Origin: Octopus vulgaris
Lineage: Eukaryota
Reading direction: 5' to 3'
Assembly (NCBI GenBank): GCA_951406725.2
Contig: OX597828.1
Location: forward strand, 65,844,001 to 65,908,000
DNA: 64,000 nucleotides
The notes under the pieces were generated by a model. The model saw only the letters and a program-made list of their open reading frames with translations. It searched no databases and had not been told where the DNA came from. The position numbers and the translations under genes were made by a program. Within the stretch, counting starts at the first letter, position 1, and each line of letters begins with the position of its first letter. Shown one piece after another: positions 1 through 64,000 of the stretch.

Positions 1-18
1 TATGTATATATATGTATG

Positions 19-69
<51 letters not shown>

Positions 70-391
70 ATATATATATGTATATATGTATATGTATATG
101 TATATATATATGTATGTGTATATATATATATATGTATATATATATGTATATATATGTGTATATATGTATGTGTGTGTATGTTTGTGTGTCTGTATTTGTC
201 CCCACCCAACATCGCTTGACAACCAATGCTGGTGTGTTTACGTCCCCGTAACTTAGCAGTTCGGCAAAAGAGACCGATAGAATAAGTACAAGGCTTACGA
301 AGAATAAGTCCTGGGGTCGATTTGCTCGACTAAAGGCGGTGCTCCAGCATGGCCACAGTCAAATGACTGAAACAAGTAAAAGAGTAAAGAG
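1..391 (+). mobile_element. 3' half of a SINE (family B) with expanded internal (TA)/(TG) microsatellite
   Basis: 1-190 is TA/TG microsatellite. 191-391 matches the 3' half of the full copy at 62142-62525 (cttgacaacc...cgtccccgtaacttagc...tgactgaaacaagtaaaagag). Confidence 0.9.
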
Positions 392-1133
392 CACAAGAAT
401 TTTTACTCTGTCTTTATAAAGAGCTCAAGCACCATTTGCCAGAAAATATTAATATACTGAGGAATATCAAATGTTTTTCAGTAGAAAATATTTTGCAGCA
501 TTTCAAAGAGACAATTTTACCTGTCTTAGAAGCAATGCATTTAAATGAAGAAAAAATTGCTTCGGTTGAAATTCAGTTTAATTGCATTCATTTAGTTAAA
601 TGGACAAATACGTCTAATAATGAGGCATTGTGGCTGGAAGTCTTGGAATATAAAGATGCTACTGGAGGAAATCCTTTTAGAGATGTTGCAAATTTTTGCC
701 ATTAATCTACTGGCATTGCCAAACTCAAATGCAGAAGTTGAACGGTTGTTCAGTAGTATGGGTGAAATAAAATCAAAATTGAAAAACAAAATGCATCTTC
801 CTATGCTTAGATCAATACTGTCAATAAAATATTGCCTGAAAAGATGTAACAACTGTTGCAAAAACTTTAATATTCCAAAACACATAAGTAACAAGATAGG
901 GACCTTGAATGTATACAGAAGTCAAAACCTAGGCACTGCAGCTGAAAGTGATCAAATTAGTGAAATTCAAGAAATTACTTCTCAATGCTGAATATAACCA
1001 AAGAAAGTAGACAAAAATTAAGCTTTTTGATATAATTAGTCTTTAGCAATTTTTTTTTCTTATTTAGCATTTTTTTTTGTATTTTTTCTACTGAAATTTA
1101 GCATAAAATTGTGATTTTAAGTTGGCAACACTG
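392..1133 (+). mobile_element. hAT DNA transposon right end with frameshifted transposase C-terminus
   Basis: Overlapping ORFs 436-705 and 620-991 give ...FAINLLALPNSNAEVERLFSSMGEIKSKLKNKM..., matching the hAT C-terminal dimerisation motif (LPxSNAxxERxFS). There are subterminal TTTAGCA repeats and a terminal GTTGGCAACACTG (1121-1133), the reverse complement of a CAGTGTTGCCAAC hAT-type TIR. Confidence 0.8.
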
Positions 1134-1139
1134 ATCAAA

Positions 1140-2045
1140 AGGTTCCCAGACTAATTATGTTTAATAAATAACAACTTATTTACCTAAGTTTTAACATCAT
1201 CTCCTTCAATATAGTCACACTGTGCAACAATACACCAGTCCCAATGTTCCTGCCACTTTTGAAATCCAGTCTGGAAGTCGTTTTTCGTGAGTCAAAGACC
1301 TTCTGCAATTCACTCTTGATTTTGACAATGGTGTGAAAATGTGATGACCTTTGAGCTGCATTTTCATCTTGGGGAAGAGATGAAGTCTGCAGGTGCTAAA
1401 TTTGGCAAATAGGGTGGGTACCATGCTTTTGACAAGAAACTCATGTGTGAGGAAAGCTTGATAAAGAATCCAATTCTTTGCATTCCACAGACTGAGACAC
1501 TTTTGCTGAATATCCTCCCTCAAATGCTTCCAAACATTACAGTAGAACTCTCAGTTGATGATCTGGTCCTGGGGCACGAATTCTCGATGCACAATACTGC
1601 ATTTCCAGGGGTGACACTCGTGGCAGATCTTCCTGAAGGCGGCGAGCTGGCAGAAACGTTAGCATGCTGGGCTAAAGGCTTAACGGTATTTTGTCCGGCG
1701 CTATGTTCTGAGTTCAAATTCCACTGAGGTCAATTTTGCCTTTCATCCTTTCGGAGTCAATTAAATAAGTACCAGTTATGCACTGGGGTTGATATAATCG
1801 ACTTAATCTGTTTGTCTGTTCTTGTTTGTCCCCTCTGTGTGTAGCCCCTTGTGGGTAGTAAAGAAATAAGACCTTCCAGATAGCTCATTGTCTTCCAGGG
1901 ACATCCTTCTGCTTTTGAAGTGCTTGTGCCACTTGAAACATCGATAACCCATTGCCTCACCGCCATAAGCCTGCCAAAGTATGTTCAATGTCTCTAGCAG
2001 ACTTCCCAGTTCATCCTTTGAAATACAAAAAAAAAGGTGTGTCAA
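1140..2045 (-). mobile_element. Decayed mariner (Tc1/mariner) transposase, interrupted by a SINE
   Basis: Minus-strand fragments: ETLNILWQAYGGEAMGYRCFKWHKHFKSRRMSLEDNELSGR (mariner HTH region), HLFPKMKMQLKG (follows the YSPDLAP motif), and FQKWQEHWDWCIVAQCDYIEGD (mariner C-terminus). Several frameshifts are present. Confidence 0.85.
1638..1869 (+). mobile_element. SINE family A (pol III-type head, Meta-like central domain)
   Basis: Head ggcggcgagctggcagaa...gagttcaaattcc, core tttgcctttcatcctttcgg...aagtaccag, tail aaagaaata. At least 7 related copies occur in the window. Confidence 0.9.
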
Positions 2046-2477
2046 TCAACCCGCAAGCTATCCCACCATCCAAACTGAAGCTGGTCTTTTCAGCTTCTTG
2101 CTAAAAGCATCTTTAATTTAGTTGTATCTTCCCCCATTTCACTTCTCAGTCATGAGAGGTACCATAAAATACCCAGAGAGAAAACCCTTTCACATTTTTG
2201 TGTAAAGTTTACAACACACTCAACACAATACAGATTAGCTGGAACTCCAAAACTCCCTATTCCATCTGACTCATGACTAATCTTCACACATACAAAGTGC
2301 AGAGAGTGTCTCCAGTCACTTTAAAAGAATAAGGCCACTGGCACAGACAGCATCCCTTCATTTACACTCAAACAATGTGCCCCAGAGCTATCTCACCAAA
2401 CTCTTCGATCTCTCTCATCATTAAATACATATATATGTGTGTAGAGAGAGAGATAGAGATACACACACACATATATA

Positions 2478-2684
2478 TATTTCTTTATTACCAACAAGGG
2501 GCTAAACATAGAGGGGACAAACAAGGACAGACAAAGGGATTAAGTCGATTACATCGACCCCAGTGCATAACTGGTACTTTATTTATCGACCATGAAAGGC
2601 AAAGTCGACCTCAGCGGAATTTTAACGGCAGACAGAAATACCGCTAAGCATTTCGTCTGGCGTGCTAACGTGTCTGCCAGCTCG

Positions 2685-2687
<3 letters not shown>
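2478..2687 (-). mobile_element. SINE family A
   Basis: Reverse complement of the 1638-1869 consensus, followed by (TA)n(GA)n at 2688-2759. Confidence 0.9.
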
Positions 2688-2759
<72 letters not shown>

Positions 2760-3099
2760 CATACACACCCACACATATATCTTAGTCTTTGCAACAGATT
2801 GTCCCATTCCTGAGAAAGTAATGCTTTTGACTGCAACTAATTACTAACCCATTGCTTTACTTCCTCAAGGAACAACTGTACAGCTTCCATAATAATAATA
2901 ATGAAATTGTGTATAGTGCTCAGGTGCACTATAACTAAAGCCAAATCTATTGGAGACCTACTCTCCTATGTTACCAGTGAAGCCTCATTCTTGAGAAATT
3001 TAAAGAAAAATATGTTGTTATACTTGACATCAGTAAATTATTGTCATATTTGGTATGCAGATCTTCTATCTAAACTGCTTTAAATAAGTTTCCTGTGAG

Positions 3100-3850
3100 A
3101 TTTGTTAGATCATTGTGGTTGATTAAAGTGCAACCAACACTATCAAACCACCAAGGAAGGTACAAGCATGGACAGCCTGTCACAAACTAAAGAAGCTCTG
3201 GAACTCCAAATTGCCCGGGCAAATCAGAATCAAGCTGTTCACTACAACTGTCGAATCAGTGTTATTACATGGCAGTGAAACATGGACACAGACAAAAAAA
3301 TTATCAAACGGGCTGGATGACTGCTACAGAAGGGTGCTAGGATCTTTTCAGTTTGAACGGCAGTTTTTTCTAGCGGTGTCATATGAAATTGTTACCCATA
3401 ATTATGACCCTAGTATCGATCTATTGTATTTCAATCTGTTTTAGGGTTAGGGTTAGGAGTGGGGAGAAGGGTATCTTTTTTTCTTCACAAATGTAAATAA
3501 ACCCAATCTGTTTCTTAAACGAGGGACATATTCATACGGCACAGAATGTTTTTACTTCAATAGACGTCATTGATTGGTTGAAATTTCAGAAATTGAAGAA
3601 AAAAAACAACAAATATCTTACAAACTATAGAATTTTCTCAATAAAGCCAAGAGAAAAAGATGTTTTATAAACACATTCTACTAGTATAGGAAGTTTAACA
3701 TTTTTTAGTTACCTAGAAATTATGTTAAAAACTGCTGTTCAAACCGAAAAGATCCGGGTGCCACAAATGACCCTAAATGTGAAATGTCTGACATATAACA
3801 AACAAATGCTGCAACTATCTGGTCATTGCATGTGCCACCCTAAATTCGGA
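3100..3850 (+). mobile_element. Decayed RTE-type LINE reverse transcriptase C-terminal fragment
   Basis: IRIKLFTTTVESVLLHGSETWT (YGxETW motif). The frame resumes after the MITE as LQLSGHC. Boundaries are approximate. Confidence 0.7.
3340..3755 (+). mobile_element. MITE with GG termini, ~29 bp TIR, 8 bp TSD and internal TTAGGG repeats (Merlin-like)
   Basis: TIR GGATCTTTTCrGTTTGAACrGCAGTTTTT. TSD gggtgcta (3332-3339) / gggtgcca (3756-3763). Confidence 0.9.
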
Positions 3851-4405
3851 GCATCCAAATTAGTCTTGTGAAATTCACTTCATGGTGATCTAAGAAGAGG
3901 AAAATGTCGTTACACTTACATCGAGAACTTGATCGCAAACATTGGCCTGGAAATGTATCCAGGCCCTTGAGGCAGTGATGCTGGACTGAGAAGTGTGGTG
4001 AGTGAACCTTGTTACCCAGGTTGAAATCCAGCCATAATAAAATTTTAAAAAGTCTTGGAAAGCCTGCAGATCCCATGGTTACAACCCTTCCTACAGACCC
4101 TGCTATTTAAGAGACATAATGCACATTGTCAGCAATTAATGTAGTTGTAGCAAACTCCACAACAACCCAGAACACAAAATAGCATAGTTTTCACATCATG
4201 AAGAGTCCTCAGCAAAGCAAAAGTTCTGAAAAGGAAAAATTACTTGGACATGCAAAGAACAGTTTGTTGTAACAGGTTGCAACTCACATTGCTCCTATCA
4301 CTGTGCACTCATTAATGACTCATCTACAACACTTCAGAACATTAAAATACCATCCTAATACATTATTCTTCTCAACCAATTTAAGTGTGAAAAGCACATA
4401 AAGAC

Positions 4406-4507
4406 ATAAATAATAGCAGCAACAGTAACCTTAAGATCTTTAAAACTTATGCAAAGATAAATAATAGCAGGAGCAGTAACCTTAAAAGCTCTAAAACTTA
4501 TGCAAAG
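4406..4507. repeat. Imperfect 51 bp tandem duplication
   Basis: ataaataatagcag..cagtaacctta.....taaaacttatgcaaag occurs twice (4406-4456, 4457-4507). Confidence 0.85.
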
Positions 4508-5039
4508 ATACACATCGTCAGAGATAAATACACTTCCATTCTAATCAAATTTCTCCTTTTTGCATATTTGACAACAGAAAAAAAATACCATATGGTACAT
4601 GATAAATTACTGCATGGTGTGACCCTCAGCTAAAAGGTAGCGTGATATGTCTGCAATACTGGATCTGCTGATCATGTTATAGAACTTCTTAATCAAGTCT
4701 GGCTTGAGCAACATTAAAAAAAAAACAAGAAAAAAAACTATATAGCCTGTATATTGCTTCAGTAAAGAAAGCAACCCACAGTTAATCAATCCCTTCTTTT
4801 TAGTACCGAAAAATTCTTCCTCACTATCCTAATGAATCAATAGAACGTCTGACCAACTCGATATTAATTAAAAGACTTTCCGGTTATGTTGTATTTAAAA
4901 GAAATGCAGTAGTAGTTAGTAACAATAATATAAATGTATTTAATTTAATATGTATAAATATGAATTGTATGTCCAAATACACGTACACACACAGAGATAA
5001 TATATATACATAGATAAAGATTCTAGATAATTCGTAAAT

Positions 5040-5325
5040 ACTTCTCGATAATTCCATAAATGGAGAGGAGGTTTCACTACAGAGAATTTCTCTTGCAGCA
5101 TTTCCACAGAAATCTTAGTTTCTGGTTAATGAATGAATTAGCAGATAATCGATTTAGAGTTGTCTCCCTTAGCCAATCCGGTAGAGGGCAACATCTGTTT
5201 TGATCGCCAAACTCATTTCGTGTCGATTTCAGTTCTTAATCAGGAGTTCTTTCATTACAAAACTCTCTTGGCGATGTCTTGATATAACAATATCTTTTTA
5301 TATTCATCCTCTTAGATAAAAAAAA
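5040..5325 (+). promoter_or_regulatory. Candidate promoter / 5' UTR region of the CSP gene
   Basis: Non-repetitive, CpG-retaining sequence directly upstream of the ATG, with CCAAT at 5173-5177. The TSS cannot be determined. An AG at 5314-5315 could alternatively be a splice acceptor. Confidence 0.4.
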
Positions 5326-5357
5326 ATGACGTCAAACACCAAAAAGCGTTCTTTCTC
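5326..5357 (+). CDS. DNAJC5: Cysteine string protein coding exon 1 (MTSNTKKRSF + TC of Ser11)
   Basis: AAAATG start, 32 nt, followed by a consensus GTAAGT donor. Phase 2 fits the single leading G of exon 2. KKRSFSSSGDSLY aligns with human RQRSLSTSGESLY and fly KRKLSTSGDSLY. Confidence 0.85.
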
Positions 5358-7861
5358 GTAAGTTTCTAATTTCCTCTCTGCTTTAATCCTTTTTTTTTTA
5401 TTATTAATTTCCCCCGTCTCAGCAGGTAACCGTCTCTAGCTTCTTCTTCTTTTTACCATTACCGCATCATCATTGCTGCCGTATTTCCACTCACTTCACA
5501 CATTTTCCATCTCCTCTATCAAAAAAAAAACCCCATACTTCTTTTCACCCTATAAACTCACAACATCCCACTGTAATTCGTCGAACCTTTACTTGTGCAA
5601 TTTTCATATTTTCCATTCGGGATATTTATATTAAAACAAGTAAAGAAATGTCACCAACTCATTACACACACAGACACACACACTTGTTCTATGCGTGATG
5701 TTGGGATGTATTAATCTTTTACATTCGTTTCTCCGCTTCATTTCACTCGCTCATTTATTTATATGTAGCAGATATTTTTTTTTTAAATAAAATCTTTTAT
5801 ACCCCATTTTCTCATATCTTTATGCGCCTGTTTTTCTTTTCTTTCTTTTTAATCTTCCATTTAATCTAGAGCGAAAATCTGCTTCATAAAATACTGGTCT
5901 GGTGTTTTTTCTCTGTATATTTATTTCCATCACTGCAAATGTTTGTAAAGGAATTTTACTGGTGCCTGATAAGTCTTTTCCCCCCCACTTTCTCTGAGAG
6001 AAATAGACCAAAGGATGGATGGGAATTCATTTTCAGTATAATAATTTGTATGTGTACACACACTAATAAATGTGTGTGTGTGAAATATATATATATGTTA
6101 GAAGTATTGGGGGTGATGTACAGATTTAATACATATGAAAAAAAAAGATGTTCAGAATACTGGATGGTTGTGAAAATATATATTTATTTACATATCACAT
6201 ATTATTACTTCATATTAGCGCTTTCCAGTACTCATGTATATGTGTATGTATATATATATATATATATTACATGCATGCAAGCACACTGTAATAGGTATAT
6301 ATATGTATATGCGTGTAATCCATTTGGTGTTTAGCAAAAATGTCATGTTAACTCCCATTCCATCTGTTCATGGAACAAGACGGTTTCGCTCTGTTTTTCC
6401 CTCCTACCAAACATACTGTCATCTTCTATAAATCTTTCATCCACCACTTAAACATATCGTTGCGTATTAAGAAAAGAAAAACTCCGCTAGATAAATTAGG
6501 TGTGATGGGCTACAACCCTCTTAGATATAAATAATCCCAGTCGATGGTTAAATATCTCTGGAAATAAATAAATAACTAATTTAATCAGAAATAAGGAGAG
6601 GGAAAAAAATTTCTTGATTTGTGCTATCTTCATTTTAGTTTTTAATTACATTTTGTATTTTATTTAAGATGCTAACATTTAGCTGTTATGAAATTATTGT
6701 TCTCGTTAATATCTTATTTAAAGCTGTTGGATTTTGCTTTGTTGCTTTTGTGAAAATTTTTATCGTGTCGAAGGAGGATTTAAAAAGAAACCATTTTATA
6801 CTCTTCTAAAAATTGATCGTTTTCCCCATTGTTTTTTTTTTTAACATTTTTTCTTAATTTCACGTCAGTATGTTCTTTATTTTTCGAAATCAATATATTA
6901 ATACATTCACTCATTACTCATGTCTTTTCATTTTAGTAGCTCGTCTCACTTGATTGTAAATTTTTTAATTGCTTTAAGCTTGTTGCATCATGTATCAATA
7001 TTTTCCTGTTTTTTTGTTTTTGGTGGGGGATTTGTAGATGTGAATAACGTCACCGTTACAGCTCCAGATAATCTCAGCAATCGAGGGAATTCGCATTAAT
7101 GGAATACGAAGTTCCTATAGGCGTCAGGTCACCCAGCAATTGGAAAAGCATTAAAGCCATCATAGTCGGACCGAGGGTTAGGTTAAACTTCGCAGCTTCG
7201 TTTTTTTTTTTATTTAAATATCCCTATCAACTGCACCTAAATGGAAGCCACCCTTAAATGTTCGGGTAGCGATGGTGTATTCCCGCTTGGCTGCCTTGTT
7301 TTATCTCGGAGAATATTTAATCAAATTAAGAATGGCTGCTCTCTCTCTCTCTCACTTGAAAACGAAAGTCCATCATTAGTGACTGCTGACTTTTAGAAGG
7401 GAAGTCTCGGGATGCATTAGTTAGAGAGATTCCCAATTCGTGTCTTCTCGCAGCTGGTCCCAGTCTAAGCTGAGTGTGGTTTGGGCTTTTGATATCCGAT
7501 ACCGAGTGTTATCATGGACCCAGGTTGGGTACCATCTACTCTGACATCCTATAAAATGTTAGGAAGGAATATGACTTTGCGCATACTCTGGGCAGACATG
7601 AAATTCCAAGTCGAAGATTATGGTACCTATTTTTGGTTAGTGATACTCTCTGAGGGATACAGTGACATTCCTATGGTTGATATTGACTCCAAGAACGTAG
7701 TTGAAAATAAATTGTTTCATCTTGGTTGGCACAGTAGGCAAATGCCTTCTATACTCTTGGGCTAACCAATGGCTTGTGAGTGAAATTGGAAACTGTACAG
7801 AAGCTCGTAGAATGTGCATGAGTGTGATGTGTGTGTTTGTGCCTTGCAATTATGTACATGC

Positions 7862-8195
7862 AGGCGTGGTTTGTGTGGTAAGAAGCTTGCTTCCCAACCA
7901 CATAATTCCAGGTTCAGTCTCACTGCATGGCACCTTGGACAAGTATTCTCTACTATAACCTCGGGCCGACCAAAGCCTTGTGAGTAAATTAGCTAGACGG
8001 AAACTGAAAGAAGCTCGTCGTGTGTGTGTGTATGTATATATTGTATATTTATCTGTCCTCCACCACCAGCGCTTGACAACCGGTGTTGGTTTGTTTATGT
8101 TCCCATAACTTAGCGGTCCAGCTAAAGAGATCTATAGAATAAAGTCAGGGGTTGATTTGTTCAACCAAAGCCTTTCGACACAGTATCCCTGCATG
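7862..8195 (+). mobile_element. SINE family B (CORE-like ccttgggcaagt segment, internal microsatellite)
   Basis: Matches 62142-62525 across its length, with a diverged 3' end. Confidence 0.85.
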
Positions 8196-8861
8196 AAACA
8201 TCATCACAAGTGTCATTGGTGGGTGCTATTGTTTACAGCTGTTGCAAAAACATGTCCAGCCATTGAGCAGTTCGTCATCTGAAAGATCAGAGAAATAATT
8301 ATCTCAATTAGTCACCTAACCCTTGCTAAAACTGGATATTAAAATAATGTCTGATTTACTTTAGAATTTAAAAGAATGTTTTATAAGAATGTAATTTTTT
8401 TTCTGTTACCATCTCCTATAAATGATGTTATATAAAACTGATTTTGTTACTCTATAATCCCAGTTGGCTTTACCTGAGTAAACATATGGCTTTAGAGCTC
8501 GTTTATCAAATGCTCCTGAATAATTAATAGGTCTAGCACATAACTTGGTTAAATGCAAACAACTTCAGTGTTTTCGTTCTGCCATTTAAACAAATGACAT
8601 AAACACTGGTTTTCTAAATGGAAATGTTCGTCTTGTTCTAAACTTTGCTAATAAAGATTTCTAATTGTTCTAACTTTCTAAATCAAATTTGCCAAACTCA
8701 GGCAGTGATTTTTACTCTACATTTTGAATGTAAATCCAGTCTTTGTCTTGTCTGAAAGAGTGTTGGTTAATAATGAAATAATGGTTAACTTGGTAAAAGC
8801 TATAGCTATTGAAACATATATAACACTTATGTCCCATGGCTAGGATTTCAACAAAAGCTGT

Positions 8862-9028
8862 TACGTTCTGAGTTCAAATTCCGCCAAGGTCGACTTTGCC
8901 TTTCATCCTTTCGGGGTTGATAAATTAAGTACCAGTTACGCACTGGGGTCGATGTAACCGACTTAAGCCCTTTGTCTGTCCTTGTTTGTCCCCTCTGTGT
9001 TTAGCCCCCTGTGGGCAATAAAGAAATA
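8862..9028 (+). mobile_element. 5'-truncated SINE family A
   Basis: gttctgagttcaaattccgcc...aataaagaaata. Confidence 0.85.
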
Positions 9029-9456
9029 TATATACACATACATAACCTGGGGTGAAATTTGTATAAACCTTTCACCTTCTCCCCTCTGTTGTGTGTATTT
9101 TTTATTGGGTTTTATATAATTGTCTTATGTTAATTGGTAACTATAGAATTGTGAGATCACGAAAGTCCTGCACATATGTGTACTGGCCTGTCGTTGAGTA
9201 GCTTACTATTTATTATAAATGGTGGATAATATGACTTCACTAGATGACAACTTACCAAGTGTGTATTACATCTAAAGTTAGTTACTTATTGACTTAGTGA
9301 AATTTTGGATTAAAACAATTTTCATACTTCACAAGTTACTTTAAACAAATTATGTCATCACTAAAAATTAACCTTTCTGATTTAATTATTATAATTCTGT
9401 AGAGATTTTTGATAAAGTTATTATCAAGTTTGAAAGATATTGTATAATGCTAGATT

Positions 9457-9735
9457 TGACTTGACTTGAGACAGCATTCACCCGGGGTGGGTTGAGCTGG
9501 CTTCATTCATCCTCAATGCTGCATCTCTCACAAATGCTGACCAGACCTGACGATTTGAGGCTAACAACCGCATGATCTCCAACCACTCCTTATTCCAGTG
9601 GCGAATGCCATAGATATGGGATCCTAGGTTGGGTTCCAGATCAGCCTTGACTGTCATCAGCCAAGTTTTTTGTTGTCCACCACATCGCTTTCGCCAACCC
9701 TGAAGGGGTGCTGGGGCAATTGCTTCATAGATGAG
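9457..9735 (-). mobile_element. RTE LINE 3' end with (CAAGT)n tail
   Basis: Reverse complement of 20570-20855. The tail reads gacttgacttgag on the + strand. Confidence 0.85.
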
Positions 9736-10439
9736 AATAATGAATTGGATTTATTTCTGTTAAGTCAGCAACCAGTTACTACAGTGGCTTGAAAAACAAA
9801 TGAGATGGCTAAAGACAGCATTCCATATTCAAGAGCCAAAATTTCATTGTCTAAATGTATCAGTGCTGAAACTATACTTAGTGAACAAACAACACCATGT
9901 TCAGTGAATCAACAGCCTGGGCAACCTACTAATAATTCTTGTGTCAGTTCTCTTTAATAAATATCAAAATTTTGTAGATTTCCTCTTATCATTTATAGAA
10001 GAGACATCATACTAAGAGTTAAACAAGGAAGTTCGTGAAAAGATAATTTGTCAAGTTGGAGAGGGGGGGGCTTTTATGTTGCAGAATGCTATATCTATAG
10101 TTTGTGCAAAAGAGTCCACTACTAGTGTTATAGTCAGCATTACTATGACTATAATCCTTGCGTTTTTGATAGGAAATCAACTTCAGTTTAGGTTAAGGAT
10201 GCTTTTGATATGGATCAAGGACAGTACATGGTCGCACAGGATGTCCTGTTGATAAACAATGTATTGTCAGATGACTCAGCATTTTGCGAAGGAATCTTGA
10301 AAACTTATTGTATCAACAGTATCATTCCTTCAAATGCTTAAGTGGAAATTCCTTTTTGGTGCTGTAAATGATCAGTATCAGTGACAGTGACAGGAAATTA
10401 TTTTTGATTCATGAAGACATTATAGAAAAGCTAATATTA

Positions 10440-10764
10440 TGGAGATGTACTTGCATAACGAGTGACTTGATCTGAGATCGTGTGCTGGAACGAAAACAAT
10501 TGCAGTGTGGAAGCCATTTAAGAAACACACAAAAACCGTTAGATTCACTTCAACATTTAAATTTAATTTGTCAAAATATATTCGTCGCTTTGAGGCTGCG
10601 ACCTGTTCACTGACAAAACTTCATGCTGCATCTGACCGTAAACAGGTCGCGGTCTCAAAGCGACGAATATATTTTGACAAAATTAAATTTAAATGTTGAA
10701 GTGAATCTAATGGTTTTTGTGTGTTTCTTAAATGGCTTATAAACACCTTCCACGCTGCAATTGT
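10440..10764. mobile_element. Fold-back Penelope-like insertion, copy 1, with hammerhead-like motif in the arms
   Basis: Inverted arms ~10496-10608 and ~10640-10764. Flanking direct repeat ctaatatta (10431-10439, 10765-10773). Same family as 46058-46387. Confidence 0.7.
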
Positions 10765-11171
10765 CTAATATTAATTCATAGTCCTAAATCATGTTCAGAG
10801 GGTAGTATGGTCTATAACAGAAACAAGCTTAACTCAATTGAAAAGCAATTGTTAAAAAATTGAAGTAAACAATTGCCATGTTATAAATGGAGTTTTTGTG
10901 GTTTACGGAATCTCATTCTGCCACCTTGGGAGTTTTGGCATCACAATATTGATGACTTCAGATTAAATTTAAAACTAAATTTCCACCTTTTAACTGTTTC
11001 TTCTGCATGTGTTGATCCCTGATTTAATAACTTATTTGATAAACCTTCAAAATGTTGAATTTTCATTGACTGTAACACAGGTTCATCAAAATTACAACTG
11101 ATCAACTTATATTATGAACAAAACTTTGGCAGCAATTGTCATTAGAAGACCCAAACTAATTCATAAAACGG

Positions 11172-11401
11172 TGTAAAAGATTTGAGCGAGGTCGTTGCCA
11201 GTACCGCCTGATTGGCCCCGTGCCGGTGGCATGTAAAAGCCCCCACTCTCAGAGTGGTTGGCGTTAGGAAGGGCATCCAGCTGTAGAAACTCTGCAAGAT
11301 CAAGATTGAAGCCTGGTGCAGCCATCTGGTTCGCCAGCCCTCAGTCAAAATCGTCCAACCCATGCTAGCATGGAAAGCGGACGTTAAACGGTGATGATGA
11401 T
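11172..11401 (+). mobile_element. RTE-derived 3' end (family C) with (GAT)n tail
   Basis: ...gagtggttggcgttaggaagggcatccagctgtagaaac...ggacgttaaacggtgatgatga. Confidence 0.9.
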
Positions 11402-12214
11402 AAACATACAATTTACTGTGCTTGATTAATTTAAGCATTACTTTCAAATTTACATAAAGAAAAGTAACTTCTCAAAGTATCTTTCAATATATCTTATTCA
11501 CCTTGTGTGGTACTCCTTGCTCTATTTATAGTACAGTAACACTCAGTTTAAAATTCGTTGAATTTTTAGAATTTCCAAGAAAATGGAATGTTTGTGAAAG
11601 TCAAACTGCACCTTCAGAAGGACAAAATATTACAATGGAATGATATTACAATACAGATAAGATAAACAAGTGAATGAAAACCTCCACTTGCTTTAATGAG
11701 TAATAGATTGTCTTCTGTGGTTCAAAGATCACATATCATTCAACGCTGGAAAGATCAAATGACTCATCATTGAAAGAAATTGGTTAGTTGAGAAGTGGTT
11801 GGAATATTCGTTTACTGCCACAGTCTGTATCAAGTTGCAGTGGAGAGTCAGTTGTAATGAGCCACTGATCTTGTGCTCCTGAATCTAAGACTCAACCAAT
11901 ACATCTTGGATGTGTTCGTCTCTCACATTAGTAAATATAAATGATACATTCCTTGATGACAACATATTAATTCATCACTCCTGTATAATTGCAACAATCC
12001 TAACAGACCTCAAAATAACAAGATTGCTTGCCTATTTGAATAAATTATGTCCTAATGATAAACAGTAACTATTTCAGTTTTGTGATGTTTTATTGTTAAT
12101 TACTAGGTTTTATTTTATTAATGAATTATTAATTTTGGAAAATATCTTCTAAATGCTTCTTCTTCATGTTTTACGTATTGTAGAATTGCATGAGGACATG
12201 AGTACCATGCTCTT

Positions 12215-12440
12215 ATATGTGTGTGTCCTTTATACAAATCCACAATTTTTCAGTTAGAGGGCTTGCACTTTCTATGGTCATTCAAAACCGTCCAAGGGTG
12301 GTCATGCACATCTTTACATTTCCCCAGTCACCCTGCAAAGCCATTAAAAAATCAATAGAAGTGACTTGTTTTGTGAATTGCCTGAAACTTGATACGCCAA
12401 TTGAATGCAGCTAGCTGGCGTTGCCGGGTCATAGTGCTAG
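12215..12440 (+). mobile_element. Non-autonomous Helitron-like 3' end
   Basis: GC hairpin ctggc-gtt-gccgg (~12416-12428) lies shortly before a terminal CTAG (12437-12440) followed by T. The 5' boundary is uncertain. Confidence 0.5.
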
Positions 12441-12773
12441 TTTATTATAAAAGGTTAATGAAGGGACTGTTTTAGTCAATAGCTTCTGAGGTTTGAAACA
12501 TGTCTGTGGTTGAATACTGACTCCTTGAAATTGGAAATTCCAAATAAGTTCAGGAAATTTTTCCTGTTTTAAGTATCTATAAGACTTGCCAATGCCATAG
12601 AATAAATTAGCTTATTTGTGTGAAGTTTAATCTCTAGGCTCTTTAATAATTTTTGACAGTATAAATTTTCGATAAATTCATGAGCAACGATATAGTTTAA
12701 CTTCTATAACAATGAAGCTTTAGCAAATCCTTGAGAAAGTGTAACTGTGTAGTTATTTTTCCTGAGAATAACT

Positions 12774-13169
12774 TACTTACTTGTGGCGACATTCACCCTG
12801 GGCGGGTTGAGTTGGCTTCTTCTACCACCCTTGAGGCATCTTGAACCATGGCAGTGGAAGAAGTTTCGTGGGAATATGAATTTCACAAGAGGTCCCTAAC
12901 AATCCCGCATGTAGAGACATCCTGTTTGCCGCGGATTGTTCGCAGACGCAGGGACAGAACGACCGAAGAGCCGCCGGTTGCCAAAACAGACACTCTGACG
13001 ATTTTCACCAGAGCTGTCTGCCGGGTTGTGACCCTAATACCACTCAGTGTCAAACCAATCCGCCTTGGGTTGCCCTACCAGGAACCAAAGTTCCCAACGG
13101 CATAGCTCTGACACTACCCGTCGCCAGCGTCCCCACCACGGTGAGGAGGTAATGGATTTTGAGGACACA
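12774..13169 (-). mobile_element. Complete bipartite non-autonomous RTE derivative (RTE 5' UTR joined to 3' tail)
   Basis: 12 bp TSD ctgagaataact (12762-12773, 13170-13181). The 5' part has the RTE-like gagctatgcc...cctggtagggcaacccaaggcgga. The 3' tail gaagccaactcaacccgcccagggtgaatg...caagtaagtaag resembles the tail of 20480-20855. Confidence 0.8.
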
Positions 13170-13230
13170 CTGAGAATAACTGCTTCTTTCTGCATTGAGT
13201 ATCATGGTTGATTTTGAGAATCTCCATTAA

Positions 13231-13442
13231 CCCTTTAGCATTTAAACTGGCCCAAATATTCTATCTGTTTTATGCTCAAACTGGCCAGATCTGGCCTCCC
13301 ATACATACCCTACAATGTCATTCTGAAAAAATAAACAATTGCATCATCAACTTCTCAAAGCTCCAAGATAATGTATGATTAATTCGAAACAATGTGAATA
13401 AATAAGTATTACATTTGACAGAATAATCTGAATGCTAAAGAG
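13231..13442. mobile_element. piggyBac-like MITE family 1
   Basis: TTAA|CCCTTTAGCATT...AATGCTAAAGAG|TTAA. Confidence 0.8.
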
Positions 13443-13916
13443 TTAAAAAATTATCTCTACGACCTAATCTTATATTAATTGCTTGTTCATTTGCCATCAT
13501 GGGTTAGACATATGTTAACTGAGATATTTTTTAACAGCTGGATGCCTTCTTGTCACTAATTCTTACCTGATTTTCAAGTAAGGGTAATTTATTCCACATA
13601 TTCTTCTGAAGCACTGAACCAGCAAATGATTTGTTGACTGGGGATGTCAATAAAGCTCACTAGCTTTTGCTCAACACTTTTTATACAAGGAATTTAAACA
13701 TTCACACAAATACAGGCTTATGGCAGGCTTCTGTACAGTTTCCATTTACTATTTTCACTCACAAGATAAGTTTTATATACTTTTATCCAAAATGGAGACA
13801 CTGATGTCTCATGTGATAGGCTTGATAATCGTTGAGGTAGTTCTTAACATGAACCAATGATATCCTTAAGAATCTTTAACCACCAGTGTGGTGTTGAGCA
13901 CTCATTCTCATCAGCA

Positions 13917-14450
13917 TTATCATTATCATCGTTTAACATCCACTTTCCATGCTAGCATGGGTTGGACGATTTGACTGAGGGCTGGTGAACCAGATGGCTG
14001 CAGCAGGCCCCAATCTTGATCTGGCAGAGTTTCTACAGCTGGATGCCCTTCCTAACACCAACCACTCCGAGAGTGTAGTGGGTGCTTTTACGTGCCACCA
14101 GCATGGGGGCCAGTCAGGCGGTACTGGCAACGACCTCGCTCGAATGGTGCCTTTTACGTGCCACCAGCACGGGAACCAGTTAGCCGCTCTTGCAACGATC
14201 ACACTCGGATGGTGCTCTTAGCACCCTACTAGCACGGGGCTCAAGTGCCAGTAAGGCGATGCTGGTAACAATCACACTCAAATGGTGCCTTTTAAGTGCC
14301 ACTAGCACAGAAGCCAGTTAGCCGCTCTGTCAATGATCACACTCGGATGGTGCTCTTTGCACCCCGCTAGCACGGATGACAGTCATCGAATTTGATTTTG
14401 ATTTCACTTGCCTCAACAAGTCTTCACAAGCTGTTTAGTGTCCAAAGAAG
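13917..14450 (-). mobile_element. RTE family C 3' UTR with tandem ~65 nt units
   Basis: (CAT)n tail on the left, conserved tail block, then about 4-5 units and upstream UTR matching 26870-26940. Confidence 0.9.
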
Positions 14451-15431
14451 TGTATGTGTGTCTATATATAGTTTACGTCATGAGAATTTAGAAACTTCAA
14501 TATGGTTAAATTAAATATTCTATCTGTATTGTTTTTATCTATGGGACTTAATATTTCTAAAATTTGGCTTAACATCACAATTTTTCCATATTCTTCTTCT
14601 ACTCTGGTTATTATCTGTCATTTATGCTATTGATAGAGCAAATTATTTTGTTGCTAATAAAAGCAGCAGTCCATAGCTGTGTGCTTATGAAGTTCACTGC
14701 TTACCCATATGATTTTGGGTTCAATCCCACTGCACAGCACTGATTAATGCCTTGATAGGAAATTTGGAAGATTGAAACTGAAAGAAATCTATTGCATAGT
14801 TTTTGCATATTTGTGTGAAATTTTACAAAACTACACCGAGTACAGATAACATCTTTTTGAATTAAGCTACAACTGGTAAAGTTTGTTGATACAGCTTGTC
14901 AGTAAGATAACCTGCTTTCTCTGTACTCTTGAATTCATCATTATCATCATCATCATACATCCTCTTTCCATCCTGGCAAGCATAGATATGACAGTTCGAC
15001 AGAGAACTGGCAAGCTGCTGGGTTGTATCAAGCTTCAGTGTCATCATTGGCATCGTTTCTATGGCTGGATGCACCTTCCTAACACTTTTTAGCACAGTGT
15101 GTGCTGGGTGCTTTTTTCATGCCGCCAGCACTGATAAAGTTGTTGTGTAACTTGCAAGAAAGAAAAGAAGTAAAATGGGGGGAAATTCTTCTGGAATAAA
15201 AACCCCTTACATGAAAAACAAGTATGGATTGCCACCAGGAAGTGCATCCAGCAAGAAAAGTCCTGCCTCAAAATTCACTTCTAAGCCATACTAGTATGTA
15301 AAATATGTTAAAGAAAAGGAAAAGATGGTCTTAGATAACAGCACATCATCCAGCCATGTTGATCTGTCTCTTTAACTTTTACTCCAAATACTAGGTTTGT
15401 TCTCCAGAATTCTTTCATTTTCTTGGATCAC

Positions 15432-16050
15432 CATCATCATCATCGTTTAACGTCCGCTTTCCATGCTAGCATGGGTTGGACGGTTCGACCGGGGATCTGG
15501 GAAGCCAGAAGGCTGCACCAGGCTCCAGTCTGATCTGGCAGTGTTTCTACAGTTGGATGCCCTTCCTAACGCCAACCACTCCGTGAGTGTAGTGGGTGCT
15601 TTTTTACGTGCAATGGCCCAGTGGTTAGGGCAGCGGACTCGCGGTCGGAGGATCGCAGTTTCGATTCCCAGACCGGGCATTGTGAATGTTTATTGAGCAA
15701 AAACACCAAAAGCTCCACGAGGCTCCGGCAGGGGATGGTGGTGAACCCTGCTGTACTCTTTCACCACAACTTTCTCTCGCTCTTTCTTCCTGTTTCTCTT
15801 GTACCTGTATTTCAAAGGGCCAGCCTTGTCACAATCTGTGTCACGCTGAATCTCCTCGAGAACTACGTTAAGGGTACACGTGTCTGTGGAGTGCTCAGCC
15901 ACTTGCACGTTAATATCACGAGCAAACTGTTCCGTTGATCGTATCGGCTGGGACCCTCATCGTCGCAACCGACGGAGTGCTCCTACGTGCCACCAGCACA
16001 GGTGCCAGGGGAGGCTGACTGCGGTCACGATCGGTTGGTGCTTTTTACGT
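15432..16050 (-). mobile_element. RTE family C 3' end interrupted by a tRNA-headed SINE
   Basis: The host sequence gggtgctttttacgtgc|caccagcacagg is split by the insert. Confidence 0.85.
15612..15983 (+). mobile_element. tRNA-derived SINE family D, nested
   Basis: A-box tggcccagtgg and B-box-like gtttcgattcc. Flanking direct repeat tacgtgc (15605-15611, 15984-15990). A partial reverse copy of the head lies at ~18903-19061. Confidence 0.8.
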
Positions 16051-17095
16051 GGTTTGCTGCTTGGAACTTGAAAGATCAACTATTATAAAAACTTCCTCAA
16101 AGTGAAGGCACAGGCTGGAAAGCTGAGGATTTTCCAATCGAAGCTGGATACAGTATGAGGCAATTGTTGTCACTAGGCCTAACTTATAAAGCAAACACCA
16201 TCATGAGTGACATCCAGACTACAGTGGAGAAGGCAAGCCACTAGATTTGGTTAAAGAGATGATGAGCAATGGCTGGAAGGATATTGAGCAAAACCTAGTG
16301 ACCAGTAGATCGAGCAGGTGGGGGCTTCATCTCAGTGGTGTATGTGATGGGGGCAGTGCACAATAATGTAATTGATTCATCCCCTCCCCCAAAATGGCTG
16401 CCCTTGTGGCAAAATTTGAATATTATTATTGTACTTTCTTCACTTCTGCCTTGATTCCATTTTAGGCATAGTCATTTCTCTTCCTATATTAAAACCACTG
16501 GTTATTTAAAGTTAAAAATTTAGTAACCACTCTACTTTATTTACCCCTCCCCCTCCTTAAATGTGAATAGGGATTCTTAGTTTACATTGAATTCATCCTC
16601 TTTGAAAGTAAACTTCAAATTGGGAAAACTTGCCAACTAATTTGTTTCATTCTGAATAGACTTTATTGTATTATGAATATAATTGCTTATTATAATACCA
16701 ACTTGACTCCAGCATTGCTTTAGTCATGTGATTTTGTTTTTCAAATTGTTGCTTATACAGTATTTGAAGTATAATTATAACTATTTTGCTTTTATGATCC
16801 ACAGTCATGTGGGAGGACTTTGGGAGAAGTGAACAATATAACATCCTAATCAACAGGGTTGTCATTTAAGAGGTGGTTGAGAGAGCGACCACTTACAGCA
16901 GACCAGCTTAGTACAGTGTTGAATAATGGCATTGCTTGTCTTCCAGCCTTAGCTTTTCACACTGTTAGATGAAACTGTTTCAAAATTGTCCGGTATTTCT
17001 AAGTTCAGTGATCACATTTAATTGCTACATACATGCGTGTGCATGTAAGGGAAAAGGCTTTGTTGAAAACAATTACTCTTTCAAATATGTACTTT

Positions 17096-17126
<31 letters not shown>

Positions 17127-17357
17127 ATCATTAAAATTTTTTTTTTCAGAATGAGATAAAAATCCAAGGCTGGGAAAGATTTTAGTACATTTATAAATAG
17201 GTCTTACATCTGTTTCTGGGATATTTTAAATATCCCTTCACCTGGAGCTTAACTATGGTCTGTCCATAGCACTTACTCAGCATTACCTGACACCTTTGGG
17301 TCTTCGTGACACCATTACTTCTCATAACCTCTATATATTCATATTATATATGTGATT

Positions 17358-17737
17358 ACTGGCACTTGAGCCCCGTGCTAGTAGGGTATTAAAAGCACCA
17401 TCCGAGCGTGATCATTGCCAGAGCAGCTATCTGGCCTCTGTGCTGGTAGCACGTGAAAGACACCATTCAAGCGTGATCGTTACCAGCATCGCCTTACCGG
17501 CACCTGTGCCGGTGGCATGTGTAAAAGATTCGAGCATGGTCGTTGCTAGTACCGCCTGACTGGCCCCGTGCCTGTGGCATGTAAAAGCACCCACTACACT
17601 CTCGGAGTGGTTGGCGTTAGGAAGGCCATCCAGCCATAGAAACTGCCAGATCAAGATTGAAGCCTGGTTCGCCAGCCCTCAGTCATACGTGCAACCCATG
17701 CTAGCATGGAAAGCAGACGTTAAATGGTGATGATGAT
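17358..17737 (+). mobile_element. RTE family C 3' end with tandem units
   Basis: About 3-4 gtgcyrgtrgcac/aaaagcacc units, then the conserved tail and (GAT)n. Confidence 0.9.
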
Positions 17738-19108
17738 GTGTGTGTGTATAATTATATATACTAGCAGACTCACCACACTTCAGGCAGTTTTCTGCTAGTC
17801 ATAATGATACGCAAACATTGTGCAAGCCTAGGTGTTGTTAGGAAGTGCTTCCCTACCACATGATCTGATCCAGTCCTACTCCATGGCATCTTGGGTAGAG
17901 TCTTCTACTATAGTCCCAGGCCAACCAGAACCTTGTGAATGGATTTAACAGATGGAAAGAAGTCTGTTATGGGTATCTCCTCATCTTGACATCTCATGGT
18001 AGTTAGTTGTAAGCAGGTGTCACTGTCATACGAGTCGTATCATTTGCTTCCAGTCTTCCATGAAAACCTGTCCAGCAAAGAGGAAATATTATCTTACTTG
18101 GAAACAGGCGTGAGTTGGTGACCTTGGAAGGATTTCTGGCCATACAAAAATCTACCTCAGTAGAAAAGTGGACATTGGAAGGATGACATTTGTAGCCATG
18201 GCTCCAAATCAAGGATTGAACTTCACAATTATTTTAGAAATTGCTCCTCATACTCCTTCACAAGCGCTCTCCATGATGGGCAAATCTGAGAGGTACCCCC
18301 CACACACACACACACACTATGAGAGAGAGTGAGAGACATACACACACAAGTATAACTGGTTACAAAATGAACTTCTTAACTGTAGTTTTTGGATTCAGTC
18401 CCACTGCCTGATCTCGAGCCAGTGTCTTTTACTATAGCTTTGGGCCAACCAATGCTTTCTCGGTGCATACAAGAGACAGAAACAGAAAGAAGCTTATTAT
18501 ATATAGTGTGTGTGTTCATGTCTCCTTGTCTTGACATTGTGGACTATTTGTAAACAAGTATCGTCCTTCATTTACATTCTTCCAAGAAAACATTTTGCCT
18601 TCTTTCTGCTGCTTCTTTGAAGGACCAAGGAGGGTAATATTGGAAACAGATGATGGATGGCAACAGAAAGATCATCTGGCCACAGAAAATTTGTTTTGAC
18701 AAATTTTATCTGACCCATGCAGGCATGAAAAAGTAAAGGTTAAAACAATGATAATGATATATATATATATATGTATGTATGTGTGTGTATATATATATAT
18801 ATCATGTGACTGACCAGGCTATCAGATGTTGCTACACATCGTTGGTCACAATGCACTTCGCATTGTTTTATCCTTCAAATGACGCCACCCCGCTGGCTAA
18901 GAGTGAGAGAAAGTTGTGGCGAAAGAGTACAGCAGGGATCACCCCCCATCCTGCTGGAGCCTTGTGGAGCTTTAGGTGTTTTCGCTTAATAAACACTCAC
19001 AACGCCTGGTCTGAGAATTGAAACTGCAATCCTACAACTGTGAGTCTGCTGCCCTAACCATACATACATACATATATGTATGTATGTATGTATAATATAT
19101 ATTAGTTA

Positions 19109-19400
19109 AGGTGCATGGCTCAGTGATTAGAGCATCATGCTTACCAGTTGTTTCATTCCCAGATCAGGCTGTGTTCTTGAGCTAGACACTTTATTTTGTG
19201 TTGCTCCAGTTCACTCAGCTGTAGAAATGAGTTGCGATGTCAATAGTACCAAGCTGTATTGGCCTTTCCCTTGGACAACATTGGTGGCATGGAGAGGGGA
19301 GACTGGTATGCTGGTCGTCCACAAACAGCCTTGCCTGGAGGGGAACTTTCTTGATGCAATCTTATGGTCATTTGTGACCAAAGTGTGGTGGGTCTTTATT
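19109..19400 (+). mobile_element. tRNA-headed SINE family E
   Basis: A-box-like tggctcagtga and the segment cactcagctgtagaaatgagt. The 3' part is repeated at 54414-54631. Confidence 0.7.
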
Positions 19401-19726
19401 AGGACCTATATTCAATAAAACCTTTAAGGTAGAAGGCTGTGATTGTGAGAGAACTAGCTGCTATTTCATCAAGTTGAACAACCTTGTGTCAGTGCTTTGT
19501 TAAACAAGATTTACATAGGAACAATTCTCTTCTTCCTTCCATATGTCTTACACTTTCAGTTTCGTATCTTCAGACTACATACACAAAGTAACAGGTTACA
19601 CAATTTAGGGTCACCTTTAGAGATGAGTTTTGACTTCTGAAGTTAATGAAAGGGAGCTTTTTATTTATTCATTATTTTTTTTACCTCAGTCACACTTATA
19701 TACATATTATTAGATGTGAATTTTAA

Positions 19727-19935
19727 TCCTTTCATTACTGTATTTATTTTGAGATGCTCTGTGTTTCTTCCAATTATTTTAAATATAACGAAGAATTTAG
19801 TAAAATAACATTGTTATCATTAAGCTAATGTTAGGAACATAGATTTGGTGGAAGATTTGAATTCAAAACTTATGAAAACAAGACATTTATACTAAAGAGC
19901 TAGAGCCAGTTTCAGTCGGGTTGGTAACAAAAGGG
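19727..19935. mobile_element. piggyBac-like MITE family 2
   Basis: TTAA|tCCTTTCATTAC...GTAACAAAAGGG|TTAA. Inverted relative to 47896-48106. Confidence 0.8.
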
Positions 19936-20479
19936 TTAATCCTTTTAGCAAAACTATCACTAAACACTGATACAGTTAGCCAAGCCTACAAACCATTTTA
20001 GTTGTTCACCTTAGGCTTCTAGTGACCTCAACGACAACATGAATCTGCTCCATTTTCTGAATCTGTAAAGCTTTTGCCTTTTTTAAGAAATCAATAATTG
20101 CATTATATTGAACTTGTCACTTTGGCCATAACTGGCACAACTCAAACACATAAAAATAAAAGATCGAATCAATCAATTTTGTTAAAATTGTGTCATGAAA
20201 TTTAGTAAACTGCAGCGGCTGTAAGGTTTCATTGCCTAACAACTAATCACCTAAAGTTTACATCTCTTATGTTCTTTCTTTCAGAAGGTGCACTACAATG
20301 TTTATTTCAGTCTACCTGGCTGACAATAGGCATCATTCCTGCTGCAAAGCTCGTGTGTAGTTAACACAGGGAAAAAACATCTGTCGAAATATAAATCTGC
20401 TACAATAGTGTGTGAATGTGTAGGCTTACACGTGTTCATTCGCATTATGTAGAAACGTGGTAAGGCATATTTGAAGGTA

Positions 20480-20855
20480 CGACACCAGTGCAGAATCACC
20501 TCCCTCTGACAAGTCATCCTAACGAGACATCTGCGTTGGCTGGGTCATGCCCTCTGTCGTCAACCAAGAGAATTCATCTATGAAGCAATTGCCCCAGCTC
20601 CCCTTCAGGGTTGGCAAAAGCAATGTGGTGGACAACGAAAAACCTGGCTGAAAACAAAACAAAAACCTGGCTGGAACCCAACCTAGGCCTCCATGTCTAC
20701 GGTATTTGCTGCTGGAATAAGGAGTGGTTGGAGATCGCACGGTCAGTAGCCTCAAATCGCCAGGTCTGGTCAGCATTTGTGAGAGATGCAGCATTGAGGA
20801 TGAATGAAGCCAGCTCAACCCACCCCGGGTGAATGCTGTCTCAAGTCAAGTCAAG
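20480..20855 (+). mobile_element. RTE LINE 3' fragment with (CAAGT)n tail
   Basis: Encodes HLRWLGHALCRQPREFIYEAIAPAPLQGWQKQCGGQRKTWLKT, the RTE LRWxGH...GGxRKTW motif. Confidence 0.85.
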
Positions 20856-21083
20856 AAACATGTAGATTTAGAGTACATACACACATTTTCCCATGCTAGC
20901 ATGGGTTGGACTTAATAATAACTTACAGGAACCAAGCTTGAGTTTGGTGGTCTTTCTCACGCTGAACTTATATATGTGTGTTTATGTATGTAATTAAGAG
21001 TAGCTGTCAAGAACTATTCCAATGGAGACTAAACAGAAGGAGTGGGGGAGGTACAATAAAATATACACATTGCAGTTTATTCT

Positions 21084-21449
21084 TTTCAGTCATTTGACTG
21101 TGGCCATGCTGAAGCACCACCTTTAGTCAAGCAAATCAACCCCAGGACTTATTCTTCGTAAGCCTAGTACTTATTCTATCGGTCTCTTTTGCAAAACCGC
21201 TAAGTTACAGGAGACATAAACACACCAGCATTGGTTGTCAAGCGATGTTGGGTGGGTGGGTGGGGGACAAACACAGACACAAACATACACACACATATAT
21301 ATATATATATACTTTGGCGTTAGGAAGGGCATCCAGCCGTAGAAACACTGCCAGATTTGACTGGGCCTGATGAAGCCTTCTGGCTTCACAGACCCCAGTA
21401 GAACCGTCCAACCCATGCTAGCATGGAAAACGGACGCTAAACGATGATG
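21084..21449. mobile_element. SINE B 3' half (-) abutting an RTE family C tail (+)
   Basis: 21084-21300 is the reverse complement of the family B 3' half. 21314-21449 is the family C tail. Confidence 0.85.
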
Positions 21450-22010
21450 ATATATATATATATGACTTGAGTCAAGGAGGTCTATATAGCGTCCTTGGTT
21501 TGTAAAACTGTATACGGTAACGTCCTTTATTATTATTGTATATATAACATAATGCAAACGTGTAGCTTTTTTTGTGCATTTTGTTTGCAGAAAATAAAAA
21601 AATAACAGTAATAACGTTTAATAAATGTTGCTTATTGCAAGTTATGGATGATTCTTTTGTGACCTCATTGCTTTCAGGCTTAGCTTAAGGTATTTTCGCG
21701 CCAGACAACACAAAATGCATCTGAATAAACATTGCCAGACAGCAAATAGAGACTCGGATATTGCTTTGAAAATAATTTTCTTTTTTAACCTCATATATAG
21801 TGTGCACTAGGGATTTTGACCTTTAAATTTTGGGGGGGAAATGTGGATTATACTTGGATTTATGGTATATTTTACAATGTTGGTACTTTTACTTACTCAA
21901 CACTCCATGTTACATGTTGTTCATCCTAAAATTAAAGGTGTAAATCTTTTAGATGTTACAGTCCACCAAAACCACCTAATTTCATTTGAAATACATGGTT
22001 TTTTACATGC

Positions 22011-22265
22011 CACCAGCATGGGGGCCAGTCAGGTGGTACTGGAGCGAGGTCGTTGCCAGTACCGCCTGACTGGCCCCCATGACGGTGGCACATAAAAAGC
22101 ACCCGCTACACTCTCGGAGTGGTTGGCGTTAGGAAGGGCATCCAGCTGTAGAAACTGCCAGATCAAGATTGGAGCCTGGTGCAGCCATCTGGTTCGCCAG
22201 CCCTCAATCAAAGTCGTCCAAACCATGCTAGTATGGAAAGAGGACGTTAAACGATGATGATGATG
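22011..22265 (+). mobile_element. RTE family C 3' end
   Basis: Conserved tail and (GAT)n. The 5' part contains a short inverted copy of the unit. Confidence 0.85.
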
Positions 22266-22823
22266 GATCCTTAAACATCTCAGGCAGATTAGTGGTACTG
22301 TTTAAATTTTGTTTCCAAAATGATTTATGAGTTAAGAGCTGGATAACTATAGTTTTGTCAAATTGGGTTTTAATCAAATTTTACCATTTCCAGAGCATCA
22401 ATAGTTTGAGTTCATAAGTGTTTATTTGCTTCAGTTTTTTTTTTTTTTTTTTCTCAATCCAATTTTTAGAAAATATAATTAAGAAAAATGCTGCATCATA
22501 TTTTGAAGGTCTCTTGTAAACAATCATTCTACTTTCTTTCATGTATCTTTTATTTAGTTGGTAATTTAACATTTTTCATCTAATTTTTTTTCCCCCCACC
22601 AATCTTACCAGATATCAGTAGCTTTGCAGATTTAAACATTTGTATAGAAAATAGGTTATTTCACACAAAGGATGTTCATATATTACTAACAGCTAAAAAA
22701 AAAAACTTTTATATTTTTGTTGTATGACTTCAGACAACTCTATTCAAGCAAAACCTACATACATATTTTCAGTAAGTTAGTCGGAAGGAATGTTGAAAGT
22801 ATGTCCACACATTTACAGCTTAA

Positions 22824-23446
22824 CCCTTTAGCTTTCAAATTCCTCTGTCTAATGCAATGCTTATTTATTCACATTGCTTTGGGTTGATCATGTATTACCT
22901 TGTAGCTTCAAGATTTTAATGATGTGACTACGTTTACCCTGCACAAGTGAAAGCAGGGTATTGTAATAACTTATTTTCACAACAGCATTGGTTGTCAAGC
23001 GATGTTGGGGGGACAAACACACACACATATATACACATATACATATATACGACGGGCTTCTTTCAGTTTCTGTCTACCAAATCCACTCACAAGGCTTTGG
23101 TTGGCCCGAGGCTATAGTAGAAGACACTTGCCCAAGGTGCCACGCAGTGGGACTGAACACAGAACCATGTGGTTGGTATGCAAGCTACTTACCACACAGC
23201 CACTTTTTCATATGAATTTAGTTCATTTAAAAAGCATGAGTAAGCGACATATTGTAAGCCACACTAATTTGCGAAAAAAATAAATAAATAAATCTGCATG
23301 CAGGGTATTCATCGCCCTCCAATGCCTTTTTTCCCATTATTTTTAGAATGTTATTGTTGAGTAAGTGTGAGAGGTTAGGTCTGATTGATTTGAACATAAA
23401 ACATTTAGAATATCAGGGCGAGATGTGGCTGGTTTAAATGCTAGAG
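22824..23446. mobile_element. piggyBac-like MITE family 1 interrupted by nested inserts, including SINE B (-) at 22981-23203
   Basis: TTAA|CCCTTTAGC at the left and AATGCTAGAG|TTAA at the right. Both halves match 13231-13442. Confidence 0.7.
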
Positions 23447-23764
23447 TTAAATGTTAATTACAACTTTTCTTAGTTATCTTCATCTCTCAGTGGAAAGACT
23501 TAAAAATTTTCTGATGATTCTAAAAGTCAAAATACCTTCATTGTTAGGGTAGTATTATTATAGCCACATGTCCTCCTTTCTATGAATCACTGTACCATAA
23601 ACTGCGAGGTCATAACTAGCTGGACAGGTTAAGTAATTTAGTATTGGGACACGGTACAATGGCTATAGTATATTTTAAATTGTCCGTCTCTCACACAATA
23701 TCTTTTCCATTTGTCAAAAGGCATGGGATTTAAGTAGGATAAAATTACTCTGACAGGAAATGGG

Positions 23765-24174
23765 GGAGCTTTTCGGTTTGAACAGCAGTTTTTAACATAA
23801 TTTCTGGATAACTAGAAAATTTTAAACTTCGTATACTGGAAGAATGTGTTTATAAAACCTCTTTTTCTCTTGGCTTTATTGAGAAAATTCTATAGTTTGT
23901 AAGATTTTTGTTGTTTTTTTCTTCAATTTCTACAATTTCAACCAATCACTGACATCCATTGAGGTAAACAACATTCTGTGCCGTATGAATATGTCCCTCG
24001 TTTAAGAAACAGATTGGGTTTATTTACATTTGTGAAGAAAAAAAGATACCCTTCCCCCCACCCCTAACCCTAAAATAGATTGAAATGCAATAGATCGATA
24101 CTAGGGTCATAATTATGGGTGACAATTTCATATGACACTGCTAGAAAAAACTGCCGTTCAAACTGAAAAGATCC
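23765..24174 (-). mobile_element. Merlin-like MITE, copy 2
   Basis: Same TIR. TSD gaaatggg (23757-23764, 24175-24182). Confidence 0.9.
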
Positions 24175-25172
24175 GAAATGGGTTTGTATTGTTGCAGCAA
24201 AAGATTTATTTTATAGATTTATTAAGTGTCTTAGTTCTTCCCTTACATCTAGCCTGTACATCAGGCTGTAAGACATCTCCAATCCTCTTGGTTTTGAGCA
24301 TAGTTGCCTGCATCCTCCCAGGTGATGCTAAATTGCTTCAGATCTTTGAAGTGACACATGTCTTCATGAATCACCTTCTGTTTTTTTTTTTTTTTTATCT
24401 CTCACATTACTCATTGTGTCTTTGGAAGTCATTCTTCTTGCAGTTGGGAAACATGACCTGAAAGTCTCACTCTTCTTTCTGCCACAATCTCCTGCAAGCT
24501 GCACAGATTAGCTTTTCTCAAGCCTAAGGATCAACTCTAAAAAGACACCAAGGTGATGCAGGGCAAATAAGTAAACTGTTACACAAACTTTTGGGAATGA
24601 AGTCTCCATTGAAATAAGAAGCCTAGAATTAGTTAATTAGCCATCATTTATATGAACTAATGACTCCAGTGACGAGTTATTTCCAACCTTTTGTCCTTAT
24701 GAGAGATTATTTATGATTAGAAAGAATAAACCTACTTCCTTAATGAATATATGCAAAAGAGCCGGTTAAATGGGTTTTCTCCCAATAACTCACTGTTCAT
24801 TCAAATCTTCTGTCAAGAATTTTCACTAAACTCTCTCAACAGTTTGGACATTTATCAAAAAGGTTTTCTAGACAATTACTTCCATCATTATATTCTTTGT
24901 TTTATAAACATTTTAATCAGGTTCACTGCTGTTTGTGTTCTGAAGCATTCTGGTACATATGTATAGTGCTGGCTAATAATCCATTCAATGAGGCTAGCAC
25001 AATAGCCTCACTAGACTGTCATTACTGAAAAATTGTGGACTAATAACTGTACATTTGATGATAGCCAGGAAATTAGATTGTTAATACCTTTTTCTGGCGA
25101 GAAATATAAATATTAGAAATATTGAATTTCTAAATGTCTCAGAGAGACATGAGTGGTGGTGGAGCGATAGAG

Positions 25173-25438
25173 TGGTTGTATACTGTCAACTTAACGTGAC
25201 AGTCCCGTAAAGGGAATTACACCACCACTATTTAGCCCTAGGAAGCATCAACGCTTCCTGTCGGCTTTGACACATTTCCTGTGTCGGTATATTTGTGAAG
25301 GGGAGGCAAGCGCCCCCACCAGAAGGACACAGGAAATGTGTCAAAACCGACAGGAAGCGTCGATGCTTCCTAGCGCTAAATAGCAGTGGTGTAATTCTTT
25401 TTACGGGACTGTCACGTTATGTTGACAGTATACAACCA
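25173..25438. repeat. Long fold-back: 113 bp inverted arms around a 40 bp spacer
   Basis: 25173-25285 is the near-exact reverse complement of 25326-25438. No TSD is seen. Confidence 0.9.
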
Positions 25439-25813
25439 ATATAAATATTCATAGTTCAAATCTAATGCAGGGCAATTTACATATTCAGGAATATATCACC
25501 TGATGATAGTTGTAGATTTAATTAAAACTTACAGATAAAAACATTGAGGAAATTAATAACTCAGATAACATTAATTACAAATATTTACAGTTTTTAATTT
25601 TGATGGTGAGATGAATTTCACATTTTATCAGCAATGACAACCAGCAAACATATGGATACAATTGGTTAGTAAATTGACTAAATCCAAATTACCATGCAAA
25701 GATTTGTCCTTGAAACTGTATCAGTACTATTCCAGTTTACAATATACCATTCTTTTAGATGTTCTACAATTCTAAGTTTGCAACTCCAGTGTATTAAAAA
25801 TAAGGGCTAAACA

Positions 25814-26190
25814 AGTATGGTTGTGTGGTAAGAAACTTGCTTCCCAACCACATAGTACCAGGTTCAGTCCTACTGTGTAACACCTTGGGCAAGTGCCTCA
25901 GGCCAACCAAAGCCTTGCGAGTGGAGTGGAGCCCATCGTGTTTGTATGTAAGTATGTATGTATATATATATATACATATATATATAATGTGTGTGCTTAT
26001 CCCCCACCTCCACTTGACAACCAGTTCTGGTGTGTTTACGTTCTCATAACTTAGCAGTTTCGCAAAAGAGACTGATAGAATAAGTACTAGGCTTTAAAAA
26101 TAATAAATCCTGGAGTTGATTTGTTCAACTAAAGACCTTCAATGTGGTGTCCCAGTATGGCCACAATCAAATGACTGTAAAAGATAAGGA
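25814..26190 (+). mobile_element. SINE family B, diverged
   Basis: Head, internal TA microsatellite and 3' half are recognisable. Confidence 0.8.
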
Positions 26191-26233
26191 AAAAATGTTC
26201 ATTATGTTGTCTGCTTTTTTTTTTTATGCTGAT

Positions 26234-27388
26234 ATCATCATCATCATACATCCGTTTTCCATGCTAGCATGGGTTGGATGGTTTGACCAGGGTCTTTGAA
26301 GCCAGGAGGCTACACCAGGCTCCAGTCTGATCTGGCAGTGTTTCTACAGAGGGCTTCCCGCTCAGAGTAAAAGGTAGACTGTAGTATGCATGTGTACAAA
26401 CAGCCATACTACATGGCAGTGAAACATGGTCCATGCCTGCTAAGGACATGCGTAAGCTTGCAAGGAATGAAGCCAGTATGCTCCACTGGATGTGTAATGT
26501 CAGTGTGCATACTCGACAGAGTCTAAGTACCTTGAGAGAAAAGTTGTGCCTAAGAAGCATCAGATATATGCATGAGAAACGACTACGCTGGTATGGTCAT
26601 GTGGCGAGAATGGATGAGGATAGTTGTGTGAAAAAGTACCACACCCTAGCGGTTGAGGGAACTTGTGGAAGAGGTAGACCCAGGAAGACCTGGGATGAGG
26701 TGGTGAAGCACGACCTTCGGACATTAGGCCTCACCGAGACAATGACTAGTGACCGGGACCTTTTGAAATATGCTGTGCTTGAGAAGACCTGGCAAGCCAA
26801 GTGAGACCATAACCCATGGTCTATGCCAGGGGTCTAACCAGCCTACTTATGTGTACCTTTCCTTCATTGGACACTAAACTCTGCTTGCGAAGACCTGTTG
26901 AGGCAAGTGAAATCGAAATCAAATTCAATGACTGGCATCTATGCTAGTGGCGTGTTAAGAGCACCATCCAAACGTAATCGTTGCCAGGGCATCTGACTGG
27001 TTTCTGTGCTGGTGGCACATAAAAAGCATCTTTCGAGCATGATCATTACCAGCGTCGCCCTACTGGCACATGTGCTGGTGGCACAGGAAAAAAGTATTTG
27101 AGCGAGGTCATTGCCAGTGCCACTGGACTGGCTCCTGTGCAGGTGGCACATAAAAAGCACTATTTGAGCATGGCCGTTGCCAGTACTGCCTGACTGGCCC
27201 TCGTGCCGGTGGTATGTAAAAGCACTCACTACACTCTCGGAGTGGTTGGCGTTAGGAAGGGCATCCAGATGTAGAAACTCTACCAGATCAGATTGGAAGC
27301 TGGTGCAGCCTTCTGGTTCGCCAGTCCTCAGTCAAATCATCCAACCCATGCCAGCATGGAAAGCGGACATTAAACAATGATGATGATG
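26234..27388 (+). mobile_element. 5'-truncated RTE LINE (RT C-terminus, 3' UTR with unit array, (GAT)n tail) capped by an inverted family C 3' end
   Basis: 26352-26804 encodes ...HGSETW...RLRWYGHVARM...RGRPRKTWDEVVKHD.... The UTR and unit array run 26805-27230 and the tail ends at 27388. 26234-26350 is the reverse-complement tail. Confidence 0.92.
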
Positions 27389-28344
27389 AGTATAAATCAC
27401 TACCAATTCCACTTCTGTCTATTATTAAGCATGACCACTTCCCAGATGACAAAGTTTTGTATTTTCCTTGCAAATTGGTCTTTACTAGATTTACTTTCAG
27501 ATTTCTTGATTCTAAGCTCTGGTTTCATATTAGGAACTTTTCCTCATCTAGAGCTATACCACTGGCATATAGAAATTCTCACAGACAGCTAGTCTTAAAT
27601 TCTTTATGTTATAGCCTGGGATGACTAAGTGGGGAGCTGACAACTAGGATTTGATGGACATTTTCCTGCATAAAGAATCTTCTCACTGAACTCATTGCTA
27701 GCTCTCAGTTTGCTGACACCATGATTTTATCCATCATTTATGAATACTGACATTGCACAACCTGTAGAGTATGCTCCTGTTATTTCTTTCCAAGGCTCTT
27801 ACGAACTGTTCATCTACACTGTCTTCTTAACAACCATTGAACTACATACATTTTGAAGCCTTAAACCAGCTCAACAAATATTAAGTATGATGGCTTGCAC
27901 ATAGTCAATAACTTCTTCTGTTGTCTCAATGAGTAAAGCGCATTGAGGTGGGAAGGTAGGGTATTTCATTAAAGCTGTTCTTGTTTAATTAGCTGCCCTA
28001 TAACTCTGTCACTTTCAAGACTTCATCCATCAATTCTATCTCTCTGCAATTGCTTCTAGCTAGAATATCTCCTTTACTCTTGCTACAATATGCTAGTAAT
28101 TGAGCAACATAGTCGCATTTCAAGAATTAGGGTTGACCTGGAGTTAAACAATAACAACCTGATGGATCATGTGAATTACTGTGACCCACTTTGCCAGATA
28201 GTTTCAATATCTTAGTAACTATCTCTGATGCTTCTGTTTTCCTTGCCTTAATATGCTTAATAAACCTTTAACTATCTGCAAGTTCCTTTATTGGATCTAG
28301 TCTTATAGTTTCAATCTGCTTCCATAGTTTATAATATATATTTC

Positions 28345-28766
28345 GCTGGACTGATTCTTGTGCAGGTGGCAAGTAAAGAAACACCGTTTCGACCCTGTGC
28401 TTGAGATCTATTGAGTCAAGTACACCAACATCAAAAATCAATGGAAATTGTAGTTGTGATCCCTGTGCCGGTGGCACATAAAAAGCACCATCCAAATGTG
28501 GTTGATGCCAGCACCACCTTGACTGGCTTCCGTACCGGTGGTACGTAAAAAGCACCAACTGATTGTGGCCATGCCAGCCTCGCCTGGCACATAAAAAGCA
28601 CCCACTACACTCACGGAGTAGTTGGTGTTTGGAAGGGCATCCATCTGTAGAAACACTGCCAGATCAAGATTGGAGCCTGGTGCAGCCTTCTGGCTTCCCA
28701 AATCCCGGTTGACCTGTCCAACCCATGCTAGCATGGAAAACAGACGTTAAACAATGATGATGATGA
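28345..28766 (+). mobile_element. RTE family C 3' end with tandem units
   Basis: Units at ~28362, ~28464 and ~28531, then the tail and (GAT)n. Confidence 0.9.
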
Positions 28767-29276
28767 TTTCAAATAGTGTGTTTTGAAAATTTATTTTTGT
28801 TGTACTTCATGTCAAGATTCTGTGAAATGTTCTTTAGGGTACAAATAAAACTCCCCCTCCCCCTGAGTTATGGACCCACCCTAATTCTATCCTTTTTGTA
28901 TTGCATTTTCCTTGCAAAAGGTTTACAGTGAGATTGTTGACTGATACATCTGCTGATTCAGTCTATTATTTCGACTGGATAATTTTGATGTAAAGTGCCA
29001 GAAAGTTTCAGCACACTTCTTAACCTGCTCTTTGACACAATCTTGATTTGAATTTCCTGTTATTTTATCGACTAGATCTAGTTCTACTTTGAAAGGCTTT
29101 TCATCTCTTTAAAATACTTGTAGACTGCTGAGCAATATTACATGTAAGCATACTTATTTCATTTATGTGTGTGTAAAATGTATACATTTATAAACATGCA
29201 TAAATGTGTATGTGTAGATATATGGTTAAATGTGTGTGTATGTGCCTATATGTGTGTGTATTATCGGTGTGTATTT

Positions 29277-29947
29277 TTACTCTTTCACTTGTTTCAGTCA
29301 TTTGAAGGGTTTTTTAATCAAACAAATTGACCCCCAGGACTTAATTCTTAAGCCTATGTATGTACTCTATTGATTTCTTTTGCTGAACCTCTAAGTTACA
29401 GGGATGTAAACACACCAACACCGGTTGTCAAGCAGTGAGGGGGTGACAAACACAGCGTGGCTGTGTGGTAAGAAGCTTGCTTCCCAATCACACAGTTCCG
29501 GGTTCAGTCCCGGTGCATGACACCTTGGGCAAGTGTCTTCTACCCTTGCCTTGGGCCAACCAAAGCCTTGTGAGTAGATTTGGGAGACAGAAACTGAAAG
29601 AAGCCTCTCGTGTGTGTGTGCGTGTATATATATATACCTGTGCCGGTGGCACATAAAAAGCACCATCTGAATGTGGCCATTGCCAGCGCCGCCTTGGCTG
29701 GCTTCCGTGCCGGTGGCACATTAAAAGCACCAACCGATCGTGGCCGATGCCAGACCCCCCCTAGCACCTGTGCAGGTGGCACGTAAAAAGCACCCACTAC
29801 ACTCACGGAGTGGTTGGTGTTTGGAAGGGCATCCAGCCGTAGAAACACTGCCAGATCAGACTGGAGCCTGGTGCTGCCCCTGGCTTCCCAGACCCCAGTC
29901 GAACCGTCCAACCCGTGTTAGCGCAGAAAACAAACGTTAAATGATGA

Positions 29948-29983
<36 letters not shown>

Positions 29984-30335
29984 GATAGATAGATATAGAT
30001 AGATATGTGTGTGTGTCTGTTTACATCCCCATAACTTAGCAGTTTGGCAAAAGTGACCAAAACAAAAGCACTAGGCTTACAAAGGAAAAGTCCTGGGGTC
30101 GATTTAGTTCAACTAAAGGTGATGTTCCAATATGACCGCAGTCAAATGACTGAAACAAGTAAAAGAATGAAGCAATATACACACACACACACACACACAC
30201 ACTTCTTTCAGTTTCCGTCTACCTAATTCACTTACAAGGCTTTGGTCAACTTGAGGCTATATGGTACCAGACACTTTCCCAAGGACCGTGTAGTTGGGGA
30301 GTGAGCTTCTTACCACACAGCCATGCCTGTGCCTA
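29277..30335. mobile_element. Nested cluster: SINE B (-) containing SINE B (+) containing an RTE family C tail (+)
   Basis: B(-) 3' half 29277-29450; B(+) 5' half 29455-29636; family C 29637-29950; B(+) 3' half ~30005-30170; B(-) 5' half ~30180-30335. Confidence 0.8.
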
Positions 30336-30631
30336 TGTATGTATATGTTAATGTTCATCTCAAGACTATTGGCTCATTAGGGCTGAGTTTACCTTGGTTT
30401 TCAGGGCGTTGAATGACTGAGTCCCCACTGGACTTGGATGCCAAACACAGTTAACTCCCAGCTGTTGGTGGTACTCGTTCTCAACTAAGTGAAGCAATAT
30501 AAAATGAAGCGTCTTACTCAAGTATGCAACACACGGCATTGTGGTTGAAGTATTAGACTCAGGATTGTAATGTCATGTGTTCAATTCCTGGACTAGGCAG
30601 CTCATTATGTTCTTTAGTTATTTATATGTGC

Positions 30632-30636
<5 letters not shown>

Positions 30637-30701
<65 letters not shown>

Positions 30702-30976
30702 TTGTACGTTTACAAGCACACACATATATATACACATATATATATATATATATATCAACATAAAAAATCAATGGAAATTGTAGTTGTGATCCCTGTGCCA
30801 GTGGCACGTAAAAAGCACCCACTACACTCACGGAGTGGTTGGCGTTAGGAAGGGCATCCAGCTGTGGAAACACTGCCAGATCAGACTGGAGCCTGGTGCT
30901 GCCTCCTGGCTTCCCAGACCCCAGTCGAACCGTCCAGCCCATGTTAGCATGGAGAGCGGACATTAAACGATGATGA
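30637..30976 (+). mobile_element. (TA)n(TG)n microsatellite followed by an RTE family C 3' end
   Basis: Microsatellite 30637-30755, family C ~30760-30976. Confidence 0.85.
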
Positions 30977-32001
30977 TATGTGTGTGAAATTTTCTCCAGT
31001 TGCCTGCTGGCTACACTCTTCATTGCTGTTACTCTTTAAAAAGAAGTCAGCAAAATATCCACAATTGAAGATGCTCACCAAATCCGTGTGCATGAAATGC
31101 ACGTGCGCGTTTTTGCGCGTGAGTGTGTACGGTCCGTGTCTATGTTACACAGGTGTGTTCCTTGTCTCTGACAGAGATGGCGTCTAAGGGAGATAATTGC
31201 TTTTGAATATTCTGACTTTTCTCTTCAAATATACTGCTTATATGTTAACTATTAAACGATACTGCCTCTTGTTCTCTCTCCCACTCTTTTTGTTTCTTTC
31301 TTATACATTGTTATATCACACAAAGACATACTAAATGTACATAACATATCCCGTTTTCATGTTAATTTCTCATGTTCTAAATAATCTTCTTAGAATAAGC
31401 CAGGTTAAAATCTCATTTTTAATCTGTTGCTACTAATTCTTATTTGTCTCTCAGTGATTATCTCATTTGATCATGCTAGATGACCAAAAGCTTAATTTTT
31501 TTTTTAATTCTCATTACATTAGTTTGTGTATATTATTATTGTTTACACATAAATAGCTGTTTTTTTTTTTTCCTACTGTATGATGAATTTTTGTATTTTA
31601 AGAGTTAACAAAACTGCTAAAATGGAGGACAGTTTATTAGTGAAAGCGACTGTTCTGTCTGAATATAAAAGAAAATATGTACTTCTAGACACAATATTGT
31701 AACAATTTATAAATTTTATTTTTATTCTACATAATGTTAGTCATTTAAAATATATTTTTTATCAAATAACCCTAATTTACTAATCTGTACGATATGATAT
31801 TTAATCAATTTAGTTGACTCAATATATAACAGATACTTTTAATTTCAAAGGTTATGGAAGACGAAGTTAACCCAATTAACATTTTAAGTTGGACTTAAGA
31901 AACTAAATACTATAGAGTAATTAGTCCAGCTTAGCCATTTCTAACACTTTACTGTTTTACACTACTATTACTACTACTACTAATAATAATAATAATAATA
32001 A

Positions 32002-32570
32002 CTGCCCTGATGCCGTACCAGACAGTGGTTCTCATGGTTTCTGATCTTAACTGATTGGAAGTGTTATCATGTACATTGTTTTATCTTGGTATAAAAGATG
32101 GGCTACAGCAAAAATTCTGCTCAATACCACAGATTTGCTTGTCAGTTGTTTGACCTTAACCAGTTGAGCATGTCCCTTAGTGGCTGACGATATGTGCATC
32201 TCTGATCACGAGCAGAAGTAGTGGGGGAGCATCATAGCCATGTGTTGAGAGGGATTCTTTGGGGTTTGAATAATTCACCTCTGGAAAATGGGTGTTTCAT
32301 TCAACATCCTTAAACAACCCTTATTCAGGAACCTTTTGAGTGGGCTGGGTTACTCGACCAGAAGAAAATTGTAACTGGGCCCCACCTGCAAGGTCATGTG
32401 CTGTTTATTTTGATATAACATCACCATGTCGCACACATATGGTTGTGATGCATGTGCCTGGTGTACCCTTATCAGACGGGTAGTCATGATGGGTATACTG
32501 GGCTCTGTATATTTTAACCCAGTGTCACTTTGAAGGCATGCACTGCTCTCTCACTCAATAATAATAATAA
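32002..32570 (+). mobile_element. Probable Dong/R4-clade LINE 3' UTR inserted in a (TAA)n tract
   Basis: A GC-richer block flanked by (TAA)n on both sides (31981-32001, 32557-32570). Dong elements are known to target TAA repeats. No ORF is present to confirm the clade. Confidence 0.5.
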
Positions 32571-32879
32571 ATGATGGACTCTCCTGTCGAAGATGACGTA
32601 TAAGTGTTCAGCTTAAGCCAAATAACCTGCACAAATGATTTGTTTCTTTTGATCAAATGTATGTGCTGTGCATTAGCTCACTCCTCTTTCAAATCAACAT
32701 AAACAGGTGCATAATGTACAATACATTGGGTGTCAGAATGATCACAGAGCAACATGAGATGAGGTGTTTTGCTCAAGAACACAATGCACCATCCAATCTA
32801 GGAACTGAAGCCACTAAGCCATGCATCCTCATAACAATAATAATAATAACAATAATGATCCTTAGGCTTGAAATATTTT

Positions 32880-33281
32880 ATTTAGGGGAGTGGGCTAGTC
32901 AATTCCAACCTCAGTGCTCAACTGGTACTTAGTTCATTGATCCTGAAAGGATGAAATGCAAAGTTAACCTTGGTGGAATTTGAACTCAGAATGTAGAGAT
33001 GGACAAAGTGCATCTAAGCATTTTGCCTGACTTGCTGATAATTCTGCCAGCTTGTCACCTTAATAATCTTTCTACTATAGGCACAAGATCTGAAATTTTG
33101 AAAGAGGGAGTAGTCAATTACTTCGACCCTTGTGCTCAACTGGTACTTATTTTATCAACCTTGAAAATATGAAAAGCAAAGGTGACCTCAGTGGAATTTG
33201 AACTCATAACTTAAAGATGAACAAAATATTGTCAAGCATTTTCCCCAATATGCTAACAATTTCCCCCAACTCACCACCTTA
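32880..33281 (-). mobile_element. Two tandem diverged family A-related SINEs
   Basis: gtgctcaactggtactta...ggaatttgaactca...caccttaa occurs twice. Confidence 0.75.
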
Positions 33282-33855
33282 ATGATAATAATAACATAAA
33301 TAATAATGATAATAATTATGAGGAGGAAGAGTATGTTTTTTTTTTTTTTTTGGCTTGGAACCACTGGTAGATCATGTGACTATTTTAAGAACATAATTAC
33401 ATTAGCTTTGCATGACCTAAACGGCAAAAAAGCACTTAATTTTTTACAAAAGCGTACTTAATATTTTGTCCTTTTAATATGTCGTAAAACTGGTAAGGAA
33501 AATAATAGAAGTTAAGGGATTAAAAGAAAATATTTGTGTGTGGGTGCGCATGTGTGGCCATGAGCTCATAAAGTTCACTTTGTAACCATGTGATTTCAGT
33601 TTCAATCAGACTACCCAGTGTCTTCCATAGCCTTAGACTGACTGGCATGTGAATGGAATTCGTTGTTGCAGGCATGGCTATGTGATCAGGAAGTTCACTT
33701 TGCCACTATGTGGTTTCATGTTCAACCTCAGTGCCTAGGGTTCTTTTCCTATAGCTTTGGACTCACTGGTTTGTGAGTGGGATTCATTGACAAAAACTGA
33801 AGTAAATCCCATTAAAAGTGCTTGAATTATTTAAATCCTCCTGTAAACAAAACTC

Positions 33856-34277
33856 GGATCTTTTCGGTTTGAACGGCAGTTTTTTCTAGCGGTGTCATAT
33901 GAAATTGTCACCCATAATTATGACCCTAGAATCAATCTATTGCATTTCAATTTGTTTTAGGGTTAGGGTTAGTTAGGGGTGGGGGGAAGGGTATCTTTTT
34001 TTCTTCACAAATGTAAATAAACCCGATCTGTTTCTTAAACGAGGGACATATTCATATGGCACAGAATGCTTTTTAACTCAATAGACATCACTGATTGGTT
34101 GAAATTGCAGAAATTGAAGAAAAAAAAGAACAAATATCTTTATAAACTATAGAATTTTCTCAATAAAGCCAAGAGAAAAAGATGTTTTATAAACACATTC
34201 TACCAGTATACGAAGTTTAAAATTTTTTAGTTACCTAGAAATTATGTTAAAAACTGCCGTTCAAACCGAAAAGATCC
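33856..34277 (+). mobile_element. Merlin-like MITE, copy 3
   Basis: Perfect TIR. TSD caaaactc (33848-33855, 34278-34285). Confidence 0.92.
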
Positions 34278-34524
34278 CAAAACTCCTATACTTTCAGTGA
34301 CTGGATTGATTTCACTGTTAAGGACCAGTGGAAAGAAAAATGCCTTACTTGAAAATCAGTTCAGTTTGGTAACAGGAGAGAAACAAGCCAGCATGGAAAA
34401 CATAGAAACAGTGATGACTGATATGCACGCACACACACACATATAGAGTTCAAATAGCTGAAGCATTTCTCCAAATACTCTTTAATACAAGGTAAATGAA
34501 TTACTAAAGCCATACATAGATGAA

Positions 34525-34993
34525 CATCAATGGAATTTGTATCTTTGTGGTACCAGTGCCGGTGGCACACAAGAAAACCATCCAAACGTGGCCGTAGCCA
34601 GTACCGCATCGACTGGCCTCAGTGCTGTGGGCACGTAACAAACACCATCCGATCGTGGCCGTTTGCCAGCCTCATCTGGCACCTGTGTCGGCGGCACATA
34701 AAAACACCATCCGAGCGTGGCCGTCTGCCAGCCTTGTCTGGCACCTGTGTCGGTGGCACATAAAAAACACCATCCGAGCGTGGCCGTTCGCCAGCCTCGT
34801 CTGGCACCTGTGTCGGTGGCACATAAAATCACCCACTACACTCTCGGAGTGGTTGGCGTTAGGAAGGGCATCCAGCTGTAGAAACACTGCCACATCTGAC
34901 TGGCCTGGTGCAGCCTTCGGGCTCCCCAGACCCCAGTTGAACCGTCCAACCCATGCTAGCATGGAAAGCGGACGTTAAATGATGATGATGATG
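34525..34993 (+). mobile_element. RTE family C 3' end with the most homogeneous unit array
   Basis: Four ~62-66 nt units plus a partial fifth (34556-34833), then the tail and (GAT)n. Confidence 0.9.
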
Positions 34994-35440
34994 ATACAAT
35001 ACAGATTTATGTCATCATCATCATCATTGTTTAACATCTGCCTTCCATCCAGGCAGGAATCACCCAGGTAGAAGACTACACCAGGCTACTGTATCTGTTT
35101 TGGCAGGGTTTTTACAGCTAGATGCCCTTCCTAAACCCAACCACTCTGCAGAGTGGTCTGAATGCTTTTTATGTGGCACCAGCATAGGCAGGGTCAGTTT
35201 TAACCCGGTTTTTACAGTTGAATGCCCTTCCAAATACAAACCACTTCACAATGTGGACTGGATGCTTTTTACATGGCACCAACACTAGCAGGGTCACCAA
35301 GTTACTTGCAAGACAAGGAATTTTGAGAGTTTTCCACAAATTATCTACGTAGCTAATATACTCTACCAGTGCCATATGTGCAAGAAAATTCTGTGGGTTT
35401 TATTTCTTCAATAGTTTACCAAACTAAAAATGGCTAAGAT

Positions 35441-35825
35441 CATCATTATTTAACATCCATTTTCCATACTGGTATGGATTGGCTGATTTGACTGGATCTG
35501 GCAAGGCCAAGGGCTGCACTAAGCTCCATTGTCTGATCTGGCAGGGTGTCCATGGCTGGATGTCCCTCCTAATGCCAGCCTCTTCACAGAGTGTACTGGG
35601 TGCTTTTCATGTGGCACCAGCACCGCTATCAATTCTGTTGTGGAGTACGGATCTTGAGTACAGCAATGCACCAGATATCTCTGCCCTTAATCATCCCTTT
35701 CATAAGGCTCAGTGTCTTGAGATCAGTCATCAGTACTTCATCCCATATCTTCCTGGGTCTCCCTCTCCCACAAGTTCCATCCATTTTAAGTGATCAGCAC
35801 TTCTGTATGCAACTCTCTGCATCCA
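35441..35825 (-). mobile_element. Diverged RTE 3' fragment
   Basis: Tail plus cttcatcccatatcttcctgggtctccctctcccacaagttcc, which reads GTCGRGRPRKIWDE on the minus strand. Confidence 0.75.
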
Positions 35826-35828
35826 GAC

Positions 35829-35877
<49 letters not shown>

Positions 35878-36328
35878 GTGTGTGTGTATGTGCACATGTG
35901 TATAAAGTCCTATTCAACTATGTTCAATTACATTTGGATGTGAGAATAACTTCTCTTGCAGAGCTTGTCTTGGGAGAGAATTCTCCTCTTGGATGTGTGA
36001 ATTCTAGCTTGACCAAGCTTTTTGCACATCAGCATACATATCGTGTTCTGTTTCAATAAGAACAATCCCATTCTTACAAGGCTGTGTGTATGACCAATTT
36101 GGTTTCCATTGCTGACAGTGAAACAGTGCAGAAACACATGTCCTTAGTCTGTGAATGACATCATTTGATCCTATCTTGCATTCTGATGCATATTTAGGAC
36201 AATTTTCTCCTGGAACTAGCTCTGCAATGGGAGGTCTTCTCATGTCTAAGTGCAGTAGATGATGTAATGTACAATTTCATACGAATATATTTCATTCAAT
36301 ACTGCTTTGTGCAGTGTTATAGTGTGGT

Positions 36329-36556
36329 TCATCGTTTAACGTCCGCTTTCTATGCTAGCATGGGTTGGACGTGTGACTGAGGGCTGGCGAACCAGATGGC
36401 TGCACCAGGCTTCAATCTTGATCTGGCAGAGTTTCTACAGCTGGATGCCCTTCCTAACGCCAACCACTCCGAGAGTGTAGTGGGTGCTTTTACGTGCCAC
36501 CGGCACAGGGGCCAGTCAGGCGGCACTGGCAACGATCACGCTCGGATGGTGCTTTT
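36329..36556 (-). mobile_element. RTE family C 3' end
   Basis: Reverse complement of the family C tail plus one unit. Confidence 0.9.
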
Positions 36557-37806
36557 ACTTGTTTCAGTCATTTAACTGCAGCCATACTGGGGCACCATCT
36601 TGAAGAATTATTGCCAAACAAATCAACCTCAGTTCTTCTTTTTTTTAAGCTTTCCATGGCTATATTTTGTACAGGGTCTCAGCTCTATTTGTTTGAATCT
36701 ATATTATTGACCAAACTAAAACACTCCTAAACCAAATTTTCTTATTGTTTTGCTTAACCAGTGCAGAGAGTTGTATTCTATGCTTTCACATGTTATTCTA
36801 TGTGACTAGTTTCAGCTATTGATATAATTTATTCAATGTTTCTTATTATTTTGTGGGGGAGTGGGAAGAGAAATCTCCCTCTTTAAATAATATCCCTTGA
36901 AACCACTACACTACCGCAGTGCAGAATTGATTTTGTAATCATTCGGAATGGTATGTGAACTCTCATCAACAATAAGCAATACTCCTGTAGCTGCCACTTA
37001 GTTTTGATATCGGAGTAGTAGCGGTAGTAGCTTCTGTGTTTTCTGTAACAAATAATAAAGACAGGTGAGATTGAGAAAATCCCTCCAGGTGAATAATCTT
37101 GTTTGATTGATTGCAGGGCATGATAGCATTGAGATACGACTTGAAGATTGGTCAAGAAAGTTATTAATACCATAAGAATAAAGTTATCTCCTCTTTTTTT
37201 AATTTTTATTTTTCCTCCTTCTATTCACCGATTTGGAGTTGTTTATCTCTATTCTGATCAGATGCAATAAGGAAGATATTATTAATATTAATATGGAAAT
37301 ATTGATTTATTAATAAATCCCCACCCCCAAAAGAAAAATTAGAGTTTCTGCTTAGAAAAAATATTTACTTATCTAGAATGTATCATAAGTTGAAAAATAG
37401 GGTGTAGCAGTATATAGTTGGAGTGAGTCATACAAATTGTAGCACACTTTTTAAGAATATAGGACAGTTGTTATTGCTTATTTTGACTGATGGTTATAGA
37501 AACCATATTTAAGATAGATTCTGACAAATATTGAAGAAGAAATGTTGAAGAGTGTGCATAAATTCCAGAAACTTGTATGAGTAAAATAATTTTGTTTTTT
37601 GGAACAGTGGATCTCAAACCACGTAACTATAAATAACATCATCTAAATATTGGTTGAAAACCCTTTTGGATAAAAAAAAAGTTGAAGGATATGCGATTGT
37701 ATATATTTTAAATGATATATTGACTGGATAGTTATGGCTGGAGCATTTTTGCATTATCTATTAAAGCAGGTTACAGAAACAAAATTTTAAGAAGTATATA
37801 TTGTAA

Positions 37807-37921
37807 AAGAGCATACGCTCGAAATGTAAAAGACTTTTCTATTCCTGAGCTTTATACTAATACATCTGTTTGTTTTGTACACCACTTGTCTTCGTCTTTT
37901 GTTTTTTTTCGTAAACTCTCG
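37807..37921 (+). mobile_element. Truncated Penelope-like terminal fragment with hammerhead stem II-GAAA remnant
   Basis: aaGAGC-atac-GCTC-GAAAtgt at 37807-37827. The upstream CTGANGA box is missing or degenerate. Confidence 0.4.
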
Positions 37922-39030
37922 TATATATTCTTATAGCAGCATACTTAGAATAACTTAGAAAGGTGTTGACCCAGGCCATGTCTAACTTAATAGCACCACC
38001 TGGCATATATAAAGAAACCAAAGTAAATTTTGTCTCTTTGCTGATTTGCTTTTGTATTTTACTTGTGAGCCATTTCAATGTGTTAAATAAATAGGAGACA
38101 ATCTCAGTTGATAAGATCTCTAATGCATACATATGAAATATAATGAACATTTAATACATAATAATCACTCTCATAGAATACTGTAACATTGATTTTAAAC
38201 ATTTTGCTGCACATCAATTCGCTGGGACAGTAAATATAACTTACTGTTGGTTGTCTTCCTATACAGCCATACACTTGCAGCTGCAAAATTAGGTAACATC
38301 TAGTTCTCATGTATAATGCACACCTATAACTTAACTGGTGGAAAATTGCATATTATACATGAAAACACTGTATCGTCATTGTTTTAACCTCCACTTTTCC
38401 ATGCTTGCATGGGTCAGATGAAATTGCTGAGGCAGATTTTCTACAGCCGGATGCTGTTACCAATTTTCATTTGCTTCCAAGCAAGGTAATATTTCTCCCA
38501 GTTCTTTGAACATGAATACCTTGATAGCTGGATACATTTTCATACAAGATAGCAAACAGATGACACCAAACTGGGATATTTGTTTACTTGTATGTATTTA
38601 TTGTTTATAATGTTTGTACGCTTGTTTGTGTTCATGTGTCTATATACACTTAGATACCCGTGTCTTGCTTTTGTTGATCTTATCCAGTTTTAATACTAAT
38701 CATTCTACTTAAAAAATTTTCCATCTACTCTACTTTTAATTTGTGACGTTTTTATTTGAGAGATAATAATCATTATCATTGATTTAACAATTTGTTTTGT
38801 CACCTCTACCTGACGTTGCTTTTCACTCATGCAGACTAGACGAAAAAGCTGTTTTTCTTGATTGACAAGACCTCCTTCACCAACACAATCTCCAAACATC
38901 CCTTACTGCCGCCGCATTTTATTTTTCTGAACTTGCTTGCTATGTTAGTCCCCACCCTTTTTCTTTTTTTTCCATTACTCGGTTTCACTGCCCAGTGTTT
39001 GTATTAAAAATACTTAGCTCAGTCTTTCAT

Positions 39031-39267
39031 ACCTATTTCTTTACTACCCACAAGGGGCTAAACACAGAGAGGACAAACAAGAACAGACAAACGGATTAAG
39101 TCAATTATATCAACCCCAGTGCGTGACTGGTACTTATTTAATCGACCCCGAAAGGATGAAAGGCAAAGTTGACCTCGGCGGAGTTTGAACTCAGAACGTA
39201 ACGGCAGACGAAATACGGTTTCACATTTCGCCCGGCGTGCTAACGATTCTGCCAGCTTGCCACCCTT
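39031..39267 (-). mobile_element. Full-length SINE family A with TSD
   Basis: 12 bp TSD tcagtctttcat (39019-39030, 39268-39279). Confidence 0.92.
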
Positions 39268-40157
39268 TCAGTCTTTCATGACCACCACTAATTGCCATGT
39301 TTTCTTTAAACCTATTACTGCTCCAGGTAAACTCCATCAACTAATTCAATTCACCCAGTTAATCCCAATCTTCTCATATCCAAATGGATATTAATGACCA
39401 TGAACACTACTTCTTTTCCGACTGACTTATGAATAAAACTCTTAATTCTAACACTAATTAGGTAAGTTCATCATCATTTAACATCCATTTCCCATGCTGC
39501 CATGGGTTAGGTGGTTTGACAGGAGCTGTCCAGGCTCTGTGTCAGTTTTGGCATGGTTTCTGTGGTTGGATGCCCTTACTAATACCAACCATGTTACAGA
39601 GTGTACTGTGCGTGCTTTTACACAGCATTGGCATGGACACTTTTACATGAGACCGTCACAAGTACTTTTTACGTGGCACCCGTGCCCACGAGCCCACAAG
39701 ATTAGGATCACTTAAGTGAAAAGGGACGACAACCATGGTTATACTTAGCTTGATGTGTCTTCTCAAGTGCAGTAAATTGCCTGAAATTTCAACCCTTTGT
39801 CATCCCGTTTGAGGTCCAATATCCGAAGATCTTTTCCCATTAGACCAATTATATTTATCTCACAGTTAGTTGCAGTAATCTAGGCAGCATTTGACTATGC
39901 TCTGAGAAAAATTAAATAATTGCTAGTTGATAATGTTCATCAGTAATTAAATGGACCAGGAGATTATTTTGAGGGTAAACAAAATTGTGAGAAAATTTAA
40001 GCTAGAAGTTAGCCCAAGTTCAACTCAGTTTTGAATTTTAGTTATCCATTTTGTATGCTGGCATGCAGGACATTATGGCCTGTATCAGTTCTTATTCAAA
40101 GTTATTGCTTGGTGAGCTGGAGGACTATGTCTTGCTTGTGCATTTTACAATTTATAT

Positions 40158-40413
40158 CAGTAGTTCCCAAAGTGAGTGGTATTGCCTCATGGGGGTGGGG
40201 GGAGTTCCAAGGGGGTGTTGAAGAAAAGTGGGGTGATAACGGGGTAGTGATTCATGTAAGAGCAACAAAATAATGGGTCCATTAGGTTAAGTTTTATTTG
40301 GGAAATAAAGTTTCTTTGAATTTGTTTGTGATGGTTAGTTGAGGTGGGGTGCTAGGAATGTGGCCTGAGTGTCAAGGGGGAGGAGGCAGCCCAAAAATGT
40401 TTGAGAACCATTG
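40158..40413. mobile_element. hAT (Charlie-like) MITE
   Basis: CAGTAGTTCCCAAA...TTTGAGAACCATTG termini. 8 bp TSD atttatat (40150-40157, 40414-40421). Confidence 0.85.
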
Positions 40414-42191
40414 ATTTATATGGCTGGGTGCCCTTAGCACCAACCACTTTACAGAGTCTACTGGTGCATTTATGCTTGGCACCAACATGAGTGAGGTTGC
40501 CTCATACCCCAAGTCTGAAGAGTTCTCTCTAATCTATGATGTCTCTGTTCTTTCAAGTCAGGATGACCAAGTGAGTGAAAAGAGGGGATAGGATAGAAGG
40601 CCAACCATGAGTGAGTGAAAGGAAGGAAAGTATGATAAAAGAAACGGTGATCAAGCTGAAATGGTAATAGGGGACAGAATAATGGGAGAGTGACAATGCT
40701 GGAAGAACCATGTAAAAATGGTTTTCATCAGATTTCATCTCCAAAGGATCAATAGATTATGATACAGGTTGATTTCATGGCTATCTAAGTTCTGTAGGAT
40801 AAAAATTAAAGCATATCAGTCACTTGTCTCCTAAAGAGTTGTCCTTATCCCAGACATTCCTGATATCTTTGGTCTAGGAATTTAACTTACCTTGCATGGA
40901 AGGGTACTGCTAGTCACTTCTTAATCCAGTAATTTTACCTGTCATGGATCAGTGAGATTTTTTTCCCCCTTTTTTTATTTCAATTATATACTTTCTTTTT
41001 AAATATAAAAAATAGCATCACCTGCTTTGAATAATGATAATTTAGTCCTTAAAAGGAAAGTTGTTTACCTGCTATTAAACCTTTGGGGCAGTTATGTATG
41101 TTTATTATTATTTTATACACAAATATTACCAGTTAACTGGGAGGTAACAGATATCAGAAGGAGGGAGAGAATGTTCATATTCTTGCATTCAGGATAAACA
41201 CAAAAATGATATTCTGTTGTGACATGATCATATTCAGTAATTTCATTACCCCACATAGCCTAGCTCACCTCACATAACATTCACTACCTGTTTCATTGAG
41301 AAAGCATTCCTGAGTGCAGTTAATCAGATTATTTTTAAAATAGTCACATACTTATTTTGGGACATTCCATTAAACAGTTGGTCGATACATGCATAACTAG
41401 GTGATGCTATCTTGACAGAAAAATTCCAAAGGCTTTTTTGTGTGTGTGTGTTAAATACTTCAGATAAAATAGGAAATAGACTCAATGCAATCCATCGATC
41501 CATTAAAATAAGTCAAACGAAACTTAAGTGTACTTCTTCACATTCCTGGTCAGAGATTTTCAATATTCAGTTCACTATGTCTGTTCTTCGTCTCCAATAC
41601 CTTCAGATTTATAGAATTCTATACAAATAAGATAATATTAAAAGAAGGTTGCAATAAGTCCAATACTTTTGGCATATCATAACTCTTTCACTCCAAGTAA
41701 CCCCAATTTCTCTTACTGGTCAACAGTGGTCATTTTAGGAACCAATACTATAGAGATGATCTACCTATTTTATGCTTTGTGTGCTTGTATTGTGTCGTTA
41801 CCAACTGGCCGGACCTCTGCCAAGAGTAAATGACTTTATAAATAGAATATCAACTGATCTCCTGTAATGTTTTGAGTAGGTATAATAAAGCTCGTTTTCA
41901 AGGAATGTTTGTGTATCTTAAGGTTACAATTATGCAAATTTACCTGTCTGAGAATACTATCATAAAAAAAAAATAAATAACCTGCTATACCAATGAGGAA
42001 GATATAAAAACCTCACCATGGTATAAACTCCAAATGGATAAATACCAACACTTTTAACAGACTGATTCAACTCAAAATCAACAAATTCCCCTGCTTTCCA
42101 TTTATATTCACACTACACAGAACCAAATACGCATTCACCATTCTTTCTCCATCCATAAAGGCCAACATGCATGACCATATTACTTTCATTC

Positions 42192-42393
42192 AGGGTGGCG
42201 AGCTGGCAGAATCATTAGCAACCCGGGTGAAATGCTTAGTGGTATTTTGTCTGCTGTTATGTTCTGAGTTCAAATTCCGCTGAGGTCGATTTTGCCTTTC
42301 ATCCTTTCGGGGTCGATGTAATCAACTTAATCCCTTTGCCTGTCCTTGTTTGTCGCTTCTGTGTTTAGCCCCCTGTGGGCAATAAAGAAATAT
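42192..42393 (+). mobile_element. SINE family A with TSD
   Basis: 15 bp TSD atattactttcattc (42177-42191, 42394-42408). Confidence 0.92.
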
Positions 42394-42570
42394 ATATTAC
42401 TTTCATTCCGTAGGAGTCAATCTCCATACTCCAGTGTCTTAACCATGTAGGTTTGGACCTTGAGGTGGAGTAGAAGAGGCCAACAATAGTAAGGATGATT
42501 TGGGTTGTTTTCATAATGCTCCATGTTTAAACAAAAAATAAACTAATGTAAAAAATATTTTCTTTTTCAG

Positions 42571-42652
42571 GAGCTCTGGAGATTCTTTATATGAATTATT
42601 AGGTGTCAAAAAGAATGCTTCAAATGACGAAATAAAAAAGGCTTTTAGAAAG
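42571..42652 (+). CDS. DNAJC5: CSP coding exon 2 (J-domain helices I-II: SSGDSLYELLGVKKNASNDEIKKAFRK)
   Basis: ttttctttttcAG acceptor and AG|GTATGT donor. 82 nt, phase 2 to 0. Aligns with human [27 protein letters not shown]. Confidence 0.97.
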
Positions 42653-42690
42653 GTATGTTATTGGAGTTCAACATTTTTGTTTTCAACTGT

Positions 42691-43060
42691 CATCATCGTC
42701 ATCGTTTAACGTCCGCTTTCCATGCTAGCATGGGTTGGACGGTTCGACTGGGGTCTGGGAAGCCAGGAGGCTGCACCAGGACCAGTCTGATCTGGCAGTG
42801 TTTCTACAGCTGGATGCCCTTCCTAATGCTAACCACTCCGTAAGTGTAGTGGGTGCTTTTTACGTGCCACCGGCACAGGTGCCAGGGGAGGCTGGTGCTT
42901 TTTACGGCCACGATCGGTTGGTGCTTTTTATGTGCCACCAGCACGGAGGCAAGTCGGGGCGACACTGGCAACGGCCATGTTCGGATGGTTCTTTTACGTG
43001 CCACCGGCACTGGTATCGCAACTACATTTTCCATTGATTTTTGAGCGATTTCGATTTCAT
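42691..43060 (-). mobile_element. RTE family C 3' end starting 38 nt after the exon 2 donor
   Basis: catcatcgtcatcgtttaacgtccgc... followed by about 3 units. Confidence 0.9.
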
Positions 43061-43122
43061 TGTGTGGATAAAAATATTTTTTTGTTTTTTCGAAAATAAA
43101 ATCTCTAATTTTTAGAAATTAA

Positions 43123-43300
43123 CCCTTTAACATTCAGATTTACTCTGTCAAATATAATGCTTATTTTTTCGTATTGTTTTTTTAATTAATCAGGTACTAT
43201 CTTGTACTTTCGGTATTTTAATAATGCAACTGTTATTTTTAGAATGACAATGTAGGGTAAGTGTAAGAGGCCAGCTGTGACCAGTTTAAATGCTAAAGGA
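43123..43300. mobile_element. piggyBac-like MITE family 1
   Basis: TTAA|CCCTTTAACATTCAG...AATGCTAAAGG. A further copy lies at ~46727-46947. Confidence 0.7.
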
Positions 43301-43763
43301 TGTGTGCATGTGTGTGAGAGAGTTGTATTTTTCTTTCCATGATTTCTATCAGTATATAATGTTTATCGGTGATCATACTGAATATACTAAGGGAGATAGT
43401 AATTAAATAATAGTTAGTTGGGATGGCTGTCTGTTTTCTGCCACCAATAACAGCATATAAATAAGTACTTAGCTGTGGTTTCAATATTTAACAGCTATAA
43501 AAGATAGAAAGGAAATTACCTAAAAATTACAACTGAAACAAACATACATACACATAGTATATAGAGTGAACCACAGCAGTAGCTAAGTGATCACTACAAG
43601 CTCAATTGCCATCTTAATGCAACCATTGTTATTCATTTAGCAAACCACAGAACAATGGGTGGTGTATCCAGTTGTCACAACTATTAGCACTATCTGTTTG
43701 CAAAATCCATGGGAATGAGAGAAAAGCTGGGTCCTTTGCCCCTTTTCAAGCATTTAAACTGGC

Positions 43764-44416
43764 CATCATCATCATTGTTTAATGTCTGTTTTCCATGCTG
43801 GCATGGGTTTGACAGTTTGACTGATTTATGGAAAACCAGCGGCTGCTCCAGTCTCCAGTCCAATCTGGCAATGTTTCTACACCTGAATGCCCTTCCTTTT
43901 TACATGCCACCGGCATAGGAGCACCTATGGATGGTGCTTCTTACATTCCACTGGTATGGGGTCCACTGAGGGGGTACTGGCATCATCATGTTCGGTTGGT
44001 GCTTTTTTAAATGCCACCAGCACAAGAGCAAACTAGGGGATACTGGCGGTGGTCATGATCAGATAGTCCTTTTTACATGCCACCGGCACAGGAGCCAGTC
44101 AGGCGAAACTGCCATCAACCATGTTTTGATGATGCTTTTTATGTATATATAGTTACATACATATATGTATGTCTATGTGTATATGTATGTATATCTATAT
44201 ATATATATATATCTATGTGCATCCAAGTGTAAGCTATGGACACGTAAGAGGTGCAGCAATATCAAAGGAAGGCTAACTGGGAAGATAGTTTTTGTATGTG
44301 GCAGATGCTCAGTAGCAATAAACACTGAAAATGTGCAGAGAACATGTGGCCTTGCCAGTTCCTGTCAAGCTGTCCAACCCATGCCAGCATGGAAAATGAA
44401 CATTAAATGATGATGA
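43764..44416. mobile_element. Head-to-head RTE fragments, including a Cys/His finger coding piece
   Basis: Family C (-) 43764-44140. 44214-44344 encodes CKLWTRKRCSNIKGRLTGKIVFVCGRC and is fused to a (+) tail at 44345-44416. Confidence 0.8.
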
Positions 44417-44784
44417 TAATGCATCTTGTAAAATTACTGTATGCCAGGCATCAACAGTGGAAGAGGAAATTTCTGAAAAGCTGAATAAAAGAATTGTCTG
44501 AAAATCATAGGTTTTTGTTCCAACAATGGGACCAGCTGACAAAATTAACAATATACAATGAAGGAAAGTCATGATACGCTTCAGCCAAATAACGTGTTAC
44601 AAATAAGAATATAAACAGAAATTTTGCCATGTAATCATCCAGGCAAGGGTGTGATACATTGTTTTCATCCTCATAGATGGAAGTCTATGAAATTCTCATA
44701 TAAATATGCTACAGCACTCAGCACTGAAGAGTTTTTCTGAAGTGGTTTTTGTTTTTTCCATTGTATTACTGTATTCTATTTCTA

Positions 44785-44838
<54 letters not shown>

Positions 44839-46057
44839 TAATATTTAACTTGATTTGAGATCATAGTTTGAGTGCTTTCATTCAGCATCTCTTAGAAAAG
44901 AGCAAAATACTTGTAAAATTTTCAAATATTTAAACTCAGTTGATGAAATTTGTTTTCACCTTGTAGATAAAGTTTTCAGTTATGTTTAAGGTAAAAAAAA
45001 AAAAAAAAAGAGAGAGGTGTTTTTTACAATGTAAACAAATTTTTAGCAAAGAAAGATAATATGGCACAAGTATATGTTGTCAGGAAACAGGAGTTAAGAG
45101 ATAACTGAAATTTGAACAGGTCAGCATGATCGGTTAGATGAAGGTCAAGGAGAAGCACTCAGTCAATCTAAATAAACATTTTCATTTTGTCTTTTCAAGT
45201 GCCACCTACATGCTACTATATATGTTAGTAGGGATGGTTTTCCCCCAGTAGATGCTTGTAGTTGCTGAGATGGGGGAAAAACACTCAGAATAGAATAAGA
45301 GACGATTGTTTATTAGAGTGACTGGTTTGTTTTGTTTTGTATTTTTGTGGGTGGTGGAAGTGAAAATGTGGGACATGGACACATGTTTCATCATCATATA
45401 TTTTAGGGGAAAATGTTACTCTCTTTAGTAAGGATCAGAGGAAGAGTATAGGGTTTCAAGATCATAGTGAATTTAAACCTGCAGTTTCTATTTTTTCATT
45501 TAATTGCTCAGAAAGAAATTAGTTGAGAGGTATTACTATTTCTTATTTCTTAAAACTTATTAGGAATTTGATTTAGATTACATGTATATTGAGCTCAATT
45601 TTGAAATGAATTTTAAGGTCTTTTCAGAAAATGAGACGGTTGATCCCTTAGTTACTTCTGGCTTGAAAATGCTTGGTTTGTTCTTTTATAATATTAGAGA
45701 GAAGTTTCAAGCAATAATAGCAGTTGAGATAAATATCCAATGAAAATATCTCTTAATGCCAATTTACCCCAAGATCATATATCAACTCAGCTTGCTATAT
45801 ATAAATGCTTGTTTCTGTTTTGTATTCCATTACGTATCTTAATATATTCGAGCCCTCTTCAGTCCTGAAATGGAATATCATGTTAAGTGGTCTATCCCAT
45901 AACTAAGCCCCTCTTGTTATTTTTCGTCTCCTAAAGGTATATCAATCTATTAATATGTAGTGTACTACAGCATGTCATTTGTTGACTGAGTTCTCCTTTA
46001 GTACTCTCTGTTCCTCTTGAAGCAAGTGTTTCATTTTTCGTAAAGAAATTTTATCTT

Positions 46058-46387
46058 TACGGAGATGTACTTGCATAGCGAGTGACTTGATCTGAGATCG
46101 TGTGCTGGAATGAAAGCAATTGCAACGTGGAAGGTGTTTATAAGCCATTTAAGAAACACACAAAAACCGTTAAATTCACTTCGACATTTAAATTTAATTT
46201 GTCAAAATATTTTCGCTTTGAGATCTCGACCTGTCCACTGACAAAACTTCGTGCTGCATCAGTTTTGTCAGTGAATAGGTCGCGGTCTCAAAGCGACAAA
46301 AGTATTTTGACAAATTTAATTTAAATGTTGAAGTGAATCTAATGGTTTTGTGTGTTTCTTAAATGGCTTATAAACACCTTCCTTGCT
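46058..46387. mobile_element. Fold-back Penelope-like insertion, copy 2
   Basis: Inverted arms meet at ~46248-46261. 13 bp TSD gaaattttatctt (46045-46057, 46388-46400). Confidence 0.72.
46264..46314 (+). ncRNA. Decayed minimal type I hammerhead-like motif (family consensus has G3:C8)
   Basis: TTTGTCA-GTGAAtA-G-GTCGC-ggtctcaaa-GCGAC-aAAA-gTATTT-TGACAAA. Other arms supply C8 (10567-10617 minus), G12 and GAAA. Confidence 0.55.
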
Positions 46388-47095
46388 GAAATTTTATCTT
46401 ATCATCTAGCAACTCTCTTCCATAGTTTGACGTCTATAATACACACAATAGGTCACCCGTTGAGTCTGTTTATAATCTCACATTAACAATACATAGGATG
46501 GGTCAGTTATCTATCAACTTTGTAATTTCATATTAACCAGGATAGGCCCATAGTTGCTCACTTCAAACATTGAACTTTTGAATTCCATGTCATTGACACA
46601 TGTTAATTTCTATTCAGCTTCATAGAAAGCAAATTGACTCATGCTATTTACTTATCTATAAATTGTCCAACCCATGCCAGCATGGAAAAACGGATGTTAA
46701 ATGACAATGGTGATGATGTTATTGTACCTTTTAGCATTCAGATTATTTTATCAAATATAATCCTTATTCATTCACATTGTTTTGAATTAATCATGCATTA
46801 TCTCATAGCTTCGAGATTTTGATGATGTGATCATTTATTGTTTAGAATGACATTGTAGGGTAAGTGTGATAGGCTAGATCTGTCCAATTTCATCTTAAAA
46901 CTGGTAGAATATTTGAGCCAGTAATGGCCGGCTTAAATACTAAAAGGTTAATCATGTTTTCAACTTGAGAAATAAAAAGAAATGACAGGGGGTGGGGAGG
47001 CTTTTGAAACTGTCATTTGTTAATGAAATTGTTATATGAATCACGTGGTTTTTTGTGATTTTTTTTTTAATTATAATACTTTCTTGTCTTTACAG

Positions 47096-47152
47096 TTAGC
47101 ATTAAAATTTCACCCAGATAAAAATTTAGATGATCCTAATGCAGCAGACAAA
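47096..47152 (+). CDS. DNAJC5: CSP coding exon 3 (HPD loop: LALKFHPDKNLDDPNAADK)
   Basis: ttcttgtctttacAG acceptor and GTGAGT donor. 57 nt, phase 0-0. Contains the HPD motif. Confidence 0.97.
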
Positions 47153-47467
47153 GTGAGTTATCAAACATTTCTATTGTAAAGATAATTGAACATTTATTTC
47201 TGTACATTTCATTATTTACTAAATGCTTTTGTTTCTGTTAAATAAAAATTCCAACTGATAAAGTGAAAAAATATCTAATAAGTGAATCACATTGATTTTT
47301 AAATTTCTGTTTTTATTAATTTTGTTGAAGCAAATATCTAAAATTATCTTGGTATGTTGCTGGAGAGAGAGAGAGAGAATCATTTTTTCATTTCATTTCA
47401 TCTAGTTTCAGCAAGGTTTATGTTATCGGAAGAATATCGTCTTCTTCCATCATCTTTTTGTTCTTCT

Positions 47468-47878
47468 TGTAGTTCAGGCTTCCAGCAGCCGAATAGAAAA
47501 GACTTCAAGTACAAATGCTATTTACAACAGGTTTATTTACAGGCTTCACAGGACAGGTGAAGTGTGCTGCTCTCAGCTACCATCTTCAGCTGTGTACATT
47601 GTGTAGTAGCTCTGTTAGTGCGGGAGCATTGCCTCTGGAGATACAACATATAGACAGCTCCAGCCAGTGGTGGTGTTCAGCCAGCGCTGCTGAAAGGTGG
47701 CACCAAAAGGAGAGCGATTTGAACCGGGTTTTCCCTTTATATAGTTTTCCATCACGAGCCTCGTTGTGATCTCATGCATGGCAAATGGATGCGGGTGAGG
47801 TCTCACTCCAGTCTCAGAGATGGCAATAGCTGCCGCAAGATCTCATCCAATATGGCGCTGACTGCTTGTGTCGCTACA
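47468..47878 (-). mobile_element. Probable solo LTR
   Basis: TGTAG...CTACA termini. The minus strand has TATATAAA followed by AATAAA in LTR order. 411 bp and CpG-richer than its flanks. No TSD match. Confidence 0.55.
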
Positions 47879-47895
47879 AACTAATAATCATTTAA

Positions 47896-48106
47896 CCCTT
47901 TCGTTACCAAACCGGCGCTGGCTCTTTAGTATAAATGTCTTGTTTTCATAAGTTTTGAATTCAAATCTTCCACCAAATCTTAGTCACAATTTATTTTCCT
48001 AACACTAGCTTAATGATAACTAAGTTATTTTACTAAATTCTTTGTTATATTTAAAGTAATTGACAGAAACACAGAACATCTCAAAATAAATACAGTAATG
48101 AAAGGG
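47896..48106. mobile_element. piggyBac-like MITE family 2
   Basis: TTAA|CCCTTTCGTTAC...GTAATGAAAGGG|TTAA. A further decayed copy lies at ~59860-60070. Confidence 0.88.
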
Positions 48107-48706
48107 TTAAGAGAGTTGCTAGGGATGGCATTTATGTTGTACCACACTTGTCTGGTGATATTTGCCACAAATCAACATCTGCAAAGTCAGCTTCTGCTTT
48201 GCTTAGCCAAGGACAAAGTGGGTTTCGCTGCAACTTCATTGGATTGTCAGAGTTCAAGGTTATAGCAATTGCTATCAATCATAAGGTTGTGTTTAAATGA
48301 TTTTTTTTTCTTTAAAAAAACATCTGCCTCATCTAGAACATTCACATAATTTACCTAGAGATCATAGGTAGAAATGCAAATAAATAAACACTATAAAGAA
48401 TTTTTTTTAGTGAATTTATTTTTTTCATTCATTCATTCTCTCTCTCTCTCTCTCCTAAGAAATTTAAGAATGATGTCTCCAAACATAAAAATATTACATC
48501 AATTTATTATACTTAATTTGCTGAAGATTCTAAAATGGAGAAAAAAACTTATCTGGCATTAATGTTCATCCTGTCCCAGTTTTAACAGAATGAAAAACAA
48601 CAGCACGAGGATATAATTATATTGTAACAGAATTTAAACATTTAATTTTTTAAATGGTTTATCAGTAGTCCTTAACTTGGTTGAACATTGTACCTTAAAG
48701 TAACTA

Positions 48707-49920
48707 CCTTAAAAACCCATGTAATTTACACACTTTTTTTCGCAAAAATAAAAATAAACTTTAGTGGGTGCATATATTACATGAGTAGATCGTTTCCAGA
48801 ATTTTTTTTGGAAATTGTTTTTGTTGAAAAAACACATACAAAACATAAACTTTCGTACCGGAAGTTGACCCGTTTAATGTCAGAATAGGTTTTTACAGAA
48901 AAAAATAATGGCTTAAATATAATGAAGTTGACTTTTATTTATGCTGGATGGTACGATACTTCCTTTTTCTGTTTAAATTTACTAAAGCCATTAAATGGTT
49001 AACTAGTTTTTGGAGTCTGATGGTCCAGGCCATATTTTACATTGCTTGGAGTTTCTACCTATCGCAATGGAGCACCGTTGACATACATGGTGATATGGAT
49101 ATTCCTGACTGAAAAAATGTAATGATATGGATAATCTTGATTGTATGTTTTTTTTTTTTTTTTTTTTTGGCTGTTTATTACTTGGCACAGTTTTAAGTTT
49201 GTTGCACTGTTTGTGCCAATTTCTAACATCGGCTTCATTAACATTAAAATGCCTTCCATCATTTCTATTGCCACATTCAAATACATATTCAACATATTTA
49301 ATTTCTACTTCACAGTAAACGATTCCTAAGTTCTGCTCATGCTGACAATAACAGTAATGACAAATTTTAAAGTTTGCTTGACATTTTATAAGTGTGAAAG
49401 GGATTAAAATTTCAATACTCCATATCAAAGGTTCCGACAAGAATAGGCAGAAAAGAATTCTGTTTACATAATCAGTTAGATCAGTCACCTTCCTCTGTCG
49501 GTTGAGTAAAGTGTCATCTAAGCTGATGTTTATTGGTAACTAAACTTAATTTGCAATACCTGTGCATATTTATCAGCTTTGTTTTTGTTGGTAATTCTTA
49601 TCAACAACTTTTCCTGTGATTGTGATTTGAAAAGAAATACAGCAGTATGCTAAAGATCGGACATAATCTTTTGTGGGCAAGAAATGTAAAATAAAGTTTA
49701 TGATAAACAGCACAAACACTTTGTGATTTAATAGCATTCAATGTGATACCTGTTAAACAGAAATTATTTTTATTTAATGAAAATTTAATAAAATCTAATC
49801 ATAAGTGAAATTATGCTATGCTAAATACAACTAAAAGGTAGAAGCTTTTTTTAACAAATTTTATCCTGAAAATCACCTGCATAAATTACACAAGTGCGCA
49901 AATTACATGGGTTTTTATGG
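48707..49920 (-). mobile_element. Internally deleted pogo/Tigger-like transposon retaining a Brinker-type DNA-binding domain remnant
   Basis: TIRs TA|CCTTAAAAACCCATGTAATTTACACACTT and AAGTGCGCAAATTACATGGGTTTTTATGG. The minus ORF contains IKYVEYVFECGNRNDGRHFNVNEADVRNWHKQ (POGK/Brinker-like HTH). Confidence 0.8.
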
Positions 49921-50072
49921 CATTCATTGTGTTGCTGTGTATTTTATTTATATAATATTTTATTTATATATTTTATGAATATATAAACTAAAAGCTATAG
50001 AGTAATAAATAGTGAATTATTTCTAAATTTTATGAATGGTTTCTTCAAGATAATCTCAATTTTATTTTTCAG

Positions 50073-50225
50073 TTTAAAGATATTAACCATGCACACTCTG
50101 TCCTTTGTGATAGTTCAAAACGACGAATATATGACCAGTATGGGTCTCTTGGGCTGTATGCAGCAGAGACCGTGGGAGAAGAAAATGTTAGCTTCTATTT
50201 TCTGTTAAATAGTCGATGGGCAAAG
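50073..50225 (+). CDS. DNAJC5: CSP coding exon 4 ([51 protein letters not shown])
   Basis: ttttatttttcAG acceptor and AG|GTAAGA donor. 153 nt, phase 0-0. Contains the CSP-diagnostic YGSLGLY...GEENV linker. Confidence 0.98.
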
Positions 50226-50705
50226 GTAAGAGTTTCTTTTATTCAATCCTATTTAAAAGCAAATTCCACATTTACATGACATTTGACACAACTTGATGAA
50301 AATTATTGTGTCCTGAAAGTGAAATATTAAACTTCATAATAATAATTGCATGTAACATAGGCAAAGAAGTTTGGAGGAGTGGCATTCTGGTATGTTCTGC
50401 TGCCAGCCCAGGCTTCACTACTCATCAGACCGAAAAGAGCGAACTGTTAAAGTATTGGCTACTCTCTGATAGGTTTGTAGTCAAGCTTGTAGCAATGGAG
50501 ACCTCTGACGTTCTTGGCCCCCAGAATACATCCTTGCTCACTGCTATAAGGGTACAGATTGCTCTCCACAAGTGCAAGACCTGTGAGCCAGAGTGACTGT
50601 TCCAACATGTCTCTTTTGCCATCCCCCAAAGCAACACCACCTCCATTTTGTCTGCCAAGTATGTCAGCCTTTATAACAACAAACAAATACAATTGATAAT
50701 TTTTG

Positions 50706-51085
50706 CTTCAGTCATTTGACTGTGGCCATGCTGGAGCACCGCCTCTAGTCGAGCAAATCGGCCCCAGGACTTATTCTTTGTAAGCCTAGTACTTATTCTA
50801 TCGGTCTCTTTTGCCGAACTGCTAAGTTACGGGGACTTAAACACACCAGAATTGGTTGTCAAGCGATGTAGGAGGGACAAATACAAACACACACACACAC
50901 ACACACATATGTACATATGTGCGACAGGCTTCTCTCAGTTTCCGTCTACCAAATCCACTCACAAGGCTTTGGTTGGCCCGAGGCTATAGTAGAAGACACT
51001 TGCCCAGTGTGCCACGCAGTGGGACTGAACCCGGAACCATGTAGTTGGTAAGCATGCTACTTACCACACAGTCACTCATGCGCCT
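50706..51085 (-). mobile_element. Near full-length SINE family B
   Basis: Reverse complement of 62142-62525 with internal (CA)n. Confidence 0.92.
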
Positions 51086-51339
51086 ACATATCTTTTTAAT
51101 TGTTTAATTAATTTGAATTGTATTTGTTTGTTGTTATAAAGGCTGACATACTTGTATTGATAAAATTGATAAAGTGAGCCTTACCTTACAAAAAGTAAAT
51201 AAAAATAATGATAAAAAAATTGTTTAAAAATGTTAAAAAAAGAAGAAAAGCTTGTGTATGAGAGTGAAGAAGAATATTTAAGGCAGCCGTATATTTTTAC
51301 ACTAATAAAACCAATATAGTATTACATTGAGTAATCCTT

Positions 51340-51905
51340 CTTTGGACACTAAACTCTGCTTGCGAAGACCTGTTGAAGCAAGTGAAATCAAAATCAAAGT
51401 AAAATTCGATGACAGGCACGAGCACCATACGAGCGTGATCGTTGACAGAGCGGCTAACCAGCTTCCGTGCCAGTGGCACATAAAAGGCACCATTCGAGTG
51501 TGATCGTTACCAGCTTCGCTTTACTGGCACTTGTGCCCCATGCTAGTAGGGTGCTAAGACCACCATCCAATCGTGATTGTTGCCAGAGCAGCTGACTGGC
51601 TTCTGTGCCGGTGGCATGTAAGAGGCACCATTCGAGCGGGATCGTTACCAGCATCGCCTTACTGGCACCTGTAAAAAGATTCAAGCGAGGTCGTTGCCAG
51701 TACAGCCTGACTGGCCCCCATGCCGGTGGCACGTAAAAAGCACCCACTACACTCTCAGAGTGGTTGGCGTTAGGAATGGCATCCAGCTGTAGAAACTCTG
51801 CCAGATCAAGATTGAAGCTTGGTGCAGCCATCTGGTTTGCCAGCCCTCAGTCAAACAGTCCAACCCATGCCAGCATAGAAAGAGGACGTTAAACAATGAT
51901 GATGA
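51340..51905 (+). mobile_element. RTE family C 3' UTR with unit array
   Basis: ttggacactaaactctgcttgcgaagacctgttga (as at 26868-26901), about 5 units, tail and (GAT)n. Confidence 0.9.
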
Positions 51906-52098
51906 TTGAGTGAGTATTAAAATAAAAGTTGTTTTATATAAATCATCAGAAAATAACTGGATTAAGGTTTTTTCCTGTTCTATATTCTTCCCTACATGTT
52001 AGCATATCAGTTTTATGTAACACCTATTATAAAGTGCTCTCTTTTACCTTTTATATTAATTAAAATCTGTATTAATTACTGTTTCATTACTTTTCTAG

Positions 52099-52230
52099 GC
52101 CTTGTTTTGTTTCTGTGGATTGATAACGGGTTGTTACTTCTGCTTGTGTTGTTGCTGTTGTTGCAACTTTTGTTGTGGAAAATTTCGGCCACAAATGGAT
52201 CAAGAAGATATGGATTATTCATTCCTACAT
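52099..52230 (+). CDS. DNAJC5: CSP coding exon 5 (cysteine string: ALFCFCGLITGCYFCLCCCCCCNFCCGKFRPQMDQEDMDYSFLH)
   Basis: ttacttttctAG acceptor and GTAAGT donor. 132 nt, phase 0-0, 12 Cys. NFCCGKF matches invertebrate CSP. Confidence 0.98.
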
Positions 52231-54794
52231 GTAAGTATTTCATTTCAATTACAATTCCGTCTTTATTCTATTTTAAATTTTAATGGTTACATTATTTTAA
52301 TTATTCTAACTCTGATATAATTTCGTTTTTATTTCTAACATTTTTGCTTCTTGAAAATAATTGTTTGTTTTTTTTTTATATAAAACATAGCTTCTTAAAA
52401 CGCAACAAATTAGATGACTTAGTCTGTGTTTCTTTCTAACATTTCCAAATTAATGCTTTCTCTTTGTAGATCAAGTTTACCTGAATGAGTGCTCTTTCTC
52501 ATTGAGTAAAAGAATTCTAAAGAGGGCTTGGGGTTTAGTTTAGGGGTACTTTGAGCCAAAGCATGCTTCTTTTACCATAATACTTGTCATCATTTGACTT
52601 TAACTCCAACAATTATTCTCTTATTGACCCATTACTTTTATATTCTTGAGCAATATATTTCTTATCATGTAACCTACCATGATGATCATTAATTATCAAG
52701 AGTACCAATAATAAATGGTATTTCTTCTTGTAAGCTTTCTGCAGCAGCAATGTTTTGGGCAATCAGATTTCAAAAGAAAAAAATTTTATTAATTAGCTTG
52801 GTGGTCAGAGAGTAAAAAAGCAACAGGATTGATTCTAGATTGCAAGATTTAAATTCTTTTGTTTACTTTACCCAAATTATTTCTTTTCTCTTTTTTTTTC
52901 TTTTTACTGTCTTCTCTGCTATTTCTTTTAGACTTTCAGATGTTTATTGATTTATTTTTTCTTCTATATTCTTTCTTAATTCTTTGTTTTCTACAAAAGG
53001 CTGACCTTTCAACTTTCTTGATTTTTTTTTTATATACTTTTTTTCTCTTGACATTTCACCATAACTGATTCCTCTCCTGTCCAATCCCTTCCTTTGTCTC
53101 TGTAGAATTGATAGTTCTACACTGTTGGGTACACAACATATGGCAGGGTGTATGCTACATTATTATTTCTTCTGTTTATCTAATATATTCCTGGCTGGAG
53201 GCAAAGACAAAAATAACAACAATGGTTCACAAAGTAGCTCCCACCTACAATTTTTTTTTGTTTTTTCCTTGCTCATGTGGCTCTGGTTTTAAGATTTGTG
53301 TGGAGCTCTACTCTTCCACAGATCTCCAGTCTTAAAGCTAAAATAATTGAGATGTTTTCTTCATAATTAGAGCATTTTAGTGTGTTACAAATGTTAGTTT
53401 TCCATTAAAGTAACAGAAATTCAAGTTATAACAATAAAATTTTAAAAACTTGTGTGCAAATTATTGTTAGCCATTTCAAATTCCCTGTTATTATCATCTA
53501 TCGTAACAGACTGTTATTTCCAGTTATGCTCAATTGTAAAAAGCAAACTAAATGAAATGTAGAGCAACAAGGACGGTAGGGGTGAAAAGGTTTAGGAATC
53601 ACTATTGTAAACTTTTTATAATTTGAATTTTTTTTATCTTGTCTCTTAGATGCATCTAACTTTCTTGATCTGTTTTCATTGATAATTTGAAAATTTATAC
53701 AGGGATAATTTGTCTTACAAATTATTGGTGCTTATGTTCACCTCTTACCAAATATCTCATTTCCATTTACTTTATTCCTTTTACATTGTTCAACAAATGT
53801 TTAAGGTAGTAAGTGTATACATAACTTTATCTAATTATCTTTTTAAGAATGTGAGAGGATGTTGTGTATATGCAGCATTTAATAATTTGAAACATTAAAT
53901 GCTTGGGGATTGTTAAGCATTACGGCATTTCTGTATTGTCTTGGTAAGGGGACCAGTGTAACTATTAAGAGTAACCACAATCTTCACTCTGGTTATTTTC
54001 GATATACTTGAGAAAAACGAAGTGAACTATGGTTGTTGTATATAGTTAAGCATTCTGAGTTGGGTTAATTTGAAAGCTTATAAAAGAATAATTGGAAACT
54101 CTGTAGTTTAGAGTGGTAATCTGAAGATAGATATAATTTGTTTTATAGAAAGAGCTTGGAAGACAGATATGTGACTACTAGCATGTATAAATAGAATATG
54201 TAATTGGAAAGTTGTTTGAAGAAGTAGAGTGTCTAGTTGGATGCTGGGATAAAAAGTTTATAAAGTACAATGTATAGTGTTGTTTTCAGAGCTCAGAACC
54301 TGCTCAATTTATCAATTCTTAACTTTATGCAAACTTGAAAATTCTAGAAATTTAGTTAAGTATAACTATTAAAAATTTTATCAACCATATGTTAATTAGT
54401 TGTTCTACTCTTCCTCAGCTGTAGAAATGAGTTGCGACGTCACTGGTGCCAAGCTGTATCGACCTTTGTCTTTCCCTTGGATAACACTGGTGGCGTGGAG
54501 AGGGGAGGCTGGTATGCATGGGCGACTGCTGGTCTTCCATAAACAACCTTGCCCGGACTTGTGTCTAGGAGGGTAACTTTCTAGGTGCAATCCCATGGTC
54601 ATTCATGACCGAAGGGGGTCTTTACCCTTTTACTCTTCCTTGGGCTGGACTTAAGTTACTTAATAGAATGTCAGTGTGGCTGCTGCCATCTTCTCCTTCA
54701 TCCTGATGTTCTGCTGGATCAAGAGAGAGGGAGAGAGATGTTTAAGGTTTACCCATAATTAATTACATAAGCACCTAAGACAACTAGTGAAAAC

Positions 54795-54990
54795 ACTCAC
54801 TCACACACTCATTCACTCACACACGCATTCACTCACTCACTCCTTCATTCCACACACCCTCACTCCACACTCACTCACTCCACATTCACTCCACATACAC
54901 TCACTCACTCACTCCACACACTCACTCACTCACTCACTCACTCCTCCTCACTCATTCACTCTTCACTCACTCAGTCCTCACTCACTCCCT
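54795..54990. repeat. Degenerate (CACT)n tetranucleotide tract
   Basis: cactcactca... repeated over ~195 bp. Confidence 0.9.
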
Positions 54991-57900
54991 AGTGGGAAGC
55001 ATTGTAACCTTATACGTCATGAAAACAGGATTAATCTCCACTCATGAGTCGTAGGACTCGTGACAAATCCAAGTTATTACCAATTCTGAAGGTTAAAGTA
55101 GGGATTTTGTGAACAACTATTAGTTAATAAATATCAAAATAGTATGAAAAAGATAGAGAAATTTTCATGGAGCCATTATCATTATCACATGCTAATTTCT
55201 TAGAATAGGGATAGGATGAGGTTTTTTTAATTTTGCTAATGAGTAGGTTATTCAACTTATATTCATATATGTTTCTGAACCAGTTCTTGAGTATCAACTC
55301 ACTCATTAAACATTAATGGATTTTCTCTTGCTGTTCCCACCCAAAACTTATTGCATAAAGAACTAAATTAGACTATGGGTGAGAATACAGTCATGTACAT
55401 TAACAAGTACTTGACTGGTAACTTTATTCTATTGGCTGATACTTTGTATAATGAAAGCAAACTTGATTTTGGCTAGGTTTGAGTTCAGAACCTCAGAGGC
55501 CATAGCTAAGTACAGCAAGACATTTGACATTTGTATGGCATTCAAATGATTCTTCCAATTACTGCCGATAAAGGAATTATAAGAATATACTTACACCTTT
55601 ATGATTTTCATTCTCTTATTCTGAAGAGGTATCTACTGTAACAGTCATAATATTTCAAAGAATGTGATCAGTGAGAATCTCAATTATTTAGTTCCTTATT
55701 TCACAACTCTCCTTCAAGTACCTTCCATAAAAGAATAGAAGGAAAATAAAAATAAATAAAAGCAGATTATTATTCCAAGGTGGTGGTGGTGGTGGGGGGG
55801 CAACTCTATCAGTTGGGGTTTTTTGGGTTTTTTATTATAGAGATTTCAGTGTATTTAGCATTCAGTTTACAAATTAAAAGCAAATTATTTTCTTAGAAAT
55901 TCAAGTATTTTATAATTTGCTTTACTGGTATATTTTGCACTTTGACCAAAATTATACTCCTTTCTTCAATTTGGAAATTGGAATATATATATATATATAT
56001 ATATATATTCTATGAAAGTTTCATTATGATTATCAATGCCATCAATGGGTACTTCAAGGACATTTTCTTTCACTAAAGTACATTGCACTTACTACATTTC
56101 TTCATCTTTAACAAACATTCTTTTGTGATCCACCTATTTCAAACAGTGCCTTACTCAAGTTGATTGAATTTCTTACTCTTTATTTCTTATAACTTAACTG
56201 CCTCTTATTATTTAACAACTGAGTCTCTCTTCTTTACCAATGACACATTTGTGAAGAATATCTTTCATTTTTGGATATGGTTTCATGAGTGCAGAATTTC
56301 ATTTTTATTTCTTTTGTTCTTTGCAGTGTTTTTTTCTTTTTATTCTATTTTTTCTTTGTCTAATTTAAATATTTAAAACATCTGCATTTCTTGAAGCATA
56401 CAAAGCTAATTGAGGAGATAATTATTGTTATTTAATTATCTCTATTGCTGTGCTACAGAATAAATCTGCAGATTTGAGACAGACTGCATGTGTAAACTAG
56501 TTAAATTTAAGTGCACCAGACAGTTGTAAATGGCTGTCTTTGTTTATACAATTTTACTGATGATAGAAAAAGGTGGGTCACCTGGATTATAGTTTTGATT
56601 ATCATTATTATTTCATGAGTAACCATTTACCTTACTTGAAACTGTAGTCCAGCTGATCTCTTCTCTGTCTCCATGGGGAATTTGAATAAAGACTGCACAG
56701 CAACTTGGGCAAGTGTCCTCTACTATAGCCCCAGGCCAATCAAAAACTTGTCAGTGGATTTGGTCGGTGGAAACTGAAAGGAAGCTCATTGTGTATGTGG
56801 ATGTGTGGATGTTTGTATCCCCATGTCTTGACATGATGTGATAGTTGTAAATGCGCATCATCCATAGAAGTAGTGTCAGGGATTTCCAAGAGTCTGCAAA
56901 GACATGCCTGGCCATGGGAAAATATTACTTTGCTTTGAAACAAGTGTAGATTGGCAACAGAAAAAGCACCTGATTGTCGGAAACATGCCTCAAATTCCGT
57001 CTGACCCAAGCAAGCATGGAAAAGTGAATGTTAGAGTGATTATGATGATGATACTTTTATGACTGTCCACTGCATTTAATTGATTTTAGTTTACACAGAC
57101 AGTATTGGTGGAAATTTATAGGTTTCTTCTGTTGTAAATTCATAAAAGAAAACAAACACTGCTAACACATCATTCATTATTTTTTTTATGTCTGTCTTTC
57201 TCTCATCCTATATTCTGAGAGTTTTGTAAATCCTCAATCTAATTTTGGAGAATTTCCTTTGAAAATTTGTGGCTTTAATAACTTGATCCAAGTAAATCAC
57301 CCTATCTTGACAGTAAGCCCTCCAAAAAAAAAAAAAAAGCAACATCAGTACAGAGCAGCTTATACCACTATAAAAACACTAATTCTTTTTGAGACACTTT
57401 ACAAACTTCAGTCCCATTTTGGCTAAATCCACCATATTTTACTTATTCACAATCCACTCCTTATTCTTCTCTCTCTCCCCCTATTTTTAACTCCTCTTTG
57501 CTGTCTAAGCCACACCCTATATTCTTGAAAGTTAGATAGAATTCACACTCCTTATCATACACTATTTTCATCTGAACTTCCAATCACTCTGGTTCAAAAT
57601 ATCCATCTATCTCTGCCACTTTCTGAATTTTTCCAACTACTAACAACTGTTCAACTGTCTCTTGTTCTGCATGAGAATCTCTATCTTACATCACTGCTCT
57701 CTGAAGGAACATCATCCATGACTTGCCTATTCAGAACTCCTTTTTGCTCTTGCACTGATTCTGATGATATGGAAGCCTAATCTTATGCCATTCTTATTTC
57801 TCTAAAACAATTAGTATCATTACAACCCCTTATCCCCATCAATACAGTCACACCAAACACTTTTAACCATCCTCACCTCCAAAGCCAGCTTTTTAGCTTC

Positions 57901-58282
57901 TTCAGTATTTCTCCTCTGATAAAACCAGACCTGCTAAATATTTGCTCTCCATCACATATTGGTGGAATTTTGCCTTTAGAACTTTAGCAAAAGCAAGATT
58001 GTCGTTGTCGATATATGACTGGTCCATATACGGCCCTTGGGAATCCACATACGATTTTGTTGTTAAAATTTATGTGCAATAAATTGGTCTCTACTTCTAC
58101 AATACACAAAATATTTTAACATTTATTTTATACAATTCCTAATAATATATAAGTATTTGGAATTATATAGGATTTTCTTAAACATTGAATGGCTATGGTG
58201 GACCAATAGAGAAAAATAGGAATCAAAGGGAGTCCATAGACAAAAACTGGTTGAGAACCTGCTAGCTAGGTTGCCTACCTAT

Positions 58283-58514
58283 TTCTTTACTACCCACAAG
58301 GGGCTAAACACAGAGAGGACAAACAAGGACAGACAAACTGATTAAGTCGATTACATCGACTCCAGTGCGCAACTGATACTTAATTTATCGACCCCGGAAG
58401 GTTGAAAGGCAAAGTCAACCTTGGCGGAATTTGAACTCAGATCATAACGGCAGGTGAAATACTGCTAAGCATTTCGCCCAGTGTGCTAATGTTTCTGCCA
58501 GCTCGCCACCTTAA
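58283..58514 (-). mobile_element. SINE family A with TSD
   Basis: 15 bp TSD aggttgcctacctat (58268-58282, 58515-58529). Confidence 0.92.
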
Positions 58515-60258
58515 AGGTTGCCTACCTATAGCTGTCACCATCTCATCACAGTCTCATGGATTGAAAGTTTTCTGTCAAACTTCTTTGCAACATGTGTTGA
58601 TAGTGCTCATTCTAACTCATATTCTATCAACTTTTGTGGAAGCCAACGATTTGGTTATGCCTCCCATATTCTTCATTGTGTCCATTAATGACACTGCTTG
58701 CCATTACTTTTCTTACCATCTTAAACTTCTGCACCCAAGCATTCTCCTGCAACCTAGATCCATCATGCCAGACCTGCACTACTGCCATGAGCAGAAAAAC
58801 CTAGGAAACATCTTCCAGTGGACCAACAGAAGTATGATAAATTATTCTTCAACAGTACATGCATCAAAGAAGTAATTTTGCACTTATCCCTTCTTACATA
58901 TGATCGACACACAACTAAAGATCCCCCAAAATCATACACGTTTGGCCATCACAATTGCTAATGATTTTGCAAGTTAACTTCACATAACACAACCAACATT
59001 TCATCCTAAAGATAAATTTCTTTTCTGGTTCTGAAAATTTTGTGCTTACATAACTGGAATATAATCACAATTTGTGGCCAGTAGCATTGTTGGTTACACA
59101 CACTCAAACATAATAGATTTCCTTTAGTTTCCATTTCATGAATTTTGTCATAAGATTTTGGTCAGCACAGGCCTATATTAGATACTTGGCCAAGGTTCCA
59201 CAGTCAGAATGAAACCAAGACAACATGCCTGGGAAGCTAGTTTCTTAAATGCACAGCCATGCTGTCATTTTAAAACTAATTTTCCACTTCTGAACATCTC
59301 TCATTTTATTGGAATTCAGGTTTACTGAAATGATGATTGAATAATTATCTTTGACACTAATCACTTGAGTTATTCTTGTAAAGGACTGAGATAACTAATT
59401 AAATCCTCATCTTCATATTTACTTTTTGTATTGATGACTAGAAAGTATTATCATCATCATCATCATTTAATGTCCATTTTCCAAGCTGGCATTGGTTGGA
59501 TGATTGAACAAGAGATGTTATGCTGAAGAGCTGCCCAGGCTCCGTGTCTGTTTTGGCATGGTTTCTATGATTGAATGCCGTTTCTAACATCTGCCCTTCA
59601 TCATTTTAAGTATAAAGTTAAGATAATGAAGGATTATAAAGTTTAATGCTCTCAATACTAACGTATTTCTTAACACCTTTTCTTCTACCTGCTTTTGCTT
59701 GTCCTCTAGAACTATCTCACGGCACTTATCCAAATTGCATGTTTTAAAAATAAATAAATTCAATATTTTTTTTATATTTTATAACTTCACTTATGAATAT
59801 TTAAAAATTTTTAGTTTTTGAAATTCCTGTATTCTCACACTACTTTCATGGGATTAATTTAACATCTTTGATTCTAACCCACAAGAAACCATCCTTGCTT
59901 TCGTAGTACAAATGTCTTGTTTTCAAAACTTCTGAAATAAAACCTTCCATCAAAACTTAATGTTAGTTATGTTCCTAACACCAGCTTAATAATAACAATG
60001 TTATGTTACTAAAGTCTTCATTATTTTAAAAATTAATAAGTATACAACAGAAATATTGTAACAAAAGGGTTAACCACAGATTCAGTTTTAATGTTCATGT
60101 AAATTTAAATTCTCTTCAATTACATGCGAAATTCTACAGCTGCTAGACTACAAGATCTTTAATACTGGAATTTCATTTTGACAATTTTGTGTTTAGGTTC
60201 TGAACCATGCATTTGCTCAATATCTCTCTTTAAAGAAAGAAATATATTTTTCTTACTT

Positions 60259-61066
60259 CATCATCATCATTTAAACATCTGTTGTCCATGCTGGCATGGG
60301 TTGGACAGTGTGACCAGAGCTGGTAAGCTGGGTGGGGGTCTGCACCAGACTCCAGTCTGATTTGGTATGGTTTCTACAGCTGAATGCTATTCCTAACACC
60401 AACCTCTTTATGTAGTGTACTGGGTGTTCTTAACGAGGCCCCAGCTGGGACGCTTTTACATGGTACCAACATCTATGAGCTTGAAAACTGGGACTTTTCA
60501 TCCTGCATGGATGAATGGTCATGATTTACTTAGCTTGACATGTCTTCTCAAGCACAGCAAACCACCAGATTCTCGGTCCCTTGTCATCTCTTCTGCAAGG
60601 CCCAAAGTCTGAATGTCCTTCCTCACTTCCTCATCTCATGTCTTCCTGGGTCTACTCCTTCCACATGTTTCCTTACTGCCATTTAGCATAGCTGTTCATA
60701 CACAGACATCATAAAATCTGCCTTTCAGTCTGAGGGAGAGGCTCTTTGTTACTTCTAAAGGTAGTAGCTCCCTGAAATTTGCTCAGACTGTTCTTATTGT
60801 AGCAACTATGCTTTCAGATCTTCCTCCTCCATTGCTAACTTGGTCACCTAAGTAATGGAAACTATCTACTACATTTAAGGATCTCCCTGAACACTTGAGA
60901 CTATTTTCTGTACATTCCCAGCATTTAATGTGCCTGCACATCTTCCACACACAAAGGCTGTTTTCCCTGTTAACCTTCCTGTGATACTGCTGCACCTCTT
61001 ATGTGTCGATAGCCTGCACTGGGTACAATGTATGGAATTTCTACCAACACCTTTTCTACATATCAA
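60259..61066 (-). mobile_element. Decayed RTE LINE 3' portion with a PHD-like Cys/His finger next to RT motifs
   Basis: ICRKGVGRNSIHCTQCRLSTHKRCSSITGRL...FVCGRC, then VVDSFHYLGD (FxYLG), an internal deletion, RPRKT, the UTR and the (GAT)n tail. Confidence 0.85.
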
Positions 61067-61326
61067 GTAGAACTATCTCTCATGACACTGCTAATAACTT
61101 CACCAACTCTTAGCATTTTGAGGTGGTTGTCACTATTGTTTTTGAGTAACACTAGTAACACCTTTGCAAAAAAAAAAAAGAGACTATTGAATGGAAATCG
61201 CTGGTGAAATGTTGTACTTCGTGATTCCACCACTTGTTTTGTCTTGGCTTCATTCCACCAGATTAAAACTTGCCAAAAATTGTCCTCATTTTAAAGTCAT
61301 TAGAAAATTCATTCAGGTAGCTTTTA

Positions 61327-61585
61327 TCATCATCATCATCGTTTAACATCCGTTTTCCATGCTAGCGTGGGTTGGACGGTTCGACCGGGACCTCGGAAGC
61401 CGGGAGGCTGCACCAGGCTCCAGACTGATCTGGCAGTGTTTCTACAGCTGGATGCCCTTCCTAATGCCAACCACTCTGAGTGTAGTGGGTGCTTTTTACG
61501 TGCCACCAGCACAGGTGCCAGAGGAGGCTGGCAGCGTCCACAATCGGTTGGTGCTTTTTATGTGCCAGGGGAGGCTGGCAACATT
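61327..61585 (-). mobile_element. RTE family C 3' end
   Basis: Reverse-complement tail plus 1-2 units. Another copy lies at 63651-63855. Confidence 0.9.
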
Positions 61586-62141
61586 GATTAGATCAATTGC
61601 ATTGGTTCTGCTTTGGATGGATAAAGGGCAAACCAGTCAAGTAAATCAAAGCAACAACCTTCTTTGGCAACCATTCTGCCATATGATGGCGTTTCAGTTA
61701 AATAAATAAACATGATCAGGATAACACTTAAAAGCATTGTCAACATATATCACATACTTTTTTTTATAATTTTGTCATTCCATTTTCACATTTTGTTGTT
61801 TTTCTAGAATAGCTCCTCATGAAAGTAAGTCAGTTGATGACTTGCTGGTAATCCATAAACTGCTCCTGTTTGACATGTTAGGGTTAGTGTGTACTTATTG
61901 ATCAATTGACTTTGCACTTTATCCCAATACAAACTGATCACTGCTAGGCAGCCAACGAAGCAGTTTTGAATAATTTCATTTCTTTTTCATGCTATCATTG
62001 TTATTGCGCTGTTAACTGTGTTAGCTGTTGCTAATGAAAGACTTCTCTCCGACATGTTTGATGTTGGTGATACTATTGATGTCATTATTAGAAGTATTAC
62101 TATTGATGGGGGGTATCAATATTTAATATCATGATATATAT

Positions 62142-62525
62142 AGGAGTGGCTGTGTGGTAAGTACCTTGCTTACCAACCACATGGTTCCGGGTTCAGTCCC
62201 ACTGTGTGACACCTTCGGCAAGTGTCTTCTACTATAACCTCAGGCCGACCAAAGCCTTGTGAGTGGATTTGGTAGACGGAAACTGAAAGAAGCCTGTCGT
62301 ATATATGTAAGTGTGTGTGTGTGTTTGCGTGTCTGTATTTGTCCCCCCAACATTGCTTAACAACCGATGCTGGTGTGTCTACGTCCCCGTAACTTAGCAG
62401 TTCGACAAAAGAGACCGATAGAATAAGTACTAGGCTTACAAAGAATGAGTCCTGGGGTTGATTTGCTTGACTAAAGGCGGTGCACCAGCATGGCTGCAGT
62501 AAAATGACTGAAACAAGTAAAAGTG
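62142..62525 (+). mobile_element. Full-length SINE family B
   Basis: Head ggagtggctgtgtggtaag...gggttcagtccc, CORE-like acctt.ggcaagt, internal (TA/TG)n, and tail gaaacaagtaaaag. Confidence 0.92.
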
Positions 62526-62979
62526 TATATAAGTGATTAAAAAACCTAATCCTTATTGTGGAATTCACAAGTGAAGATTACTACAAGTAATGAATGCTAG
62601 TTTGAATAGTTTCTTATGAGTCCATTCATAACTCCTTTACTACAGAGTTTTAGAAAAGATATACATCACAGGGTCAAGAGGACTCTTTAGCCTTGCCAAA
62701 GACAAGACAGCTTCTGTAGTTTCGATGTTAGGAAGGGCTTCCAGCTGTAGATAACTGGAATGTCAGAGCAAAATGTAATCCTCTGACCTGTTGTATCCTA
62801 TTAAACTGTCCAACCCATACCAACATGGAAAGTAAACATAAAATGATTATGATGATGCAGCAGCTGTTAATAATATCCTTCAAGGACTTAGAAGTCTGTC
62901 TTTTCAACCCATTGCAGAGTAGGGAGCTAGACCTATATATAATAAATACATGAATCATTGCACCTCACCTTCCCTAAAT

Positions 62980-63530
62980 GTAAACAGCACACAATTAGAA
63001 CCCTTGCAATTCTTTCAAATGCTAGATCTCACTTTGCAGAGCATCTTGCTCTGTGAACACACATTCTTAGCATAGAAAAGACATCTCAAAGATTGGCCAT
63101 TTTATTCAGAGCCATAAAATGCTTCAACCTGCAGTTGAAGCTCAGGTGAAACTTTCAATAGAGTACTGCTCTCACATCTAGGATGGTGGTGCTGCTATGG
63201 ACACACAGACCTAGACCATATCCAGAGAAAGACCACAACTGATCATCATAAAGTTCCTCACTGACACTCCCTAACCCCTCACCCCCCACAGATATACTCT
63301 AGACTCTGACTCACATCTTCTAACTCCGCCTACTGTGATGGCCTCTATTCTTCAAAGCTAGCTTCACACCCCACTCCACTCAGGCTCTCTCCACGTAGTT
63401 GTTTCCCCACTTCTGGTCACTCCAAAGCCCTGCACTAAATGCTATCCCTAGTTCTTCTTCTTCAAAATGTCACCGCTTTGCAGTTTATTCCTGCACTTGT
63501 TTTCCCTTTCCTTATCAACTTGCAACACTT
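62980..63530 (+). mobile_element. Old CR1/Jockey-group LINE RT C-terminal remnant
   Basis: aagctcaggtgaaactttcaatagagtactgctctcacatctaggatggt reads AQVKLSIEYCSHI*DG (consensus YKAQVRPxMEYCSHxW), followed by LDHIQRK. Confidence 0.6.
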
Positions 63531-64000
63531 AAAATGCAGTATTTATGGCATCAATTTCATAATTATCTCAGAGGGCTTGTGAAGGTAATGGAAACTGCTC
63601 CTTCTTCGTAGCCTAACAAATAACGATGATAATAAAATAACAGTAATAATCATCATCGTCATCATTTAACGTCCACCTTTCATGCTGACAAGGGTTGGAC
63701 AGTTTGACTGAGAACTGGCAAGCCAGGAGGTAGCACCAAGCTCTAATCTGATCTGGTAGTGTTTCTACAGCTGGATTTCCTTCCTAATGCCAACCTCTCC
63801 AAGAGTGTAGTGGGTGCTTTTTATGTGCCACCAGCACGGGTGCCAGTCAGGGATAATACCCATTGCTTTCTTCACAAGAATTGGATGCCACCAAATTTAA
63901 GTAAAATTAAGATGCCATTATCAGACTTATGCCAGTCCAATCTCAATGTTATGATGCTTCTGATCACAGCTGATGTTGTCTGGTTCATAACATTGATGAA

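What the first reader, a model, noticed from the sequence alone, without database searches (positions are those of the whole stretch)
10440..10764. Fold-back Penelope-like element carrying a hammerhead ribozyme with the core pair swapped to G3:C8
Seen: reading outward from the palindrome centre, the four arms of the two copies (10440-10764, 46058-46387) give the consensus TTTGTCA-GTGAACA-G-GTCGC-ggtctcaaa-GCGAC-GAA-AATATT-T-TGACAAA. This parses as stem I (TTTGTCA/TGACAAA), a 7-nt core, stem II (GTCGC/GCGAC), GAAA, a palindromic mini stem III (AATATT) and a UUU cleavage triplet. Established: this is the topology of minimal type I hammerheads of Penelope-like elements. C3 and G8 of the CUGANGA box form a tertiary Watson-Crick pair that tolerates compensatory swaps. 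Inference: GUGAACA is that double swap, so this would be a natural G3:C8 hammerhead family missed by CUGANGA motif scans. Every arm here has at least one core lesion (both arms of copy 1 share GAAT), so these copies are probably inactive.
Basis: partly seen in the sequence, partly recalled or inferred. Interest (0 to 1): 0.85.

Follow-up and report, generated by a model that had tools for sequence, protein, structure and literature searches.

The report
Octopus retrotransposon hammerhead with swapped core
Two damaged copies in this window belong to a family of thousands of jumping-gene ends in an octopus genome that carry a hammerhead-shaped RNA motif with two paired core letters swapped (C-G to G-C), likely a still-working self-cutting RNA that standard pattern searches would miss, although cutting is untested.

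Summary
Observation confirmed. Both fold-back copies are 5'-truncated terminal repeats (pLTR) of a Penelope-like retrotransposon (RT plus C-terminal GIY-YIG), with 9- and 13-bp target-site duplications, a one-sided ~57-nt tail, and the first ~30 codons of the element's ORF. The family has 7,373 matches to the 5' half of the motif; 95 of the first 100 have G3:C8 and none C3:G8; 464 copies match the intact 45-mer exactly. Its sister family (tree support 100/100) has a canonical CUGAUGA hammerhead at the same place, and 10 metagenomic relatives have C3:G8 (6) or U3:A8 (4). A covariance model built without any G3:C8 sequence finds the motif. So it is a hammerhead by descent with a natural G3:C8 swap. 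All four window arms are damaged. Self-cleavage is untested: 0 of 99 sampled arms start at the cut site, and a 2,811-copy sister subfamily fixed an A9C core change. Natural U3:A8 is published; I found G3:C8 only as an engineered, partly active mutant, but five key papers were unreadable. The scan noted G3:C8 before in phages and in two doubtful Penelope-type candidates. New variant of a known kind.

The parts
10431..10439 (+). left target-site duplication of copy 1 (9 bp)
10440..10633 (-). copy 1, long arm: pLTR end from the family's fixed 5' boundary to the long 3' end (with the ~57-nt tail); 11-nt deletion shifts the ORF start out of frame
10567..10617 (-). hammerhead motif, G3 at 10610 and C8 at 10605; lesion A15.1 to U at 10580
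10638..10764 (+). copy 1, short arm (no tail); hammerhead remnant 10638-10681 with G5A, U15.1 and no 5' strand of stem I; ORF ATG at 10732
10765..10773 (+). right target-site duplication of copy 1
46045..46057 (+). left target-site duplication of copy 2 (13 bp)
46058..46260 (-). copy 2, long arm with tail; hammerhead remnant 46198-46245 (A6G, 3-nt deletion in stem II)
46059..46148 (-). first 30 codons of the Penelope ORF (ATG at 46148), the same N-terminus that continues into the full ORF in L161
46261..46387 (+). copy 2, short arm (no tail); hammerhead remnant 46264-46314 with G3 at 46271, C8U, G12A, A15.2G; best hit in the window of the covariance model built without G3:C8 sequences (E 0.038)
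46388..46400 (+). right target-site duplication of copy 2

Best explanation
The two copies are dead, inverted insertions of the terminal repeat of a Penelope-like retrotransposon, and that repeat carries a minimal type I hammerhead motif, descended from a canonical one, with the core pair C3:G8 swapped to G3:C8, which likely still self-cleaves slowly as a dimer. Shown: element identity, motif homology, the swap, covariation. Inferred mechanism: RNA from the pLTR carries the motif in its 5' leader, about 90 nt before the ORF start. Stems I and II fold locally; the palindromic AAUAUU of two molecules (or of two pLTRs of a tandem transcript) would form stem III; G8's catalytic 2'-OH role would be taken by C8 held by G3; cleavage would follow U17, probably helped by the element's protein. 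Insertion mostly uses uncut RNA: reverse transcription starts at two sites inside the ORF (the two 3' ends) and runs to a fixed point about 60 nt upstream of the cut site, often twice at one target, giving the fold-back. A transcript through a fold-back copy would pair arm with arm and could not fold the ribozyme.
For: PLE link. Tail and two 3' ends: 33 of 99 arms end at 147-153 and 62 of 99 at 203-208, as described for Poseidon (PMC11167929). Homology: sister family in the same genome, 58% identical protein, 100/100 in the tree, 38% over the N-terminal 124 aa, has C3:G8 at the same place; 798 matches to its A9 form, 89 of the first 100 listed reading canonical CUGAUGA. Relatives: 10 distinct hammerheads behind the ORF in 28 inspected of 54 metagenomic loci, 6 C3:G8 and 4 U3:A8. 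Pair 3:8 over 15 distinct rows: CG 7, UA 5, GC 2, UG 1; 0 of 500 shuffles reach the covariation score; whole structure 93.8% paired against 25-48% when slid. Model R1, built from 10 non-G3:C8 motifs with 3 and 8 left unpaired, finds intact copies at E 0.011 and 0.019. Subfamily-level differences: 0 of 12 core, 1 of 21 stem (U-A to U.G), 2 of 8 loop II, 8 of 49 flank positions. An older decayed subfamily also has G3:C8 with another loop II and a shorter palindrome. Fold: stems I and II at probability 0.9-1.0 in the autonomous leader; z -2.4 and -3.7. Engineered C3G/G8C partly rescues a Penelope hammerhead (PMC11167929).
Against: No cleavage data. 0 of 99 sampled arms begin at the predicted cleavage product (position 61), 3 within 59-65, while 50 begin at 1-7, so cut RNA leaves no trace in insertions. 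The young sister subfamily (2,811 exact matches; 52 of 52 motifs) and L195 have C at position 9, so core constraint in this clade is not absolute. G3 can pair with U17 and extend stem I (1.3 kcal/mol, probability about 0.66), a predicted inactive trap. The AAUAUU duplex alone is weak (-0.2 kcal/mol against -4.6 to -4.8 for two other palindromes). In the full 208-nt short copy L008 an alternative hairpin lowers stem I to 0.28. The two GC rows in the pair count are one lineage, so the swap is one event. Minimal Penelope hammerheads cleave poorly in vitro even when canonical (PMC4209133).
Confidence: 0.62

Rival explanations
1. The motif is a hammerhead by descent but no longer cuts at a useful rate; its fold is kept as a structural or protein-binding element of the 5' leader (for translation, packaging or template choice).
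For: Insertions come from uncut RNA. The sister subfamily spread with A9C. Hammerhead mutants did not affect insertion in vitro, and no RNA-seq reads ended at the cut site, for Poseidon (PMC11167929). G3.U17 trap and weak palindrome.
Against: A purely structural role would not need the tertiary 3:8 pair or the single-stranded U4-G5-A6, A9 and G12-A13-A14, which are unchanged across young and old subfamilies and across relatives of 29-46% protein identity.
Confidence: 0.28
2. The motif is a decaying relic: two neutral substitutions were fixed in a master element after the ribozyme became dispensable, and they are complementary by luck.
For: Some Penelope clades prosper without canonical hammerheads (PMC8557442). 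One master lineage can fix anything; the swap is a single event in the tree.
Against: Of 11 core positions exactly the two paired ones changed, to a complementary pair (roughly 1/55 x 1/3 by a simple count, my arithmetic). Stems I and II turned over with pairing kept, and the palindrome changed length but stayed palindromic between subfamilies.
Confidence: 0.08
3. The resemblance to a hammerhead is chance, or the element is not Penelope-like (for example a MITE or Helitron-type element with inverted ends).
For: Rfam gives no hammerhead hit. The window copies look like foldback DNA elements.
Against: Rfam also misses the canonical relatives L194, L196 and L210. Shuffle controls 0. Link to RT/GIY-YIG in 29 of 30 loci. 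Variable 9-13 bp duplications and one-sided tail.
Confidence: 0.02

Closest known systems
Minimal type I hammerheads (min-HHR) of metazoan Penelope-like elements (Cervera and de la Pena 2014, PMC4209133)
   Same: In the pLTR; type I; extra nucleotide between 9 and 10.1; G10.1-C11.1; palindromic stem III that needs a dimer; U17 is common in their alignment.
   Different: G3:C8 instead of C3:G8; the rows I saw in their Fig. S3 all begin CUGA or UUGA. The extra nucleotide is G, where their consensus has H.
Natural U3:A8 hammerheads (Perreault et al. 2011, PMC3088659; Schistosoma Cercyon elements, PMC4209133)
   Same: Natural compensatory change of the 3:8 tertiary pair; also present in 4 relatives here and in a Neptune-type family of this genome.
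   Different: U3:A8 keeps pyrimidine 3 and purine 8 (two transitions). G3:C8 reverses them (two transversions) and puts a pyrimidine at the general-acid position.
Engineered C3G/G8C double mutants (PMC11167929 for the Anolis Poseidon hammerhead; PMC8495972 review; PMC3884650)
   Same: Same core; partial rescue of cleavage reported.
   Different: Laboratory mutants in a C17 or other background. PMC3884650 notes (data not shown there) that G3-C8 works better with G17 than with C17; the natural family has U17, which weakens the predicted G3:N17 mispair from 3.5 to 1.3 kcal/mol.
C-terminal-endonuclease Penelope-like elements, Nematis/Neptune type (Craig et al. 2021, PMC8557442)
   Same: RT then GIY-YIG with CCHH, Cys-rich linker, pLTRs, inverted 5'-truncated copy, one-sided tail, (TA)n-rich targets.
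   Different: The short spacer after the linker CxxC resembles Nematis rather than Neptune, but the motif before the RT reads DKS; clade not tested with reference sequences. Tail about 57 nt rather than 30-40.

Membership tests
Penelope-like element (EN+) | single ORF with RT and GIY-YIG endonuclease | tested here: met
   1025-aa open frame with YVDD in L155; Pfam GIY-YIG 888-978, E 1.6e-5; Pfam gave no RT hit at E 0.1, the RT call rests on motifs and on homologues named RT-domain proteins
Penelope-like element (EN+) | pLTRs from partial tandems, ORF start inside the pLTR | tested here: met
   L161 and L168 have the motif on both sides of the ORF; ATG at element position 110 runs into the ORF
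Penelope-like element (EN+) | inverted 5'-truncated copy and one-sided tail | tested here: met
   both window copies; bimodal 3' ends in 95 of 99 arms
Naiad/Chlamys clade | N-terminal endonuclease | tested here: not met
   endonuclease is C-terminal
Nematis clade | RT phylogeny with Nematis references; short Cys linker | tested here: inconclusive
   linker spacing matches by eye; no tree with named references
Hammerhead ribozyme, minimal type I | core U4 G5 A6, A9, G12 A13 A14, A15.1:U16.1, H17 | tested here: met
   family majority; 41 of 61 arms fully intact; not met in the four window arms
Hammerhead ribozyme, minimal type I | Watson-Crick pair between 3 and 8 | tested here: met
   G3:C8 in 95 of first 100 listed; covariation across relatives
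Hammerhead ribozyme, minimal type I | literal CUGANGA box | tested here: not met
   GUGAACA; 0 of first 100 listed have C3:G8. This is the variant feature
Hammerhead ribozyme, minimal type I | stems I and II, G10.1:C11.1, extra nucleotide 9b, palindromic 15.1-16.1 | tested here: met
Hammerhead ribozyme, minimal type I | site-specific self-cleavage (as dimer) | not testable with these tools
   no assay; contigs cannot show RNA ends
Rfam hammerhead families | score against Rfam 15 models | tested here: not met
   no hammerhead hit at E 5-10 for the window, L008 or L155, nor for canonical relatives, so uninformative
Non-LTR retrozyme | head-to-tail tandem of short hammerhead monomers | tested here: not met
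   copies seen are single or inverted pLTR ends of a coding element; rare direct pairs exist (one 306 bp apart) and were not examined

The most novel reading that the evidence does not exclude
This is the first well-supported natural G3:C8 hammerhead family in an animal: an active, dimer- and protein-assisted self-cleaving RNA fixed in thousands of copies and kept through several waves of amplification, in a Penelope clade where three of the four Watson-Crick pairs occur at 3:8. The U17 background may have opened the path by weakening the G3:N17 mispair. Pattern-based surveys would then undercount hammerheads, and some Penelope families called 'hammerhead-less' may carry swapped cores.
Probability: 0.4. 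Interest if true: 0.66.

Novelty: new variant of a known kind. Interest (0 to 1): 0.5.

Why it matters
It gives natural, phylogenetically polarised support for the C3-G8 tertiary pair in its hardest form (purine-pyrimidine reversal at the general-acid nucleotide). It also supplies matched natural test material from one genome: canonical C3:G8:A9, C3:G8:C9, U3:A8 and G3:C8 hammerheads, all in abundant Penelope families. Comparing their cleavage rates would address the open question of whether Penelope hammerheads need to cut. It shows that CUGANGA descriptors miss a family with more than 7,000 motif halves.

Tried and rejected
Naiad idea (a swapped core might explain 'hammerhead-less' Naiads): rejected for this family, the endonuclease is C-terminal. 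First GIY-YIG family search returned other Penelope families; only L089 held a piece of the element, apparently by adjacency. Rfam: no hammerhead hit, also none for canonical relatives. IMG/VR: no relative by protein or motif. Search for further G3:C8 families with an ACNNGT stem III: 17 matches against 23 for the reversed control, i.e. chance level, though one match (L338) led to the older subfamily. Other palindromes were not searched. Expression: no RNA holder listed; only contigs could be laid, which show no ends. A shared first exon upstream of the fixed 5' boundary was not found: 54 of 58 arms stop there, 29 with AG, and flanks are unrelated; start site versus splice acceptor is unresolved, and the excess of G at -1 (13 of 29) is partly explained by fold-back microhomology. 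MAFFT alignments A3 and A4 each misaligned one row (L193, L200); model R1 was built on A3 with that noise, and in A5 the 3' half of L193 and the decayed L226 remain doubtful. In one search one of 23 rows (L359) was read on the wrong strand and only adds noise; the core in those 23 was selected by the pattern. Literature: searches found no natural G3:C8 report; Lunse 2017, Hammann 2012, Seehafer 2011, Przybilski and Hammann 2007 and Martick and Scott 2006 were not held, and supplementary file 1 of PMC4209133 could not be searched, so priority is not established.

Full report
Setting. The window lies on contig C15 of a 2.8-Gb animal genome. A protein that its source names as Octopus vulgaris matches this genome at 100%, so I treat the host as an octopus.

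Observation. Each is flanked by a direct duplication, 9 bp (10431-10439, 10765-10773) and 13 bp (46045-46057, 46388-46400). In each, one arm is about 57 nt longer at the outer end. All four arms carry core lesions as stated (sequence). The intact form is common elsewhere: 464 exact matches of the 45-mer, 0 for the reversed control. A pattern with positions 3, 7, 8 and 9 left free gave 7,373 matches; of the first 100 listed, 95 have G3:C8, 5 have one of the two changed, none has C3:G8. A 23-nt tag from the 3' part gave 5,818 matches; I fetched the first 100 places and recovered 99 distinct arms, unselected for the motif. Of the 61 that span the motif, 56 have G3:C8 and 41 have the whole core intact. 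A descriptor with any Watson-Crick pair at 3:8 never fired in 38.4 Mnt of shuffled window or in 20,000 shuffles of the element.

What the element is. Copies extended at the 5' side (524 matches) lead through about 1 kb of microsatellite-rich sequence to an ORF ending in a GIY-YIG domain. With that region as query, 29 of 30 fetched loci carry the element in sense about 1 kb behind the stop. [quoted passage not shown] L161 has the element on both sides of the ORF, and there the element's last 100 nt are the first codons of the ORF; the long arm of window copy 2 encodes the same 30 residues. The 3' ends of the 99 arms fall at 147-153 (33) and 203-208 (62). This matches the Penelope 'tail', which PMC11167929 (part 1 of 4 and passages) explains by two reverse-transcription starts inside the ORF, and the inverted truncated copy described in PMC8557442 (passages). 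The window copies are therefore ordinary dead pLTR insertions. The endonuclease linker looks Nematis-like (supplement passages); the clade was not tested with references.

Is the motif a hammerhead? PMC4209133 (parts 1-2 of 4; supplement file 2 passages and part 2) defines Penelope minimal hammerheads by an extra nucleotide between 9 and 10.1, G10.1-C11.1 and a palindromic stem III. All are present. Descent: the closest family in the same genome (58% identical over the matched RT-EN region; 38% over the N-terminal 124 aa, E 6e-32; sister at 100/100 in a 13-row tree) has, at the same place before its ORF start, a motif with C3:G8 and nearly the same stem II with a compensated pair. One of its subfamilies reads canonical CUGAUGA (798 matches, 89 of the first 100 listed), the younger one has C at 9 (2,811 matches). 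Of 54 metagenomic relatives I inspected 28: 10 distinct ones have a hammerhead behind the ORF, 6 found by the descriptor and 4 by eye, 6 with C3:G8 and 4 with U3:A8, none with G3:C8; the rest were cut short, decayed or showed none. A covariance model from 10 non-G3:C8 motifs, with 3 and 8 unpaired, finds the intact G3:C8 motif at E 0.011 and 0.019, two held-out motifs at 0.0008 and 0.006, and ranks copy 2's right arm first in the window (E 0.038); these E-values are rough. On the fitted alignment (15 distinct rows) 93.8% of cells pair against 25-48% when partners are slid, and pair 3:8 reads CG 7, UA 5, GC 2, UG 1. That alignment leans to the structure, the rows are related, two rows are doubtful, and the two GC rows are one lineage. 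Within the family, subfamily-level differences avoid the core: 0 of 12 core, 1 of 21 stem (U-A to U.G), 2 of 8 loop, 8 of 49 flank positions (no significance test run). An older, decayed subfamily (23 matches) also has G3:C8, with the sister-like loop II and a 4-nt instead of 6-nt palindrome outside the searched pattern. Contigs of four runs, coded as four organisms, hold the family and list no other letter at 5% or more in the core. I put the claim 'hammerhead by descent with a natural G3:C8 swap' at about 0.95.

How it likely works. Inferred: the motif sits in the 5' leader of pLTR-driven RNA. Stems I and II fold with probability 0.9-1.0 in the autonomous leader at all four lengths tried. 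Stem III can form only between two motifs. Engineered C3G/G8C partly restores cleavage, also in a Penelope hammerhead that needs its protein to cut. PMC3884650 (passages) notes that G3-C8 does worse with C17; here N17 is U, which lowers the predicted G3:N17 mispair from 3.5 to 1.3 kcal/mol. U17 is frequent in the relatives and in published Penelope motifs, so the clade may have been open to the swap (inference). Against an important cutting role: none of 99 arms starts at the cleavage product while 50 start at positions 1-7, the same pattern of uncut template as reported for Poseidon; the sister spread with A9C; the AU-only palindrome is weak; and in one short copy an alternative hairpin competes. 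I give slow dimer cleavage 0.62, a non-cutting structural role 0.28, relic 0.08. A transcript through either window copy would form a long hairpin (-154 and -170 kcal/mol), so those copies would be inactive even without lesions.

Novelty. Natural U3:A8 is in print (PMC3088659, section 8; PMC4209133). Eight searches of the open library found G3:C8 only as a laboratory mutant. A 2026 repeat annotation of O. vulgaris does not mention ribozymes in its main text (PMC13282606). Five relevant papers could not be read, above all Lunse et al. 2017 on about 150,000 Penelope-linked variants (number recalled), so priority is open. Other papers seen only as passages or first part: PMC6765202, PMC2377424, PMC13725137, bioRxiv 10.64898/2026.07.22.740005 (part 1 of 5; its supplements are closed). 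Earlier notes of this scan report G3:C8 in phage hammerheads and in two doubtful Penelope-type candidates with an 8-nt core (unchecked here); nothing on this sequence or genome.

Verdict. Real, well supported, a new natural variant of a known ribozyme in a known kind of element; activity untested. Interest 0.5.

Noticed in passing
L168:48-103 and 4636-4691 (G000:C17:6331579-6336951): The young sister Penelope family (1312-aa open frames, 99% identical copies) has a hammerhead with A9 replaced by C and a non-palindromic stem III (2 bp with an AA loop); 2,811 exact matches, against 798 for the canonical A9 form. The metagenomic relative L195 has U3:A8 together with C9.
   Followed up: partly
L070:2200-2261, L068, L071, L079, L083-L085, L090: An abundant Neptune-type Penelope family (781-aa frames; clade label recalled) of the same genome has a U3:A8 hammerhead without the extra nucleotide, with an ACAUGU palindrome.
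   Followed up: partly
L193:4963-5021: A metagenomic relative appears to have U15.1:A16.1 in place of A15.1:U16.1, with a palindromic UAGCUA stem III.
   Followed up: no
L008:1563, 1582, 1602, 1611: A-to-G differences at four places reach 5-15% in one or both runs guessed to be RNA (X2, X11) and at most 0.13% in two large runs of unknown kind, and occur in 0-1 of about 90-99 genomic arms. This would fit A-to-I editing of fold-back transcripts, but the runs are contigs, RNA status is a guess and individuals differ: a weak hint only.
   Followed up: partly
element positions -25 to +8 (e.g. L101, L111, L161:5195-5227): The fixed 5' boundary of short copies coincides with a sequence that reads both as branch point, pyrimidine tract and AG (splice acceptor, as next to helix I in D. 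virilis Penelope) and as an initiator-like start site; unresolved.
   Followed up: partly
window 10580 and 10668: Both arms of copy 1 share the same A15.1-to-U change; it is also seen in 4 of 77 sampled arms, so it may come from one template RNA, from conversion between arms, or from a minor subfamily.
   Followed up: no
window, many places (e.g. 11244-11404, 17356-17740, 28594-28767, 51383-51909): A very abundant SINE-like repeat family ending in (ATG)n, 10 or more copies on both strands.
   Followed up: no
L364 (G000:C2:139081077-139084104): An old sister-family copy with endonuclease remnant has G3 with G8 and A9 and the loop II of the old G3:C8 subfamily; probably a post-insertion mutation, but it links the two lineages at DNA level.
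   Followed up: no
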